64,000 nt of DNA from Pseudomonadota bacterium (GTDB taxonomy: Bacteria > Pseudomonadota > Gammaproteobacteria > Burkholderiales > SG8-39): contig CANGMI010000007.1 in assembly GCA_947455195.1 (NCBI GenBank), forward strand, positions 212,875-276,874, in the 5' to 3' direction. Made by a program: the position numbers and the translations under genes. Below the pieces are notes generated by a model, which saw only the letters and a program-made list of their open reading frames with translations, was not told the origin of the DNA and searched no databases. Shown one piece after another: positions 1 through 64,000 of this stretch (positions are counted from its first letter, which is position 1; each line of letters opens with the position of its first letter).

Positions 1-614
1 TGTTCGGCGAGGATGTGGGCGCGATGGATACCGAGGCGCTCTATCGCATGCGAAGTCGGCTCGGCATGCTGTTCCAGTTCGGTGCGCTGTTCACCGACCT
101 GTCGGTGTTCGACAATGTCGCCTTTCCGCTGCGCGAACGCACGGGTCTTGGCGAGCGCATGATTCGCGATCTGGTTCTCATGAAGTTGCAGGCGGTGGGT
201 TTGCGCGGTGCGCGCAACCTCATGCCCCACCAGCTCTCCGGTGGCATGGCTCGCCGGGTGGCGCTCGCACGGGGCATTGCGCTCGACCCCCGGCTCATGC
301 TCTTCGACGAACCGTTTACCGGGCTCGATCCGATCTCGCTCGCGACGATCGGTCGACTGGTGCGTGAACTCAACGATGCCCTGGGGGCCAGTTCGATCAT
401 CGTGACGCACGACGTTCAGGAGTCGTTGCAGATCGTCGACTACCTCTACTTCATCGCGGGGGGGCGTGTCGTCGCCCAGGGCACGCCGAAAGAGGTGCGG
501 GCTTCCGAACAGCCATTCGTGCGTCAGTTCATTCGGGGCGAGATCGAAGGTGTGGTTCCGTTCCACCAGTCGGCCGGCGATTACCGCAGCGAATTGCTGA
601 GCGGAGCCCGCTGA
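1..614 (+). CDS. mlaF: Phospholipid/Mla ABC transporter ATP-binding protein MlaF, 5'-truncated by the window edge
   Basis: ABC signature [14 protein letters not shown] and Walker [13 protein letters not shown] are present, but Walker A is missing because it lies upstream of the window. The stop overlaps the mlaE start. It is followed by mlaE/D/A/C/B. Confidence 0.85.
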
Positions 615-1441
615 TGGCCGAGCGCGGCAACGTCCCGCCAGCGCAGGCCGCAGGCCCGGTGCGGGCACGCACCGAGCGGCTCGGTGCCTGGACTCTGCAG
701 AAGATCGAGCGCCTGGGCTTTGCTGCCCGGTTCTTTCTGGCGATCCTGCGCTTTTCGGGTCCCAGCCTGCGTCGTTTCGGGCTGGTGATGCGCGAAATCC
801 ACTTTGCCGGCGTACTGTCTCTGGTGATCATCGGCGTGTCGGGCCTCTTCGTAGGCATGGTGCTGGGCTTGCAAGGCTACGAGACGCTGGTGCGTTACGG
901 GTCTGCCGAAGCGCTCGGTACGCTGGTGGCACTCTCTCTGGTCCGTGAACTGGGTCCGGTCGTTGCAGCGTTGCTTTTTGCCAGCCGCGCCGGTTCCGCC
1001 ATCACCGCCGAGATCGGGTTGATGAAGGCAACCGAGCAACTGGCTGCCATGGAGATGATGGCGGTCGAACCACTCGCTCGCGTCGTAGCTCCCCGATTCT
1101 GGGGCGGTGTGATTTCGATGCCCCTGCTTGCGGCCATCTTCTCCTCGGTGGGCATCCTCGGGGGCTATCTCATCGGCGTCGTCACCATCGGACTGGATGC
1201 CGGGGCTTACTGGTCGCAGATGCAGGCTGCAGTCGATTTTCGCGATGACGTCATCAATGGCGTGATCAAGAGTTGCGTCTTCGGCGTTGCCGTGACCTGG
1301 ATCGCCGTGTTCGAGGGCTATGATGCGGCCCCCACGGCTGAAGGGGTCTCGCGCGCCACGACCCGGACGGTGGTCACCTCGGCGCTCGTCATCCTTGCCC
1401 TCGATGTCCTCCTCACCGCACTGATGTTTCGGGGAACCTGA
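614..1441 (+). CDS. mlaE: Mla ABC transporter permease MlaE
   Basis: 275-aa polytopic membrane ORF with the MlaE/Ttg2B-like core ([27 protein letters not shown]). The ATG overlaps the mlaF stop. Confidence 0.85.
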
Positions 1442-1443
1442 TC

Positions 1444-1986
1444 ATGAATCGCAATCGCCTGCTCGACCTCTGGGTCGGGCTGTTCGTTCTCATCGGTATC
1501 GCAGCGCTGGCATTTCTTGCCCTGCGCGCGGCCAATGCATCGAGTTTCGCTGCCGAGCCCACCTACACGCTCGAGGCGCGTTTCGACAATATCGGCAGCC
1601 TCAAGGTGCGCGCACCGGTGCGCAGCGCTGGCGTCATCGTCGGTCGGGTGAGTTCGGTGGGATTCGACGCCGAGACCTATGAGGCGGTTGTCAGCTTCCG
1701 GGTGAATGCGCGCTATCCGTTCCCGAAGGACACCTCGGCCAAGATTCTCACGGCCGGCCTGCTCGGCGAGCAGTACCTGGGCCTCACGGCCGGGGGCGAT
1801 CCGGTGATGTTCAAGGAGGGCGATACCGTGCGACTCACGCAGAGCGCGGTCGTACTCGAGAACCTCATCGGGCAGTTCCTCTACAACAAGGCTGCCGAAG
1901 GCAAATCGGGTGACGACCGGCCGGCTGAAAGCAAGCCAGCCGATGTCAAGGGCGCCGATGTCAAGGGAGCGGAGGGCAGCCGGTGA
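1444..1986 (+). CDS. mlaD: MCE-domain outer-membrane lipid asymmetry protein MlaD
   Basis: N-terminal TM anchor (LWVGLFVLIGIAALAFLAL) followed by an MCE domain (YTLEARFDNIGSLKVRAPVRSAGVIVGRV). The low-complexity C-terminal tail contains a 2 x 15-nt tandem repeat at 1939-1968 (ADVKG ADVKG). Confidence 0.8.
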   Translation: MNRNRLLDLWVGLFVLIGIAALAFLALRAANASSFAAEPTYTLEARFDNIGSLKVRAPVRSAGVIVGRVSSVGFDAETYEAVVSFRVNARYPFPKDTSAKILTAGLLGEQYLGLTAGGDPVMFKEGDTVRLTQSAVVLENLIGQFLYNKAAEGKSGDDRPAESKPADVKGADVKGAEGSR

Positions 1987-2804
1987 AAAGAGGGATGGTG
2001 ATCCTGGCCGCTTGCGTACTGCTCGCCGGTTGCGCGACGGGGCCGGGCTCCAGAGCCGCAGGGCGTGATCCGTTCGAGTCCGTCAATCGGGCTGTCTTCG
2101 CGTTCAACGACACGTTCGATCGGCATCTTGCCCAGCCGGTGGCGCGCGCCTGGGTGGACTACGTGCCATCCATCCTGCGTACCGGGGTACGCAACTTTCT
2201 GGGCAACTTCGATGACCTGCTGATCGGGGCCAACAACCTGCTGCAGGGCAAGGTGCATGAAGGCACATCCGATTTCATGCGCTTTGTCATCAATTCGACT
2301 TTCGGGCTTGGCGGCCTCCTCGATGTCGCGAGCGAAGCGCGTCTGGAGAAGCACAATGAGGATCTGGGGCAGACCCTTGCGACCTGGGGGGTGCCTGACG
2401 GGCCCTATCTGGTTCTGCCCTTTCTCGGGCCGAGCACCGCTCGGGATGCGCCGTCGGCCTTCCTGACCTACGTCAGCTACCCCCTGCGCCCGGTCGCGCG
2501 GACCGCCGAGCCGGGCACCTGGCGCGCGCCGTTCAATACGGCCACCGGGTTGTATCTGCTCGAAACCCGGGCCGAACTCCTGCAGGCCGGCTCGATCCTG
2601 GACAACGCTGCGCTCGACCGCTACCGCTTCGTGCGCGACGCGTTCATCCAGCGTCGCCATTCGCTCATCCATGACGGCAATCCGCCCCCGCCCACGCCGG
2701 CCGAAGATGAGGAGGACGATGTGCTCGCGCCTGGCGGCCCCATCATGGCCAAGGTGGACGATAATGGCGACCCTGCCACGGCCCCTTCAGTCGACCAGCC
2801 ATGA
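1983..2804 (+). CDS. mlaA: MlaA/VacJ family lipoprotein
   Basis: GTG start overlaps the mlaD stop. Lipoprotein signal with lipobox LLAGC. VacJ-like motifs DPFESVNRAVFAFND and GPYLVLPFLGPST. Confidence 0.8.
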   Translation: MKRGMVILAACVLLAGCATGPGSRAAGRDPFESVNRAVFAFNDTFDRHLAQPVARAWVDYVPSILRTGVRNFLGNFDDLLIGANNLLQGKVHEGTSDFMRFVINSTFGLGGLLDVASEARLEKHNEDLGQTLATWGVPDGPYLVLPFLGPSTARDAPSAFLTYVSYPLRPVARTAEPGTWRAPFNTATGLYLLETRAELLQAGSILDNAALDRYRFVRDAFIQRRHSLIHDGNPPPPTPAEDEEDDVLAPGGPIMAKVDDNGDPATAPSVDQP

Positions 2805-3511
2805 ATCCTGCCTCTGCCGCTTTCCTCTATGGCCGTTTGCGCGACACGGTTTTCTCGGGTCATGCGGCGCTTGCCCGGGTCTGCTCGATCGGCATCCTTG
2901 CCGGGGTACTTGCGGTCGGCGGCGCGCCTGCTCCCGTGCAGGCGGCAATCGACCCTGACACCCCGCCTGATGTGCTGGTGAAGACCGTCTCGACCGAGGT
3001 CATCGAGCTCATTCGCAACGACAAGGACCTGCAGGCCGGTGATGCGCGCAAGGTGCGTGATCTGATCGAGACCCGCATCCTGCCGCAGTTCGACTTCAGC
3101 CGGATGACCGCGCTTGCGATGGGGGCAAGCTGGCGCCGCGCCACGCCCGAGCAGCAGAAGGATCTGGTCGAACAGTTCCGGACATTGCTGGTGCGCACCT
3201 ACGCATCGGGCGTTACCGCGTACCGCGACCAGGTGATCGAATTCAAGCCACTGCGAGCAAAGCCTGGAGACACCGATGTCATCGTCCGCTCCGAGGTCAA
3301 GCGTTCCGGGACCCAGCCGGTCACCATCGATTACGGCATGGGCAAGACGCCGGATGGGTGGAAGGTCTACGACGTCATCATCGGCGGTGTGAGTCTGGTC
3401 ACGACCTACCGCGACACCTTTGTTCAGGAGGTACGCCAGAGCGGGGTCGATGGTCTGATCAGGATGCTGTCGGACAAGAACCGCCAGCTGGAGCAGCAGG
3501 CCCGCAAATGA
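2801..3511 (+). CDS. mlaC: Periplasmic phospholipid-binding protein MlaC (Ttg2D/toluene tolerance family)
   Basis: Signal peptide ending AAPAPVQA, then sequence of Ttg2D type (ILPQFDFSRMTALAMGASWRRATPEQQ). Position in the operon fits. ATGA overlaps on both sides. Confidence 0.75.
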   Translation: MNPASAAFLYGRLRDTVFSGHAALARVCSIGILAGVLAVGGAPAPVQAAIDPDTPPDVLVKTVSTEVIELIRNDKDLQAGDARKVRDLIETRILPQFDFSRMTALAMGASWRRATPEQQKDLVEQFRTLLVRTYASGVTAYRDQVIEFKPLRAKPGDTDVIVRSEVKRSGTQPVTIDYGMGKTPDGWKVYDVIIGGVSLVTTYRDTFVQEVRQSGVDGLIRMLSDKNRQLEQQARK

Positions 3512-3837
3512 GCGATGCACCGAGTCTGAGTCGCGAAGGCGACGTGCTACTCGTGGCGGGCGATCTCACCATGCAGACCGTGGGTGCGATTGTCGCTGCC
3601 GGCGCCGCATTGATGGCGCCAGGCCCTTTGCGGGTCGATCTGTCGCGTGTCGACAAGGCCGATTCGGCCGGTCTCGCCATGCTGCTCGACTGGTTCAGGT
3701 CTGCGCTTGCTGCCCGGTGCAATCTCCTGGTCGTGGGTGCGCCTGCCGATCTCGCGACCCTCGCCCGAGTCTACGGCCTTGCCGACATCATCCCGATGTT
3801 CTCGCGTGCTCCGGCGGAGTCGTCGCGAGCCCGATGA
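3508..3837 (+). CDS. mlaB: STAS-domain protein MlaB
   Basis: ATG at 3508 overlaps the mlaC stop (ATGA). About 109 aa and STAS-like (DLSRVDKADSAGLAMLLDW). The longer ORF-track start at 3358 lies inside mlaC and was not used. Confidence 0.65.
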   Translation: MSDAPSLSREGDVLLVAGDLTMQTVGAIVAAGAALMAPGPLRVDLSRVDKADSAGLAMLLDWFRSALAARCNLLVVGAPADLATLARVYGLADIIPMFSRAPAESSRAR

Positions 3838-4763
3838 CCGCGCAAGCTGCCATTCGCGTCGAGGCGCTCGCCAAGCGGTTTGGTTCACTCCAGGCGCTGG
3901 ACGGTATCGACCTGGAGGTTCGTTGCGGCGAATTCTTCGGGCTTCTCGGGCCCAACGGCGCGGGCAAGACCACGCTCATCAGCATCCTCGCCGGACTTTG
4001 CCGACCAGATGCCGGTCGTGCCACGGTCATGGGTCATGACGTGCGCACCGACTATCGCAACGCGCGTCGGATGCTCGGCGTCGTCCCGCAGGAAATCGTC
4101 TTCGACCCGTTCTTTTCGGTACGCGAGACGCTTGTCATCCAGTCGGGATATTTCGGACTGCGTCACAACGATGCCTGGATCGACGAGATTCTCGAGCATC
4201 TGGGGCTCTCTTCGAAAGCCGGGGCCAACATGCGTTCGCTCTCGGGCGGCATGAAACGCCGCGTGCTGGTTGCCCAGGCCCTGGTGCACCGGCCACCGGT
4301 GATCATCCTTGATGAACCGACCGCAGGGGTCGATGTCGAGTTGCGCCAGAGTCTGTGGCGATTCATTCGCCGGTTGAACGAGGACGGACACACGATCGTG
4401 CTCACCACCCACTATCTCGAGGAGGCTGAAGCCTTGTGCGGGCGCATCGCGATGATGAAGGGGGGGAGGGTCATCGCGCTCGACACGACGGCCAATCTGG
4501 TAGGACGCATGCGCGATCGGGTGGTTGTGCGTCTCACGCTGTCGGCTGGGGCGCTGCCGCCCGCGATGGCGGCGCGTGTCGTCTCGTCGGAGGGAGCGAG
4601 TCATGTGCTGCGTCTGCCCGATCCGGCTGAGGTTGAACCCCTGCTCGCGCAGGTCCGCGAGGCCGGGGGGCAGATTGCCGAACTGTCCGTGACGCAACCC
4701 GACCTGGAGGAAGTCTTCGTGCAGACCATGCGTGGAACGCTCGCGGGGACGCAGTCGGCATGA
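3834..4763 (+). CDS. ABC-2 type exporter ATP-binding protein
   Basis: Walker A GPNGAGKTT, signature LSGGMKRRVLVAQAL and Walker B VIILDEPTAGVD. ATG at 3834 overlaps the mlaB stop. The ORF-track start at 3717 lies inside mlaB. Confidence 0.85.
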   Translation: MTAQAAIRVEALAKRFGSLQALDGIDLEVRCGEFFGLLGPNGAGKTTLISILAGLCRPDAGRATVMGHDVRTDYRNARRMLGVVPQEIVFDPFFSVRETLVIQSGYFGLRHNDAWIDEILEHLGLSSKAGANMRSLSGGMKRRVLVAQALVHRPPVIILDEPTAGVDVELRQSLWRFIRRLNEDGHTIVLTTHYLEEAEALCGRIAMMKGGRVIALDTTANLVGRMRDRVVVRLTLSAGALPPAMAARVVSSEGASHVLRLPDPAEVEPLLAQVREAGGQIAELSVTQPDLEEVFVQTMRGTLAGTQSA

Positions 4764-5533
4764 GTCGCGCCTTCTGCACGGCGGGGTTTCGCACTCTCTT
4801 CGTCAAGGAATTGATGCGCTTCTGGAAAGTGAGTTTCCAGACGGTGTTTGCACCGATCGTCAACGCGTTGCTGTACCTGGTGGTATTCGCCCATGTGCTC
4901 GAGGAGCGTGTTCAGGTCTATGAGGGGGTTCCTTATCGGGCCTTCCTGGTCCCCGGACTGGTGATGATGGCCACCTTGCAGAACGCCTTTGCAAACAGTT
5001 CCTCGAGCCTGATCCAGTCAAAGATGACCGGCAACATCATCTTCATGCTCCTCCCCCCACTCTCGCATGTCGAGATCTTCCTCGCCTATGTGCTGGCCGC
5101 CGTGGCACGCGGAGTGATTGTTGGGGGGGGGGTGCTGGCAGTCACGCTTTTCCTCGCGCCAGTGCCGTTCATGCATCCGCTCTGGATCATCACGTTCGCG
5201 CTGGGCGGTGCGGCAATACTCGGTGCCATGGGGTTGCTGGCGGGGATCTGGGCCGACAAGGTCGACCAGTTGGCCGCATTTCAGAACTTCGTGATCCTGC
5301 CCTTCACATTCCTGTCGGGCGTCTTCTACTCGATTCACTCTCTCTCGGCCACCTGGCAACTTGTTTCCCGTGCCAACCCGTTCTTCTTCATGATCGACGG
5401 ATTCCGCTACGGATTCTTCGGGGTGTCCGATGTCGACCCCTGGTCGAGTCTGGCGGTGATCGTGGGCACCTTCGCCGTGCTTGCGGCCGTGAACCTGACC
5501 ATGCTTCGAACCGGCTACAAGCTGCGTACCTGA
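4760..5533 (+). CDS. ABC-2 type transporter permease
   Basis: 257-aa ORF with six hydrophobic segments and the ABC-2 membrane pattern. The start overlaps the stop of the ATPase gene. It contains the G10 tract at 5123-5132. Confidence 0.8.
   Translation: MSRAFCTAGFRTLFVKELMRFWKVSFQTVFAPIVNALLYLVVFAHVLEERVQVYEGVPYRAFLVPGLVMMATLQNAFANSSSSLIQSKMTGNIIFMLLPPLSHVEIFLAYVLAAVARGVIVGGGVLAVTLFLAPVPFMHPLWIITFALGGAAILGAMGLLAGIWADKVDQLAAFQNFVILPFTFLSGVFYSIHSLSATWQLVSRANPFFFMIDGFRYGFFGVSDVDPWSSLAVIVGTFAVLAAVNLTMLRTGYKLRT
5123..5132 (+). repeat. Homopolymeric G10 tract inside the ABC-2 permease CDS (codons GGG GGG GGG G)
   Basis: Read directly: gtt ggg ggg ggg gtg encodes V-G-G-G-V. Confidence 0.95.
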
Positions 5534-5591
5534 GGCCTTGCAGTCGGGCGCGCCGAGGCCCTTTGAATACTCTTGCAAAAGGATCACTCCG

Positions 5592-7107
<1,516 letters not shown>

Positions 7108-7176
7108 CGCCTCTGCGCCCGACCGGGTAAACTGCGGGGTTACTTTACCGACGCCGCTCCGGGCGCTCTGCCTGCC

Positions 7177-7833
7177 GTGATCACGATAGCCCTGTCCAAG
7201 GGACGCATCCTCGAGGAATCGCTCCCGCTGCTCGCGCATGCCGGACTTTCGCTCGCGGAAGACCCCGAGCGCTCGCGCAAGCTCATCATCGCGACCAACC
7301 GTGCCGACGTGCGCATCGTGCTTGTGCGCGCCTCCGATGCACCCACCTATGTTCAGTACGGCGCGGCTGATCTGGGTGTGGCTGGGGTGGATGTGCTGCA
7401 CGAGCATGGGGGCGAGGGTCTCTACCAGCCGGTCGATCTCGAGATCGGTCGCTGCCGCATGATGGTCGCAGTGCCGGATGACTTCGATTACGAGGGCGCG
7501 CTCGCACGGCGCTCGCGTCTGCGTGTTGCCACCAAGTACATGCGGGCCGCGCGCGAGCACTTCGGCGCGAAGGCTGTTCAGGTTGATCTCATCAAGCTCT
7601 ATGGGTCGATGGAACTGGCGCCCATTTCCGGACTCTCCGACGTGATTGTCGATCTGGTCAGCACCGGCAACACGCTGCGTGCGAATCGCCTGCGGGCCGT
7701 CGAGGAAATCATGCCGATCAGCTCTCGTCTCATCGTCAATCAGGCGGCGCTCAAGATGAAGCTTGCCGAAGTGCAGCCGATGATCACGGCCTTTCGCGAG
7801 GCTGTGGCGGGTCGCAGCGAGGGGGGGCGATGA
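7177..7833 (+). CDS. hisG: ATP phosphoribosyltransferase, short (HisZ-dependent) form
   Basis: 218 aa, begins [19 protein letters not shown]. It lacks the long-form C-terminal regulatory domain. It is the first gene of a contiguous his operon. Confidence 0.9.
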
Positions 7834-9257
7834 ACCCGGGCTCGACTGCAGCGAACGGTACGTCGGTCTCGCCTGCGCTCGCGGCCTCGTCGGTGCGTCG
7901 TCTCGACGCCGATGCGCCCGGCTTCGCGGCTGCGCTCGATGCGCTGGTGAGTTACGACGCTGCGCAGGACGAATCCATCGATCGAACGGTGGCCGCCATC
8001 ATTGCCGATGTGCGGGCCCGTGGCGATGCGGCGGTGCTGGAGTATACCGCCCGGTTCGATCAACTCGATCTGGCCGCGGGGGCCGGGCTCGAGCTCGATC
8101 TTGCCGAAACACGGCATGCGCTTGATCGCCTGCCGGTTGTCCAGCGCGATGCCCTCGAGGCGGCGGCTGCACGCATTCGAAGCTATCACGAGCACCAGCG
8201 ACTGCAGTCCTGGCAGATCGAAGAGGCGGATGGCACCGTGCTGGGACAGCGGGTGACGCCACTTGATCGGGTGGGCCTCTATGTCCCTGGTGGCAAGGCT
8301 TCGTACCCCTCTTCGCTCCTCATGAACGCGGTGCCGGCTCGGGTGGCTGGCGTCGGAGAACTGGTGATGGTGGTGCCCACCCCGCGTGGTCAGCGCAGCG
8401 ATATGGTGCTTGCGGCAGCGGCCATCGCCGGGGTAGATCGCATCTTCACCATGGGTGGGGCCCAGGCCGTTGCCGCGCTCGCCTATGGAACCGAAACCGT
8501 GCCCCGGGTCGACAAGATCGTCGGCCCTGGCAATGCCTGGGTGGCTGCCGCCAAGCGCCGTGTATTCGGTGTCGTCGGCATCGACATGATTGCCGGCCCG
8601 TCGGAAATCGTGGTGGTGTGCGACGGATCGGTATCGCCCGACTGGGTGGCAATGGATCTGTTCTCGCAGGCCGAGCACGACGAGTCGGCGCAGGCCATTC
8701 TCGTGACCACCGATGCCGAGTTCGCCGATCGGGTGGCACGCGCCATCGAGCGGGCAATCGAGTCGATGCCGCGGCGCGCAATCATTGCCGCGTCACTGGC
8801 GGCCCGCGGTGCGCTGATCGTCACCCGCTCGCGCGAGCAGGCCTGTGACATCGTGAATCGCATCGCGCCCGAGCACCTGGAACTGGCCGTGGCCGAGCCC
8901 GACGCATGGCTGCCCCTGGTCCGTCATGCGGGTGCAATCTTCATGGGGCGTTACAGTTCCGAGTCGCTTGGCGATTACTGTGCCGGACCCAACCACGTGC
9001 TCCCCACGGCAGGCACCGCACGATTTTCGTCGCCGCTGGGCGTCTACGACTTCCAGAAGCGTACGAGCCTCATTCATGTCTCGCATCGTGGTGCGCAGAC
9101 GCTGGGTGCCATCGCGTCAGTGCTGGCGCACGGCGAGGGACTGCCGGCGCATGCCCGCTCGGCCGAGTTGCGACTCGATGTTGGCGCGGACAGTGCGAGC
9201 GGCCCTGCGGCTGGCAGCGATCAGACGGCGGGTGATCAGGGCAAGGGGGGGCGATGA
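7830..9257 (+). CDS. hisD: Histidinol dehydrogenase
   Basis: Conserved HisD core ([60 protein letters not shown]). Short N- and C-terminal low-complexity extensions. ATGA overlaps on both sides. Confidence 0.95.
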
Positions 9258-10381
9258 GTGATACGCAGAGCGCACCGCGTGCGAGCGCCGGCGGTGCAAC
9301 GGGCATTTCGGCAGCCGCTGCGCTGGCGGCCTCGGTCGTACGCGATGACGTGCTGGCCCTCTCCGCTTATGCGGTGCCATCGGCCGCAGGTTTTCTGAAA
9401 CTCGACGCGATGGAGAACCCTTACAGCCTGCCCGATGCCTTGCGCGAGGCGGTCGCTCAGGCTGTCGCCGGGGCAGCCCTCAATCGTTACCCTGATCCGC
9501 GCGCGCCAGAACTCCAGGCTCGCCTGCGGTCGGTGATGCAGATTCCTGCCGAAAGCGCCCTGATGCTGGGCAATGGCTCCGACGAAATCATTGCGGTGGT
9601 AAGCCAGGCGCTCGCGCGGCCCGGCGCGTGCGTGCTGGGCATCGAGCCGTCGTTCGTGATGTATCGCATGAGCGCGCACGCGGCACAGGTTCGCCATGTC
9701 GGCGTGGCGCTGCGTCCGGACTTCTCGCTCGACACCGAAGCGGTGCTCGCCGCGATTGCGACACATCGACCGGCTGTGGTCTGGATTTCCTACCCGAACA
9801 ACCCGACCGGCAACCTCTTTCCCGACGCCGACATCGAGGCAATCCTTGCGGCGGCACCCGGCCTCGTGGTTCTCGACGAGGCTTACAACATCTTTGCCGG
9901 TCGATCCTGGTTGTCGCGATTGCCCGAATTTCCGAACATGATGGTGATGCGCACCCTCTCGAAGGTGGGGCTGGCCGGGATTCGCCTCGGGTACGCAGCC
10001 GCGCACCCAGACTGGATTCGCGAATTCGACAAGCTGCGTCCGCCGTACAACGTCAACGTGCTGACCCAGGCGGCAGCCCAGACCTTGCTCGACCATGCGA
10101 GCGTATTCGATGAGCAGGCGCAGCGCATCTGTGAGACTCGGCGTGATCTCATGACGCGGCTGGCGGCCATGCCTGGGGTCGAGGTGTTTCCGAGCAATGC
10201 CAATTTCGTGCTGGCCCGGTTCGCTGATGGGCCCGGCCTGATGAAGGCGCTGCTCGATCGGCACATTCTGGTGAAGAACCTGCACGCCTTTCACCCGTTG
10301 CTGGTCAACTGCCTGCGTTTCACCGTGGGTACACCGGCGGAGAATGCGCTGCTCGTATCGGCGGTTGCCGACGCGCTATAG
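9254..10381 (+). CDS. hisC: Histidinol-phosphate aminotransferase
   Basis: Class-II aminotransferase with the PLP-lysine context ([16 protein letters not shown]) and LDAMENPY near the N-terminus. Sits in the his operon. Confidence 0.9.
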
Positions 10382-10480
10382 TGGAAACCGGTGGCGCCCG
10401 CGATGGGTGCGCTGTCACCCGTGTCTGCAGCGTCTCATGTTCCTGACTTTTCATTGCCCGTAACGATCCAGCGGCACCTC

Positions 10481-11068
10481 ATGCGAAACGCATCCATCCA
10501 GCGCAATACTGCAGAGACACGCATCGGCGTGACACTCGAACTCGACGGCTCCGGCAAGGCGCAACTCGCCTCCGGGGTGCCTTTTCTCGACCACATGCTT
10601 GACCAGATTGCCCGCCATGGCCTCATCGACCTCGATGTGCGCGCCGAGGGCGATCTGCATATCGACGGGCATCACACGGTCGAGGATATCGGCATCACGA
10701 TGGGGCAGGCGTTCGCGCAGGCGCTGGGCGACAAGAAGGGCGTGCGCCGGTACGGACACGCATACGTGCCACTCGACGAGGCGCTGTCGCGCGTGGTCAT
10801 CGACCTGTCGGGCCGCCCCGGACTCGAATTTCACGTGAAGTTCACCCGTGCCTGGGTGGGTGAATTCGATCTGGATCTGGTGCATGAATTCTTTCAGGGC
10901 TTTGTCAACCATGCCCAGGTGAGTCTGCACATCGACAATCTGCGTGGCGAAAACAGCCACCACCAGTGCGAGACGGTGTTCAAGGCCTTCGGGCGTGCGC
11001 TGCGCATGGCGATCGAGCCCGATCCGCGCGCGCCCGGGGTCATTCCCTCGACCAAGGGCACCCTCTGA
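10481..11068 (+). CDS. hisB: Imidazoleglycerol-phosphate dehydratase
   Basis: [25 protein letters not shown] and HHTVEDIGI motifs. The ORF-track start at 10391 adds 30 unsupported residues. Confidence 0.9.
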
Positions 11069-11078
11069 GAGCCGACCG

Positions 11079-11711
11079 ATGAGCATAGCGGTCATTGATT
11101 ACGGCATGGGCAATCTGCGCTCGGTCTCGAAGGCGCTCGAGCACGTTGCCCCGGGCTTGCGGGTGGTGGTCACCGACGCCGCTGCCGAGATCGACGCCGC
11201 CGATCGGGTGGTGTTTCCCGGCCAGGGTGCCATGCCCGACTGCATGCGCGAACTCGACGCCCGCGGGCTGCGTGCGCCGCTCCTGCGCGCGGCGGCCTCG
11301 CGTCCCTTTCTCGGCATCTGCATCGGCGTGCAGATGCTCTTCGAATCGAGCGAGGAGGGCCATGTGGCTGGCCTCGGGCTCTTTCGTGGTGCCGTTCGTC
11401 GCTTTCCCGATGCGCTGATGCACGACGCCGATGGTGCCCGTCTGAAGGTGCCTCACATGGGCTGGAACGAGGTGAGCCAGGAGGCGCATCCGCTCTGGTC
11501 CGGCATCGCCGACGAGTCGCGCTTCTACTTCGTGCACAGCTACTACGTCGACCCGGCCGATCCGCAGGTGGTGAAGGGTCGCGCCCGGCACGGTATCCCC
11601 TTTACCGCTGCAGTCGGGCGGGATAACATCTTTGCGGTGCAGTTCCACCCCGAAAAGAGTCAGGCATCGGGGTTGCGTCTGCTCGAGAACTTCGTCGGCT
11701 GGAAACCCTGA
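11079..11711 (+). CDS. hisH: Imidazole glycerol phosphate synthase, glutaminase subunit
   Basis: [16 protein letters not shown], catalytic GICIGVQML and the C-terminal [10 protein letters not shown]. Confidence 0.9.
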
Positions 11712-11832
11712 TCACCGTCCGCACTTCTCCCTCAGACGCCCGCAGCGACCCTCGGCCAGGCTTCTCGCCACACACCAGCACGCCTCGCGCCGCTCTTTCC
11801 CCTTCAAGAACACTTACCCACCAAGCCGCGCC

Positions 11833-12591
11833 ATGCTGATCATTCCGGCAATCGATATCAAGGACGGTCACTGTGTTCGCCTGCGTCAGGGCGACATGGA
11901 TGACGCCACCATCTTCTCCGACGACCCGCTCGCCGTTGCCCGCCACTGGATGGCGCAGGGCGCGCAGCGACTTCATATCGTCGACCTTGACGGCGCACGT
12001 GACGGCCGACCGAAGAACGAGGGCCTGGTCCGTGACATCGTCACTGCGCTGGGCGATGCACTGCCGGTGCAACTGGGTGGCGGCATCCGCGATCTGGATA
12101 CCATCGAGCGCTACCTCGATATCGGCGTAGGCTATGTGGTCGTCGGAACGGCGGCGGTACGCAATCCCGGCTTCCTGAAAGACGCCTGCTCGGCCTTCCA
12201 GGGCCACATCATGGTCGGGCTCGATGCGCGTGACGGCAAGGTCGCGGTCGATGGCTGGTCGAAGCTCACCCGCCACGACGTTTTCGATATCGCGCACAAG
12301 TTCGAAGACCTCGGCGTCGAGGCGATCATCTATACCGATATCGGTCGTGACGGCATGATGACCGGCGTGAACGTGGAGGCGACCCGCACTCTCGCCTCGC
12401 AGTTGAGTACGCCTGTGATCGCCTCGGGCGGCATCAACAACCTCAAGGACATCCGCGATGTCTGGGCGCTCGAGCCCGACGGTGTGAGCGGCGTCATCAC
12501 CGGGCGTGCCATCTATGAAGGTACGCTTGACTTCAAGGCGGCGCTGCAGATGGTGGCCCAGGGCAACGAACCGGCAAAAGAAGCACGCTGA
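11833..12591 (+). CDS. hisA: ProFAR isomerase (1-(5-phosphoribosyl)-5-[(5-phosphoribosylamino)methylideneamino]imidazole-4-carboxamide isomerase)
   Basis: [20 protein letters not shown] start and the C-terminal [11 protein letters not shown]. Preceded by an unusual 121-nt C-rich spacer. Confidence 0.9.
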
Positions 12592-13355
12592 TGGGGCTTG
12601 CCCGTCGCATCATTCCCTGCCTCGATGTGACACGCGGGCGCGTCGTGAAGGGGGTCAATTTCGTCAACCTGCGTGATGCCGGCGATCCGGTCGAGATTGC
12701 CCGACGCTATGACGAGCAGGGTGCCGACGAACTCACCTTTCTCGACATCACCGCCAGTTCCGATGAGCGGGACATCATCGTGCACATCATCGAGGCGGTG
12801 GCGGCACAGGTGTTCATCCCCTTGACGGTTGGTGGCGGGGTGCGCAAGGTCGAGGATGTGCGCCGATTGCTCAACGCGGGCGCCGACAAGGTATCCATCA
12901 ATACGTCGGCGGTGACCCATCCTGAACTCGTGGCCGAGGCTGCCGGGCGTTACGGCAACCAATGCATCGTGGTGGCCATCGATGCCAAGCGCGCTCCGAC
13001 CGAAAGCGGCTGGGAAGTCTTTACCCATGGCGGGCGTCGCCCGACCGGGCTCGATGTCGTCGATTGGGCGGTTCGCATGCAGGCGCTGGGTGCCGGTGAG
13101 ATCCTGCTGACCAGCATGGATTCCGATGGCACTCGCCATGGGTTCGACATCGCGCTCACCCGCGCAGTATCCGACGCGGTTTCGGTGCCGGTGATCGCCA
13201 GTGGCGGCGTAGGCTCGGTTGAGCATCTGGCTGCCGGCGTGATCGACGGGCACGCCGACGCCGTGCTGGCGGCGAGCGTATTTCATTTTGGTGACATCAC
13301 GGTGCGAGACGCCAAACTGCACATGGCGTCCCGGGGTATCGAGGTGCGCTGGTGA
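12591..13355 (+). CDS. hisF: Imidazole glycerol phosphate synthase, cyclase subunit
   Basis: [22 protein letters not shown] and VIASGGVG motifs. The start overlaps the hisA stop. Confidence 0.95.
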
Positions 13356-13789
13356 GTACGGTCGACTTCAAGGGGCAGGCAGGCTGGCTCGAGCAGATCC
13401 ACTGGGGCGCCGACGGGCTGGTGCCGGTCATCGCGCAGGATGCGGCGAGCGGCCGCGTTCTCATGTGTGCCTGGGCCAACCGCGATGCGCTGGCCGAAAC
13501 GGCGGCGACCGGCACCGCAGTGTACTGGTCGCGGTCGCGGTCGCGGCGCTGGATGAAGGGCGAGGAATCGGGACATCTGCAGCACGTTCGCGAAATCCGG
13601 CTGGATTGCGATGCCGATGTGGTCCTGCTCGACATCGAGCAGGAAGGTGGCATCGCCTGCCACACGGGTCGTGAAAGCTGTTTCTTCAAGGTGCTGCGCG
13701 ATGGCGTCTGGGTCGATGTGGATCCGGTCCTGAAGGATCCTGCCGAGATCTACGCCCACGCCACCAAGCCTGAAAGGACTGGCGCATGA
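13352..13789 (+). CDS. hisI: Phosphoribosyl-AMP cyclohydrolase
   Basis: [45 protein letters not shown] and [10 protein letters not shown]. Confidence 0.9.
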
Positions 13790-14127
13790 GTGCACCCCTC
13801 GAGCGTACCGATGTTCTCGGGCGCGTCGCGGCCGTGATCGAATCGCGCAAGTCCGCTGATCCGTCGACGTCGTATGTGGCCAGGCTCTTTTCGCGCGGCG
13901 GCGATGCCGTTCTGAAGAAGATCGGTGAAGAAGCCACCGAGACCGTCATGGCGGCCAAGGATGGTGACCCGGCTCGCATCGTGGCCGAGACGGCCGACCT
14001 CTGGTTTCACTGCCTGGTGATGCTTGCCGGACACGACCTGCATCCTGACGCCGTCCTGGCCGAACTGGCGCGCCGCGAGGGTCTCTCGGGTATTGCCGAG
14101 AAGGCTTCCCGGCCCGACCCTTCCTGA
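13786..14127 (+). CDS. hisE: Phosphoribosyl-ATP pyrophosphatase
   Basis: [33 protein letters not shown] and [10 protein letters not shown] are typical HisE. ATGA overlap with hisI. Confidence 0.9.
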
Positions 14128-14156
14128 TTGCGCATCGGCATTTGCCGGAGACTGCC

Positions 14157-14561
14157 ATGACGACCGACCAAGCAAACGCTTCCCCTGCCGTGGACTCCCC
14201 GGCTGCAGATCCGGATTGCATCTTCTGCCGCATCGTGCGCGACGATCTGCCCTCGCGCCGGGTGTTCGAGGACGACGACATGATCGCCTTTCATGACATA
14301 CGGCCGATCGCTGCGGTGCACTTCCTCATCATCCCACGGTTGCATGTGGTTTCCCTGGCGCACTGTGGCGAGGCCCATGCGCCACTGCTGGGACGCATGC
14401 TTTCGAAGGCCTCGACCCTGGCGCGCGAGCAGGGTCTGGCCGATGGCTTTCGGACCATCATCAACACCGGACGAGGGGGTGGGCAGGAGGTGTATCATCT
14501 GCACATCCACATCGTTGGAGGACCACGTCCCCTCGGGGCGATGCTGCCGCGCGAAGTCTGA
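14157..14561 (+). CDS. HIT family (HinT-like) nucleotide hydrolase
   Basis: CIFCRIV and the histidine triad HLHIHIVGG. ATG at 14157 is preferred over TTG at 14142. Confidence 0.8.
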   Translation: MTTDQANASPAVDSPAADPDCIFCRIVRDDLPSRRVFEDDDMIAFHDIRPIAAVHFLIIPRLHVVSLAHCGEAHAPLLGRMLSKASTLAREQGLADGFRTIINTGRGGGQEVYHLHIHIVGGPRPLGAMLPREV

Positions 14562-14648
14562 TCGCGGCGAAGTCCCTCTGCGCCGGGCCATCGTCCGTCG
14601 ATTCAGCGGCTATCCGACGGCAACAGTACCAAGACGAGGAGTTCATTC

Positions 14649-14873
14649 ATGGGTTCGTTCAGTGTCTGGCATTGGCTGATCGTTCTGGTCATCGTGCTGC
14701 TCGTGTTCGGCACCAAGAAACTGCGCAACGTCGGCTCCGATCTGGGTGGGGCGGTGCGTGGATTCAAGGACGGCATGAAGGACAGTGCCGAGGCGGCTGC
14801 AGAGGCCAAGCGCCAGGTGGGCGCGCCGGGTGCAACGGTCGAGGCCGAGGCAAAGCAGGAGACCAAGGCCTAG
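14649..14873 (+). CDS. tatA: Twin-arginine translocase subunit TatA
   Basis: [40 protein letters not shown], the classic TatA/E N-terminus. Confidence 0.9.
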
Positions 14874-14920
14874 GTCTGCGGAAGGCGCTTCGCGCGCGCC
14901 CGTCGGTCGGTTGCCTCTCC

Positions 14921-15304
14921 ATGTTCGATATCGGCATTTCCGAAGTGATGGTGATCGGGGTGGTTGCGCTCGTCGTGATCGGCCCTGAGCGCTTGCCTCG
15001 CGTGGCGCGAACCATGGGCCATCTCACTGGCCGGATGCAGCGCTATGTGAACGAGGTCAAGACCGACATCAATCGTGAGATGGAGATGGCGGACCTGAAC
15101 AAGTTTCGCCAGGAGGTCGAATCGACCGCCAGCGCCTTCGAGAGTTCGGTTCGCTCGGAACTCAGCAGTGCCGAGGCCGACTTCAACGCCGCAGCGCGCA
15201 GCATGGTCGACGGGGTCACGGGTGATCCGCATGATCCGGGCAGCAGTCTTGCAGCCCCCGAATCGGCCGGGCCTGCCTCGCCAGCACACCGCGTTCACTA
15301 TTGA
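14921..15304 (+). CDS. tatB: Twin-arginine translocase subunit TatB
   Basis: MFDIGISEVMVIGVVALVVIGPERLPRVARTMG. The ORF-track start at 14672 overlaps tatA and is rejected. Confidence 0.85.
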   Translation: MFDIGISEVMVIGVVALVVIGPERLPRVARTMGHLTGRMQRYVNEVKTDINREMEMADLNKFRQEVESTASAFESSVRSELSSAEADFNAAARSMVDGVTGDPHDPGSSLAAPESAGPASPAHRVHY

Positions 15305-15309
15305 TCGCC

Positions 15310-16071
15310 ATGGACGAGACGCAGGATACGTTCATGTCACACCTGATCGAGTTGCGAACTCGACTGGTGCGGGCCATCCTCTCGGTGCTGATCGTATTCG
15401 TCGGGCTCTTCTACTGGTCGGCCGACATCTACGACCTGCTCGCTTCGCCGATGATCAGCGTGCTGCCCGAGGGCTCGCGCATGATCGCCACCGGCGTGGT
15501 CACGCCGTTCCTCGTGCCGATGAAGATGACGCTGATGCTCGCGTTTCTCATCGCCCTGCCTTACGTGCTCTATCAGGCCTGGGCCTTCATCGCACCAGGC
15601 CTCTACGAGCATGAAAAGAAACTCGTACTGCCGCTGGTCGTCCTCAGTACGCTGCTCTTCCTGATCGGTGTGCTCTTCTGCTATTTCTTCGTGTTCGGTG
15701 CCGTTTTCAGTTTCATTGCCAAGTGGGCGCCCAAGAGCATCGCGGTTGCACCTGACATCGAGCAGTACCTGTCCTTCGCAATGACGCTCTTTCTCGCCTT
15801 TGGCGTGACGTTCGAGGTGCCGGTGGTACTCATCATCCTCGTGCGGGTCGGTCTCGTGACGGTGGAGCAGTTGCGAAATTTTCGCGGCTACTTCGTGGTG
15901 GGGGCGTTCATCATTGCCGCTGTGGTGACCCCGCCTGACGTACTGTCGCAGTGTCTTCTTGCCATTCCCCTGTGTCTCCTCTACGAGGTCGGCATCATTC
16001 TCGCGCGCTTCGTGCGCAAGCCCGTGGACGCCGAGTCGGACAAGGGCGAAGGCGACGCCTCATCGGCCTGA
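15310..16071 (+). CDS. tatC: Twin-arginine translocase subunit TatC
   Basis: SHLIELRTRLVRAILSVLI, six TM segments and the TPPDVLSQ motif. An alternative TTG start at 15301 overlaps the tatB stop. Confidence 0.9.
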   Translation: MDETQDTFMSHLIELRTRLVRAILSVLIVFVGLFYWSADIYDLLASPMISVLPEGSRMIATGVVTPFLVPMKMTLMLAFLIALPYVLYQAWAFIAPGLYEHEKKLVLPLVVLSTLLFLIGVLFCYFFVFGAVFSFIAKWAPKSIAVAPDIEQYLSFAMTLFLAFGVTFEVPVVLIILVRVGLVTVEQLRNFRGYFVVGAFIIAAVVTPPDVLSQCLLAIPLCLLYEVGIILARFVRKPVDAESDKGEGDASSA

Positions 16072-16163
16072 CGCGCGGTCACTGAACGCTTGCGTGGGTG
16101 TTCACCGGCATTCACGGGTGTCGCCCCGGACGTCGGGCAGCCCGGCGGCGATGCGTCCCCCGA

Positions 16164-17318
16164 CTATTCCGGCTGGCGGGTCGCGGGCGGGCGCTTGCCG
16201 ATAGTCACTTTCAGGGCCACATCCTTGCCGTTGCGCCGCACGAGCAGCGTGCCTGCCGTACCGGGCTTGAGCCCGGCCACCCGATTGAGTAGTGACTTCT
16301 CGTCGCTCACCGGCTGCGCATCGAGCTCGAGCACGATGTCGCCCGGTTTGACACCACCCCGATCGGCCGGCCCACCCTGATAAATCGCCGAGATCAGCAC
16401 CCCGCGCGGCGTCTTGAGCCCGAATGATTCGGCGATCTCGGGGGTCACTTCATGCATGCCCACACCCAGCCATCCGCGGGTCACGACCCCATCCTTGATC
16501 AGTTGTTCCATGACCTGGCGAGCGGTGGAAACCGGGATTGCAAAGCCGATACCGATCGACGATCCGGTACGGCTGTAGATGGCTGAATTCACGCCGATGA
16601 GGTTGCCCCGGGTGTCCACCAGAGCGCCACCGGAATTGCCCGGGTTGATTGCGGCATCGGTCTGGATGAAATTCTCGAAGGTATTGATGCCCAGATCGTG
16701 CCGCCCGAGCGCCGAGACGATGCCCATGGTGACGGTTTGCCCAACGCCGAACGGGTTGCCGATGGCCAGAACGACATCGCCGACATGCATCTCCTCGGTC
16801 TGGCCGAGGGTGATGGCGGGCAGACCGCTCGCCTCGATCTTGAGGACGGCGAGGTCTGTTTCCGGATCGGCTCCCACCACTTTGGCAGCGGTCTGACGAC
16901 CATCGGCGAATGCCACCTCGACCTCGTCGGCACCATCGACCACATGGTTGTTGGTAAGGATATAGCCCTGGGCTGAAACGATGACGCCCGACCCCAGGTT
17001 CTGCTGGGGCCCGGGTGTGCCGAAGAACTTGCCGAAGAACGGGTCCTCGCTGAGCGGGCTGCGGCGGGCGGCCTTGCGGGTATAGATGTTCACAACCGAA
17101 GGCTGCGCTTTTCGGACAGCCTCGGCATAGGAGTCCAGGCGCGCACCCGCCGATCCAGCAGCGGCGGCCTGCGTGCTTGCCGTGCTGAGAATGACCGCGC
17201 CATGTCCTGACAGGCCCGCGAGCCATTCCGGCCGCAATGTCTGCAGGGCAAACACCACGGCCACGGCTACGGTGACCCACTGGGCAAAGACAAGCCACAG
17301 GCGACGCAACAAGGTCAT
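16164..17318 (-). CDS. HtrA-family serine protease with one PDZ domain (DegS/AlgW-like)
   Basis: N-terminal TM anchor, catalytic His/Asp/Ser context (TNNHVV, DLAVLKI, GNSGGALV) and a single C-terminal PDZ (GWLGVGMHEVTPEIAESFGL). Start chosen at MTLLRR (17318); the ORF track extends to 17390. Confidence 0.85.
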   Translation of the reverse strand: MTLLRRLWLVFAQWVTVAVAVVFALQTLRPEWLAGLSGHGAVILSTASTQAAAAGSAGARLDSYAEAVRKAQPSVVNIYTRKAARRSPLSEDPFFGKFFGTPGPQQNLGSGVIVSAQGYILTNNHVVDGADEVEVAFADGRQTAAKVVGADPETDLAVLKIEASGLPAITLGQTEEMHVGDVVLAIGNPFGVGQTVTMGIVSALGRHDLGINTFENFIQTDAAINPGNSGGALVDTRGNLIGVNSAIYSRTGSSIGIGFAIPVSTARQVMEQLIKDGVVTRGWLGVGMHEVTPEIAESFGLKTPRGVLISAIYQGGPADRGGVKPGDIVLELDAQPVSDEKSLLNRVAGLKPGTAGTLLVRRNGKDVALKVTIGKRPPATRQPE

Positions 17319-17373
17319 GCTCCGGCAAGAGTGGGGCTCGGCATCAACGAGCGAGCGCAGGTAGACTGCCGGC

Positions 17374-18207
17374 ATGAACATGCCCAGCACTCCTCCGGCT
17401 GCTGCAGCCCATACCGTCGGCGTCCAGGCCGGTGAGCTCGAACGCTACCTTGATGATCTTCTGCAGTCAGCCCGCTTTCGCGATTATTGCCCAAACGGTC
17501 TGCAGGTGGAAGGTGTCCGGCCGGTACGGCGTCTGGTCTCCGGTGTGACGGCCAGTCTTGCCCTGATCGACGCGGCGATCGCGCGCGGTGCTGACGCGTT
17601 GCTGGTTCACCACGGCTATTTCTGGCGCGGCGAGGATTCCCGCCTGCGCGGCATGCGACGCGAGCGCATTGCCCGGCTGCTCGGCAACGGCCTTGCGCTA
17701 CTGGCCTACCATCTGCCGCTCGATGCTCATGCGCAACTGGGCAACAACGCCCAGCTGGCGTTGCAGCTGGGATTCAGCACCACCGGTACGGCAGGCGAGA
17801 ACGGCATCATCGCCTGGGGAGACATCGAATGCCCGACGCCGCAAGCGCCGGGCAGTGTCGGAGAAGCGCCATCCATGGTGCTCGCCGACCTTGCGCGCCG
17901 GGTCGAGGTGCGCCTGGGGCGCCCGGCTCTCGTGCTGGGGAATCCCGAGCGGGTCGTCCGCCGTATCGCCTGGTGCACCGGTGGGGCTCAGGGCTTCTTC
18001 GAAACCGCCATTGATCTCGGTGTCGATGTCTTCCTGACGGGCGAGGTATCCGAGCAGAATCATCACCTTGCGATGGAGTCGGGGGTGGGCTTCATTGCTG
18101 CCGGGCACCACGCGACCGAGCGTTATGGGGTTCGTGCTGTCGGAGAACACCTGGCGCAGCAATTCGGTCTCTGCCACGAGTTCGTCGACATCCCCAACCC
18201 GGTCTGA
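17374..18207 (+). CDS. Nif3-like dinuclear metal centre protein (YbgI/GTP cyclohydrolase 1 type 2 homologue)
   Basis: [23 protein letters not shown] and the C-terminal [12 protein letters not shown] pattern of the NIF3 family. Confidence 0.8.
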
Positions 18208-18235
18208 CTCGAACTCGGGCCCGGCGGCGGGCTTC

Positions 18236-18337
18236 GGATGCCAGCATCCAGCGGTCTCGGTGTGTGGATTTACTCAATCCATTCATACTGTTATCGCATT
18301 GTTTATGGATTCTTCAGGATGCACCCGCTATAATCCA
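18236..18337 (+). promoter_or_regulatory. Putative petABC promoter/operator region: AT-rich island with TATAAT (18329-18334) and clustered GGAT/ATCC inverted repeats
   Basis: GGATG-N4-CATCC (18236-18249). TGGAT-N7-ATCCA (18265-18281). TGGAT (18306-18310) paired with ATCCA (18333-18337), which overlaps the -10. The region lies 30-130 nt upstream of petA. Confidence 0.3.
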
Positions 18338-18364
18338 CGGTTTGCGTCCTGGAGCTTCAGTCTG

Positions 18365-18931
18365 ATGAGCACCTCACCGAGTGTGGACCGGCAACGCCGC
18401 AATCTGTTGATCGGCACTGCGGCGGCGGGCGGGGCGGCCGGCCTGGCGGTCGCCGTCCCGTTTGTCGAGAGCATGCAACCCTCCGAGCGGGCCAAGGCCA
18501 TGGGGGCACCGGTGGAGGTCGACATTTCGAAGATCGCCCCCGGTGAACGCATGACCCTCGAGTGGCAAGGCAAGCCGGTCTGGGTTCTGCACCGCACGCG
18601 CGCCCAGATTGAAGGTATCGCGAAGTCCGATGAACTGGTCGTCGACCCGGGCGTCGAGCAGGCACAGCAGCCCTCTTCGCTCAAGGGCAACAAGCTGCGT
18701 TCCGAGAAGCCGGAGTTCTTCGTTGCGGTTGGTGTGTGCACCCACCTGGGTTGCTCACCGGTCTACCAGCAGGACCAGGACCGCTTCTACTGTCCCTGCC
18801 ACGGTTCCAAGTTCGATCTCGCCGGGCGCGTCTACAAGGGCGTGCCGGCACCGACCAATCTGGTCGTTCCCAAGTACACCTATCTGTCGGACTCGAAGCT
18901 GTTGATCGGCACCGACAAGAAGGAGGGCTAG
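18365..18931 (+). CDS. petA: Ubiquinol-cytochrome c reductase Rieske iron-sulfur subunit
   Basis: Tat-type signal (QRRNLLIGTAAAGG) and Rieske boxes CTHLGC and CPCHGS. The ORF-track start at 18068 overlaps nif3. Confidence 0.9.
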   Translation: MSTSPSVDRQRRNLLIGTAAAGGAAGLAVAVPFVESMQPSERAKAMGAPVEVDISKIAPGERMTLEWQGKPVWVLHRTRAQIEGIAKSDELVVDPGVEQAQQPSSLKGNKLRSEKPEFFVAVGVCTHLGCSPVYQQDQDRFYCPCHGSKFDLAGRVYKGVPAPTNLVVPKYTYLSDSKLLIGTDKKEG

Positions 18932-18934
18932 ACC

Positions 18935-20233
18935 ATGGCGGCTGCCGACAAGATCGTCACCACGACCGGCCTTCTGGGCTGGGTCGATGAACGCTTTCCG
19001 CTCACCAAGCTGTTCCGTGAGCACATGTCCGAGTACTACGCGCCGAAGAACTTCAACTTCTTCTACTTCTTCGGTGCGCTCTCCCTGCTGGTGCTGGTCA
19101 ATCAGATTCTCACCGGCATCTTTCTCACGATGCATTACAAGCCCGATGCCGCTTCGGCGTTTGCGTCGGTCGAGTACATCATGCGGGAAGTCAACTTCGG
19201 CTGGCTGATCCGCTACATGCACTCCACGGGCGCTTCCGCGTTCTTCATCGTGGTCTATCTGCACATGTTCCGGGGTCTCATCTACGGCAGCTACCGCAAG
19301 CCGCGAGAACTCATCTGGATTTTCGGGGTCATCATTTTCCTGATGCTGATGGGCGAGGCCTTCTTCGGCTACCTGCTCCCCTGGGGTCAGATGTCGTTCT
19401 GGGGTGCCCAGGTCATCGTGAACCTCTTTGGTGCGGTGCCGTTCATCGGGCCTGATCTGTCGGTCTGGATTCGTGGCGACTTCGTGGTGTCCGATGCGAC
19501 CCTCAACCGTTTCTTCGCCTTCCATGTGATTGCCTTGCCTCTGGCCATCTGCGGTCTTGTGGCAGCGCACATCATGGCGCTGCACGAAGTGGGATCGAAC
19601 AACCCCGATGGGGTCGAGATCAAGAAGACGAAGGATCCGGTCACGGGGCACCCGCTCGACGGCATTCCGTTCCACCCGTACTACACGGTGAAGGATCTGT
19701 TCGGCGTATCGGTCTTCCTGTTCGTGTTCTGCGCCATCATCTTCTTCGCACCGGAGATGGGCGGCTACTTCCTCGAGGCCAACAACTTCATTCCGGCCAA
19801 CCCGATGCAGACGCCGCCTCACATCGCGCCGGTGTGGTACTTCACGCCGTTCTATTCGATCCTGCGCGCGGTGCCGCCGGTATTCGAGTCGCAGTTCCCT
19901 GGCGTGGCGTGCATGGGATTGTCGGTGATGGCGTTCTTCCTCATGCCATGGCTGGATCGTGGCGCGGTGAGGTCGATCCGCTATCGCGGGGCGCACTTCA
20001 AGACATGGCTGGCCCTCTTCGTCGCGAGCCTGTTCATCCTCGGTTACCTGGGGACCCAGCCGACCGACGTCTGGGGACGCTTCGGCGAGGGTGTGCCCCT
20101 CGTCGGCGGCTCCGAGCGGGCTACCTGGGGTGCGCGCCTGTTCTCGCTCGTCTACTTCCTCTACTTCATTCTCATGCCGTGGTACACGCGCTGGGACAAG
20201 ACCAAACCTGAACCGACCCGGGTGACGGGATGA
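18935..20233 (+). CDS. petB: Cytochrome b
   Basis: Typical bc1 cytochrome b (NFNFFYFFGALSLLVLVNQILTGIFLTMHY, WLIRYMHSTGASAFF, PEWYFTPFY-type motif VWYFTPFYSILR). Confidence 0.95.
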   Translation: MAAADKIVTTTGLLGWVDERFPLTKLFREHMSEYYAPKNFNFFYFFGALSLLVLVNQILTGIFLTMHYKPDAASAFASVEYIMREVNFGWLIRYMHSTGASAFFIVVYLHMFRGLIYGSYRKPRELIWIFGVIIFLMLMGEAFFGYLLPWGQMSFWGAQVIVNLFGAVPFIGPDLSVWIRGDFVVSDATLNRFFAFHVIALPLAICGLVAAHIMALHEVGSNNPDGVEIKKTKDPVTGHPLDGIPFHPYYTVKDLFGVSVFLFVFCAIIFFAPEMGGYFLEANNFIPANPMQTPPHIAPVWYFTPFYSILRAVPPVFESQFPGVACMGLSVMAFFLMPWLDRGAVRSIRYRGAHFKTWLALFVASLFILGYLGTQPTDVWGRFGEGVPLVGGSERATWGARLFSLVYFLYFILMPWYTRWDKTKPEPTRVTG

Positions 20234-20982
20234 GGCTCGCCATGAAATCTGTCATCACTGTCCTGGCGGCGCTCGCCACGAGTCTTGCCTTCTCGATGTC
20301 GGCCCGGGCGCACGGGGAGGCGCAACTCGACCATGCACCGATCAACCCGACCGACGCAGCCAGCCTCCAGGCGGGGGCTCGCACCTTCGTCAACAATTGC
20401 CTGAACTGCCATAGCGCAAGTCTTGTCCGCTACAACCAGTTGAAGGGCATCGGCCTGACCGAAGCGCAGATCAAGGAGAACCTGCTCTTCACCGGTGAGA
20501 AGGTCGGCGACATGATGAAGGTGGCAGCGTCCGCGCGCGATCAGCGCGAATGGTTCGGCAACGCGCCGCCCGATCTGTCGGTCGAGGCCCGGGTGCGGGG
20601 TGTCGACTGGCTCTACACCTATCTGCGTCGCTTCTATCGCGACCCCTCGACCGCCACCGGGTGGAACAACACGGTCTTTCCGAACGTGGCGATGCCGCAC
20701 GTGCTCTGGAATCTGCAGGGCATGTCCCAGGCCCGCGTCGAGGTGGAGCACGGCGAGGGGCACGAGATGAAGACCATTGTCATCGAACCTCCGACAGGTG
20801 GGTCGATGACCACGGCCGAGTACGACCGCACGATCGCCGATCTGGTGAATTTCATGGGTTGGATGGCCGAGCCGCATGCGATCGAGCGGCGCAACCTCGG
20901 GTTCCTGGTCCTGATCGCACTCTCGATTCTGATCCTGCTCACCTACCTGCTCAAGGCAGCCTACTGGAAGGACGTTCACTGA
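20230..20982 (+). CDS. petC: Cytochrome c1
   Basis: Signal peptide, haem-binding CLNCH, NAPPDLS and a C-terminal TM anchor. ATGA overlap with petB. Confidence 0.85.
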   Translation: MRLAMKSVITVLAALATSLAFSMSARAHGEAQLDHAPINPTDAASLQAGARTFVNNCLNCHSASLVRYNQLKGIGLTEAQIKENLLFTGEKVGDMMKVAASARDQREWFGNAPPDLSVEARVRGVDWLYTYLRRFYRDPSTATGWNNTVFPNVAMPHVLWNLQGMSQARVEVEHGEGHEMKTIVIEPPTGGSMTTAEYDRTIADLVNFMGWMAEPHAIERRNLGFLVLIALSILILLTYLLKAAYWKDVH

Positions 20983-21114
20983 TCGAAACCGAGCGGGCTG
21001 CCCGGGGTGCTCTCCATCCTGGCAGCGTACTCGGGCAGGGCGCCGGCGTCTGATGCGCCTGTGGGTCCCTGATAGTCGTATTCCCAGCCTGTCGATGTCA
21101 CGAGGTAGAACGTC

Positions 21115-21714
21115 ATGATGAATCTTTACTCCGGAACCACCTGTCCCTTCAGTCAGCGCTGCCGCATCGTGCTCTACGAGAAGGGCATGGACTTCCAGAT
21201 CATCGATGTCGACATGTATAACAAGCCCGAAGACATCGCGGCGATGAATCCGTACAACCGTCTGCCGGTACTGGTCGAGCGTGATCTGATCCTGTACGAG
21301 TCCAACATCATCAACGAATACATCGACGAGCGCTTCCCGCATCCGCAGTTGATGCCGCCCGATCCGGTGCAGCGTGCTCGCGCGCGACTCTTCCTCTTCA
21401 ACTTCGAGGTCGAACTGTTCTCGCAGATCGAACCGATCGAGACCGGCAACCCCAAGCAGCAGGAGCGTGCGCGCCAACTGCTGCACGAGCGGCTGACCCA
21501 GTTGTCGCCGGTCTTCGCCCGCCAGAAGTTCCTGCTTGGCGAAGAATTCTCGATGCTCGACGTCGCATTGAGTCCGCTGCTTTGGCGCCTTGACCACTAC
21601 GGCATCCAGTTGCCCAAGCAGGCCGCGCCACTCATGAAGTACGCCGAGCGCATCTTCAGTCGTCCCGCCTTCATCGATGCGCTCACGCCCTCGGAAAAGG
21701 TGATGCGCCGCTAG
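21115..21714 (+). CDS. sspA: Stringent starvation protein A (GST-like)
   Basis: MMNLYSGTTCPFSQRCRIVLYEKGMDFQIIDVD, highly SspA-like and followed by sspB. Confidence 0.9.
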   Translation: MMNLYSGTTCPFSQRCRIVLYEKGMDFQIIDVDMYNKPEDIAAMNPYNRLPVLVERDLILYESNIINEYIDERFPHPQLMPPDPVQRARARLFLFNFEVELFSQIEPIETGNPKQQERARQLLHERLTQLSPVFARQKFLLGEEFSMLDVALSPLLWRLDHYGIQLPKQAAPLMKYAERIFSRPAFIDALTPSEKVMRR

Positions 21715-21735
21715 GCTGCTGGCGCGGCGAGGAGC

Positions 21736-22233
21736 ATGATCGTGAGCGAGCCCACCAGCCAGAAGCCATACCTGCTGCGCGCCCTCTACGAGTGGTGCGT
21801 CGACAATGGGTTCACGCCGTATCTTGCAGTACACGTCGATGCCGCCACGCGCGTGCCCATGGAGTTCGTGCGCAAGGGTGAGATCGTGCTCAACATCGGC
21901 CCGCTCGCTTCCAACGGGCTTCGGATGGGTAACGAGATGATCGAATTCGCAGCCCGCTTTGGCGGTGTGAGTCGCGACATCTTCGTGCCGGTGACGGCGG
22001 TGCAGGCGATCTACGCACGTGAGAATGGTCAGGGCATGACCTTTGATCCCGAGCCACCGACGATGGGTGATCTCGCCAAGGCGAGTCCGTTGCTGACGCC
22101 CGCCGAGAGCTCGGCGAGCGTGCTGCATGCTGTACCGACGGCCGCTGCGCGTGTCGATGATCCGCCTGCTGATCCACCGCGCCCGCCGGCGGGGCCGGCT
22201 GGGGCACGGCCTGCGCTGCGGCGAATCAAGTAG
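21736..22233 (+). CDS. sspB: ClpXP adaptor stringent starvation protein B
   Basis: KPYLLRALYEWCVDNGFTPYLAV, a disordered tail and a C-terminal ClpX-binding-like LRRIK. Confidence 0.85.
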   Translation: MIVSEPTSQKPYLLRALYEWCVDNGFTPYLAVHVDAATRVPMEFVRKGEIVLNIGPLASNGLRMGNEMIEFAARFGGVSRDIFVPVTAVQAIYARENGQGMTFDPEPPTMGDLAKASPLLTPAESSASVLHAVPTAAARVDDPPADPPRPPAGPAGARPALRRIK

Positions 22234-22306
22234 CGTCCGACGACCGCTCGGGCCACAGACTATAATCAGCGCCGTTGCAGATTCACGCAGCGCCTGAAGC
22301 ATCCCA

Positions 22307-22381
22307 GCCGCTTTAGCTCAGTGGTAGAGCAACCGCCTTGTAAGCGGTAGGTCGTCCGTTCAATCCGGACAAGCGGCACCA
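22307..22381 (+). tRNA. tRNA-Thr (anticodon TGT)
   Basis: Hand-folded cloverleaf. Acceptor GCCGCTT/AAGCGGC, D arm GCTC..GAGC, anticodon stem ACCGC/GCGGT with loop CTTGTAA (TGT at 22339-22341), T arm GTCCG-TTCAATC-CGGAC, and encoded CCA. A TATAAT lies at 22261-22266 upstream. Confidence 0.9.
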
Positions 22382-22659
22382 GAACACCTGTCTGATGGAG
22401 GGGTTCGTGACCGGGGGGTGGTCATGCTCCTGTCATTTTTGAGGGATACCCGTTGAGACTGGGGGGGGTGTGTCCTGCGTGTGCAGAATACGTTCCTGAA
22501 ACGCGCTGCACCCACGCTGAATCACGCGAATGAAGCTGCATGCAAATTGAATTCAAGTGCATCCCATCCGCGCTTGCACCGAGTGTGCTCGAAGGGTTCA
22601 TGAATCCCGGGGACGTCGTCGCGATCGGGCTCCGCCCCGGTGGGTATTGAGTACCTTTG

Positions 22660-25600
22660 ATGAGAATCCGACAGCTATGCGCAAGGCTCGGTGACGGGCT
22701 CGCCGCCCGTTTGAAAGGCCTGCTGCCCACGCGCCGTGGGGTGCCCGGCGCCACAGGGGTGCGGGCAAAGCGGCCACGTTGGATCCTCCCGAGTGTTGCG
22801 GCTGTCTTCCTGGCAGTGGTGGCCTGGGTGATCGTGTGGTCAGCGGGCATCCCGATCGCGGGTATGGGGCCTGCGAACGAGGCGGGTGAAGCAACGCTCG
22901 AAGAGCCCCTCGATGTGGTCCTTGTTGCCGACTTTTCCGGCAACGACAAGCTCGTCGGACTTGATCTCGAACGTGGGTTTGCAGATGCGCTTGCCAGGCA
23001 TGGCAGCAGCCAGCGCTTGCGCATCGTGAGGCGCGATGACGAAGGCAAGCCCGAAGCCACGCTGGCGCTGGCAGAGGGGGCTGCATCCGGATTTCGCACC
23101 CTGGCTATCGTAGGCCCGGGGCAGACCCGTGGCTATGCAGCGTTTGCGCAGCAGGCTGAAGAGGGCGGGGTGCCCGTGCTCGTGCCCGTGGCGCCTCCTG
23201 GCCCATCCAGTGCGGGCAAATGGGTCTACACGCTTCAGCCCAGCCAGCAGTTGCAGGCCGAGTTGGCCGCCAGAATGCTCGCCCAGATCAGGCCTGCTGC
23301 CCGGGTAAGCATGGTGACCCTGGCCGCCTCGGGGGCAGGCTACTGGAACGGAATCCGGAACGCCTTTGTCGGCAGGAGCGCGACGTTGCGCGAGATTGAC
23401 CCCGGCAGTTCGCCTGCGATGGTGGAGGCAATGGCCGAGTCGCTCTCCACCAGTGACATGACCTTTGTCGACCTGCCTTCGGTGCTCGCCGCGGCGCTCG
23501 TAAAAGGGTTGCGCGATTCAGGCTACAAGGGGCGCATCGTAGGCTTCGGCGACATGGCGCTGACCGGCTTTGGCGAACGTTTCAGGGGCCTGCCCAAGGA
23601 GCGCCTCTCGCCCGGTTACTACACCCAGGGCGTCCTGACGATCACGACCTTCTCTCCGGACGAAGTGGATGAACGGAGTCGCGGGCTGGTCGATGCCCAC
23701 CACGCCCGATATGGCGCTGATCCTTCGTGGGCATATGCCTATGGCTATGACGTCGGGACGATGCTCACGGACTTTGTGGCAATCAAGGATTCGCAGGCGA
23801 ATCCTGCCAGTGGGAGCACAGGCGTTGCAACGGGCCAGTCCGACCGGGCGACCCAGAAGGTGGATCCGGATGAGTGGCGGGAATCCCTGCGCGAGTACAT
23901 GGCGGCGCTCACTGTGGCGGCTCGGCCGACCTCGGGCTTTACCGGTCTGATTGCGTTCGACGAGACGCGCCAGCGCGACACGCAGCCTTCCGTACTCACC
24001 TACAGTGACGGGCGAGCGGTTCCCTACGACCGGCAATTCAGCCATCAGCCGGCGCGCGTCGACGCAAGAGCAGACGACAGAGTCCGGGAAGTGGAAGTGG
24101 CGGGGCGCTTTTATGACGTCGTTCCGATCGCGTTCTCGGGTATTCGTTTTCATTCGATCGGTTCGATCGACATCGATGACGGCAATTACACCGCCGACTT
24201 CGAATTGTGGTTTCGCTCACCGATTCGCATCGAGCCTGAAGACGTGTTTTTTTCGAACGCTGTCGATGGAAGCATCAAGGGTATCGTCGTGGAGTCGCTC
24301 AAGGACGATGAGCGCTTCTATCAGCGACTCAGATTCCAGGGGAAGTTCCGCTTTGACGCTTCGCCCAAGGACTTGCTGCTCGAGCGGATCACATTGCCTC
24401 TTTCGTGGCGCCACAAGCAACTCGAAGTGGGTGGGTTGCGCCTCGTGATTGATTCGGCCAGCTTTGCATCGGTGACCGGGAGCGCCGCCATCCATGAGCA
24501 GATCGCCAGCGAACGTGTCATGGCGGCCGCCACTGGCTTTCGAGCGGTAACCTCGGTGCTCGGCGTCGAGAGCCGGCCCGTGAGGGCGCTGGGTGATCCG
24601 CGAGCCCGAGCCGGACAGTTGATCTACTCCGAAACGACCATGAAAGTGGTGGTCGAATCGACAACGTCATCGCTGGGGCCGGCTCTTGCCCGACGCGTGC
24701 CTGCGCTTCTGGCCTTGGCGGCCTCACTGGTGCTTCTTGCAACGGGCTTCACGCTGCGTCGCCGCCGGCAGGGCAGTCCCGTCGCTCGCGTGCTGACCAT
24801 CCTGTCGTTCATTGGCGCGTTGCTCCTTGGCGAAGTGGCGCTCTTTGGCAGTTCGCTCCTCGTGAATTCACCTCAGCGGTGGGTGGTCTGGATCCGATAC
24901 GGGATCACGATCGGCTACTACATGGCGGCCGCGTTCATGATCAACGCGCTGATATGGGGTTTGTTGCGTCGCAGTCGCGGCGGGTTGATGGTTCAGGGGA
25001 CGATTCATCTCTTGACGTCGTCTGCGGTGTACGCGTGCATGTTTGCCGCCTATTACACCAATGTGCTGGGGCGCGATGTCTTGCCGATACTGGCGACCTC
25101 GTCCGTTCTGCTCACGGTGATCGGCCTTGCGTTGCGCGAACTCATCCTGGATGCCATCAGTGGTGTCGCCCTTCACGTCGAAGGGTCAGTCAAGGTGGGT
25201 CAGTGGATTTCGGTAATGAATGGTGGCGCCACCCTGAATGGCATTGTCGAGGAACTGGGCTGGCGGACGTTCAGGATTCGTTCGCGTGACGACGAGGTTC
25301 ACTTCGTCCCGAATGCATCAATCGTCCAGCACGTGATGAGCAATCTTTCACTCAGCAATGGGTTTACCCGTGTCGAGATTCCGTTCGAGATCAGTTCAGG
25401 TGCGGAGGTGGGGCTGGTTCTGGATACGCTTGCTCGCGCGGTGCGCGATTTGCTTTCCGGTGACCCGGACGTCGATCCGGCGCGGCCGGTTCAACTGGTA
25501 TGTCGCGAGATCGACGGCGAAGGCACGGAAATGGCAGTGCAGGTGTTCTTCCGTGCCGGGCGGTCCGTGGACAGTCTCTCGACGCGAATTTTGCAGACGG

Positions 25601-25695
25601 TCAGTTCAGTCCTTATCAGGCTCGATGCCTTGCCGACGAGAAGAATCAGCCTCGACCGACCCGAGAAAATGAACGCGCTCGGTGTGTCAGCCTGA
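22660..25695 (+). CDS. Large membrane protein: N-terminal TM anchor, type-I periplasmic binding protein domain, beta-rich periplasmic module, and C-terminal MscS-type mechanosensitive channel domain
   Basis: PBP1/LivK-like region at about aa 85-470. MscS pore helix plus beta-domain (VIGLALRELILDAISGVALHVEGSVKVGQWISV...GIVEELGWRTFRIRSRDDEVHFVPNASI) and a C-terminal alpha/beta domain. About 5 TM helices at aa 686-850. ATG at 22660; an in-frame TTG lies at 22657. Confidence 0.8.
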   Translation: MRIRQLCARLGDGLAARLKGLLPTRRGVPGATGVRAKRPRWILPSVAAVFLAVVAWVIVWSAGIPIAGMGPANEAGEATLEEPLDVVLVADFSGNDKLVGLDLERGFADALARHGSSQRLRIVRRDDEGKPEATLALAEGAASGFRTLAIVGPGQTRGYAAFAQQAEEGGVPVLVPVAPPGPSSAGKWVYTLQPSQQLQAELAARMLAQIRPAARVSMVTLAASGAGYWNGIRNAFVGRSATLREIDPGSSPAMVEAMAESLSTSDMTFVDLPSVLAAALVKGLRDSGYKGRIVGFGDMALTGFGERFRGLPKERLSPGYYTQGVLTITTFSPDEVDERSRGLVDAHHARYGADPSWAYAYGYDVGTMLTDFVAIKDSQANPASGSTGVATGQSDRATQKVDPDEWRESLREYMAALTVAARPTSGFTGLIAFDETRQRDTQPSVLTYSDGRAVPYDRQFSHQPARVDARADDRVREVEVAGRFYDVVPIAFSGIRFHSIGSIDIDDGNYTADFELWFRSPIRIEPEDVFFSNAVDGSIKGIVVESLKDDERFYQRLRFQGKFRFDASPKDLLLERITLPLSWRHKQLEVGGLRLVIDSASFASVTGSAAIHEQIASERVMAAATGFRAVTSVLGVESRPVRALGDPRARAGQLIYSETTMKVVVESTTSSLGPALARRVPALLALAASLVLLATGFTLRRRRQGSPVARVLTILSFIGALLLGEVALFGSSLLVNSPQRWVVWIRYGITIGYYMAAAFMINALIWGLLRRSRGGLMVQGTIHLLTSSAVYACMFAAYYTNVLGRDVLPILATSSVLLTVIGLALRELILDAISGVALHVEGSVKVGQWISVMNGGATLNGIVEELGWRTFRIRSRDDEVHFVPNASIVQHVMSNLSLSNGFTRVEIPFEISSGAEVGLVLDTLARAVRDLLSGDPDVDPARPVQLVCREIDGEGTEMAVQVFFRAGRSVDSLSTRILQTVSSVLIRLDALPTRRISLDRPEKMNALGVSA

Positions 25696-26100
25696 ATGTC
25701 TCGAACGGCACTCGGTTCTCAAGCTTGCCCCTGCGGGCTGTCGAGGCGACTTGCCGACTGCTGTGGCCGATGGCATGCCGGCGAACAGTACCTGCTCGCG
25801 CCGAACGCCGAAGCCTTGATGCGATCGCGTTACACGGCCTATGTGCTCGGACTCGATGCTTACCTGGTGGATACCTGGCACCCGCTGACCCGACCTGGAC
25901 TCATCGAGCCACGCCCGGCTTCCTTGCGCTGGCTCGGGCTCGAGGTGCGGCGTCATGTCGAACATGATGCCGAGCACGCAACGGTCGAATTTGTCGCGCG
26001 CAGCAAGCTTGCGGGCCGTGCTCAGCGTCTGCACGAGGTGAGTCGCTTCGAGCGACGTGAGGGGCGCTGGCTCTACGTCGATGGCCAATCGGACGTGTGA
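25696..26100 (+). CDS. ychJ: YchJ family protein (UPF0225, SEC-C motif)
   Basis: N-terminal CPCG...CCG SEC-C-like metal motif and a YchJ-like body. The ATG immediately follows the channel gene stop (TGAATG). Confidence 0.7.
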   Translation: MSRTALGSQACPCGLSRRLADCCGRWHAGEQYLLAPNAEALMRSRYTAYVLGLDAYLVDTWHPLTRPGLIEPRPASLRWLGLEVRRHVEHDAEHATVEFVARSKLAGRAQRLHEVSRFERREGRWLYVDGQSDV

Positions 26101-26135
26101 TGTCGGGGGCAAAAGCCAGGACCTGCCCCTGCCGG

Positions 26136-27404
26136 TCACTTGCGTGCGTTCAGTTCCTTCCAGCCGTCACGCACGTTGGGGATCGTCTCGATCTCGACAT
26201 TCATCAGCTTGCCCCCTACACGGCGCACTTCGCGGATGTATTCGTTGTGGACCACATCCCGCGTCTCGGGGTCGATTGCCACCGGCCCACGCGGGCTGTT
26301 CGGGTTGCTGTATCGGCTGAGGATGGCCATCGTGCGATCGGGGTCGATGCGCCCCTGCTGTTCCCGGATGGCGGTGTAGATCGCATCCATCGCATCCCAC
26401 GCGGCCAGCGACATGAGTGTCGGGACGACTGCTTCGCCGTACTCCCGTGCGAAGGCTGTCGTAAAGGCCTTGTTGGCGGGGCGATCGCCGCCTGGTGAAT
26501 AGTGGTAAGCGGTCACCACCCCGAGTGCGGCGTCGCCCATATTGACCAGTTCTTCGTCGGCCGTGATGTTGCCCGAGCCAATGAATCGGATGCCGGCACG
26601 CTCGAGGCCAAGCGCCGCGTAGGCTTTCATCAGCTGCGCCGCGGGTGGGCCCGACGGAACGAAGGCGAAGAGGACGTCGGGCTTTTCGTCCTTGACCCGT
26701 TGCAGAAACGGAATGAAATCCGGGTTGGCGAGGGGTACACGCACTTTGCCGATGATTTGCCCGCCCCCTTCGGCGAAGCCCTTGGCAAACGCTTCTTCCG
26801 AGTCGTGGCCGGCGGCAAAATCGCTCACCAGCTGATAGGCGCGGGTGTACTTTCGGGATGCCCAGCGCCCGAGCGGCAGGGCGTGCTGCCATTCGGTGAA
26901 TGACAGTCGGACGATGTAGGGCGAACGCAGCGGAATCACCGAGGCGGCGGCATTCATGATCACCATCGGCACCTTCGCTTCGGTGACCAGCGGCGCGATG
27001 GCCAGTGCATTGGGGCTCCACACGATGCCGGTCAGAATCTGCACCTTGTCGCGAACGATGAGTTCCTGCGCGATGGCACGGGCCTTGTCTGGCACGGGGC
27101 CACCGTCGTCACGAACCACGACGTCAACCTTGACACCCGGCGGCAGTTTGTCGGCATTGAGCTTCATGTAGAGCTTCATGCCGCGATCCATTTCGGTGCC
27201 GAAGGCTGCATTGGTCCCGCTGTAGGTGGCGAGCATGCCGATGCGAACGGTCTGGGCGCTCGCGATCGGGCTGAATGACACAGCCAGGAGTACGGCTCCT
27301 GCTGCGACCAGACTTGCCGATCTCGGGGTGGTCAGCATGTTCGTGGCGGTGCGAACGGCCGAGACGGCGCTTCGCAGCATTCCCTGCCTTGTCATCCGAT
27401 GCAT
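26136..27404 (-). CDS. ABC transporter substrate-binding protein, LivK/branched-chain amino-acid family (orphan, no permease or ATPase nearby)
   Basis: Signal peptide (LVAAGAVLLAVSFSPIASA) followed by a Peripla_BP_6-like sequence. Start at MHRM (27404) is supported by a GAGGAG SD 6 nt upstream. The ORF-track start at 27467 would run through the 33-nt palindrome. Confidence 0.8.
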   Translation of the reverse strand: MHRMTRQGMLRSAVSAVRTATNMLTTPRSASLVAAGAVLLAVSFSPIASAQTVRIGMLATYSGTNAAFGTEMDRGMKLYMKLNADKLPPGVKVDVVVRDDGGPVPDKARAIAQELIVRDKVQILTGIVWSPNALAIAPLVTEAKVPMVIMNAAASVIPLRSPYIVRLSFTEWQHALPLGRWASRKYTRAYQLVSDFAAGHDSEEAFAKGFAEGGGQIIGKVRVPLANPDFIPFLQRVKDEKPDVLFAFVPSGPPAAQLMKAYAALGLERAGIRFIGSGNITADEELVNMGDAALGVVTAYHYSPGGDRPANKAFTTAFAREYGEAVVPTLMSLAAWDAMDAIYTAIREQQGRIDPDRTMAILSRYSNPNSPRGPVAIDPETRDVVHNEYIREVRRVGGKLMNVEIETIPNVRDGWKELNARK

Positions 27405-27429
27405 CACTGTCTCCTCGGTGTTTGCCCAC

Positions 27430-27462
27430 GGGGTCAGGTCTTGCCACGCAAGACCTGACCCC
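27430..27462. repeat. Perfect 15-bp inverted repeat with a 3-nt spacer (GGGGTCAGGTCTTGC-cac-GCAAGACCTGACCCC)
   Basis: Read directly from the sequence. It lies in the divergent intergenic region between the binding-protein gene and the hydrolase gene. TTTTT at 27469-27473 and CATAAT at 27479-27484 follow. Confidence 0.9.
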
Positions 27463-27523
27463 ATCAAGTTTTTGCAGCCATAATATCCCTGCCGAAAGAA
27501 ATCGCGCCAGAGGGAGACAGCCG

Positions 27524-28225
27524 ATGCACGTCATCGATATTCCGCAGTCGGTCATCGACCGGGTCATTCGGCATCGTGGCCGCGAGCACGTTTATGACGA
27601 TCTCGAAGCACGGCATACGGCGCTGATCGTGGTCGACATGCAGAACGCCTTCATGATGCCGGGCGTGGCCCACGTGCTTTGCGACACCGCGCGCGACATC
27701 GTGCCCGCCATCAACCGTCTGGCCAGTGCCACGCGCGCCTGTGGTGGCACGGTGGTGTGGGTCAAGAACACCTTTGGCGAGCCCTCGCTCAAGAGCTGGC
27801 CGGTCTTTCATGCGATGACCGGCCCCGAGCGGACCCGGGTACGCATCCAGACCATGGCCGAGGGAGCTATCGGCCACGCACTCTGGGCCGGGCTCGAGGT
27901 GAACGAGCGGACCGATCTCATCGTCCAGAAAGATCGCTACAGTGCCTTCGTGCCGGGCGCATCACCACTCGCCGAGATGTTGCGCGCGAGAGGTCTGGAT
28001 ACCTTGCTCATCACCGGCACCGTCACAAACGTGTGCTGCGACTCCACGGCGCGCGACGCGATGATGCAGAACTTTCGTACGGTGATGATCACCGATGCGA
28101 ACGCGGCGCATACCGACGAGGAGCACAACGCAGCGCTCGTTGCGTTCTATCTGGCCTTTGGCGACATCATGTCGACCGACCTCGCGATCGAGTGTCTCGA
28201 GCGCTCGGCCAGCAAGGCCAGCTGA
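27524..28225 (+). CDS. Isochorismatase-family cysteine hydrolase
   Basis: Catalytic triad contexts ALIVVDMQNAF (Asp), QKDRYSAF (Lys) and GTVTNVCCDSTARDA (Cys). GGGAGA SD 6 nt upstream of ATG 27524. Confidence 0.8.
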   Translation: MHVIDIPQSVIDRVIRHRGREHVYDDLEARHTALIVVDMQNAFMMPGVAHVLCDTARDIVPAINRLASATRACGGTVVWVKNTFGEPSLKSWPVFHAMTGPERTRVRIQTMAEGAIGHALWAGLEVNERTDLIVQKDRYSAFVPGASPLAEMLRARGLDTLLITGTVTNVCCDSTARDAMMQNFRTVMITDANAAHTDEEHNAALVAFYLAFGDIMSTDLAIECLERSASKAS

Positions 28226-28232
28226 GCGCCAC

Positions 28233-29213
28233 TCAGGGGTGCAGCACCAGCTTGCCGAGAACTGCGCGAGCGTCGAGCAGTTCGTGTGCCGCCCGGGCGT
28301 CGGCAAGCCCCATGCGCCGGAAGATTGCCGGGCGCACTGCCTGACGCGAAAAAAGTTCGATGGTCTCCTGCATCAGCCGCTGGCGCGTGGCCGGATCGCT
28401 GTCGTAGCTGTGCATCGTGAAGCAGCGCACGGCAGGGCTGCGGGGCAGGTGGGCTCGCATCGCGCGGAAGAGATCCTGTTCGGGCCAGCCTGCGAGCATG
28501 TTGAACGACACGACGAGCCCGAAGGGCGCGAGCATGCCCAGGGTGTCGGTGAATTTCGGCCCGATGAGGTGATCGAGCGAGAGGTCCACGCCCTGTCCCG
28601 CGGTGAGTTCGAGCACCCGCTCGACCACCGACTCGCGGCTGTAGTCGAGGGCGTGGGTAGCTCCGCGTGCGAGCGCAAAGGCGCACTTTTCGGCTGAGCT
28701 TGCACCCGCAATCACGGCAAGACCGCGGATGCGGCACAGATCGATGACCGCCGAGCCGATGCCGCCTGCGGCACCGTTGATGTAGATCCAGCGGGTGCGA
28801 GCGCCGCGAGCCGCTTCGGTGAGCAGCGCGTGTGCCACCTGGTAGTTGGGGATGGTGACAGCGAAGTCCGGATCGATACTTGCAGGCAGCGGCGTCACCG
28901 CATCAACCGGTACGGCGTTGTATTCGGCGTAGCAGCCACCCTTGAGGGCATAGACGAGTACCGGCTGTCCGGTTGCGAGACCTTCGACGCCGGGACCGAC
29001 GGCTGCTACATGGCCCATCATCTCCGCGCCCGGAATGGCGGGCAGCGGGGGCAACCAGCGGTAGACGCCGGTGCGAAACAGGACGTCAGGCTTGCCTGCG
29101 CCAATGGCGGCGGCCTTGACCAGTACCTCGCCCGCACCCGGTACCGGTGTTGCACAGTCGACGGTCTGCAAGACCTCGGGGCCCCCGGTGGCGTCGATTC
29201 GAATGGCTTTCAC
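28233..29213 (-). CDS. Zinc-independent MDR-family NADPH:quinone oxidoreductase-like protein
   Basis: VKAIRIDATGGPEVLQ start, GXGXXG-type NGAAGGIGSAVIDL and C-terminal GKLVLHP. GTG start at 29213 with a strong AGGAGG SD. The ORF-track start at 29315 is not supported. Confidence 0.8.
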   Translation of the reverse strand: MKAIRIDATGGPEVLQTVDCATPVPGAGEVLVKAAAIGAGKPDVLFRTGVYRWLPPLPAIPGAEMMGHVAAVGPGVEGLATGQPVLVYALKGGCYAEYNAVPVDAVTPLPASIDPDFAVTIPNYQVAHALLTEAARGARTRWIYINGAAGGIGSAVIDLCRIRGLAVIAGASSAEKCAFALARGATHALDYSRESVVERVLELTAGQGVDLSLDHLIGPKFTDTLGMLAPFGLVVSFNMLAGWPEQDLFRAMRAHLPRSPAVRCFTMHSYDSDPATRQRLMQETIELFSRQAVRPAIFRRMGLADARAAHELLDARAVLGKLVLHP

Positions 29214-29358
29214 GATGGTCTCCTCCTGTGGCTGGCGATGAAGCATCCTGGCAAAGCACGCCCGGCACCTGTCAGCGCGAGACTGTAAACCACTCGGCGC
29301 GCAACGAACCGGCATCTGGTGCGATCATGACGGTCTTTGCAATGCATGGAGTGCATCG

Positions 29359-29964
29359 ATGGATTCGGCAATGCTCGAGCGACTGGCGATTCGTGAAGTG
29401 GTCGAAAACTGGGCCATGTGGCGCGACACTGGTCAGTTCGACAAGCTGCGAACCACCTTCCACCCCGAGGGCGTGTTTCGCGCGACCTGGTTCAACGGCC
29501 TGTTCAGCGAATTCATCATTGCCTCGACCGCAGGCTGGAAGCGCGGGTCTCGTTCGATGCATGTTCTCGGTGGCAGTTCGATCGAGCAGGAGGGGCATCG
29601 CGCCTTCGCGCACACCAAGATGGAAATCGTGGTGCGGGCGCTGCTCGATGGGGTCGAGGTCGACGCAAACTGCTACGGACGTTTTTTCGATTTCTTCGAA
29701 AAGCGTGACGGGCGCTGGGCCATCGTGCGTCGCGTCTGCATCTATGACAAGAGTTGCATGTCGCCGGCACGTCCGGGAACGCCGATCGTCTTCGACGAGG
29801 CCCTGCTCATGAGTTTCCCCGAGGGTTATCGCTACCTCGCCTACGTGCAGGCAAAGAACGGGCAGACGGTTGATCCGGCCCTGCTGACCACGCGCGATCC
29901 GGGCGTCGATGCGCTCTACGCCGACGCCGATGCGTGGGTGGCTGCGGGTGTGGCCAACGCATGA
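29359..29964 (+). CDS. NTF2-like (SnoaL_4-type) protein
   Basis: LAIREVVENWAMWRDTGQFDKLRTTFHPEG is typical of SnoaL-like polyketide cyclase-fold proteins. Function unknown. Confidence 0.6.
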   Translation: MDSAMLERLAIREVVENWAMWRDTGQFDKLRTTFHPEGVFRATWFNGLFSEFIIASTAGWKRGSRSMHVLGGSSIEQEGHRAFAHTKMEIVVRALLDGVEVDANCYGRFFDFFEKRDGRWAIVRRVCIYDKSCMSPARPGTPIVFDEALLMSFPEGYRYLAYVQAKNGQTVDPALLTTRDPGVDALYADADAWVAAGVANA

Positions 29965-29998
29965 CGCCGACCTGCTTGCGTCGCGGGCGCCGTAGCGC

Positions 29999-31237
29999 AT
30001 GACCTCGCCGACCGTTCACCGCGCGGGTGTCGCGTTTACCCCGGCCATGCTCGTTCTCATCGCGAGTGCGGCGAGCATCGTCACGCTCTCGCTGGGCATG
30101 CGACCTGCCTTCGGCCTCTTTATGAAGCCGCTCAGTCAGGACCTCGGCCTCGGACGCGAGGTGTTCAGTCTGGCACTCGCGCTGCAGACGCTGCTCAACG
30201 GCCTTGGGGCACCCCTGTTCGGCGCTCTGGCCGATCGGTTCGGCGTGTTTCGCATCGTCATCACGGGCAACCTCTTCATCGTGCTCGGGCTTGCACTGGG
30301 TGCCTTCGTGCAGGGACCGCTCGGTCTGCATCTCACCTTCGGTCTGCTGGTGGGTGTGGGAACGACCGCCGTGAGCGTGGGCGTGGTGATGGGGGCTGTG
30401 GCGCGCAGCGTATCGCCCGAACGGCGCAGCCTTGCGTTCGGACTCGTGATGGCAGGCGGCTCCTTCGGACAGTTCCTGATGGTACCCATCGCGCAATCAC
30501 TGCTGGCCGCGCACGACTGGCGGTTTGCCTCGGGCGTGCTCGCCGGCATTCTGGCGCTCGTTTTCCTGCTGGCGCTGGGGATGCGAGGTGAGCGTCGGCC
30601 GAGCAGCCAGGGGGCTGCGGGCGCGCCCAGTTCGGTGGGCGCAGCGCTCGCCGAGGCCACCCGACACTCCGGGTTCTGGCTCCTGACGGCAGCCTTCTTC
30701 GTCTGCGGCGTTCATGTGAGTTTCGTGAGCTTTCACCTGAGCCCCTTTCTCACCGATCGCGGGCTCTCGGGTAATGTGGCCGCGCTGGCACTCGCTCTGG
30801 TCGGGCTCTTCAATATTCTCGGCTCCTTTGCCTCGGGCTGGCTGGGTACGCGCCTGCGCCATCGTTATCTGCTGGCGATCATCTACGGGCTGCGGGGACT
30901 GCTCTTCCTGCCCATGATCTTCCTGCCGGTCACCCCATTGCTCGCAGCGACCTTCGCAGCGGTGATGGGCATTCTGTACCTTTCGACCGCAGCACCGACC
31001 AGTGGCATCGTGGCGCAGGTGTTCGGTTCGCGACATTTCTCGATGCTCTACGGCGTCGTGTTTGGTGCGCATCAGGTCGGTGGTTTCTTCGGTTCCTGGC
31101 TGGGGGGCTACATCTTCGATCGAACCGGCTCCTACGACACGGCCTGGTGGATCATGATCGCGCTGGCGGTGCTGGCGACCGCAATGTCCTTGCCGATTCG
31201 CGACCGGCCACTGCGCGTCGGCGCCGCCGCCGCCTGA
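29999..31237 (+). CDS. MFS transporter
   Basis: 412 aa, about 12 TM segments and an MFS loop motif (GALADRFGVFRIV). Confidence 0.8.
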   Translation: MTSPTVHRAGVAFTPAMLVLIASAASIVTLSLGMRPAFGLFMKPLSQDLGLGREVFSLALALQTLLNGLGAPLFGALADRFGVFRIVITGNLFIVLGLALGAFVQGPLGLHLTFGLLVGVGTTAVSVGVVMGAVARSVSPERRSLAFGLVMAGGSFGQFLMVPIAQSLLAAHDWRFASGVLAGILALVFLLALGMRGERRPSSQGAAGAPSSVGAALAEATRHSGFWLLTAAFFVCGVHVSFVSFHLSPFLTDRGLSGNVAALALALVGLFNILGSFASGWLGTRLRHRYLLAIIYGLRGLLFLPMIFLPVTPLLAATFAAVMGILYLSTAAPTSGIVAQVFGSRHFSMLYGVVFGAHQVGGFFGSWLGGYIFDRTGSYDTAWWIMIALAVLATAMSLPIRDRPLRVGAAAA

Positions 31238-31253
31238 TCTCGAGGAGCCTGCC

Positions 31254-32486
31254 ATGACTGACGATTCATCCGGTTCGCCGGTGCGCCCTCCGAGTGATGA
31301 CACCCGTATCGTGCATGCCGGGCGCCATCCCGAAGACCAGCACGGTGCTGTCAATCCACCCGTGTATCACGCCTCGACCATCCTGTCGCCCAACATGGCC
31401 GATTGGCACGAGAAGGCACGTCTGCGTGCGCAGGATGTCATCGGCACCTTCTATGGACGACAGGGCACACCGACGACCCACGCGCTCGAGGAGGCCATCG
31501 CCGAACTCGAGGGGGGGTACCGTACCCTCGTGTACCCCTCGGGTCTTGCTGCCTGCACCGGAGCCCTCATGGCCTTCCTGCGTGCGGGCGACCATGTCCT
31601 GCTGGCCGACTGCGTCTATTCGCCAACCCGACACTTTGCCGACAGCTTTCTGACCCGGTTCGGCGTCGAGGTGGAGTATTTCGATCCAGCCATCGGTGCC
31701 GGCATCGATGCACTGCTGCGGCCGCGGACTCGCGTGGTGTTTCTCGAGTCGCCCGGCTCGCACACCTTCGAGGTTCAGGATGTACCCGCCATTGCGGCGG
31801 TGGCTCATCGGCACGATGCCATCGTCATCATCGACAACACCTGGGCCACGCCGCTCTACTTCAAGGCCATTGCCCACGGTGCCGACGTCTCGGTGCACGC
31901 GGCGACCAAATACATCGTCGGCCACTCTGACGCGATGCTCGGTCTCGTGACGGTGAACCAGGATGCCTGGCGTGCCTTGCGCGATACCCATCGGCAGATC
32001 GGCTTCAGTGCCGGGCCGGACGATGTGTATTTCGCCCATCGGGGCTTGCGCACCATGGCGGTACGCCTGCGACAGCACTGGCAGTCGGGTCTCGCCATCG
32101 CGCGCTGGTTTCTCGCCCAGCCTGAGGTGGCTGGTGTCATACACCCGGCTCTGCCGGGTGATCCGGGTCATGCCCTGTGGCAAAGAGACTTTCTCGGTGC
32201 TTCGGGCCTGTTTGGCGTGAAACTCGCCGCCGGCGTGCCGATCGCTGCGATGGAGTCGATGATCGATGCGCTGAAGCTCTTCGGGCTTGGCACGTCGTGG
32301 GGTGGTTTCGAGAGTCTGGTGCTCCCGACGGAACTGGCGCGCAGTCGTACGGCAACCGAGTGGGCGCCCCCCGGACCTGTCTTCCGGGTGCACGCGGGTC
32401 TCGAGGCGGTGGAAGATCTGATCGCCGACCTCGAGCGCGGGTTCGCGGCCTTGCGCGCCACCGTCAGCACGCATGCCACGCGTTGA
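31254..32486 (+). CDS. metC: Cystathionine beta-lyase (PLP-dependent, Cys/Met metabolism family)
   Basis: GTPTTHALEEAIAELEGG, the PLP-lysine context HAATKYIVGHSD and SWGGFESL near the C-terminus. Confidence 0.8.
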   Translation: MTDDSSGSPVRPPSDDTRIVHAGRHPEDQHGAVNPPVYHASTILSPNMADWHEKARLRAQDVIGTFYGRQGTPTTHALEEAIAELEGGYRTLVYPSGLAACTGALMAFLRAGDHVLLADCVYSPTRHFADSFLTRFGVEVEYFDPAIGAGIDALLRPRTRVVFLESPGSHTFEVQDVPAIAAVAHRHDAIVIIDNTWATPLYFKAIAHGADVSVHAATKYIVGHSDAMLGLVTVNQDAWRALRDTHRQIGFSAGPDDVYFAHRGLRTMAVRLRQHWQSGLAIARWFLAQPEVAGVIHPALPGDPGHALWQRDFLGASGLFGVKLAAGVPIAAMESMIDALKLFGLGTSWGGFESLVLPTELARSRTATEWAPPGPVFRVHAGLEAVEDLIADLERGFAALRATVSTHATR

Positions 32487-32584
32487 CCGGTTGTGGCGCT
32501 CGACGCTCGTGGATGGCGCGCCACCCACGGCGCCGCGTCACCCGGGGCGCCCGATGTCCCCGATGTGCGCCTGAACAAATGGAT

Positions 32585-33730
32585 TCAGGGCGCTACCCCA
32601 GCCCTCGTGCTGCCGAGCGTCTGTCCGTGTTCGAGAAAGTCCATCACGTGGTCGACTGTCGGTGTGCCACGGCGCTGATCGAGAGGGAGACTGCGTGGCC
32701 ACTCATGCCCACCCGCGTATGTCTCGAGCTGGATTCGTGCACCGCCTGCGCAACCCTCATGGCGAAGCTGCTCGACAGCGCCGAGCCGACTGGTCAACGG
32801 CGTGTCCTGGCAACCGGCTGTACGCGCCCACAATGACATGCCATCACTTGCGCCCAGCGTTGTCGCGCCATCGAGGAGTACGCTGGGCCCGCCCCGAAAG
32901 GGTGCTGCACGGTCTGCACGTCCGTGGATGAAGAGCGCCGGTACGGCACGGTTGGGCAGCGCCACGCTCACCGGTGCGCTGCCGCGCGTCTGGGTCGCGA
33001 TATTGCTGCCCACGATGGCAACGGCCGCAATCGTGGGTCCCTGCAGGGTGCCGGCCAGGTGCGCTGCAAAACTGCCCCCGGTGGAGTAGCCCACCGCGTA
33101 CACCCTTTGCGGGTCGAGACTCACGGTCAGCGCCAGGTCGCCAAGCATGGCCTCGATATAAGCAACGTCCTCGGCGTTGGCCTTCCCCGTCCCCAGTTGG
33201 GTCGACCATGAACGCGTCGGGGGCAAGGCTTCCGGGTACACCACCAGCCAGCCTTTCTGATCGGCTCTGGCACTGAAACCCCATCCGCGCGCACCCGCAG
33301 ACGAGCCACCGCGGCCATGCAGCACGATGAGCAGAGGTCTCGGAATGGCTGCGTCATAGCCGGTCGGCACGTGCAGCAGGTAGGTGCGTCGGGTCGAGTT
33401 CACCGTCAGTCGACGCACCGAGTCTCCGGGCTTGAGGGTCGGCAGACTCGAACTGGCGCGCGCCGGTGGCGGCGGAGCCGGGGCAGCGCGCGTATCGGGC
33501 GGTGGATCGATGACCAGAGGTTCCGGCATGGGTCGAGGCGGCGGGGCGGGCACGATGGTCTCGGTCTGAGGCGGACGTGGTACCGGGACGGGCGGCAGTT
33601 CGCACCCTGCCATCGCAAGTGTAGCCAGTGCGGCAAGCGCAGGCCGCGTCAGCCGTGACGCAGTGATTCCGGATGCCCCCCGGCGCTGCACGGACCCGTG
33701 CTGCCCCGGTCCCCTCGTGTGAACCCGCAT
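32585..33730 (-). CDS. Esterase lipoprotein, PHB-depolymerase/LpqC-like alpha/beta hydrolase
   Basis: Lipobox LAMAGC, a Pro-rich linker, then LLIVLHGRGGS and the nucleophile elbow AVGYSTGG. The ATG at 33730 shares one base with the upstream stop (TGATG). The ORF-track N-terminus (to 34168) overlaps the upstream gene. Confidence 0.65.
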   Translation of the reverse strand: MRVHTRGPGQHGSVQRRGASGITASRLTRPALAALATLAMAGCELPPVPVPRPPQTETIVPAPPPRPMPEPLVIDPPPDTRAAPAPPPPARASSSLPTLKPGDSVRRLTVNSTRRTYLLHVPTGYDAAIPRPLLIVLHGRGGSSAGARGWGFSARADQKGWLVVYPEALPPTRSWSTQLGTGKANAEDVAYIEAMLGDLALTVSLDPQRVYAVGYSTGGSFAAHLAGTLQGPTIAAVAIVGSNIATQTRGSAPVSVALPNRAVPALFIHGRADRAAPFRGGPSVLLDGATTLGASDGMSLWARTAGCQDTPLTSRLGAVEQLRHEGCAGGARIQLETYAGGHEWPRSLPLDQRRGTPTVDHVMDFLEHGQTLGSTRAGVAP

Positions 33731-34767
33731 CAGTTGCCGCGAGCCTCGAGCTCTGCACGTACGATACGCGTGCCGGCCACCATTGCCTCGAGCTTGGCAA
33801 AGGCGACGTCTCGCGGCAGATACTTCATGCCGCAGTCGGGCGCGATGATCACATCGTGGGCCGGGACATGCACCAGGCCTCGACGGATCCGCGACGCGAC
33901 GACCTCGGGAGTCTCGATCGCCATGTCGCTCAGGTCGATGACGCCGAGGATGACCTGCTTGCCGGGCAATTGCTCCAGTACGCTGGTATCCAGATTCGAT
34001 TGAGCGGTCTCGATCGATATCTGAGCACAGCGGCAATCCTTCATCTCGCCGAGAAACGAGTACCCGCTCGGGCGAACGTGAATCACGGCCGCGTAGCCAA
34101 AGCAGATGTGAACCGCGGTCGTGCCGGTGACACCGTCGAGCGCCCGGTTGAGCACGTTGACACCCCACGCGCGTGCTTCTTCAGGGCGAGCCTGCAGATA
34201 GGGCTCGTCGATCTGCACGATGTCGGCCCCCGCCTCGAAAAGGTCGCGGATCTCGGCGTTCACCGCGATGGCGTAGTCCATGGCAGCGGCCTCGCGGCTG
34301 CCGCCATAGAAGTCGATCTGCGCTTGCTGGGCCATGGTGAACGGGCCTGGCACGGTGATCTTGGTGAGTCGGCTGGTGTGGCGCTTCAGAAAACGCAGAT
34401 CTTCGACTTCGACCGCATGCCGACGCCGGATCGGCCCGATGACGCGCGGCACCGGGTTGGGGTGTCCGGACCGATCGAGCGCAGTACCCGGGTTGTCGAT
34501 GTCGACACCATCGAGCGCGGTCGCAAACCGGTTCGAGTAGCTTTCGCGCCGGATTTCGCCGTCGGTGACGATGTCGATGCCGGCTTCTTCCTGGGCGCGA
34601 ATGGCCAGGATGGTGGCGTCATCGAGAGCTTCGGCCAGATGGGCTTCGCCAATCCGCCACAGCTCGCGTGCTCTCACGCGCGGTGGAAACCGCGCCGCCA
34701 GGCGGACTCGGTCGATCAGCCATTCGGGTTGCGGGTAGCTGCCGACGAGCGTGGTGGGCAAGAGCAT
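33730..34767 (-). CDS. Short cobalamin-independent methionine synthase family protein (MetE C-terminal/Meth_synt_2-like, 345 aa)
   Basis: LPTTLVGSYPQPEWL, DIVTDGEIRRESY, zinc-ligand contexts HICFGY and APDCGMKY. GGGAG SD 7 nt upstream. Confidence 0.8.
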   Translation of the reverse strand: MLLPTTLVGSYPQPEWLIDRVRLAARFPPRVRARELWRIGEAHLAEALDDATILAIRAQEEAGIDIVTDGEIRRESYSNRFATALDGVDIDNPGTALDRSGHPNPVPRVIGPIRRRHAVEVEDLRFLKRHTSRLTKITVPGPFTMAQQAQIDFYGGSREAAAMDYAIAVNAEIRDLFEAGADIVQIDEPYLQARPEEARAWGVNVLNRALDGVTGTTAVHICFGYAAVIHVRPSGYSFLGEMKDCRCAQISIETAQSNLDTSVLEQLPGKQVILGVIDLSDMAIETPEVVASRIRRGLVHVPAHDVIIAPDCGMKYLPRDVAFAKLEAMVAGTRIVRAELEARGN

Positions 34768-34782
34768 GGGGTGACTCCCTGG

Positions 34783-36018
34783 TCAGGGCTGCAGGCCCTG
34801 GAAGATGCGTTCGCGCCCGAGTTTGATCTCGAAGCGCCCGTCGTACATGAAGATGTCGGCTGTGGCGTAGGTTTCGCTGTAGGCCTCGGGAATGAACGAC
34901 CCGGTGCCGACGACATCGACCGGCGCCCGGGCGTTGCCGAACATCTTGCACTTGAAAAGGTTGAATCCCGACGACCCGACGATGCGCGCGGCGCTGTAGC
35001 CCGCCCCGTCCAGGCTCTGGCGCAGCCGGATGATCGAGGCTACCGAAACGCCGGTGCCGAAGAGTACCCGTCGCACCCGGTCCTTCACGACGTTCATGGT
35101 GTCCGCGTCGAACGCTTCTTCGCCCATTACCTGGCGCACGGCTTCGTATTCGTTCTCGACGTGCAGCCATTGCGCGACGATCTGCACCGATGACTCGTAG
35201 TTGAGGCCCTCGGCAAACCGATCGCCATGGGTGTCGACGCGAATCGACAGAGGCCGCCGACTGCGTGCCGGGTCGGCAGCGACGTACTCGTCATACCACC
35301 ACCGGCAGACTTCGATCGCGTCGGTGTACTCACGCCCGTAGTAATCGACCAGCACCGTCAACGCGTCATCGGGGTGCGTTTCCATGTACATCTGTGCCGC
35401 CCGAAGGGTGGAGCCGGCGTAACCGATGAGCGCGTGCGGCATCGTGCCGATGCCCCTGGTCTGCCCATAGCAGGGCGCGGTGATGTCAAGCGATGTGCCG
35501 ACAAAGCCTGTCGCCCCGTTGAACTTTGCCATGCGGCTGCCGACCGCAGCCCCGTACGCGGCGAGGCGAGTCATGTCATCGCCCGAGGCATGTCGGGCGT
35601 GCATGTCGATGAATGCGACCTTGGGCAGGTTGAGCGCCATCTTGTAGGCGTTGTAGGCCGACACGCACGCCATGCCCACCCGCTGCAGCAGCAGGGTCTC
35701 CAGTTCAAGCAGTGCGGCCAGAGAACCGCTGTAGAGAAAGATCGGCTTCTGGTCAGGCACCACCGAGCCCTCTTCATAGAGGCGGCGGATGACCAGCGGG
35801 ATGGCATTGGTCGGGTAACGGCTGCGCAACAGGTCGAGTGCCGGATCGATGGCGCAGATCACCCGACGGCGCATGAAGACGCCATAGGTCACAGGGGTAT
35901 CGCCGAATCGTTCGACGACCTCGCGCGACTTGGTGAAGTACTTGTCGGTTCGCTCGCGAATGTACGCCGACAGCGATTCCTGCGACTGGGATGAGGGCTC
36001 CGCCATGGATGGGTTCAC
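34783..36018 (-). CDS. Nicotinate phosphoribosyltransferase-like (type II PRTase family) protein
   Basis: GIGTMPHALIGY motif and overall archaeal-type NAPRTase-like layout. Start uncertain: GTG at 36018 or ATG at 36006. Confidence 0.65.
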   Translation of the reverse strand: MNPSMAEPSSQSQESLSAYIRERTDKYFTKSREVVERFGDTPVTYGVFMRRRVICAIDPALDLLRSRYPTNAIPLVIRRLYEEGSVVPDQKPIFLYSGSLAALLELETLLLQRVGMACVSAYNAYKMALNLPKVAFIDMHARHASGDDMTRLAAYGAAVGSRMAKFNGATGFVGTSLDITAPCYGQTRGIGTMPHALIGYAGSTLRAAQMYMETHPDDALTVLVDYYGREYTDAIEVCRWWYDEYVAADPARSRRPLSIRVDTHGDRFAEGLNYESSVQIVAQWLHVENEYEAVRQVMGEEAFDADTMNVVKDRVRRVLFGTGVSVASIIRLRQSLDGAGYSAARIVGSSGFNLFKCKMFGNARAPVDVVGTGSFIPEAYSETYATADIFMYDGRFEIKLGRERIFQGLQP

Positions 36019-36243
36019 TGATCCGGGTGCTGGTCACATTGCGCTGCTCCCGCGGGGGAGCCTGCAGCGTGCCGACTGGTGGCTGCGGCCGCTCGCCGCA
36101 CAATCGAAGCGAGCCAGAACCGCCTGGGTGCCCCGATTATAAGACGACAAGCTGCGCCCGGTTTTGGCCTCGTCTCGGTGCATCGGGCCGATCGGGGAGG
36201 CGCTATCGTCCGACAGATCGTGTGTTCTCAACGGAGTCGGTTC

Positions 36244-36702
36244 ATGCGTCCTTCGAATTCGGGCCTCGCCGCCGTTGCAATCGCCCTGTCGGTCGGTTTG
36301 TCATTCTCGGGTTGCGCCTGGGTTGAGCCGCCACCCAGTCAGTCGATTGCGGTCCGCATGCTGCAGGCCGATGGCAACGAGATCGAACAGGCCCAGTGCC
36401 GGGCTTCGAATGATCGGGGGTCGTGGCTTTTCGAGGCACCTGGCCGGGTGCTGCTTCCGCGTTCGCCGGCACCCCTCGATGTCACCTGCCAATCGCGGCG
36501 CCAGACTGGGGCCGTGCGGGTGCTGGCGAAAGACGGCGTCTGGCATGTATCGCGTGTCGCGACGGTCGGTGGTCTGCACGAGATGATGGACCCGTGGCGC
36601 TACCGGCCCGTCGACTACCCGACATCGATCGATGTCATCGCTGGCGAGCGTCGTGGCTACTTCGAGGGCCTGCCCGCACCGGTGCCCATGATGGGCCGAT
36701 GA
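36244..36702 (+). CDS. Hypothetical lipoprotein
   Basis: Signal peptide with lipobox LSFSGC. No recognisable domain. Codon usage looks native. Confidence 0.5.
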   Translation: MRPSNSGLAAVAIALSVGLSFSGCAWVEPPPSQSIAVRMLQADGNEIEQAQCRASNDRGSWLFEAPGRVLLPRSPAPLDVTCQSRRQTGAVRVLAKDGVWHVSRVATVGGLHEMMDPWRYRPVDYPTSIDVIAGERRGYFEGLPAPVPMMGR

Positions 36703-36717
36703 GGCCGGGTGGCCTCA
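36700..36717. terminator. Stem-loop between convergent genes (TGAGGCC-gggt-GGCCTCA)
   Basis: Perfect 7-bp stem that includes the lipoprotein stop codon, located between the lipoprotein (+) and typA (-) ends. No clear U-tract. Confidence 0.3.
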
Positions 36718-36733
36718 TCGAGCGATCAGAGGC

Positions 36734-38566
36734 TCAGTTCGCTTCGGCGCGTTCCGGAGTGCGCTCGGCGCGACGACGCTCGTGCTCCTTCAGGAAGCGC
36801 TTGCGGATGCGAATGGTCTGCGGGGTCACTTCGACCAGTTCGTCGTCGTCGATGAACTCGACGGCGTATTCCAGCGTGAGCTTGATTGGCGGGGTGAGAA
36901 GGATGTTCTCGTCCTTGCCGGCGGCGCGCACGTTGGTGAGCTTCTTGGTCTTGATCGGGTTCACGACCAGATCGTTGTCGCGGCTGTGGATGCCCACGAT
37001 CATGCCTTCATAGAGCAGTTCACCCGGTCCGACGAAGAGGCGGCCGCGCTCCTGCAGCGTGAAGAGGGAGTAGGCCACCGCAGGGCCTTCTTCCTGCGAA
37101 ATGAGCACGCCATTGCGCCGACCGCCGATATCTCCCTTCACCGGTGCGTAGGCATCGAAGATGTGGCTCATGAGGCCGGTGCCACGTGTGAGGTTCATGA
37201 ATTCGTTCTGGAATCCGATGAGGCCACGCGCCGGAATGCGGTAGTCAAGGCGCACGCGGCCCTGGGCGTCGGACACCATGTCGACCAGATCGCCGCGGCG
37301 TGTGCCCAGCGCTTCCATCACCGGACCCTGATGGCCGGTTTCGACATCGACCGTCAGGTTTTCGTATGGCTCGCAGACTTCGCCATCGATCATGCGGGTG
37401 ATGACCCGCGGGCGACCGACTGCCAGTTCGTAGCCCTCGCGGCGCATGCTCTCGACCAGAATCGTCAGGTGCAGTTCACCACGCCCCGACACCTGGAAGA
37501 CGTCGGTGTCGGCGGTGTCTTCGACCTTGAGCGCCATGTTGGTCAGCAATTCGCGCTCGAGGCGCGCGCGGATCTGTCGGCTGGTGACGTACTTGCCCTC
37601 GCGACCCGCGAAGGGCGAGGTATTCACCTGGAAGTTCATCGTGAGCGTGGGCTCATCGACCCGAAGCGGCGGCAGCGACTCCGGACGTTCGGGCGCCGTA
37701 ATGGTGTCACCGATCGACAATTCGCTGATCCCGGTAATGAGGACGATGTCGCCTGCCAGGGCTTCGGTCATGGGCGCGCGCTCGAGCCCTTGAAAGCCCA
37801 ATACCTGGTTGATTTTTTCCTTGCGCGGGTTGCCAGTGCCGTAGACAACCGCCACTTCGCTTGCCGGGCGGAGACGACCGCGCTTGATACGGCCGATGCC
37901 TATGCGTCCGACATAACTCGAGTAGTCAAGCGCACTGATCTGCAATTGCAGCGGGCTGTCGGTGTCGGTGTCGACCGGCGCCGGCACGTGCTCGAGAATC
38001 GTGTCGAACAGGGGGGTGAGCGTGGTGCCCACTTCAGAGGGGCTCATCGAGGCCCAGCCCTGCAACGCGGAGGCATAAACGACCGGGAAGTCGAGTTGCT
38101 CTTCGGTCGCGCCGAGCTTGTCGAACAGGTCGAACGTGCTGTCGACGACCCAGGAGGGACGCGATCCGGGCCGGTCGATCTTGTTCACGACGACGATCGG
38201 GCGCAGTCCGAGTTGCAGCGCCTTGCGAGTCACGAACCGGGTTTGCGGCATGGGCCCTTCGACCGCATCGACCAGCAGCACCACGCCATCGACCATGCCG
38301 AGCACCCGTTCGACCTCACCGCCGAAGTCGGCATGGCCGGGCGTATCGACGATGTTGATGTGGATTCCCTTGTATTCGACCGCGCAGTTCTTGGCAAGAA
38401 TGGTGATGCCGCGTTCCTTCTCGAGGTCGTTGGAGTCCATCACCCGCTCGGTCATGCGTTCGTGAGCGGCAAAGGTGCCGGCTTGCTGGAGCAGTTTGTC
38501 GACCAGCGTGGTCTTGCCGTGATCGACGTGGGCAATGATGGCAACGTTGCGGATGGCGCGCGACAT
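36734..38566 (-). CDS. typA: Translational GTPase TypA/BipA
   Basis: [40 protein letters not shown] and NKIDR. Full length, about 610 aa. The ORF-track start at 38611 adds 15 aa. Confidence 0.95.
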
Positions 38567-38672
38567 GGGGGCAGGAGAGTCCTGAGAACTGCGGGGGGAG
38601 GGGAACTGCAAAACCCGTCGAGCATAGCATTTTGTTGCGGCGCAGTGAAGGCCTGTCGGATAGGATCACGGC

Positions 38673-39578
38673 ATGGCCCATGAAGACGACGCCCTGCTGA
38701 TAGACCAGTTCATCGACCAGGCATGGCTCGAAGAGGGGCTCGCCCGGAACACGCTGGAGGCTTATCGGCGCGATTTGCGCCAGTTTGCCGATTGGCTGCA
38801 GCGCGAGGGACAGTCGGGTCTTGCAGCTGCCAGCCCGACCGCCATCAACGGGTACTCCGCGTGGCGCCATCAGAAGGGACGTATCCGCGCCTCGACGCAG
38901 GCCCGATTTCTGGCGAGTCTGCGTCGCTTCTATGCCCAATTGCTGCGACGGCGGCTGGTCGAGCGTGATCCGACCCGCGACATCTCGCAGCCCCGCCTGC
39001 CTTCGCGCTTGCCCAAGTCGATTTCAGAGGCAGATGTCGAGCGTCTGCTCGGCATACCCGATGTCGATACGGTGTCCGGGTTGCGCGACCGCGCGATGCT
39101 CGAGACGCTCTATGCGACGGGCCTGCGTGTGTCCGAACTGGTGGGGCTCAGGCTCGGGCAGATGAGTCTCGATGCAGGCGTAGTGCGGGTGTTCGGCAAG
39201 GGATCCAAGGAACGCATGGTGCCGCTCGGCGAGGAAGCCGTGATCTGGATCGGGCGCTACCTTGCGACCGCGCGCCCTGCGCTTCTCGACGGCGGCACGG
39301 CTGACGAGGTGTTCGTCACCGCGCGCGGGGCTGGCATGACGCGTCAGGCGTTCTGGTACCTCATCAAGCGCCATGCAGCCAGGGTCCGTGCCGACTGGGC
39401 CTTGTCGCCCCACTCGCTGCGACACGCGTTTGCAACGCACCTGCTCAACCACGGGGCCGACCTGCGCGTGGTGCAGATGCTGCTCGGGCATGCCGACATC
39501 TCGACAACGCAGATCTACACGCATGTTGCACGCGAGCGGTTGCGCCAGTTGCACGAGAAGCACCACCCGCGAGGCTGA
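38673..39578 (+). CDS. xerD: Site-specific tyrosine recombinase XerD
   Basis: LRDRAMLETLYATGLRVSEL, HSLRHAFATHLL and LGHADISTTQIYTHVARERLRQLHEKHHPR, the XerD-type C-terminus. Confidence 0.85.
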   Translation: MAHEDDALLIDQFIDQAWLEEGLARNTLEAYRRDLRQFADWLQREGQSGLAAASPTAINGYSAWRHQKGRIRASTQARFLASLRRFYAQLLRRRLVERDPTRDISQPRLPSRLPKSISEADVERLLGIPDVDTVSGLRDRAMLETLYATGLRVSELVGLRLGQMSLDAGVVRVFGKGSKERMVPLGEEAVIWIGRYLATARPALLDGGTADEVFVTARGAGMTRQAFWYLIKRHAARVRADWALSPHSLRHAFATHLLNHGADLRVVQMLLGHADISTTQIYTHVARERLRQLHEKHHPRG

Positions 39579-39620
39579 TGCACGTTGATGCGCACGCGCT
39601 TCGCCGGCTCCCGATGCCGC

Positions 39621-40673
39621 CTAATCGGCAGTGGCGCCTGACTCGCGGATGATGCGCCCGAGTCGGACCAGATCGTTTCGAATCAGGGTGCCGAACTGCT
39701 CGCTCGAGCCCCCGGCCGGGTCGAATCCGAGCGCAGCGATACGCTCGATCACGCCCGGCTGTGCCAGTGCCCGACGGGTTTCTGCGTTCAGTCGCTCGAT
39801 CACTTCGCGCGGCGTACCAGCCGTCGTGGTGAGACCGAACCAGGCCGATATGTCGTACCCGGCAAGGCCCGCCTCGGCGATCGTGGGGACATCGGGCAGT
39901 ACGCTCGAGCGGCGTGCCGAGGTGACCCCGAGCGCACGCAACCGGCCGTTGCGGATGTACTGCAGGGCGGCCGGTATGTTGTCGAATGTCATCTCGATGC
40001 TGCCGCCGATGAGGTCGGTGAGTGCCTGCGCCGCCCCCTTGTAGTGGATCGGCCCCACCTTGACGCCGGCCATGGCATTGAACATCTCGCCCGCCAGGTG
40101 TCCGGTGGATCCGATCGCCGGGGTGCCAAAGTGCAGTGCCCCGGGGCGCGCTCGGGCCAGCGCCACCAGTTCGGACACGCTCGTGACGCCCAGCGCCGGG
40201 TTGACGACCAGCACGTTGCCCGAGGTGGCGAGCAGGATGACCGGTGCCAGGTCCTTCTGCGGGTCATAGGGAAGCCTGGCGTAAAGGGAGGGGTTCGTCG
40301 ACAGGGTCATGCCGCTCAGGCACAGGGTGTAGCCATCGGGCGCCGCCTTGGCCACGAAATCGGCGCCGATATTGGTGTTGGCGCCGGGCTTGTTGTCGAT
40401 GAGTACGGGCTGGCCGAGTTGATCGGCGAGGCGAGATGACACGGCGCGGGCGAGAAGGTCGGCGGTGCCGCCCGCGACGGCAGGAACGACGAGCCGAAGC
40501 GGGCGGCTCGGCCAGCCATCGGCCAGCGCATCGTGGCCAGTGAGCAGGCCCGCGACGAGCAGGGCGGGTCGAAGCAGGGCCGATCCGGCGTGCATCAACC
40601 TGAGGAGATCAGACCCGATGCGGCAAGACCCGACCGCGATCAACGAAGTCGGATTGGGGCAGGCGCGTTTCAT
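39621..40673 (-). CDS. Bug family (TctC-like) tripartite tricarboxylate transporter substrate-binding protein
   Basis: WPSRPLRLVVPAVAGGTADLLAR and the conserved Bug C-terminal region. ATG at 40673 overlaps the folB stop (ATGA); an alternative start is at 40595. The ORF-track start at 41066 runs through folB. Confidence 0.8.
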   Translation of the reverse strand: MKRACPNPTSLIAVGSCRIGSDLLRLMHAGSALLRPALLVAGLLTGHDALADGWPSRPLRLVVPAVAGGTADLLARAVSSRLADQLGQPVLIDNKPGANTNIGADFVAKAAPDGYTLCLSGMTLSTNPSLYARLPYDPQKDLAPVILLATSGNVLVVNPALGVTSVSELVALARARPGALHFGTPAIGSTGHLAGEMFNAMAGVKVGPIHYKGAAQALTDLIGGSIEMTFDNIPAALQYIRNGRLRALGVTSARRSSVLPDVPTIAEAGLAGYDISAWFGLTTTAGTPREVIERLNAETRRALAQPGVIERIAALGFDPAGGSSEQFGTLIRNDLVRLGRIIRESGATAD

Positions 40674-41050
40674 GCAGATTCTCCAGAGGGGCGATGGCCA
40701 TCTGCCGAGCGTTCGATGACGATGCCGACACGCTCGGCGTCTTTCAGGATGCCCAGTTTCGCAACCGACACGCGCGTCCAGGGGGCTCCGAAGCGCCCGA
40801 GGATCATGGCAGCCACCTGCTCGGCCAATTCCTCGACAAGTCCGAAGCGTCGTGCGGCAATCATCTCGCGGATGCCCTCCGCGACCACGGCATAGTCGAT
40901 CGTGTCGGCGACGCGGCCGCTTTCGAATACGCCGCGACCCGCCAGCGCCATGTCGATGTCGAGTTCCACGGTCTGCCGGGTGCTGCGTTCGCGCCGGTAG
41001 ATGCCGATCATGGCTTCGAGGCGCAGTGCGCGGATGAAGATGACGTCCAA
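40670..41050 (-). CDS. folB: Dihydroneopterin aldolase
   Basis: DVIFIRALRLEAMIGIYRRERSTRQTVELDIDM and TIDYAVV are typical FolB. TTG start at 41050. Confidence 0.8.
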   Translation of the reverse strand: MDVIFIRALRLEAMIGIYRRERSTRQTVELDIDMALAGRGVFESGRVADTIDYAVVAEGIREMIAARRFGLVEELAEQVAAMILGRFGAPWTRVSVAKLGILKDAERVGIVIERSADGHRPSGESA

Positions 41051-41157
41051 TCGGCTCGCCTTGCACGGGTCATTGATGGGGGTATTACAATCCGCGACCG
41101 GTCACATCGTGTGGTCGACCTTTTCGTTGTCATCGATTCTCGCGGTTTTTGATCCAA

Positions 41158-41781
41158 ATGACCATGGTTCTGCTTGTTGCCCTCGTTGCGTACCTGCTCG
41201 GTTCGCTCTCGTTTGCCGTCATCGTCAGCCGATTGAGCGGATTGCCCGACCCGCACACCTATGGCTCCGGCAATCCGGGGGCGACCAATGTGCTGCGTAC
41301 CGGACGCAAGTGGGCGGCACTGCTCACGCTGCTGGGGGATGCCGGCAAGGGGGTTGTGGCGGTGCTGATCGCAGCGCACCTGGGGGGAGGTGGCGAGGGC
41401 GCGACGGCAGGCTTGTCTGGCGCGGTTGCTGCACTGGCAGCCCTCATGGGGCACCTCTTTCCGGTCTTTTTCCGCTTTCGGGGCGGCAAGGGCGTGGCGA
41501 CTGCAGCAGGGATCCTGCTCGCGCTCGACTGGCGCCTGGGGCTGGCTGTTCTGGCGACCTGGCTTGGTGTTGCCTTTCTGTCGCGCTACTCGTCGCTGGC
41601 CGCCTTGTCGGCGTCGCTGGTCGCGCCTTTTCTGGCCCTCCTGCTCGGATTGCCGGTGGCCGGCATCGCGGCGGTGCTGGTGATGTCGATCTTGCTGTTG
41701 TGGCGCCATCGGTCGAACATCGTCAGGCTGGTACAGGGCCGCGAGACGCGTATCGGCGGGGAACGCAAGCAGGCAGATTGA
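41158..41781 (+). CDS. plsY: Glycerol-3-phosphate acyltransferase PlsY
   Basis: AYLLGSLSFAVIVSRL, GSGNPGATNVLRTG and FRGGKGVATAAG. ATG at 41158; the ORF-track TTG is at 41149. Confidence 0.9.
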   Translation: MTMVLLVALVAYLLGSLSFAVIVSRLSGLPDPHTYGSGNPGATNVLRTGRKWAALLTLLGDAGKGVVAVLIAAHLGGGGEGATAGLSGAVAALAALMGHLFPVFFRFRGGKGVATAAGILLALDWRLGLAVLATWLGVAFLSRYSSLAALSASLVAPFLALLLGLPVAGIAAVLVMSILLLWRHRSNIVRLVQGRETRIGGERKQAD

Positions 41782-41793
41782 CCCCGGCCCGGG

Positions 41794-42867
41794 TCAGCTC
41801 AATTTACCCACTTCAGCGAGCGGCCAGCGGGGTCTGACGCCAAAGGCACCCGATCGTGCTCGGGAGGCATCCCGGTCGACCCCCGAGGGTGCCGTCATGG
41901 GTTCGAGGCCGGCCGCCAGGCGAAGGGCGCCCACCAGTGCAATCATGGCTCCGTTGTCGGTGCACAGTGCAAGGGGCGGGTAGTACACGCGAGCCCCCGT
42001 CCGACCTGCAGCCGCATCGAGATCCCGGCGCAGATGGTGGTTGGCGCCCACGCCGCCTGCCACGACGAGTTGCCGATGACCGGTCGCCTCGAGCGCGCGC
42101 AGGCACTTGCTCACCAGTACATCGACGACAGCCTGCTCGAACTCGGCGGCCAGATCGGCCCGCTTTTCGCGCGTGTCGGCACCTTGGCGGGCTGCCGTGA
42201 GGACGGCCGTTTTCAGGCCGGCGAAGCTGAAATCGAGATTTCCGCTGTGCAGGAGCGGCCTTGGCAAGCGGATCCTGCCGGCCCGCCCTTCGGTCGCGAG
42301 AGCCGCCAGCGCCGGTCCGCCCGGGTAGCCCAGACCCAGCAGTTGTGCGGTCTTGTCGAAGGCTTCACCTGCAGCATCGTCGAGCGTGTCGCCCAGGAGT
42401 GCATAGCGGCCGATCTCTTGCACTTCCAGCAACTGGGTGTGCCCTCCCGATACGAGCAATGCCACGAAGGGGAAGGCCGGACGTTCAGGCGCCAGAAGCG
42501 GGGAAAGCAGATGTCCCTCCAGATGGTGTACGCCGATTGCGGCGATGCCGAGGGCTGCCGCAAGTGCATTGGCCACGCTGGCGCCCACCAGCAGGGCACC
42601 GGCCAGGCCGGGGCCTTCGGTATAGGCGATCGCAGCGATCGCCGACCAATCGGTAGCGCCCTCGCGGAGCGCTTCATGGATCAGCGGGACGATGCGCCGG
42701 ACATGATCGCGCGATGCCAGCTCGGGGACGACCCCACCATAGGCCCCGTGCAGGGCAATCTGGGAGTGCAGGGCGTGCGAGAGCAGTCCGCGTTCGGTGT
42801 CGTAGATGGCAACGCCTGTTTCATCGCAGGACGTCTCGATGCCGAGGACGCGGGTGGCAGCTTTCAT
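41794..42867 (-). CDS. tsaD: tRNA N6-adenosine threonylcarbamoyltransferase TsaD
   Basis: [28 protein letters not shown] and SGGHTQLL. An alternative ATG lies at 42876. The gene is divergent from rpsU, as in many bacteria. Confidence 0.9.
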
Positions 42868-43037
42868 CGCCCGCATTGTAGCGTCGCTGCGCGGTCAGGC
42901 TGCGATCCGGGCTCGCCATCGGCCCCTGTCGTGGGCGGACCGACCGCTGGGCGCAGCCTCGCCGCTCGCGCCGGTTGGCGCATTGGGTGGCAGCCTGGCG
43001 GATTTTCACATCCGTCAAGCCAGATCGATGTCGGCAC

Positions 43038-43066
43038 TTGCCGATCGGCACTGCGCTTGTTATGAT
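43038..43066 (+). promoter_or_regulatory. Candidate sigma-70 promoter of the rpsU-yqeY-dnaG-rpoD operon
   Basis: TTGCCG (43038-43043), a 17-nt spacer, then TATGAT (43061-43066), 40 nt upstream of the rpsU ATG. Confidence 0.35.
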
Positions 43067-43105
43067 CGTCGACCATTTTGCCTACACACCGTCTGCCGAG
43101 GACTC

Positions 43106-43318
43106 ATGCCGACTGTTCGCGTCAAGGAAAACGAACCCTTCGAAGTGGCGCTCCGCCGTTTCAAGCGCAGCATCGAAAAGACAGGGCTGCTTACCGAACT
43201 GCGTGCACGCGAGTTCTACGAAAAGCCCACCACCGAGCGCAAGCGCAAGCATGCGGCGGCGGTGAAGCGTCACTACAAGCGTCTGCGCGGCCAGCAGTTG
43301 CCCCAGAAACTGTATTGA
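43106..43318 (+). CDS. rpsU: 30S ribosomal protein S21
   Basis: [48 protein letters not shown] is near-canonical S21. Confidence 0.95.
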
Positions 43319-43335
43319 TCGCTGGCTGATGCCAC

Positions 43336-43352
43336 GCCGGCCTCTGGCCGGC
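43336..43352 (+). terminator. Stem-loop after rpsU (GCCGGCC-tct-GGCCGGC), possible partial terminator or attenuator
   Basis: Perfect 7-bp GC stem 18 nt after the rpsU stop, followed by a T-rich TGTTCTGG. It is positionally analogous to the internal terminator of the E. coli rpsU-dnaG-rpoD operon. Confidence 0.35.
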
Positions 43353-43477
43353 TGTTCTGGTCGATCGTTCTCGCCGCCCCGGATGGTCGCGAGCGGTCGA
43401 TCTCGCGGCGATCAGGGCATATCCGGCAGTCTGGGTCGTTGTCGTGTTCATCGTCCATCTTGCCAGCGGGTGCCCCC

Positions 43478-43924
43478 ATGTCCCTCAGGACCCAGATCAC
43501 CGAAGACATGAAATCCGCGATGCGTGCCCGCGAGGCCACCCGCCTTGGCACCATCCGCATGTTGCTGGCGGCGCTGAAACAGCGCGAAGTCGACGAGCGG
43601 ATCGAGTTGACCGATGCCGACGTGCTCACCATCGTCGACAAGGAAATCAAGAAGCGTCGCGACTCCATCGCGCAGTTCGAGAAAGCCGGTCGTGAAGACC
43701 TGGCTGCCACCGAACGTGCTGAAGTGGACGTGCTCGCTGCCTACCTGCCGCAGCAACTGAGCGAAGCGGAGATGGCTGCCGAGATCGACGCGGCTGTGGC
43801 TGCCAGCGGTGCGGTCGGACCCGCCGACATGGGACGCTTGATGGCCATCCTGCGGCCTCGACTTGCCGGTCGCGCCGACATGGGGAAGGCCTCGGCCATG
43901 GTAAAGGCCCGTCTCGCGGGCTGA
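43478..43924 (+). CDS. GatB/YqeY domain-containing protein
   Basis: MSLRTQITEDMKSAMRAREATRLGTIRMLLAALKQREVDERI is typical YqeY. Confidence 0.85.
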   Translation: MSLRTQITEDMKSAMRAREATRLGTIRMLLAALKQREVDERIELTDADVLTIVDKEIKKRRDSIAQFEKAGREDLAATERAEVDVLAAYLPQQLSEAEMAAEIDAAVAASGAVGPADMGRLMAILRPRLAGRADMGKASAMVKARLAG

Positions 43925-43938
43925 CTGGCAGACGCCGG

Positions 43939-45855
43939 GTGATTCCCGAGTCGTTCAAGCAGGAACTGCTCTCGCGCGTCGACATCGTCGATGTGATCGA
44001 CGCGCGCGTGCCGCTGAAGAAGGCTGGCGCGAACCTGTCGGCCTGTTGTCCGTTTCACAGCGAGAAGTCTCCGTCGTTCACGGTCAGCCCATCCAAGCAG
44101 TTCTATCACTGCTTTGGCTGCGGCGCGCACGGCAACGCCATCAGCTTCCTGATGGAGTACGGCGGCCTCGGTTACATCGAGGCCCTGCGCGAGTTGGCCG
44201 ACCTGTGCGGCATGAAACTGCCCGAGATGGAGCGCAGCCCTGGCGCCGCTGCGTTGTCTGCCGGCCCCAGTGTGGTCGATCTGGCCGAGTTGATGGCACG
44301 TGCCATGGCCTGGTATCGCGATCAGCTCAAGCGTTCGCCCCGCGCGATCGATTACCTCAAGCGGCGTGGGCTGTCGGGTCAGGTGGCAGCCCGCTACGGT
44401 ATCGGTTATGCGCCCGATGGGTGGCAGAACCTGCAGGGCGCCTTCACCCGCTACGACGACCCGCAACTGGCCGAGTGCGGGCTCGTGATCGTGAACGACG
44501 AGGGCCGTCGCTACGACCGATTTCGGGATCGGATCATGTTTCCGATCATCAATCCGCGCGGTCAGGTCATCGGGTTCGGCGGTCGGGTGATCGATGCCGG
44601 TGAGCCCAAGTACCTGAACTGTCCGGAAACACCGTTGTTCGAGAAGGGGCGCGAACTCTACGGCCTGCGCGAGGCGCGCGAGGCCATGCGCAAGCATGAC
44701 CGCATATTCGTCGTCGAGGGCTACATGGATGTGGTCGCACTCGCCCAGCATGGTGTCGAGAATGCCGTCGCGACGCTGGGCACTGCCACGACGCCGACGC
44801 ATGTCACCAAGCTCTTGCGGCAGGTGAGCGAGATCGTGTTCTGCTTTGATGGCGACCGGGCGGGCCGCAAGGCGGCCTGGCACGCCTTGCAGGTGGCGTT
44901 GGGCGTCGTACCCGATGGCAAGATGATCCGGTTCCTGTTCCTGCCGGCTGAGGACGACCCCGATACCTATGTTCGCGCTCATGGCGCCGAAGGGTTTGAT
45001 CGCGCGGCTGCGGGGAGCCTTCCCCTGTCGCGCTATCTGCTCGCCGACCTCGCCGAGCGGCACGGTCCCGACTCCGCCGAAGGGCGTTCCGCCCTGCTCG
45101 CCGAAGCCAAGCCCCTGCTGCAGTCGATGCGGGCTCCCTTGTTGCAGGCGCAGCTGCTGCGCGAGCTCGCCGAGGCAGGTCAGATGTCGGTGGCTGAACT
45201 CACCCGCGTGTTTGCTCTTTCAGGTGCTGCAGAGGCTGTCACGGGAGGCGGGCGCGGCGGTGAGCGCCATCCGCCCGAGGGAGCCCGTCCGGGCCTGCGC
45301 GCTGCACGTCCGGCAGGTGATGCGTGGAGCGCCTCGAGCGCACGGAGCAGCTGGCGATCGGGCCTGAACAGGCCGGTTGTCGATCGTGGACGGCCCGCCA
45401 ACGACCGGCGTCTGGAGCGGCAGATGCTGCGGGCGCTGTTTGCCGTACCCGAACTGGCCGCGGCGGTGCCGGTCGAACTGCTGCCCGAGCAGGGCGCCGA
45501 GTGCCAGGCTCTGCGTGACGTGGTGGCATTTCTGGCCGAGTCGCCCGGGGCAACGACGGCCCTTGTGTTCGAGCACTTTCGCAGCGGCCCCCATGCGCCG
45601 CTCCTTGCGCGGCTTCAGGCCGAGTTGCTCGGGCTCGATCTTGGGCAGGCAGGCGCAACTGCGGAGTTGCAAGGCGCCGTCTGTCAGTTGCGGCTGAAGG
45701 CTGTCGACGGCGAATTGGCCGCGCTCTACGCCCTCGGGTCACTTGGGGCGCCCGAGCGCGAGCGCGAGCGGGTACTCCGCGCCCTGGCCCAGGAGTTGCG
45801 CGAAGTCCTGCGCGCGAGCAGCGGTGCGCTCGACCGGGATGGCGCTGAATCATGA
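43939..45855 (+). CDS. dnaG: DNA primase
   Basis: Zinc ribbon CPFHSEKSPSFTVSPSKQFYHCFGCGAHGN, RNA polymerase core, TOPRIM (VVEGYMDVVAL, FDGDRAGRKAA). GTG start. Confidence 0.9.
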   Translation: MIPESFKQELLSRVDIVDVIDARVPLKKAGANLSACCPFHSEKSPSFTVSPSKQFYHCFGCGAHGNAISFLMEYGGLGYIEALRELADLCGMKLPEMERSPGAAALSAGPSVVDLAELMARAMAWYRDQLKRSPRAIDYLKRRGLSGQVAARYGIGYAPDGWQNLQGAFTRYDDPQLAECGLVIVNDEGRRYDRFRDRIMFPIINPRGQVIGFGGRVIDAGEPKYLNCPETPLFEKGRELYGLREAREAMRKHDRIFVVEGYMDVVALAQHGVENAVATLGTATTPTHVTKLLRQVSEIVFCFDGDRAGRKAAWHALQVALGVVPDGKMIRFLFLPAEDDPDTYVRAHGAEGFDRAAAGSLPLSRYLLADLAERHGPDSAEGRSALLAEAKPLLQSMRAPLLQAQLLRELAEAGQMSVAELTRVFALSGAAEAVTGGGRGGERHPPEGARPGLRAARPAGDAWSASSARSSWRSGLNRPVVDRGRPANDRRLERQMLRALFAVPELAAAVPVELLPEQGAECQALRDVVAFLAESPGATTALVFEHFRSGPHAPLLARLQAELLGLDLGQAGATAELQGAVCQLRLKAVDGELAALYALGSLGAPERERERVLRALAQELREVLRASSGALDRDGAES

Positions 45856-45858
45856 AGC

Positions 45859-45867
45859 TGGTACAAT
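45859..45867 (+). promoter_or_regulatory. Candidate extended -10 element (TGgTACAAT) in the dnaG-rpoD spacer
   Basis: Read directly. It lies 82 nt upstream of the rpoD ATG. No convincing -35. Confidence 0.25.
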
Positions 45868-45948
45868 GGAGGGTTCGCTGCATAGCCTGAGATGACGCTC
45901 CCGAGTCTGGGGACAGGTGGTGCACGCATCCAACGGCGAGGGAAGACC

Positions 45949-48936
45949 ATGGCTCAGGCAAGAAAGACAGCACCAACCGCCGCAAAGGGCAAGCCGCTCG
46001 GGCAGGCTCGCGCGAGCACCGCCAAGGGTGCAAAGACGGCCAGACCGGCTGCTTCCGCGTCTGGCAAGGCCAGCCCTGTGACCTCGAAGGCGCCATCGAG
46101 CGTCGGCAAGACAGCATCGCGTGCGGTCAAGGCCCCGGGTGTCAAGGTGAAGTCGTCTGCCGGTGTCAAGCCGGCTTCCCCCAAGGCGCCGTTGAAGGCG
46201 ACATCGCCGGTGAAGGCGCCTGCCAAGGGCAAGAAGCCTGCCAAGTCCAGCAGTCCGGCCAAGGGTCCTCGGAAGGCGAGTGCGCCCGCGCGCAAGGCCG
46301 CTGCCGGGAAGCCCGCCGCGAAGGCTGCCCCGGCAGGATCGAAGGTCGTGGTCAAGGCGAAGGCGCCCGTCACCGCCAAAGCACCTGTGAAGTTCACGGC
46401 GCCTGTCAAGGGAAAGGCGCTGGTGACGTCGAAGGCGCCCCTGAAGTCGAAGGCCCCCGTGAAGGCGAAGGCGCCCGTGAAAGTGCCCGCCCGGCCCGCT
46501 GCATCGTCCAAGCCCGTTGCCAAAGCCGTACAGACCCGTGGCAAGGCCCTCACCAAGGCCAAGCCTGCCGTTCGCGTCAAGCCAGCGGCCAAAGCGAAGT
46601 CCGCTTCGGGAAAGTCGGCTGCCGCTACCGTGGGTGGCAAGCGTACTGTCACTGCGGCGCCCTCGGCACTCGATGCCAGCGCCAAGCGTACGCCCGCAGT
46701 CAAGGCGAAGGTGGCCCCGGGAAAGGTCGCTCGGACCGCCTCGGTTCCTGAAGCGCGCGTCGTCGTGCCAGCAGCGGCCGCCAAGGCTGATGCGCCGACG
46801 AAAGTGAAGGCCGGGAAGGTGCCGGCGGCTCACGCGTCGGTACTGGCGACGCCGGCACCTGCGCCGGCCGTTGTGGCCTCTCAAAAGTCTGCTACCGCCG
46901 CTGGTGAGGCTGCCCCAAAGCCCGCCGTTGCGTCTCCCGCGCCGGTTGTTGCGCCTGCCCCAGCGCCTGCCCCAGCGCCTGCCGCAACGGCCCGCGCCAA
47001 GAGCGACAAGCCTGCGGCCGATGGCAAGAAGTCGCGCAAGGGGCGTGAAGATCGTCTGATGGAACTGGTGAAACAGGAAAAACCCGAGGATACCGAGGCC
47101 AAGCGCAACAAGCTGAAGGCCCTGATCAAGCTTGGCAAGGAGAGGGGCTACCTCACCTACGCCGAAATCAACGATCACATGCCCGACAACATGGTCGACG
47201 CCGAGCAGCTCGAGGCGATCACCAGCACCTTCAACGACATGGGCATCCAGGTCTGCGATCAGGCGCCTGACCGTGAAGAGATGATCATCGGCGACAACAC
47301 GCCGACCCCGGTGTCGGACGATGATGTCGAGGAAGAGGCCGAGGCTGCCTTGCAGACGGTTGATCCCGAATTCGGCCGTACGACCGATCCTGTGCGCATG
47401 TACATGCGTGAAATGGGATCCGTTGAACTGCTCACCCGCGAGGGCGAAATCGAGATCGCCAAGCGGATCGAGGACGGCCTGCGCCAGATGATGCTGGCCA
47501 TCGCGGAGCTGCCCACCACGATCAACGAACTGGTCGAGATGTGGCGCCGTGTCGAAGCCGGTGAAATGAAGATCGATGAGCTGGTCGACGGTGTCGTCGA
47601 CCCGAATGCCAAGGATGAGCCGCCGGCGCGTGAAGCTGTGGCGGAACTCGAAGCCGATCTCGAGGATGACGAGGAAGAGGAGGAGGAAGTCGATCCGGCC
47701 GCTGCCAATGCTGCCTCGCTGGCCCAGCTGAAGGCCGAGGCGGGCCCGCACTTCCAGAACATTGCCCGGCTGTTCGAGCTGCTCAAGGAGGAACTTGAGA
47801 AAAACGGCCACAAGTCCAGGGAGTATGCGCGGCATCGAGATGCCATCGGCCAGGAACTCATGCATGTGCGCTTCAGCGCACGCAACATCGAGCGCCTGTG
47901 CGATCTGGTGCGCAGCATGGTCGAGCAGGCACGTCGGCACGAGCGCTGGATTCGCGACCTTTGCGTGGACAAGGCCGGCATGCCCCAGTTGCACTTCATC
48001 AAGGTGTTCCCGGGCAACGAGACCAACCAGCGCTGGCTCAAGGGCGAACTCTCGAGCAACGAGTCCTATGCAGGCAATCTGGCGCGATTCGAGCCCAATG
48101 TGCTCGAGCAGCAGCAGAAGCTCATCGACCTGCAGGCGCGAATCGGCATTCCGCTGAAGGACCTGAAGGACATCAACAAGAAGATGTCCACCGGCGAGGC
48201 GAAGGCGCGGCGAGCCAAGCGCGAGATGACCGAAGCCAACCTGCGCCTGGTGATCTCGATTGCCAAGAAGTACACCAACCGCGGCCTGCAGTTCCTCGAT
48301 CTGATCCAGGAAGGCAACATCGGCCTGATGAAGGCGGTTGACAAGTTCGAGTATCGTCGCGGATACAAGTTTTCGACCTACGCGACCTGGTGGATTCGTC
48401 AGGCCATCACCCGGTCCATCGCCGATCAGGCGCGCACCATCCGCATTCCGGTGCACATGATCGAGACGATCAACAAGATGAACCGCATTTCGCGTCAGAT
48501 CCTCCAGGAAACCGGGCAGGAGCCCGATCCGGCAACGCTCGCCGTGAAGATGGAGATGCCTGAGGACAAGATCCGCAAGATCCTCAAGATCTCGAAGGAA
48601 CCGATCTCGATGGAGACGCCGATTGGCGACGACGATGATTCGCATCTGGGCGACTTCATCGAAGACCAGTCGACGCTGGCTCCGGGTGATGCAGCGCTGT
48701 ACTCATCGCTGCGTGACGTGACCAAGGACATTCTCGATTCGCTGACACCGCGCGAAGCCAAGGTGTTGCGCATGCGTTTCGGCATCGAGATGAACACCGA
48801 CCATACGCTCGAGGAAGTCGGCAAGCAGTTCGATGTCACCCGGGAGCGCATTCGCCAGATCGAGGCCAAGGCGTTGCGCAAGCTGCGCCATCCGTCGCGC
48901 TCGGAGCGCCTGAAGAGCTTTCTCGACAATTCCTGA
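45949..48936 (+). CDS. rpoD: RNA polymerase sigma factor RpoD (sigma-70) with a 370-aa Lys/Ala/Pro-rich N-terminal extension
   Basis: From codon 371 (ATG 47059) the sequence is canonical sigma-70: region 1.1 ([25 protein letters not shown]), region 2 ([58 protein letters not shown]) and region 4 ([30 protein letters not shown]). The upstream 1110 nt are in frame with no stop. A strong GAGGGAAG SD precedes ATG 45949. Confidence 0.9.
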
Positions 48937-48951
48937 GCGACTGCCAGGGAC

Positions 48952-49028
<77 letters not shown>

Positions 49029-49040
49029 GCAATACCCGAA

Positions 49041-49069
49041 CCCCCGCCTGGCAGCAGGTGGGGGTTTTT
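49041..49069 (+). terminator. Rho-independent terminator after the tRNA
   Basis: CCCCCGCCTG-gcag-CAGGTGGGGG (10-bp stem with one G-T wobble) followed directly by TTTTT. Confidence 0.6.
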
Positions 49070-49371
49070 CGTTCGCGGTCCGCTGACCCCCAGGTTCAGC
49101 GAGATTCACCCCCCGATCGCGGAGCTTGCGAGCGTCTTCCTGAACATGGAGGACGATTGCAGTCGATGCGATCACGGCGGGTACCAGTTCGATCAATACA
49201 AACCACCCCGAGAACTGGCACCCTGGGCCCAGAGCCACGCAGCGGCAGTCCATCGATGGATCGACATGATCCTGGTGAACATTCATTAACGCTCATTCGG
49301 ACAGGACTTTCATGTCTATTCTTGACATGGAGATTTTGTCACTTGAACGTCGAAACTGAAGCCCCTTTCCC

Positions 49372-50235
49372 TTGCGGGATCCGATCAAACTGTTCTGGTG
49401 GCGCGGGGCTCCCAACTTTGGGGACGCGATCTCGCCTGCCATCGTGAGCCATGTCTCTGGCAGACCGGTCGTCTGGGCGCCTCGCCACGAGGCCGAGCTT
49501 TTTTCCACCGGTAGTGTCATCGATGCTGCGCTCGACCTTCGCAACCGACCACCGCCCGATGCATCGAAGGCACTGCCCTGGGTCTGGGGTAGCGGTGCGC
49601 TTCTGCCCTTCGAACCTGCTTCGAACAACGCGACGCCGACTCAGGTACGAATCGCGCTCGTGCGCGGCCCTCTCACCGCCTTGATGCTCAACTGGCAGGC
49701 ACGATCCGTGGGGGATCCTGGCTTGCTCGTGGGCCATGTGACAGGCGTCACCAGGTCGCGGTCGCCGCGCTATCGGGCTGGCCTGGTGCTTCACCACAGC
49801 CAGACCGTGAAGCCCGAGGTGGTGAACCTGCTGGCCGCGCGTGGCGTGCTCAGCATGACGGGGGCTACAGACGACTACCGATCCATCATCGAGCAGATTG
49901 CCGACTGTGCGGTGATCTTGTCGAGCAGCCTGCATGGCCTTGTCTTTGCGGATGCGCTTGGCATACCGAACACGTGGCTGGTACCCGATGCGATTCATCG
50001 TGCTGCGCGCTTCAAGTTCCATGACTATGCTTGCGCGATCGGGCGCGTTCTCGACCCCCCAGCGGACGGGCCGCGACTGGAGGCTGTCATCACGGCGCTC
50101 ACCGGGTCGCAACCGGCATACTTCGCCCGGATACCGGCACTCATCGAATCGATCAGGCAGTCGTTCCCTGCGGACTTGCGGGCGGTCGCAGCCTCCACGC
50201 CTGCTACCCGCCCATCGGCCCGTGTGCCGTCCTGA
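49372..50235 (+). CDS. Polysaccharide pyruvyl transferase family protein
   Basis: KLFWWRGAPNFGDAISPAIV and ILSSSLHGLVFADALGIPNTW are characteristic of PS_pyruv_trans (CsaB/WcaK-like). TTG start. Preceded by a low-GC spacer. Confidence 0.75.
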   Translation: MRDPIKLFWWRGAPNFGDAISPAIVSHVSGRPVVWAPRHEAELFSTGSVIDAALDLRNRPPPDASKALPWVWGSGALLPFEPASNNATPTQVRIALVRGPLTALMLNWQARSVGDPGLLVGHVTGVTRSRSPRYRAGLVLHHSQTVKPEVVNLLAARGVLSMTGATDDYRSIIEQIADCAVILSSSLHGLVFADALGIPNTWLVPDAIHRAARFKFHDYACAIGRVLDPPADGPRLEAVITALTGSQPAYFARIPALIESIRQSFPADLRAVAASTPATRPSARVPS

Positions 50236-50269
50236 TATCCGTGCTGCGTTGCGGACGACTTCCGAGAAC

Positions 50270-52453
50270 GTGCCCCCCGTGAGTGCATCCATCACCCAAC
50301 GATTCATCCTGACCCGTGCCGCCGGCAAGGTTGTTGCAGTCCGTCTCGAAGGGTCGGGTGATTCAACTGCCCCGGGTGTCGTCCAGCGCTCGCTCGCGCC
50401 GGTTGGGGATCGAGCCGTGACCGATCAGAACGCCTCCACGCAGGGCGATGTGGTGCAGCGAGTTCCATCGGAACAGCTGCGTGTCTTGCGCCCAGCCGTC
50501 GACCCGGGAGTGGACGAGCATGGTCACACGGATGAGGATGCCGGAGCGCTTTTCAGGGAGGGGTTGCGGCACCACCAGCAAGGGCAACTGATGCAGGCCC
50601 GAGCTCTTTATGAACGGGTTCTGGCCCAGGTGCCTGCCCATTTCGATGCACTGCATCTGTCGGGGGTTGCCGCCGGGCAACGCAATGATCCCGGCGAGGC
50701 TGTTCGATGGATCGAACGCGCGATTGGCGTGAATCCCGACTGCGCGGAAGCACATCAGAACCTGGGTCTCGCCTTCAGGAAGTTGAACCGATTGCGCGAA
50801 GCGCTCGAAAGTCACGATCGTGCCATTTCGCTTCGCGCGGACTATGCAGAAGCGTGGTCGAGTCGTGGTGTGTCGTTGCAGGCCTCGGGGCGCCGGGAGG
50901 ATGCCTTGCACAGCTTTGCGCGCGCCGTCGAAATCGATCCCGACCTGGTCGACGCCTGGTTCAACCATGGCGTGGTCTTGATGGATTTGAAGCGGTCCGA
51001 TGAAGCTGTGCCCAGTTTCGATCAGGCGATCCGGGTCAGCCCTCGCCATGCACAAGCGCACCTGAGCCGCGGTAACGCGCTGCGGGCAGTAAAGCGATGG
51101 GATGAAGCGCTTGCCAGCCTCGATCGGGCGATCGAGATCAATCCCGATCATGCACAAGCGCACGCGAATCGCGGCGATGCGTTGCGGGAATCGAACCGGC
51201 TGGATGAATCGGTTGCCAGCTACGATCGAGCGATCCTGATCAAGCCTGACTTTGCGGACGCCTGCTTGAGCCGAGGCCTCGCCCTGATGGAACTCGATCG
51301 GATCAATGAGGCGGTCGCCAGCTACGACCGTGCCATCCTGATCAAGCCTGCCTATGCCGAAGCGCACTCCAATCGCGGCGTTGCCTTGATGCTTCTCGGT
51401 CGCCTCGTGGATGCGCGTGCGAGCTATGACGAGGCTCTGCGGGTCAATCCCCAACTACCCGAGGCACGCTGGAACAAGTCGCTCACATTGCTGTTGACGG
51501 GAGACTTCGAGCGCGGTTGGCCGTTGTACGAAGCGCGCTGGGAGAGCGAGCACTTCAGTGCCCCGCGGCGTGACTTTCCGCAGCCTCAGTGGTCTGGTGT
51601 TGAGGACATCCGCGGCAAGACCCTGCTTCTTCATGCGGAACAAGGTCTGGGCGACACGATTCAGTTCTGCCGCTACGCCGCACAGGTGGCTGCACGCGGG
51701 GCACGGGTGATCCTCGAGGCGCAGCCGCCCTTGCTGCCGTTGCTGAGTGGTCTGGCCGGACCCGATCAGATCCTTGCCGCGGGCACGCCCTTGCCAGACT
51801 TTGATTACCACTGTCCTCTGCTGTCCATGCCGCTTGCCTGCGGCAGCACTCTGGAAAGCATTCCAGATCCGACGCCTTATCTGTTCGCCCCGCGCGAAGC
51901 GGTGTCTGCCTGGGCAGACAGGCTGGGCGCTGCGCGCGCGCTGCGCGTGGGCATTACCTGGAGCGGCAACGCGGCGTACAAGGGCGATCGACTGCGCAGC
52001 ATGCCGTTTTCGGAATTCGCGACTGCCTTGCCTTCGGGCCCTCTCGAGTACTTCGTCGTTCAGCATCCCGTCCCGGAACGCGATCGGGGTGTGCTCGCGG
52101 CGCGTCACGATGTGCGGGATTTCGCAGCCGACTTCGCACAGACCGCTGCCCTGATGACGCAGCTCGACCTCGTCGTCACCACCGATACGAGTATCGCCCA
52201 CCTGGCGGGGGCGCTGGGCAAGACGACCTGGGTCCTGCTGCCCTGCATGCCAGACTGGCGGTGGTTGCTCGATCGCACCGACTCGCCCTGGTACCGGACG
52301 ATGAAGCTCTACCGGCAGTCGGCAGACCGGTCATGGGCGTCGGTTCTGGAGCGCGTGGCCCGGGATCTGCTGGCCCTCGCGAGCGGGAAAGGATCCTTCC
52401 CCGCACCGGTGCTCGATCCGATCTCCCTGTCTGGCGGGTCTGATCAGGCTTGA
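50270..52453 (+). CDS. TPR-repeat protein with a C-terminal glycosyltransferase family 9 (heptosyltransferase-like) domain
   Basis: About 9-10 consecutive 34-aa TPR units at roughly aa 90-400, including two near-identical adjacent units (51212-51313 and 51314-51415; VASYDRAILIKP). The C-terminal part (LLHAEQGLGDTIQFCRY, VVTTDTSIAHLAGALGKTTWVLL) is GT9-like. Start uncertain: GTG at 50270 or 50279. The ORF-track ATG at 49934 lies inside the pyruvyl transferase gene. Confidence 0.75.
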   Translation: MPPVSASITQRFILTRAAGKVVAVRLEGSGDSTAPGVVQRSLAPVGDRAVTDQNASTQGDVVQRVPSEQLRVLRPAVDPGVDEHGHTDEDAGALFREGLRHHQQGQLMQARALYERVLAQVPAHFDALHLSGVAAGQRNDPGEAVRWIERAIGVNPDCAEAHQNLGLAFRKLNRLREALESHDRAISLRADYAEAWSSRGVSLQASGRREDALHSFARAVEIDPDLVDAWFNHGVVLMDLKRSDEAVPSFDQAIRVSPRHAQAHLSRGNALRAVKRWDEALASLDRAIEINPDHAQAHANRGDALRESNRLDESVASYDRAILIKPDFADACLSRGLALMELDRINEAVASYDRAILIKPAYAEAHSNRGVALMLLGRLVDARASYDEALRVNPQLPEARWNKSLTLLLTGDFERGWPLYEARWESEHFSAPRRDFPQPQWSGVEDIRGKTLLLHAEQGLGDTIQFCRYAAQVAARGARVILEAQPPLLPLLSGLAGPDQILAAGTPLPDFDYHCPLLSMPLACGSTLESIPDPTPYLFAPREAVSAWADRLGAARALRVGITWSGNAAYKGDRLRSMPFSEFATALPSGPLEYFVVQHPVPERDRGVLAARHDVRDFAADFAQTAALMTQLDLVVTTDTSIAHLAGALGKTTWVLLPCMPDWRWLLDRTDSPWYRTMKLYRQSADRSWASVLERVARDLLALASGKGSFPAPVLDPISLSGGSDQA

Positions 52454-53171
52454 TCTTCGAACCAGCGGCGTATGGCGCGTCGATCCGGTTTGCCGGCCGG
52501 CGTCACCGGAAACTCGTCAAACAGCTGGTGGCGGACCTGGCCGAGAGCCTCGTGATGGAAGGCGTCCGAGAGCGTTTCGAGGAGTGCCTCCCGGTCAGCG
52601 CCGGACATGACACGCACGGCCACACACAAGGTTGTCTTCAGCGATTCCGGATTGGTGTGATCGACGCAGATCACATCGGCGACGCCCGGCACCGTGCGCA
52701 GTCGAGATTCATCGATTCGGCAAGCAGAGCCGGGGACAGGTGGATGATCGTCTTCCCCTCGACCGGTGCAGCAGGCTGGTCCACCACGAGACAGCGGCAG
52801 ATGCGCTTGAGCCGACTGTGAGGCTGCATGGTGTTCCGCTCGAGCGAGACGCTGGCACCGCCGCTGGCCTCTATGGCGAGGAGGAGCGCAAGGTGGAGGA
52901 CAGGATCGTCGACCGCGACGCCTACGACCGTGCCTGGCTCGGTTACCGCGGGGCCTATCATCCGCGCCAGTGCTGCCACCCTCTGTGCCAGTTGCCGATA
53001 GCTCAGGCGAACGGAGGTTGATACGACGGCCTCGACGTCGGGGTGCGCCCGAACGGACTGGAGAAACCCCGAGAGAACGGAGGCTGGCATGTCGGACCAG
53101 CGGGTCGGCAGGTGAGGATCGGAAGCAGTCATGGCCCGCGAAGACGAACAGCTGTGGTGAGGGGACGACAA
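52444..53171 (-). pseudogene. Relic of an adenylate-forming (AMP-binding) enzyme: N-terminal ~150 aa and C-terminal ~80 aa in different frames, central core missing
   Basis: ORF 52671-53171 encodes an acyl-CoA-ligase-like N-terminus (LSYRQLAQRVAALARMIG, VGVAVDDPVLHLALLLAIEASGGASV). ORF 52444-52692 encodes the C-terminal subdomain (PGVADVICV, FDEFPVTPAGKPDRRAIRRW). The ~300-aa core with the AMP-binding signature is absent. Confidence 0.5.
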
Positions 53172-53284
53172 ACCCGCTTCGAAAAGCTTACCTCACTCGG
53201 CTCGTGCCCTTCCGTGCAGTTCGTCAAGCGCATCGACTCGATGCATCAGGGGTCGGCAGCGTATCGGGTGAACCTTCAGAGGAT

Positions 53285-54946
53285 TCAGCCCGCTTGCGGG
53301 ATCTCACCGGCGAGTCGTTTCGCGAGTCCGTGCAGCACTGAGTGCAATTCAGTCGATGAACCGCATGCCGCATGCACATAGTGATCAGGCCGGATGAGCG
53401 TGGCCTTGCACTGGTGGCGTTCAAACCAGGCGGCGACAATGCCGTCGGTCTCGATCCAGCCTGGTTGGGTTGGAGCAGATGCCATCGGAACGACCTGCAT
53501 GAACTCACCCAAGGGTGTGGGCAACACAACCTGCCAGTCGCTTGCCGTGACCGCAAGCACGACACGCCAGCCGGTGCCCGCGGCGTCATCAAGCAGGTCT
53601 TCATCGGGCGTGCCAGTTGCTCCCCGCGCCCTCTGTACGCGCGGCTGTGGGAAGAGTGTGCCGCAGGCCGGATGCGGCTCGGGGGCGAGCCAGCCGGCCA
53701 CAAGACCCGGCATGAGATCCTGGCGGATGAGGGTCTTGACCTCGCCACCGTTACGCGCGAGCAGTGCTGCATCGCGCGCTCGTGCAGCCACCGGGTCGAG
53801 TACGCACATGTAGCGACCGATGCCCAGGATGGTGTCAAGCAGCGATCGCACATGGGCATTGCGCTCTTCGAAGTAGGTGTCAAGCAACGGATCGCTCGCC
53901 TGGGCGGCCATCACCTGATGGAGCTTCCACGCCAGATTGCTCGCATCTCGAATGCCCTGGCACATGCCCTGGCCAAGAAAGGGGGGTTGCTGGTGTGCCG
54001 CGTCCCCCGCCAGAAATACCCGGCCGCGGCGCCACTCTCGAGCGACCAGCGAGCGGAAGCGATAGCTGGCACGGCGCCACAGCTGTGCATCTTGCGGACT
54101 GATCCAGCGTGCCAGCAGCGCCCAGACACTGCCTTCCTGCTCGAGCTGTTCGGGGTCCTCACCGGGCAAGACCATGAATTCGAAGCGGCGGTGGTTGCCA
54201 CCGCAGACGACATACATGCCAGGCCGTTTCGGATCGTAGAAGTGGGTACTGACCTTGGGCAGGCGTTCAATGCCCCGCTCATTGGCGAGCAGATCGATCA
54301 CCAGCCACGGTGCATTGAAGCCAAAGTCCTCGACCTCGACGCCCAGCAATCGCCTTACCGTGCTCGAGGCCCCATCAGCGCCAATGACATAGCGTGCGCG
54401 CGCCCCGACCGTGCTGCCGCTGGCATCCTCCAGCCTCAGGTCGACGCCATCCGGATCCTGACTCAATGCCGTCAGTGACTGTCCCAGCATGACGGTGACA
54501 TCGGGGAGCGCTGCGAGCCGGTCGCGCAGCAATTGCTCGGCATCGGGCTGGCGAAACGTGGCCGTGGGTGGCCAACCCAGCGGCCAGGGCTTGGGCAGCA
54601 TGCCGACGCGGCGCAGCAGCTGTCCGTCAGCGCCATAGTTCTCCGACAGCGTGAACGGGGTGAGTTGTGGCGCCAGTGCCTTGGCGATGCCGCACTCTTG
54701 CAGGATGCGCATGATCTCGTGGTCGAGTGCGACTGCCCTCGGCTTGTCGTGGATCGTGCGGGCGCGATCCAGCGCAAGAATACGCAAGGGGCGCCCGGCG
54801 ACACCCAGATTGCCGAGCAAGGCAGCCGCGACCGCACCGGTAGGCCCGAGGCCAATCAATGCGACATCATGGACGGCTGAATCGGCAGGTGCGCGGGTGC
54901 GCGGAACAACAGAACGCTGGGGGTCGGACACGGTAGCGAGAGTCAT
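53285..54946 (-). CDS. FAD-dependent aromatic-ring monooxygenase (MhpA/3-(3-hydroxyphenyl)propionate hydroxylase-like)
   Basis: N-terminal dinucleotide fold (DVALIGLGPTGAVAAALLG), GADGASSTVR, the FLAGDAAHQQPPFLGQGMCQGIRDASNLAWKL motif and a C-terminal thioredoxin-like extension (553 aa). Confidence 0.85.
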   Translation of the reverse strand: MTLATVSDPQRSVVPRTRAPADSAVHDVALIGLGPTGAVAAALLGNLGVAGRPLRILALDRARTIHDKPRAVALDHEIMRILQECGIAKALAPQLTPFTLSENYGADGQLLRRVGMLPKPWPLGWPPTATFRQPDAEQLLRDRLAALPDVTVMLGQSLTALSQDPDGVDLRLEDASGSTVGARARYVIGADGASSTVRRLLGVEVEDFGFNAPWLVIDLLANERGIERLPKVSTHFYDPKRPGMYVVCGGNHRRFEFMVLPGEDPEQLEQEGSVWALLARWISPQDAQLWRRASYRFRSLVAREWRRGRVFLAGDAAHQQPPFLGQGMCQGIRDASNLAWKLHQVMAAQASDPLLDTYFEERNAHVRSLLDTILGIGRYMCVLDPVAARARDAALLARNGGEVKTLIRQDLMPGLVAGWLAPEPHPACGTLFPQPRVQRARGATGTPDEDLLDDAAGTGWRVVLAVTASDWQVVLPTPLGEFMQVVPMASAPTQPGWIETDGIVAAWFERHQCKATLIRPDHYVHAACGSSTELHSVLHGLAKRLAGEIPQAG

Positions 54947-55104
54947 GGATCGGTTCAGTGATGCAGGTTACGGATCGACCTTGCAGGTGTCTACCGGGTC
55001 GATCGCACGGCGGTCTGCAGGCGCGCTTTCCTGTTGCACCGAGGCTTGAGCGCACACTATGATGAACTTTTGAAAAAGACCAACTGGCACGGGAGACATG
55101 CGCC

Positions 55105-55566
55105 ATGGATCGGGCCACCGAACGCGCCATCGAATGGGATTGCACCCAGCTCATCCATGACTTCTATCTCTGTCTGGATGAAAAACGTTACGCCGATCTG
55201 CTGGATCTGTTCGCTGCCGATGGGGCCTGGGTACGCCTGGGCACCGAGTTGAAGGGGCGCGCCCAGATCGCCGAGGCCATGAGTGAGCGTGACCACTGGG
55301 TGACCGCTCATGTGGTGTCCAATGTGCGCGTGCGCGTCGTGGACGAGACCAGCGCGCACAGCACGCAGTACATCACGCTCTACCGACACGAGGGGGCAAC
55401 CGCGGCGAGCGGACCGGTTGCGGTTGTGCCACCGCTGGGTCTGTTGCGCCACCAGGACACGCTGGTGCGCGTCGGCGAGCAATGGCGTTTCCAGCGCAAG
55501 ACCAGTCGCGCGATCATGGTCGATCGCGATCGTGTGACCCACTATGACCGAGCACAGGGTCGCTGA
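55105..55566 (+). CDS. NTF2-like (SnoaL-type) protein
   Basis: IHDFYLCLDEKRYADLLDLFAADGAWV pattern. GGGAGA SD 8 nt upstream. Function unknown. Confidence 0.6.
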   Translation: MDRATERAIEWDCTQLIHDFYLCLDEKRYADLLDLFAADGAWVRLGTELKGRAQIAEAMSERDHWVTAHVVSNVRVRVVDETSAHSTQYITLYRHEGATAASGPVAVVPPLGLLRHQDTLVRVGEQWRFQRKTSRAIMVDRDRVTHYDRAQGR

Positions 55567-55594
55567 AGACGGCCCTCAGCATCAGGGAGACATC

Positions 55595-56572
55595 ATGCTC
55601 ATTGCACGCGACTTCCAGGGCCTGTATGCCATCCTGCCAACGCCGGCCCGGCCGGGCGCAGACCGATTCGACGCGACCGACACCGTCGATACCGACGAGA
55701 CCGCACGGGTCATCGATCAACTGATTGCCGATGGGGTCTCGGGTCTCATCGTGCTCGGGACGACGGGCGAGTGCGCGACCCTGTCGCAGACTGACTACGA
55801 GACGTTCGTCGCCTGCGTCATCGAGACCACGGCGCGGCGCGTGCCGGTTCTGGTGGGCGCGACTGCCGCGGGTGGTCACGAGGTCGTGCGACGCCTGCGC
55901 TTCGTGCAGGACCTGGGGGCCGAGGGCACCTTGCTTGGCATGCCGATGTGGCAGCCGGTCACCTTGCCGATGGCAGTGGACTACTACCGTGAGCTGTCCA
56001 GCCTGTTTCCGGCACTGGCCATCATGGTGTACGCCAATGCGCGCGCGTTCCGGTTCCAGTTCGGCCCCGAGTTCTGGACGGCTCTCGCGCGCGAGGCACC
56101 CACGGTGACCTCGGCCAAGTTCTCGCGTCCGACCCATCTGGCCGCGCTGCATGAAGCCACCGCAGGGCGCATTCATTTCATGCCCAATGAGTCGACCATC
56201 CAGAACTTCTTTGCGCTCTCGCCATCGACCACCACCGCCTGCTGGTCGACTGCTGCAGGCATGGGCCCGGAGCCTTGTCTGGCCATCCTCGATGCGGTCA
56301 GACGCGGCGACGAGGCGGCTGTCGCTGCCGTTGCCGCGCAGATTGCCTGGGCGCATGAACCGGTCAAGCCGATCATGAGTGATCCGGACATCTTCGGATC
56401 GTACAACATTCAACTCGAAAAAATCCGCATGGACGAGGCGGCTTATTGTCGTGCCGGACCCATTCGTCCTCCCTACAACCACATGCCGACCGATTACGCC
56501 GTGGCGGCTCGCGCCTGCGGCCAGCGCTGGGCCAGCTTGCGACCCGATGGCGCAGCGACGAGGCCCGCATGA
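55595..56572 (+). CDS. Dihydrodipicolinate synthase/N-acetylneuraminate lyase family (class I aldolase) protein
   Basis: GLIVLGTTGECATLS motif. GGGAGA SD upstream of ATG 55595. The ORF-track start at 55544 overlaps the preceding gene. Confidence 0.75.
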   Translation: MLIARDFQGLYAILPTPARPGADRFDATDTVDTDETARVIDQLIADGVSGLIVLGTTGECATLSQTDYETFVACVIETTARRVPVLVGATAAGGHEVVRRLRFVQDLGAEGTLLGMPMWQPVTLPMAVDYYRELSSLFPALAIMVYANARAFRFQFGPEFWTALAREAPTVTSAKFSRPTHLAALHEATAGRIHFMPNESTIQNFFALSPSTTTACWSTAAGMGPEPCLAILDAVRRGDEAAVAAVAAQIAWAHEPVKPIMSDPDIFGSYNIQLEKIRMDEAAYCRAGPIRPPYNHMPTDYAVAARACGQRWASLRPDGAATRPA

Positions 56573-57546
56573 AAGGCCTCGTCGCGAGTTTCTCGTGCCT
56601 TGTCGCGCTGTCATCCCTGCTGCTCGCCCCGGCCCGCAGTGATGAGTTTCCGAATCGCCCGATCCGGTTGGTCGTGCCCTACACGACCGGCGCTTTTCCG
56701 GACACCATGGCACGACTGTTTGGCCATGAAATGGGGCGGCTGTTGCAGCAGCCCTTCGTGATCGATAATCGACAAGGCGGCTTTGGTGTGGTCGGCTCCG
56801 ACCTGGTGGCCAGATCGGCCGCCGATGGCTATACGTTGCTGGTCAATGATGTGCAGTTGTGGGCCGTGGGGCCAGCACTGATGAAGTCGTTGCCGTTTGA
56901 TGCCATGCGCGACTTCAGCCCGATCGGCATCCTTGGCACGACGCCACTGTTTCTCGCCATGAGCGCGAATCTTCCGGTTGAAGCCAATCTGCGCGAGTTG
57001 ATCGCGCTGTTCAAGTCATCACCGGGCAAATACAACTACGGTACCCCGGGCATGGGTACCATTCATCACTTTGCCACCGCGGCTTTGCTCGCAGAGGCCG
57101 GCGTCAAGGTTACCCATGTTCCCTACAAAGGTGGCCCGGCGCTGGTGCAGGGTCTGGCAACCGGCGAGGTGGCCATCGGGTTTCAGGCTTTGACCACGTT
57201 GCCTGCCTTCATTCAGAAGGGTTCGGTGAAGGTGGTTGCGGTGGCCACCGAGCGACGATCGGCCGCCTTGCCCGATGTGCCGACGTTCGCCGAACTGGGG
57301 ATGGAAAACATGCTGTTCCCCGGCTCCATGGGTCTGCTGGCCCCGGCCGGTACGCCGCCTGCGGTCATAGAGCGGCTTGCTACCGCGGTGGCACAGGCTG
57401 CCCAGGATGGCGAGTTGCGGCGCAAGCTGGCCACGCTGGGCATCCTGCCGGGCGGCATCTCGAGTGCCGAGATGAAGACCATGATGAAGGCTGACAGCGA
57501 GCGCTATGCCCGCGTGGCACGTGTTGCGCAGATGGAAGGGCAGTGA
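56569..57546 (+). CDS. Bug family (TctC-like) substrate-binding protein
   Basis: Signal peptide, then FPNRPIRLVVPYTTGAFPDTMARL. The ATG overlaps the upstream stop (ATGA). Confidence 0.8.
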   Translation: MKGLVASFSCLVALSSLLLAPARSDEFPNRPIRLVVPYTTGAFPDTMARLFGHEMGRLLQQPFVIDNRQGGFGVVGSDLVARSAADGYTLLVNDVQLWAVGPALMKSLPFDAMRDFSPIGILGTTPLFLAMSANLPVEANLRELIALFKSSPGKYNYGTPGMGTIHHFATAALLAEAGVKVTHVPYKGGPALVQGLATGEVAIGFQALTTLPAFIQKGSVKVVAVATERRSAALPDVPTFAELGMENMLFPGSMGLLAPAGTPPAVIERLATAVAQAAQDGELRRKLATLGILPGGISSAEMKTMMKADSERYARVARVAQMEGQ

Positions 57547-57643
57547 CGGGCCATCGTCATGGGCGGATGTGACGCCGGCTGCCCATCGCGGAGACTGAAT
57601 CAGGATTCCTTGGCATCGGACTGCGAGTGCCCCCCGCATTTCA

Positions 57644-58666
57644 TCATTCGCGCGGGATATTCGACTGCGCGACCACATCCTTCCAGCGTTGCAGGTCCTT
57701 GCGGATGAGGGCACTGACCGCCTTGTCATCGCCCACCACGGGTTCGAAGCCCAACCGACGCAGGCGCGCGGTCAGATCAGGGTCACGCATGGCGGCCATC
57801 GAGGCTTCGCGCAGTTCGGCCACCACCGCCGGCGGCGTGCCTGCCGGTGCCATGGTCACGTACCAGATGTCATGCGTGAGTCCGGCGATGCCGCCTTCGG
57901 CGAGCGCGGGCACATCGGGCAATAGCGGGCTTCGCTTTTCGCTCAGGATGGCAATCCCGCGCAGCCGCCCGCCAGCAATCTGCTGCGTGAGCGACGAGGC
58001 ACTGGTCAGCACCGCATTGGTCTGGCCGCCCAGGGCATCGCTGATGGCCGGACCGCTTCCCCGGTACGGTACGTGGCGCATCTTGAGGGGCGTCTTCAGG
58101 TTGAGCAGTTCACCGAACAGATGCGGTGAGGTTCCCACCCCTGGGGTGCCGAAGGTGATCGGCTCCCTGGCCGAGAGCGTGATCAGTTCGCTCAGGTTCC
58201 TCGCGGCCAGGCCTGGGTAGATCGCCAGAACCAGCGGCGTGGTGGCAATCATCGAAATCGGCTCGAAGTCCTTGATCGGATCGAAGGGCACGTTCGCGTA
58301 CATATTGGGGTTGGTCGCGAGGATTTCGTTGGCAAAGAGGATCGTGTACCCATCGTGCGGCGCACGCGCCACCTCGGCGGTACCGATGTTGCCTCCTGCA
58401 CCAGCCCGGTTGTCGACGAGCACGTTCTGTTTGAGCAGCGACGACAGTTTCTCGGCATAGGGCCGCGCGACTGCATCGAAACCACCCCCGGGCGGGAAGG
58501 GCACGACCATGCGGAGCGGCCGGTTGGGGAAGCCATCTGCGGCCTGCGTATCGGGTGCCATCGATCCCAGAACCAGGGCGACGAGCGGGACCGTGAGGGG
58601 TGCAAGGAGGAGGCCACCGAGCGCGCAGCGCAGCCGTCCGGAGGCCCTCAGGCGTCGATCGTTCAT
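57644..58666 (-). CDS. Bug family (TctC-like) substrate-binding protein
   Basis: Signal peptide ending TQAADG, then FPNRPLRMVVPFPPGGGFDAVARP. Confidence 0.85.
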   Translation of the reverse strand: MNDRRLRASGRLRCALGGLLLAPLTVPLVALVLGSMAPDTQAADGFPNRPLRMVVPFPPGGGFDAVARPYAEKLSSLLKQNVLVDNRAGAGGNIGTAEVARAPHDGYTILFANEILATNPNMYANVPFDPIKDFEPISMIATTPLVLAIYPGLAARNLSELITLSAREPITFGTPGVGTSPHLFGELLNLKTPLKMRHVPYRGSGPAISDALGGQTNAVLTSASSLTQQIAGGRLRGIAILSEKRSPLLPDVPALAEGGIAGLTHDIWYVTMAPAGTPPAVVAELREASMAAMRDPDLTARLRRLGFEPVVGDDKAVSALIRKDLQRWKDVVAQSNIPRE

Positions 58667-58730
58667 CAGGGGCAGCCTTGCGTGATGGTTCGGTGGATTC
58701 TTGCGCGGGTGGGTCGCTGATGTCGGTCGA

Positions 58731-60458
58731 TCAGGTCGCCGAGCGCTCGAGTTCGAGCATCACGGCGTCGCCCATCTGCACCGTGCTGACGCTCGCCTGA
58801 CCGGCATCGGCGATGTCGCGGGTGCGAATGCCGGCGCTGACCACGCGTTCGACGACGTCCTCGAGGAACTGGGCCTCCTGGGGCAGATTGAAGCTGTGAC
58901 GCAGGCACATCGCAAAGCTCAGGATCGAGCCCAGCGGATTGGCCACGCCCTGGCCGGCGATGTCGGGGGCGCTGCCATGGATAGGCTCGTAGAGGCCCTG
59001 GCGTCGGGTCGAATCGGGCGCATTCATCGAGGCCGAGGGCAGCATGCCAATGGATCCTGCCACCATGGCGGCGCAGTCCGAGAGGATGTCGCCAAAGAGG
59101 TTTTCCGTGACCATGACGTCGAACTGACGCGGATTGCGCACCAGTTGCATGGCTGCGTTGTCCACATACAGGTGCGAGAGTTCGACATCGGCAAATTCCT
59201 CGCGATGCACGCGCTCGACCACATCGCGCCAGAGCACGCCGTTCTCGAGCACATTGGCCTTGTCGATCGAGCACAGCCTGCCCTGACGAGCACGCGCCAG
59301 CAACAGGGCAGCGCGGGCGATGCGGGCGATTTCCGACTCGGTGTAGACCATGGTGTTGACGACACGTCGCTGCCCGTCGGGCATCGTCTCGATGCCTCGG
59401 GGGGTACCGAAGTACACGCCGCCTGCCAGTTCCCGCACCAGCATGAGGTCTGTGCCGGCCAGCACTTCGGGGCGCAGGGTCGAGGCGCTCGCCAGGGCCG
59501 GTAGCGCACGCACGGGACGCAGGTTGAGGAAGAGGTCGAGTTCCTTGCGGATGCGCAACAACTGGTCGAACTTGTTGTGTTCAGGCGGAATCTTCGCGTA
59601 CTCGGGTGAGCCGGTGGCACCAAACAGGATCGCGTCGCTGTCGTTGATGGCCTTCCAGGTTGCCTCGCGCATCAGGCTGCCGTGGGTCTTCCAGGCCGAG
59701 ATGCCGAACAGTTCTTCGTGCAGATCCATCCGGACGTCGCGATGGGCCATGAACCATTCGACGACCCGGCGCGTCTGCGCCATGATTTCCGGGCCGATAC
59801 CGTCGCCGGCGAGGATGAGGACTTTCTTCATGATGGCTTGTTCCGTCTGTCGGTAGATCCAGGGGCGCGTACGCTCATCGTCGCGCCGGAATTGCTCGAT
59901 GAGTGCACGATCGAGCAGGGTCATGTCGATGTCGTCCAGCCCCTGAAGCAGGCCGGCACGGCGATCGGGTTCGATCTCGAAGCGCAGTACCCGACCCTCG
60001 GGGGTCGTGACCGTGCAGGCTTCCAGGTCGATGGCGATGCGTGGCTTGTCGGCGCGTTCGAGTTCGGCCGCGATCCGCGTGACTTCTTCAGCCGGCAGGC
60101 GCACTGGCAGCAGGCCGTTCTGAAAGCTGTTGTTGTAGAAGATGTCGCCAAAGCTCGGCGCGATGACCGCACGCACACCCCAGTCGATCAGGGCCCAGAC
60201 CGCGTGTTCGCGCGAACTGCCGCAACCGAAGTTCTCGGCCGCCACCAGGATGCCTGCGCCGCGATAGCGCGGGGTATGGGGCGCGAACGCCGGGCGCTCC
60301 TTGCCGTCCTCATCGAAGCGCAGGGCTTCAAGACAATAAGGCCCCAGTTCCCCGCGCGGAAACTCGATCAGCCGCTGCATGCGGATGATCTGGTCAGTGT
60401 CGATGTTGGCCTGCATCAGGGGCGCCGCGAGGGCCTCTTCGCGCACGAAGGATTTCAT
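58731..60458 (-). CDS. In-frame fusion ORF: 3-isopropylmalate dehydratase small subunit (LeuD-type, aa 1-~205) plus isopropylmalate/tartrate dehydrogenase family enzyme (LeuB-type, aa 210-575)
   Basis: LeuD part: QANIDTDQIIRMQ, ENFGCGSSREHAVWAL. LeuB part begins MKKVLILAGDGIGPEIM (ATG at 59831) and has NLFGDILSD and YEPIHGSAPDIAG. No stop codon between the two parts. The junction reads DERTRPWIYRQTEQAI-MKKV. Confidence 0.8.
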   Translation of the reverse strand: MKSFVREEALAAPLMQANIDTDQIIRMQRLIEFPRGELGPYCLEALRFDEDGKERPAFAPHTPRYRGAGILVAAENFGCGSSREHAVWALIDWGVRAVIAPSFGDIFYNNSFQNGLLPVRLPAEEVTRIAAELERADKPRIAIDLEACTVTTPEGRVLRFEIEPDRRAGLLQGLDDIDMTLLDRALIEQFRRDDERTRPWIYRQTEQAIMKKVLILAGDGIGPEIMAQTRRVVEWFMAHRDVRMDLHEELFGISAWKTHGSLMREATWKAINDSDAILFGATGSPEYAKIPPEHNKFDQLLRIRKELDLFLNLRPVRALPALASASTLRPEVLAGTDLMLVRELAGGVYFGTPRGIETMPDGQRRVVNTMVYTESEIARIARAALLLARARQGRLCSIDKANVLENGVLWRDVVERVHREEFADVELSHLYVDNAAMQLVRNPRQFDVMVTENLFGDILSDCAAMVAGSIGMLPSASMNAPDSTRRQGLYEPIHGSAPDIAGQGVANPLGSILSFAMCLRHSFNLPQEAQFLEDVVERVVSAGIRTRDIADAGQASVSTVQMGDAVMLELERSAT

Positions 60459-61891
60459 GCGTTCACGCTGGCCGGCGCACCGGGCAGTCGACGTACATCG
60501 GTCAGTTGTCCGGTAATGGCGGCTGCGGCGGCCATGGCGGGGCTCGCCAGATGGGTGCGCGCGCCCGGTCCCTGGCGCCCGACGAAGTTGCGATTGGCGG
60601 TCGACACGCAGCGTTCACCGGGCGGGATCAGTTCGCCATTGGCTGCCACACACAGCGAACAGCCCGGCGAGCGCCACTCGAACCCTGCTGCCAGAAAATC
60701 GCGATGCAGGCCTTCGGCTTCGGCCTGGCGACGGGTCTGTTCCGAGCCGGGTACGACCCAGGCTTTCACGCCCCGGGCGACCTGGCGGCCACGGACCACG
60801 TTGGCGGCCTCGCGCAGATCGGACAGCCGACTGTTGGCGCAGGAACCGATGAAGACCCAGTCGACCGGCGTGCCAGCGATGGCCTGGCCGGGCTTGAGAC
60901 CCATGTACTCGAGCGAGCGTTCGATTGACTGCCGACGCTCTGCGTCTTTTTCCAGGGCCGGGTCTGGCACATACCCATCGATCGGCACGACATCCTGCGG
61001 GCTCGTGCCCCAGGTCATCTGCGGTGTGATCTGGCTTGCATCAATCACTGCCTCGCGATCGAAAACGGCACCTTCGTCGCTGGGGAGTCCTCGCCAGTGC
61101 TCGAGCGCCTGATCGAAGAGGGCGCCCTTTGGCGCGAAGGGGCGACCGGCAAGGTATTCGTAGACCGAGTCATCGGGCGCGATCATGCCGATCTTGGCAC
61201 CCATCTCGATCGACAGATTGCACAGCGTGAGGCGGGCATCAACGGCCAGGGCGCGCACGGCAGATCCGGCGTACTCGACAGCATGGCCACGGCCAGCGGC
61301 CGTACCCAGCCTGCCGATGGCATGGAGGATCATGTCCTTGGCGGTCACGCCTGCGCCGAGTTGGCCTTCGAAGCGCAGGCGCAAGGTTCCGGGGCGGCGC
61401 TGGCGCAGGGTCTGGGTTGCCAGCACATGGCCCACTTCGCTCGAGCCGATGCCAAAAGCCAGCGCGCCGAGCCCACCGTGGGTGCAGGTGTGGCTGTCCC
61501 CGCAGACGAGCAGCGTGCCAGGCAGGGTGATGCCTTGCTCGGGTCCCACCAGATGGAGGATGCCCTGGTCGGGGGTGCCCAGATCAAAGAGGCGTATGCC
61601 TTCGCGCGCCGTGCCTCGACGCATGGCCCGCAGCAGTCGCCCGCCGGTGGGCCAGGTGTCGGTGCTGCGGCCAACAGCGCTCGAGAGCGCATGATCGGGT
61701 GTGGCAAAGGTGAGATCGTTGCGGGCCACGTTGCGACCGGCGCGCTGCAGGTCGTTGAGGCGCGGTCCGGCCTCGAGATCGTGGATCAGATGGCGGTCGA
61801 CATGGAGCAGGCAGACGCCATCGTCGAACTGCCGGATGACGTGCGTTGCCCAGACCTTGTCGAAGAAAGTTGCGGGTGTGTGTAGTCCCAT
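60455..61891 (-). CDS. 3-isopropylmalate dehydratase large subunit-like aconitase-family hydratase
   Basis: LLHVDRHLIHD, DSHTCTHGGLGALAFGIGSSE, GSCANSRLSDL (Fe-S cysteine contexts) and C-terminal SPAMAAAAAITG. Start at MGLHTPA (61891). The stop overlaps the LeuD start (ATGA). Confidence 0.85.
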   Translation of the reverse strand: MGLHTPATFFDKVWATHVIRQFDDGVCLLHVDRHLIHDLEAGPRLNDLQRAGRNVARNDLTFATPDHALSSAVGRSTDTWPTGGRLLRAMRRGTAREGIRLFDLGTPDQGILHLVGPEQGITLPGTLLVCGDSHTCTHGGLGALAFGIGSSEVGHVLATQTLRQRRPGTLRLRFEGQLGAGVTAKDMILHAIGRLGTAAGRGHAVEYAGSAVRALAVDARLTLCNLSIEMGAKIGMIAPDDSVYEYLAGRPFAPKGALFDQALEHWRGLPSDEGAVFDREAVIDASQITPQMTWGTSPQDVVPIDGYVPDPALEKDAERRQSIERSLEYMGLKPGQAIAGTPVDWVFIGSCANSRLSDLREAANVVRGRQVARGVKAWVVPGSEQTRRQAEAEGLHRDFLAAGFEWRSPGCSLCVAANGELIPPGERCVSTANRNFVGRQGPGARTHLASPAMAAAAAITGQLTDVRRLPGAPASVNA

Positions 61892-62172
61892 GGCGGCCGG
61901 GATTGTGTACCCGGTGCAGGGGGGCGTCAACAGCGCCGGTACAGACTTTCGCAAACGCGCGCCTGGCTGCGCAGAAGGAACTCCTCGCCGCGTTCTACAT
62001 CTACAACGCGGTCGATCTTCTGCCCGGCGGAACAGCGCAGCCCGCCGTGTTCACCGCGATGGATCTGTCCAAGCAGCGCACGGCCGATCAGATACTTGCC
62101 GCGATTTCGCGCATGGTGATGCAGATCGGGTAGTACGGTGGCGGCGTCAACTCCTTTCTGACCAAGGTCGAA

Positions 62173-63882
62173 GTGGACCTCGGGGATGACGGGTTGCTGA
62201 ACAATTCTCCCGAGTACATGTTCAATGCGGCCACGCAGTTTGCGACGGCCGCCACCACGACCGACTTTGCTGCCGTTGCGAAAAATCTCAATGGACGATA
62301 TCGCACGACCTATGAAGCCAACGACCTGTCTCAGTGGGTCTACAGTTCCGGAGGAGTCGATCAGGTCATCGACCGGTTCAAGTACCGATCCTTTGGCGTA
62401 CCCGTGGGCACTGTCAGCAAGAGTCCGGCCTATGTTGCCGGCAGTGAGGATGCGGGTCAGTGCTTTTCGGCCGGAAGGCTGAGTTCGGGGGCGACAGGCG
62501 CCCTCTATCTCAATGGGAACTCGTCGCCAATTGTCGGAACCGTCAAGGTAGTCAAGGGCGACAGCCTGTCGATCGGCATCACCGCGAGCGCTGCGGGCAT
62601 TTGCAGCGGTTTCATCCGTCGATCACCAGCCATCAGTGGCGTATGCCCGGGTTCGGTTCCTGCGTCGGGATTGACCTCGGTCTTCAAGTACACGATCGGT
62701 GACGGCTATAGCGTGGGTGGCACCGTAACGGGACTGGCTTCGGGCAATGCTCTCAGCCTGCTGCTGAATGGAGCCAATCCGCTCGTCCTGAACGCTGATG
62801 GTCCCTTCGTGTTCCCCTCCGAGTTGTCGGCTGGAGCCGGTTATCTGGTCACAGTCGGTACGCAGCCGACAAATCAGGTGTGTGTGGTGTCGAATGGAGC
62901 AGGCACCATCAGCCAGAATGTCACCACCGTACGTGTTTCCTGTGGCATTTCGGTGAGTATGGGAAACCTCACGGCGCACGCCCTGAAGCCCGATGGCAGT
63001 CTGTGGGGCTGGGGGGGCAACGGCAGTGGCGAGACCGGTAATGGTGCTTCGGGCAATAATGTGCGCTCCCCGACGCTCGTGGGTACGCAATTCTTTCGGG
63101 TCGCCCAGGGCATCCAGCAGGGAATCGGTATCCGGAACGACGGTTCACTGTGGCTATGGGGCGGATGGGGCAGCATCACCAACGCTTATGCGCCCACGCT
63201 GTTGAGTTCCGCGAAGTATCTTTCAGTGGCCTCTGGCGGGTTGAGCGCATTTGCCATCAGTGCCGACCAGCAGCTCTGGGGGATCGGAAACAACCTCATG
63301 GGGCAGTTGGGCGATGGTTCGACGACCAACCGAGCGGTGCTCACCCTGATCGGAAGCGGGTTTCTGAAGGTTTCCACCGGCCTCACCGATGCCCATACGC
63401 TCGCGATCAAGACCGATGGCAGCCTCTGGGCTTGGGGGGTGAATACCTACGGTCAACTTGGCAATGGCAACACCCAGGCGAGTCTGGTGCCGATCCGGAT
63501 TGATGGCGGACCCTGGAAGGATGCCGCTGCAGTGAATCCGTTCTCGGTCGGATTGAAGGCTGATGGTTCGTTGTGGACCTGGGGCTGGGGTGCCACCAAA
63601 ACACCCGTTCAGGTGGGCACGAACACCTACCGAAAACTGTCGGCCGGGGCGGGTGGTTACGCCGTCATCGATTCGAGAGGCTACTTGTGGACAGCGAACA
63701 CGACCGCCCTGACACCTGCTCAATTCGACAACAATACCTATCTCGATGTGGCGGTAGGTACCGTTTCAAGTCTCGCTGTTCGGTCCGATGGCACGGTCTG
63801 GGCATGGGGTGGCAATTCGAACGGTCAGTTGGGGCAGGGCACCACCAATCAGATCACGCAGCCTGTCATGGTGAACTTCTGA
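62173..63882 (+). CDS. RCC1-repeat (seven-bladed beta-propeller type) protein with a Cys-containing N-terminal region
   Basis: The C-terminal half carries repeated units of the form DGSLW[GA]WG.N..GQLG.G (for example DGSLWGWGGNGSGETGNG, DGSLWAWGVNTYGQLGNGN, DGTVWAWGGNSNGQLGQGT). No obvious signal peptide. Start uncertain: GTG at 62173 or ATG at 62218. Visibly less GC-biased codon usage than the backbone. Confidence 0.7.
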   Translation: MDLGDDGLLNNSPEYMFNAATQFATAATTTDFAAVAKNLNGRYRTTYEANDLSQWVYSSGGVDQVIDRFKYRSFGVPVGTVSKSPAYVAGSEDAGQCFSAGRLSSGATGALYLNGNSSPIVGTVKVVKGDSLSIGITASAAGICSGFIRRSPAISGVCPGSVPASGLTSVFKYTIGDGYSVGGTVTGLASGNALSLLLNGANPLVLNADGPFVFPSELSAGAGYLVTVGTQPTNQVCVVSNGAGTISQNVTTVRVSCGISVSMGNLTAHALKPDGSLWGWGGNGSGETGNGASGNNVRSPTLVGTQFFRVAQGIQQGIGIRNDGSLWLWGGWGSITNAYAPTLLSSAKYLSVASGGLSAFAISADQQLWGIGNNLMGQLGDGSTTNRAVLTLIGSGFLKVSTGLTDAHTLAIKTDGSLWAWGVNTYGQLGNGNTQASLVPIRIDGGPWKDAAAVNPFSVGLKADGSLWTWGWGATKTPVQVGTNTYRKLSAGAGGYAVIDSRGYLWTANTTALTPAQFDNNTYLDVAVGTVSSLAVRSDGTVWAWGGNSNGQLGQGTTNQITQPVMVNF

Positions 63883-64000
63883 CGCGAAGGAACCCCTGCC
63901 GGGTCGCTGCACGTGCGGATCCCGAGTGTGGCCTGCCAAGGCATCCATCGGTGGTCCTGCGGAACTCGATGGCCGGGTGCTACCATCGAGAATCATTCGA

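Follow-up and report, generated by a model that had tools for sequence, protein, structure and literature searches.

A predicted chimera of a periplasmic binding protein, a pLGIC-family extracellular domain and an MscS-type channel in a Pseudomonadota bacterium

Described channels built from related parts

Pentameric ion channels gated by ligands (pLGICs) and MscS channels have both been studied heavily and are treated as separate, the former as pentameric and ligand-gated, the latter as heptameric and tension-gated. Among large MscS-family proteins, MscK, MscM and YbiO possess a big periplasmic N-terminal region. Large paralogues of the MscK/MscM type with such domains are tension-gated, and MscK is modulated by external ions. 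The bCNG channels (2010, as cited in PMC13591265), which the literature accessible to us defines by their C-terminal domain, have an MscS-type pore and cage and a cNMP-binding domain. That literature, which covers work other than the original bCNG papers, reports no structure of a bCNG channel, and in it we met no periplasmic domain of pLGIC-like type in these proteins.

Prokaryotic pLGICs fused to a type I periplasmic binding protein (PBP-I) were described by Tasneem, Iyer, Jakobsson & Aravind (2005, PMC549065). They are uncharacterised; DeCLIC is the sole pLGIC in which an N-terminal domain has been studied, a domain that belongs to a different type (PMC12664993). In ionotropic glutamate receptors, PBP-type sensors are likewise grafted onto the pore of an unrelated channel family (PMC549065).

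Here we analysed a stretch of 64,000 nucleotides (the window) from a metagenome-assembled genome of a Pseudomonadota bacterium. One gene in it encodes a membrane anchor at the N-terminus, then a type I PBP, a beta-rich module of ~195 aa, five transmembrane (TM) helices, and finally a complete MscS pore with its cytoplasmic cage (Table 1). The four-part build had been proposed in a first-pass annotation from the letters alone, and it was recovered in hydropathy, Pfam, AlphaFold, Foldseek and hhalign analyses. No description of a pLGIC extracellular domain (ECD) on an MscS channel was found in the full-text literature that we searched, the original bCNG papers lying outside that search.

Table 1. 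Positions of the gene, its parts and its neighbours in the window
Feature	Position	Strand	Basis or remark
tRNA-Thr(TGT)	22307..22381	+	upstream neighbour, outside the system
Terminator-like hairpin with T-run, 3' of the tRNA	22414..22431	+	spacer analysis
Whole gene	22660..25695	+	ORF listing, homologue alignment
N-terminal hydrophobic helix, aa 41-63	22780..22848	+	hydropathy; AlphaFold helix 42-61
Type I PBP (Venus-flytrap), LivJ/LivK-like Peripla_BP_6, aa ~85-455	22912..24024	+	Pfam PF13458, PDB matches
pLGIC-type ECD, beta-sandwich, aa ~477-670	24088..24669	+	AlphaFold, Foldseek, hhalign, conservation
Cys/Pro-loop equivalent, aa 567-585, ASPKDLLLERITLPLSWRH; YPFD signature absent	24358..24414	+	column profiles
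Loop C equivalent (beta9-beta10 hairpin tip), LGDPRARAGQ, aa 644-653	24589..24618	+	conservation, model, column profiles
Two extra TM helices, aa 672-702 and 707-730	24673..24849	+	hydropathy, AlphaFold, hhalign
MscS TM1 (739-771), TM2 (777-801), pore helix TM3 (809-833, with GLAL)	24874..25158	+	hhalign; PDB matches
MscS cage: beta-domain (aa 828-897), alpha/beta domain (to ~993)	25141..25638	+	Pfam PF00924, hhalign
ychJ	25696..26100	+	ORF listing; Pfam YchJ_M-like, E 3.6e-26

The reading frame and its surroundings

As first annotated, the gene is a single unbroken ORF, with 1011 codons from an ATG at 22660 and a TGA at 25693-25695. The start codon is uncertain: the ORF listing (22657..25695, +) gives 1012 aa if a TTG at 22657 is used, and homologues mostly start ~35-40 aa further in. 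Because the window comes from a metagenome-assembled genome, and because the middle module alone gives nothing in Pfam and PDB sequence searches, we considered that a PBP gene and an MscS gene might have been mis-assembled or fused by a frameshift, or that the module might be a generic beta-rich spacer resembling pLGICs by chance. Such an artefact is hardly credible. Three other members of the protein cluster have the same length of 1011 aa and were found on several independent contigs (7, 3 and 2); the module is followed by MscS in 124 of the 158 related proteins examined, and finished replicons of cultured Azospirillum carry the architecture. Given the same-length members and this recurrence, the ORF is not a PBP gene and an MscS gene joined in error. 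The module itself gave a high-confidence model, for which the Foldseek matches listed are pLGIC and acetylcholine-binding protein (AChBP) structures only, and a strong profile chain leads from it to GLIC (see below). On these grounds the artefact was rejected.

The spacer from tRNA-Thr to the ATG is 278 bp long and contains a G8 run at 22461-22468 and the palindrome TTGAATTCAA at 22547-22556, where the first-pass annotation had placed them. These two features are no more than chance: the window has 4 G8 runs versus 3.0 expected, a sister metagenome-assembled genome has G7 at the place of the G8, and ~0.27 perfect 10-bp palindromes are expected by chance per 278 bp (an arithmetic estimate). The terminator-like hairpin after the tRNA implies a separate promoter for the channel gene, lying within 22440-22659; a search for sigma-70-like promoters in the upstream spacer found none, and Rfam gave no family there besides the tRNA. 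At the other end, ychJ begins at 25696, immediately after the TGA, in keeping with the abutment reported earlier. The two genes may be co-transcribed, and their linkage is not conserved. No compositional island was seen at the locus (GC 0.60-0.65 throughout), the tRNA was the sole megablast match of the locus to plasmids, and the neighbouring genes of the window are not conserved at a second locus (L002); a third (L003) is without the tRNA. The spacer features and the adjacency to ychJ look incidental; the tRNA, spacer and ychJ context gave no detectable signal, is not conserved in relatives and offers no hint of function.

Domains of the predicted channel

The N-terminal helix agrees with the single TM anchor proposed at first. 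It is a signal anchor or else a signal peptide that is cleaved off, and it places the downstream domains in the periplasm. The PBP had been annotated as a complete domain of LivK/Peripla_BP_6 style, and the profile of this two-lobe Venus-flytrap family indeed matched at aa 86-372 (PF13458, 51 bits versus a cut-off of 31.7, E 2.3e-13), as did PDB entries 4mlc (E 1.8e-8) and 4gnr (E 7.8e-7) in a sequence search. In a single pairwise sequence alignment with 4gnr, the nearest LivJ-like protein of solved structure, the window protein has GPGQTR and VPVAPP where 4gnr has GPATSG and SPSAT. We take both 4gnr segments to be ligand-binding, the SPSAT region being presumably the LivJ segment that contacts the bound amino acid. 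Since SPSAT is replaced by VPVAPP, an amino acid is not assured as the ligand.

The beta-rich module had been likened, by a guess from motifs, to the ligand-binding domain of pLGICs, with a length of ~170 aa and an end at nt 24576. That span proved too short (Table 1); the likeness stood. Employing a 41-sequence alignment, we built an AlphaFold model of the module (pLDDT 92.6, pTM 0.84) and searched it against the PDB by Foldseek, which gave >1100 matches at E<=1e-3. The best 50 of these were all pLGIC ECDs (GLIC, GABA-A, GlyR) or AChBP, with probability 1.00, and the top match was the GLIC ECD 3igq (E 2.6e-9). TMq was 0.51-0.61.

Sequence profiles led to the same family in two steps. A profile of the module, run against 1.84 billion proteins, recovered PBP-I proteins (E ~1e-11 to 1e-13) with weak Neur_chan_memb matches directly after the module. 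By hhalign, the MscS-type profile matched the profile of these PBP-fused prokaryotic pLGIC-type proteins at a probability of 100% (E 1.7e-60), and the latter matched GLIC at 99.2% (E 2.5e-19) over ECD and TM domain (the GLIC sequence was verified). The module aligned directly with the single GLIC sequence at probabilities of 23% and 51%, which is suggestive only, so the intermediate pLGIC-type profile was needed. Less sensitive routes gave little. The Pfam search of the module alone returned 0 families; Neur_chan_LBD matched relatives only below threshold (2 of 41, best E 0.005); in PDB hmmsearch, a 9-sequence module profile gave a chance match only, and a 41-sequence profile gave ELIC at E 2-4, ranked under chance ARF matches. 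Judged from the model, the Foldseek matches and the hhalign chain, the module has the ten-strand beta-sandwich of the pLGIC family and is a true ECD of that family.

Like the PBP-I-fused pLGICs, then, the window protein joins PBP-I to a homologous ECD, and the two have in common the motifs TG in beta1, WFR in beta2 and G-x-P in loop C. In the homologue alignment, conservation along the protein is highest in the ECD; within loop C, G is kept at 99-100% and P at 91% in MscS-type and pLGIC-type relatives alike. The PBP-I-fused pLGICs also have weak Neur_chan_memb matches (all under the Pfam cut-off) and a YPFD Pro-loop, whereas the window protein has neither: the Y/F-P-F-D Pro-loop of the interface between ECD and TM domain is absent from it. 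Column profiles showed Y100/P100/F83/D100 in the pLGIC-type proteins, no consensus in MscS-type relatives and LLLE in the window protein. Loss of YPFD in the MscS-type proteins and its retention in the pLGIC-type ones are as expected if the coupling partner has changed.

About five TM helices ending in an MscS pore, beta-domain and vestibule had been annotated downstream, and hydropathy and AlphaFold located five, at aa 682-702 (given as 672-702 in Table 1), 707-730, 739-771, 777-801 and 809-833. The first runs straight on from beta10, at the position of pLGIC M1, and together with the second links the ECD to the MscS core. By hhalign, the last three helices and the cage correspond to residues 41-269 of E. 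coli MscS, that is, to its TM1-TM3, beta-domain and alpha/beta domain (99.6%, E 3.4e-24; the MscS sequence was verified). PF00924 (MS_channel_2nd) matched aa 828-897 with 49 bits versus a cut-off of 20.2 (E 6.6e-13), and PDB sequence matches to MscS and YnaI reached E 5e-9. The mark of the MscS superfamily, a conserved TM3 that lines the pore and has the beta-domain after it, is thus present; in the alignment, read by hand, L105 of E. coli MscS corresponds to Thr819 and L109 is kept as L823. The M1-M4 pore family Neur_chan_memb (PF02932) had no match in the window protein, and the alignment of MscS-type with pLGIC-type profiles had no confidence past the ECD, into the pLGIC TM domain. The four-helix pLGIC pore is replaced by two linker helices and a complete MscS channel. 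A full-length monomer model by AlphaFold, from a 10-sequence alignment, had a pLDDT of 48 and was too poor to use.

Five TM helices are also found in YnaI, but compared with E. coli MscS and YnaI only the window protein adds ~620 periplasmic residues of ligand-binding domains. A generic periplasmic domain of the MscK/YbiO type was rejected for the module: NCBIfam equivalogs of MscK, MscM and YbiO scored 26.4 versus a cut-off of 991, 14.9 versus 809 and 17.5 versus 596 bits, all over the MscS core only, with no full-length match that included their periplasmic and 11-TM regions, and Foldseek puts the module with pLGIC and AChBP structures instead. With ionotropic glutamate receptors the homology is confined to the PBP fold; these receptors differ in having a K-channel-like pore rather than MscS, no pLGIC ECD and another symmetry.

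Among close relatives one meets the architecture rarely (9 proteins, 3 genome loci), but the family as such is not rare. A survey of its spread gave 535 clusters in the family by profile search at E<=1e-3, with PBP, ECD and MscS combined in >100 protein clusters at 50% identity. The Azospirillum replicons were found by tblastn with a more typical relative (P0033) as the query; the ECD of the window protein found nothing in plasmids by the same method. Many relatives with PBP and ECD close with cNMP_binding, alone or together with PilZ, and PF00027 is present in P0030, P0033, P0037, P0047 and P0088. The window protein is without a cNMP-binding domain and stops ~20 aa past the MscS cage, so it was not assigned to bCNG. 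In the ECD tree, the MscS-type ECDs, 102 in all, fall into a single clade above a grade of pLGIC-type ones, and a subset of bCNG-type proteins lies in this clade with the window protein. A single ancient graft that was then long retained fits this tree.

Proposed gating and its meaning

The protein is a chimera of two unrelated channel superfamilies, and we propose that it is probably an MscS-type channel gated or modulated by a periplasmic ligand. Behind the membrane anchor, the periplasmic PBP Venus-flytrap and the pLGIC-family ECD would serve as the sensor, and the subunits would assemble, presumably into a heptamer, around the MscS core. A small molecule caught by the PBP and/or at the ECD could change the conformation of the ECD ring, and this change would be relayed to the TM1-TM2 paddles, which govern the TM3 gate. 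Since YPFD is lost, any coupling between ECD and pore must run through other contacts; the candidate route is the covalent link from beta10 to the following helix, together with contacts between the base of the ECD and conserved periplasmic TM loops. An external chemical signal, rather than tension alone, would thereby open the MscS pore or shift its tension threshold, with a flux of ions or solutes as the output; in relatives bearing a cNMP-binding domain, the flux may be combined with a second-messenger signal in the cytoplasm. Signs of a functional sensor are the high conservation of the ECD, with G-x-P of loop C kept at 91-100% in both pore types, the loss of YPFD where the pore is MscS, the single clade of MscS-type ECDs and the persistence of the family in >100 clusters at 50% identity.

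It is also conceivable, albeit rather unlikely, that the protein is a tension-gated osmotic safety valve, in which the PBP and ECD are structural or anchoring decoration or slow modulators like the periplasmic domains of MscK and MscM. The MscS core is complete, TM1-TM2 included, tension gating is known for large MscS paralogues that have big periplasmic domains (MscK and MscM were among the PDB matches), and the YPFD motif for pLGIC coupling is lost, all of which would suit a valve. However, passive decoration hardly explains why the ECD, and loop C above all, is the most conserved part, and the PBP and ECD both come from dedicated ligand-binding families. Moreover, bCNG-type MscS homologues, when overexpressed, did not protect E. 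coli from hypo-osmotic down-shock (PMC13591265, a review), which suggests non-tension roles for such channels.

We regard as quite improbable a non-conducting transmembrane receptor, with the MscS cage serving in the cytoplasm as a platform for signalling or scaffolding and an output other than ion flux. Relatives add cNMP-binding and PilZ domains, typical signalling modules, to the cage, and the plant MscS-like protein MSL10 is reported to have non-conducting signalling functions (PMC6261518). Nevertheless, the pore helix of the window protein keeps its GLAL core and aligns continuously with TM3 of E. coli MscS, and Pfam and NCBIfam searches gave no output enzyme or DNA-binding domain.

Under ligand gating, a conflict of symmetry is expected between pentameric pLGIC stoichiometry and a heptameric core: to our knowledge, pLGIC ECDs are pentameric and the MscS-family channels solved so far are all heptameric. 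It is a tentative but quite plausible suggestion that the protein represents the founder of a ligand-gated MscS family, in which a PBP-headed pLGIC ECD gates a pore of another superfamily and another symmetry. In that case, the pLGIC ECD would qualify as a portable module for gating, one that can function in a ring that is not pentameric, probably heptameric, and without the canonical coupling of Pro-loop and M2-M3, and MscS pores could open in response to chemicals on the outside of the cell. A widely conserved fusion of pLGIC sensor and MscS pore makes testable the autonomy of the ECD as an allosteric module, coupling of ECD and pore without the Pro-loop/M2-M3 interface, ECD rings of other than five subunits, and ligand-driven gates of the MscS type. 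The culturable Azospirillum homologues, WP_012976639.1 of Azospirillum sp. B510 among them, make genetics and electrophysiology feasible, and the modular build could serve engineered ligand-controlled release valves. For the N-terminal two-thirds of many proteins of the bCNG type the proposal would also supply a likely role, as it would for proteins whose only annotation is 'ABC transporter substrate-binding protein' or 'mechanosensitive channel'.

The middle module and pentameric channel extracellular domains

The beta-rich module in the middle of the window protein is the most conserved stretch of the protein among nine close homologues. The module sequence alone matched nothing in Pfam or, by sequence, in the PDB. 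An AlphaFold model built with a 41-sequence alignment (pLDDT 92.6, pTM 0.84) predicted a beta-sandwich whose final strand continues directly into a helix. Employing this model in Foldseek, we obtained more than 1100 PDB matches at E<=1e-3, the best 50 of which were all extracellular domains (ECDs) from pLGICs (pentameric ligand-gated ion channels) or AChBP. GABA-A, glycine receptor and GLIC structures were among the matches listed (probability 1.00, TMq 0.51-0.61), including the GLIC ECD 3igq (E 2.6e-9).

Module-bearing relatives were sorted by pore into MscS-type and pLGIC-type (four-helix, Neur_chan_memb-like) proteins, and their profiles were compared with each other and with GLIC (sequence identical to PDB 2xq3_A). 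MscS-type and pLGIC-type relatives matched with probability 100% (E 1.7e-60), and pLGIC-type relatives matched GLIC over ECD and TMD (99.2%, E 2.5e-19); MscS-type relatives aligned directly to GLIC, collinear along the entire ECD, with probability 51% (E 1.5e-4). The confident model, the Foldseek matches and the profile chain to GLIC together identify the module as a homologous pLGIC ECD, bearing out the resemblance noted in the first-pass annotation. The fold matches and the same chain rule out a generic periplasmic spacer.

Domain layout, MscS core and classification

Features of the channel protein and its locus
Feature	Position	Evidence or remark
tRNA-Thr(TGT)	22307-22381	upstream of channel ORF
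G8 run	22461-22468	spacer
Palindrome TTGAATTCAA	22547-22556	spacer
Channel ORF	22657/22660-25695 (+)	unbroken; 1011 codons from ATG
ychJ	start 25696	right behind channel TGA stop; PF17775, E 3.6e-26
N-terminal helix	aa 41-63	hydropathy and AlphaFold secondary structure
Peripla_BP_6	aa 86-372	Pfam, 51 bits (cut-off 31.7)
Middle module (ECD)	aa ~477-670	
First extra helix, between ECD and MscS TM1	aa 672/682-702	hydropathy and AlphaFold secondary structure (682-702)
Second extra helix, between ECD and MscS TM1	aa 707-730	hydropathy and AlphaFold secondary structure
MscS TM1	aa 739-771	same; alignment to E. coli MscS
MscS TM2	aa 777-801	same; alignment to E. coli MscS
Pore helix TM3	aa 809-833	same; alignment to E. 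coli MscS; beta and alpha/beta cage domains next
MscS beta-domain	aa 828-897	Pfam, 49 bits (cut-off 20.2)

The layout proposed at first pass was recovered: a lone N-terminal TM anchor; a type-I periplasmic binding protein (PBP) of LivK/Peripla_BP_6 style, with PDB sequence matches to LivJ-like proteins over aa ~91-388; and five TM helices leading into the MscS pore helix, beta-domain and cytoplasmic vestibule. The module also exists but is longer than the ~170 aa assigned to it. PDB sequence matches over aa ~781-948 were to MscS and YnaI, and a 100-sequence profile from the ECD end to the C-terminus aligned to residues 41-269 of E. coli MscS (sequence checked against 6rld_A) with probability 99.6% (E 3.4e-24). 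TM3 retains the GLAL core; by hand alignment, L109 and L105 of E. coli MscS correspond to L823 and T819. Combined with the positively charged N-terminus, the helix topology makes aa ~64-670 periplasmic and the MscS cage cytoplasmic. The first extra helix occupies the position of pLGIC M1; in the MscS-type versus pLGIC-type comparison, TMD homology is unsupported past the ECD because the alignment confidence line is blank there.

By sequence, the window protein is assigned to the MscS superfamily. Membership of the pLGICs was rejected because the protein has neither the Pro-loop nor the 4-TM pore; PBP-I-fused pLGICs share its PBP-I and ECD pair but not its pore. Membership of the bCNG channels, which are MscS-type with a C-terminal cNMP-binding domain, was likewise rejected, because Pfam found no such domain in the window protein. 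We classify it as a combination, new and conserved, of two known parts, a PBP-ECD sensor and an MscS pore. Prokaryotic pLGICs with PBP-I, LBD and 4 TM were described by Tasneem et al. 2005 (PMC549065), where MscS is unmentioned, as it is in Jaiteh et al. 2016 (PMC4795631). According to a November 2025 paper (PMC12664993), the N-terminal domain has been characterised in part for no pLGIC other than DeCLIC. In a September 2026 review of MscS-like channels (PMC13591265), bCNG channels are described solely by the C-terminal cNMP domain and are noted to have no structure and to have given E. coli no osmotic-shock protection. A full-text literature search, with original bCNG papers and Gene3D-type structural annotations outside its scope, returned no account of an MscS channel bearing a pLGIC ECD.

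Family, distribution and gene context

Searched against 1.84 billion representative proteins, the module profile matched 535 at E<=1e-3, nearly all at residues ~430-640 of 950-1250-aa proteins. Home-made HMMs sorted 158 proteins by architecture: 115 had PBP, module and MscS, nine had module and MscS, and about 18 lacked MscS and had in its place ~130-150 more residues or an additional SBP domain at the C-terminus. Long MscS-type members (Pfam on samples) end in cNMP_binding, with or without PilZ, which is the bCNG-type layout. Among nine non-MscS or short members scanned with Pfam, four showed weak sub-threshold Neur_chan_memb matches right behind the module (P0091, E 4.5e-5; P0122, E 2.7e-4; P0069; P0077) and one a faint Neur_chan_LBD match. 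Motifs of the FDFRDYPFDQQTL type and an M1-like NLLPVF segment occur in the pLGIC-type members.

P0069, P0077 and P0146 have a PBP at both ends (Pfam for the first two; P0146 was placed by length only). The order in P0069/P0077 is type I PBP, ECD, faint sub-threshold Neur_chan_memb region and C-terminal SBP_bac_1/SBP_bac_8 (type II PBP, ~300 aa), a topologically sensible layout because the pLGIC C-terminus is periplasmic. Similarity in close homologues P0008 and P0009 (775 and 827 aa) stops right after the ECD, with an early end in unrelated sequence; both appear to be versions of the channel gene that were frameshifted or mis-assembled in their metagenome contigs.

In a rough neighbour-joining ECD tree rooted on GLIC, without bootstrap, a single clade containing all 102 MscS-type sequences lay above 12 pLGIC-type sequences that formed a grade. 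This single clade suggests that a PBP-ECD sensor was grafted onto an MscS channel once, cNMP domains being present or absent afterwards.

There are only nine close relatives (45-80% identity). Among 185,579 species genomes we found three loci, all in Burkholderiales-type freshwater MAGs, the window match being CAIKRR010000014 ('uncultured proteobacterium Umea2p1_bin-0937'). The wider family extends to cultured bacteria: PBP+ECD+MscS proteins are encoded on replicons of Azospirillum brasilense, A. argentinense, A. oryzae and A. sp. B510. WP_012976639.1 of strain B510, in which PBP, ECD (E 2.4e-15) and MscS were all confirmed by the home-made HMMs, is annotated 'ABC transporter substrate-binding protein'; source names of other relatives are equally generic. 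Its gene shares a 4-nt overlap with the beginning of a type I secretion set of ABC ATPase, HlyD adaptor and TolC (L006 3860-10874, plasmid pAB510b), and a gene for a large VCBS-domain protein lies divergently upstream.

The channel neighbourhood is not conserved, locus L002 having neither tRNA nor ychJ nearby. Band_7 (stomatin/SPFH) genes adjoin relatives of both pore types (L004 2200-9777, L005 2310-8887). The cNMP-type MscS relative P0030 and a Fer2 + Guanylate_cyc (nucleotide cyclase) gene are divergently oriented; pLGIC-type P0122 has an SBP_bac_5 gene on one side and Band_7 and second Peripla_BP_6 genes on the other, all on the same strand. The genes adjoining P0030 and P0122, Band_7 included, may be functional partners.

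In the window, the single unbroken ORF, the 278-bp spacer after tRNA-Thr with its G8 run and palindrome, and the abutting ychJ are all as first annotated. The G-run and palindrome are at chance level. The sister MAG (L001, 97% identical) has G7 in place of G8 and GTG in place of TTG at 22657; the G-run difference, in non-coding DNA, reflects polymorphism in homopolymer length or a sequencing error. The spacer contains a terminator-like hairpin 3' of tRNA-Thr but neither a promoter that could be recognised nor a riboswitch or any other Rfam element; GC content is uniform. A ~40-aa arginine-rich cytoplasmic N-terminal extension (22660-22779), found in the window protein and a 99% twin, is absent from most homologues, so translation may in fact start farther downstream; GTG codons in frame were seen by eye at aa 30 and aa 36. 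Convergent with ychJ and 36 bp past it, a 443-aa ORF with a long N-terminal extension, 26136-27467 (-), encodes a stand-alone LivK-type binding protein (Peripla_BP_6, E 3.2e-66), beyond which is an isochorismatase-family gene, ~27524-28225 (+). A 713-aa ORF, 20161-22302 (-), is antisense to sspA (21115-21714) and sspB (21736-22233); given the strong Pfam matches of these two plus-strand genes, the ORF is almost certainly spurious, one of the long open frames that GC-rich DNA commonly produces.

Coupling motifs and proposed gating

Contact between the Pro-loop and the M2-M3 loop forms the core of ECD-to-pore coupling in pLGICs. In column profiles of the pLGIC-type relatives the Pro-loop signature, Y-P-F-D, is present at 100/100/83/100% and identical to that of GLIC; it is gone from the MscS-type proteins, and the window protein has LLLE at the same columns. 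Given the role of the Pro-loop, that it was lost in the MscS-fused clade alone is in keeping with a change of coupling partner. Beta1 TG, beta2 WFR and, in loop C, LG(D/N)P...(F/Y)S (G 99-100%, P 91%) survive in both pore types. Retention of loop C, together with high conservation overall, argues for a specific role that the ECD still fulfils.

The architecture had been interpreted as a channel gated or modulated by a periplasmic ligand. Observation and interpretation are both supported, the functional part being what we infer: from sequence and model, a ligand-gated or ligand-modulated channel is the somewhat probable reading. That the protein is mainly a tension-gated valve, with PBP and ECD as accessory domains on its MscS core, appears unlikely, and a non-conducting receptor more doubtful still.

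A ligand-responsive channel would assemble through the MscS core. Binding of a small molecule in the periplasm, to the PBP Venus-flytrap and/or at the ECD, would alter the ECD assembly; by way of the beta10-helix link and conserved periplasmic loops (EVALFGSSLL..PQRWVVWIR and YYTNVLGRDxLPILATSS in the close-homologue alignment), the change would reach the TM1-TM2 paddles, opening the TM3 gate or shifting the tension threshold. An amino acid as ligand is not assured, since VPVAPP stands where 4gnr has SPSAT in the sequence alignment. pLGIC ECDs are pentameric and MscS channels heptameric; the isolated GLIC ECD (3igq) reportedly crystallised as a hexamer, so rings of other sizes may be possible. 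The finding is of high interest because it joins two major channel superfamilies, pLGIC and MscS, and is experimentally tractable.
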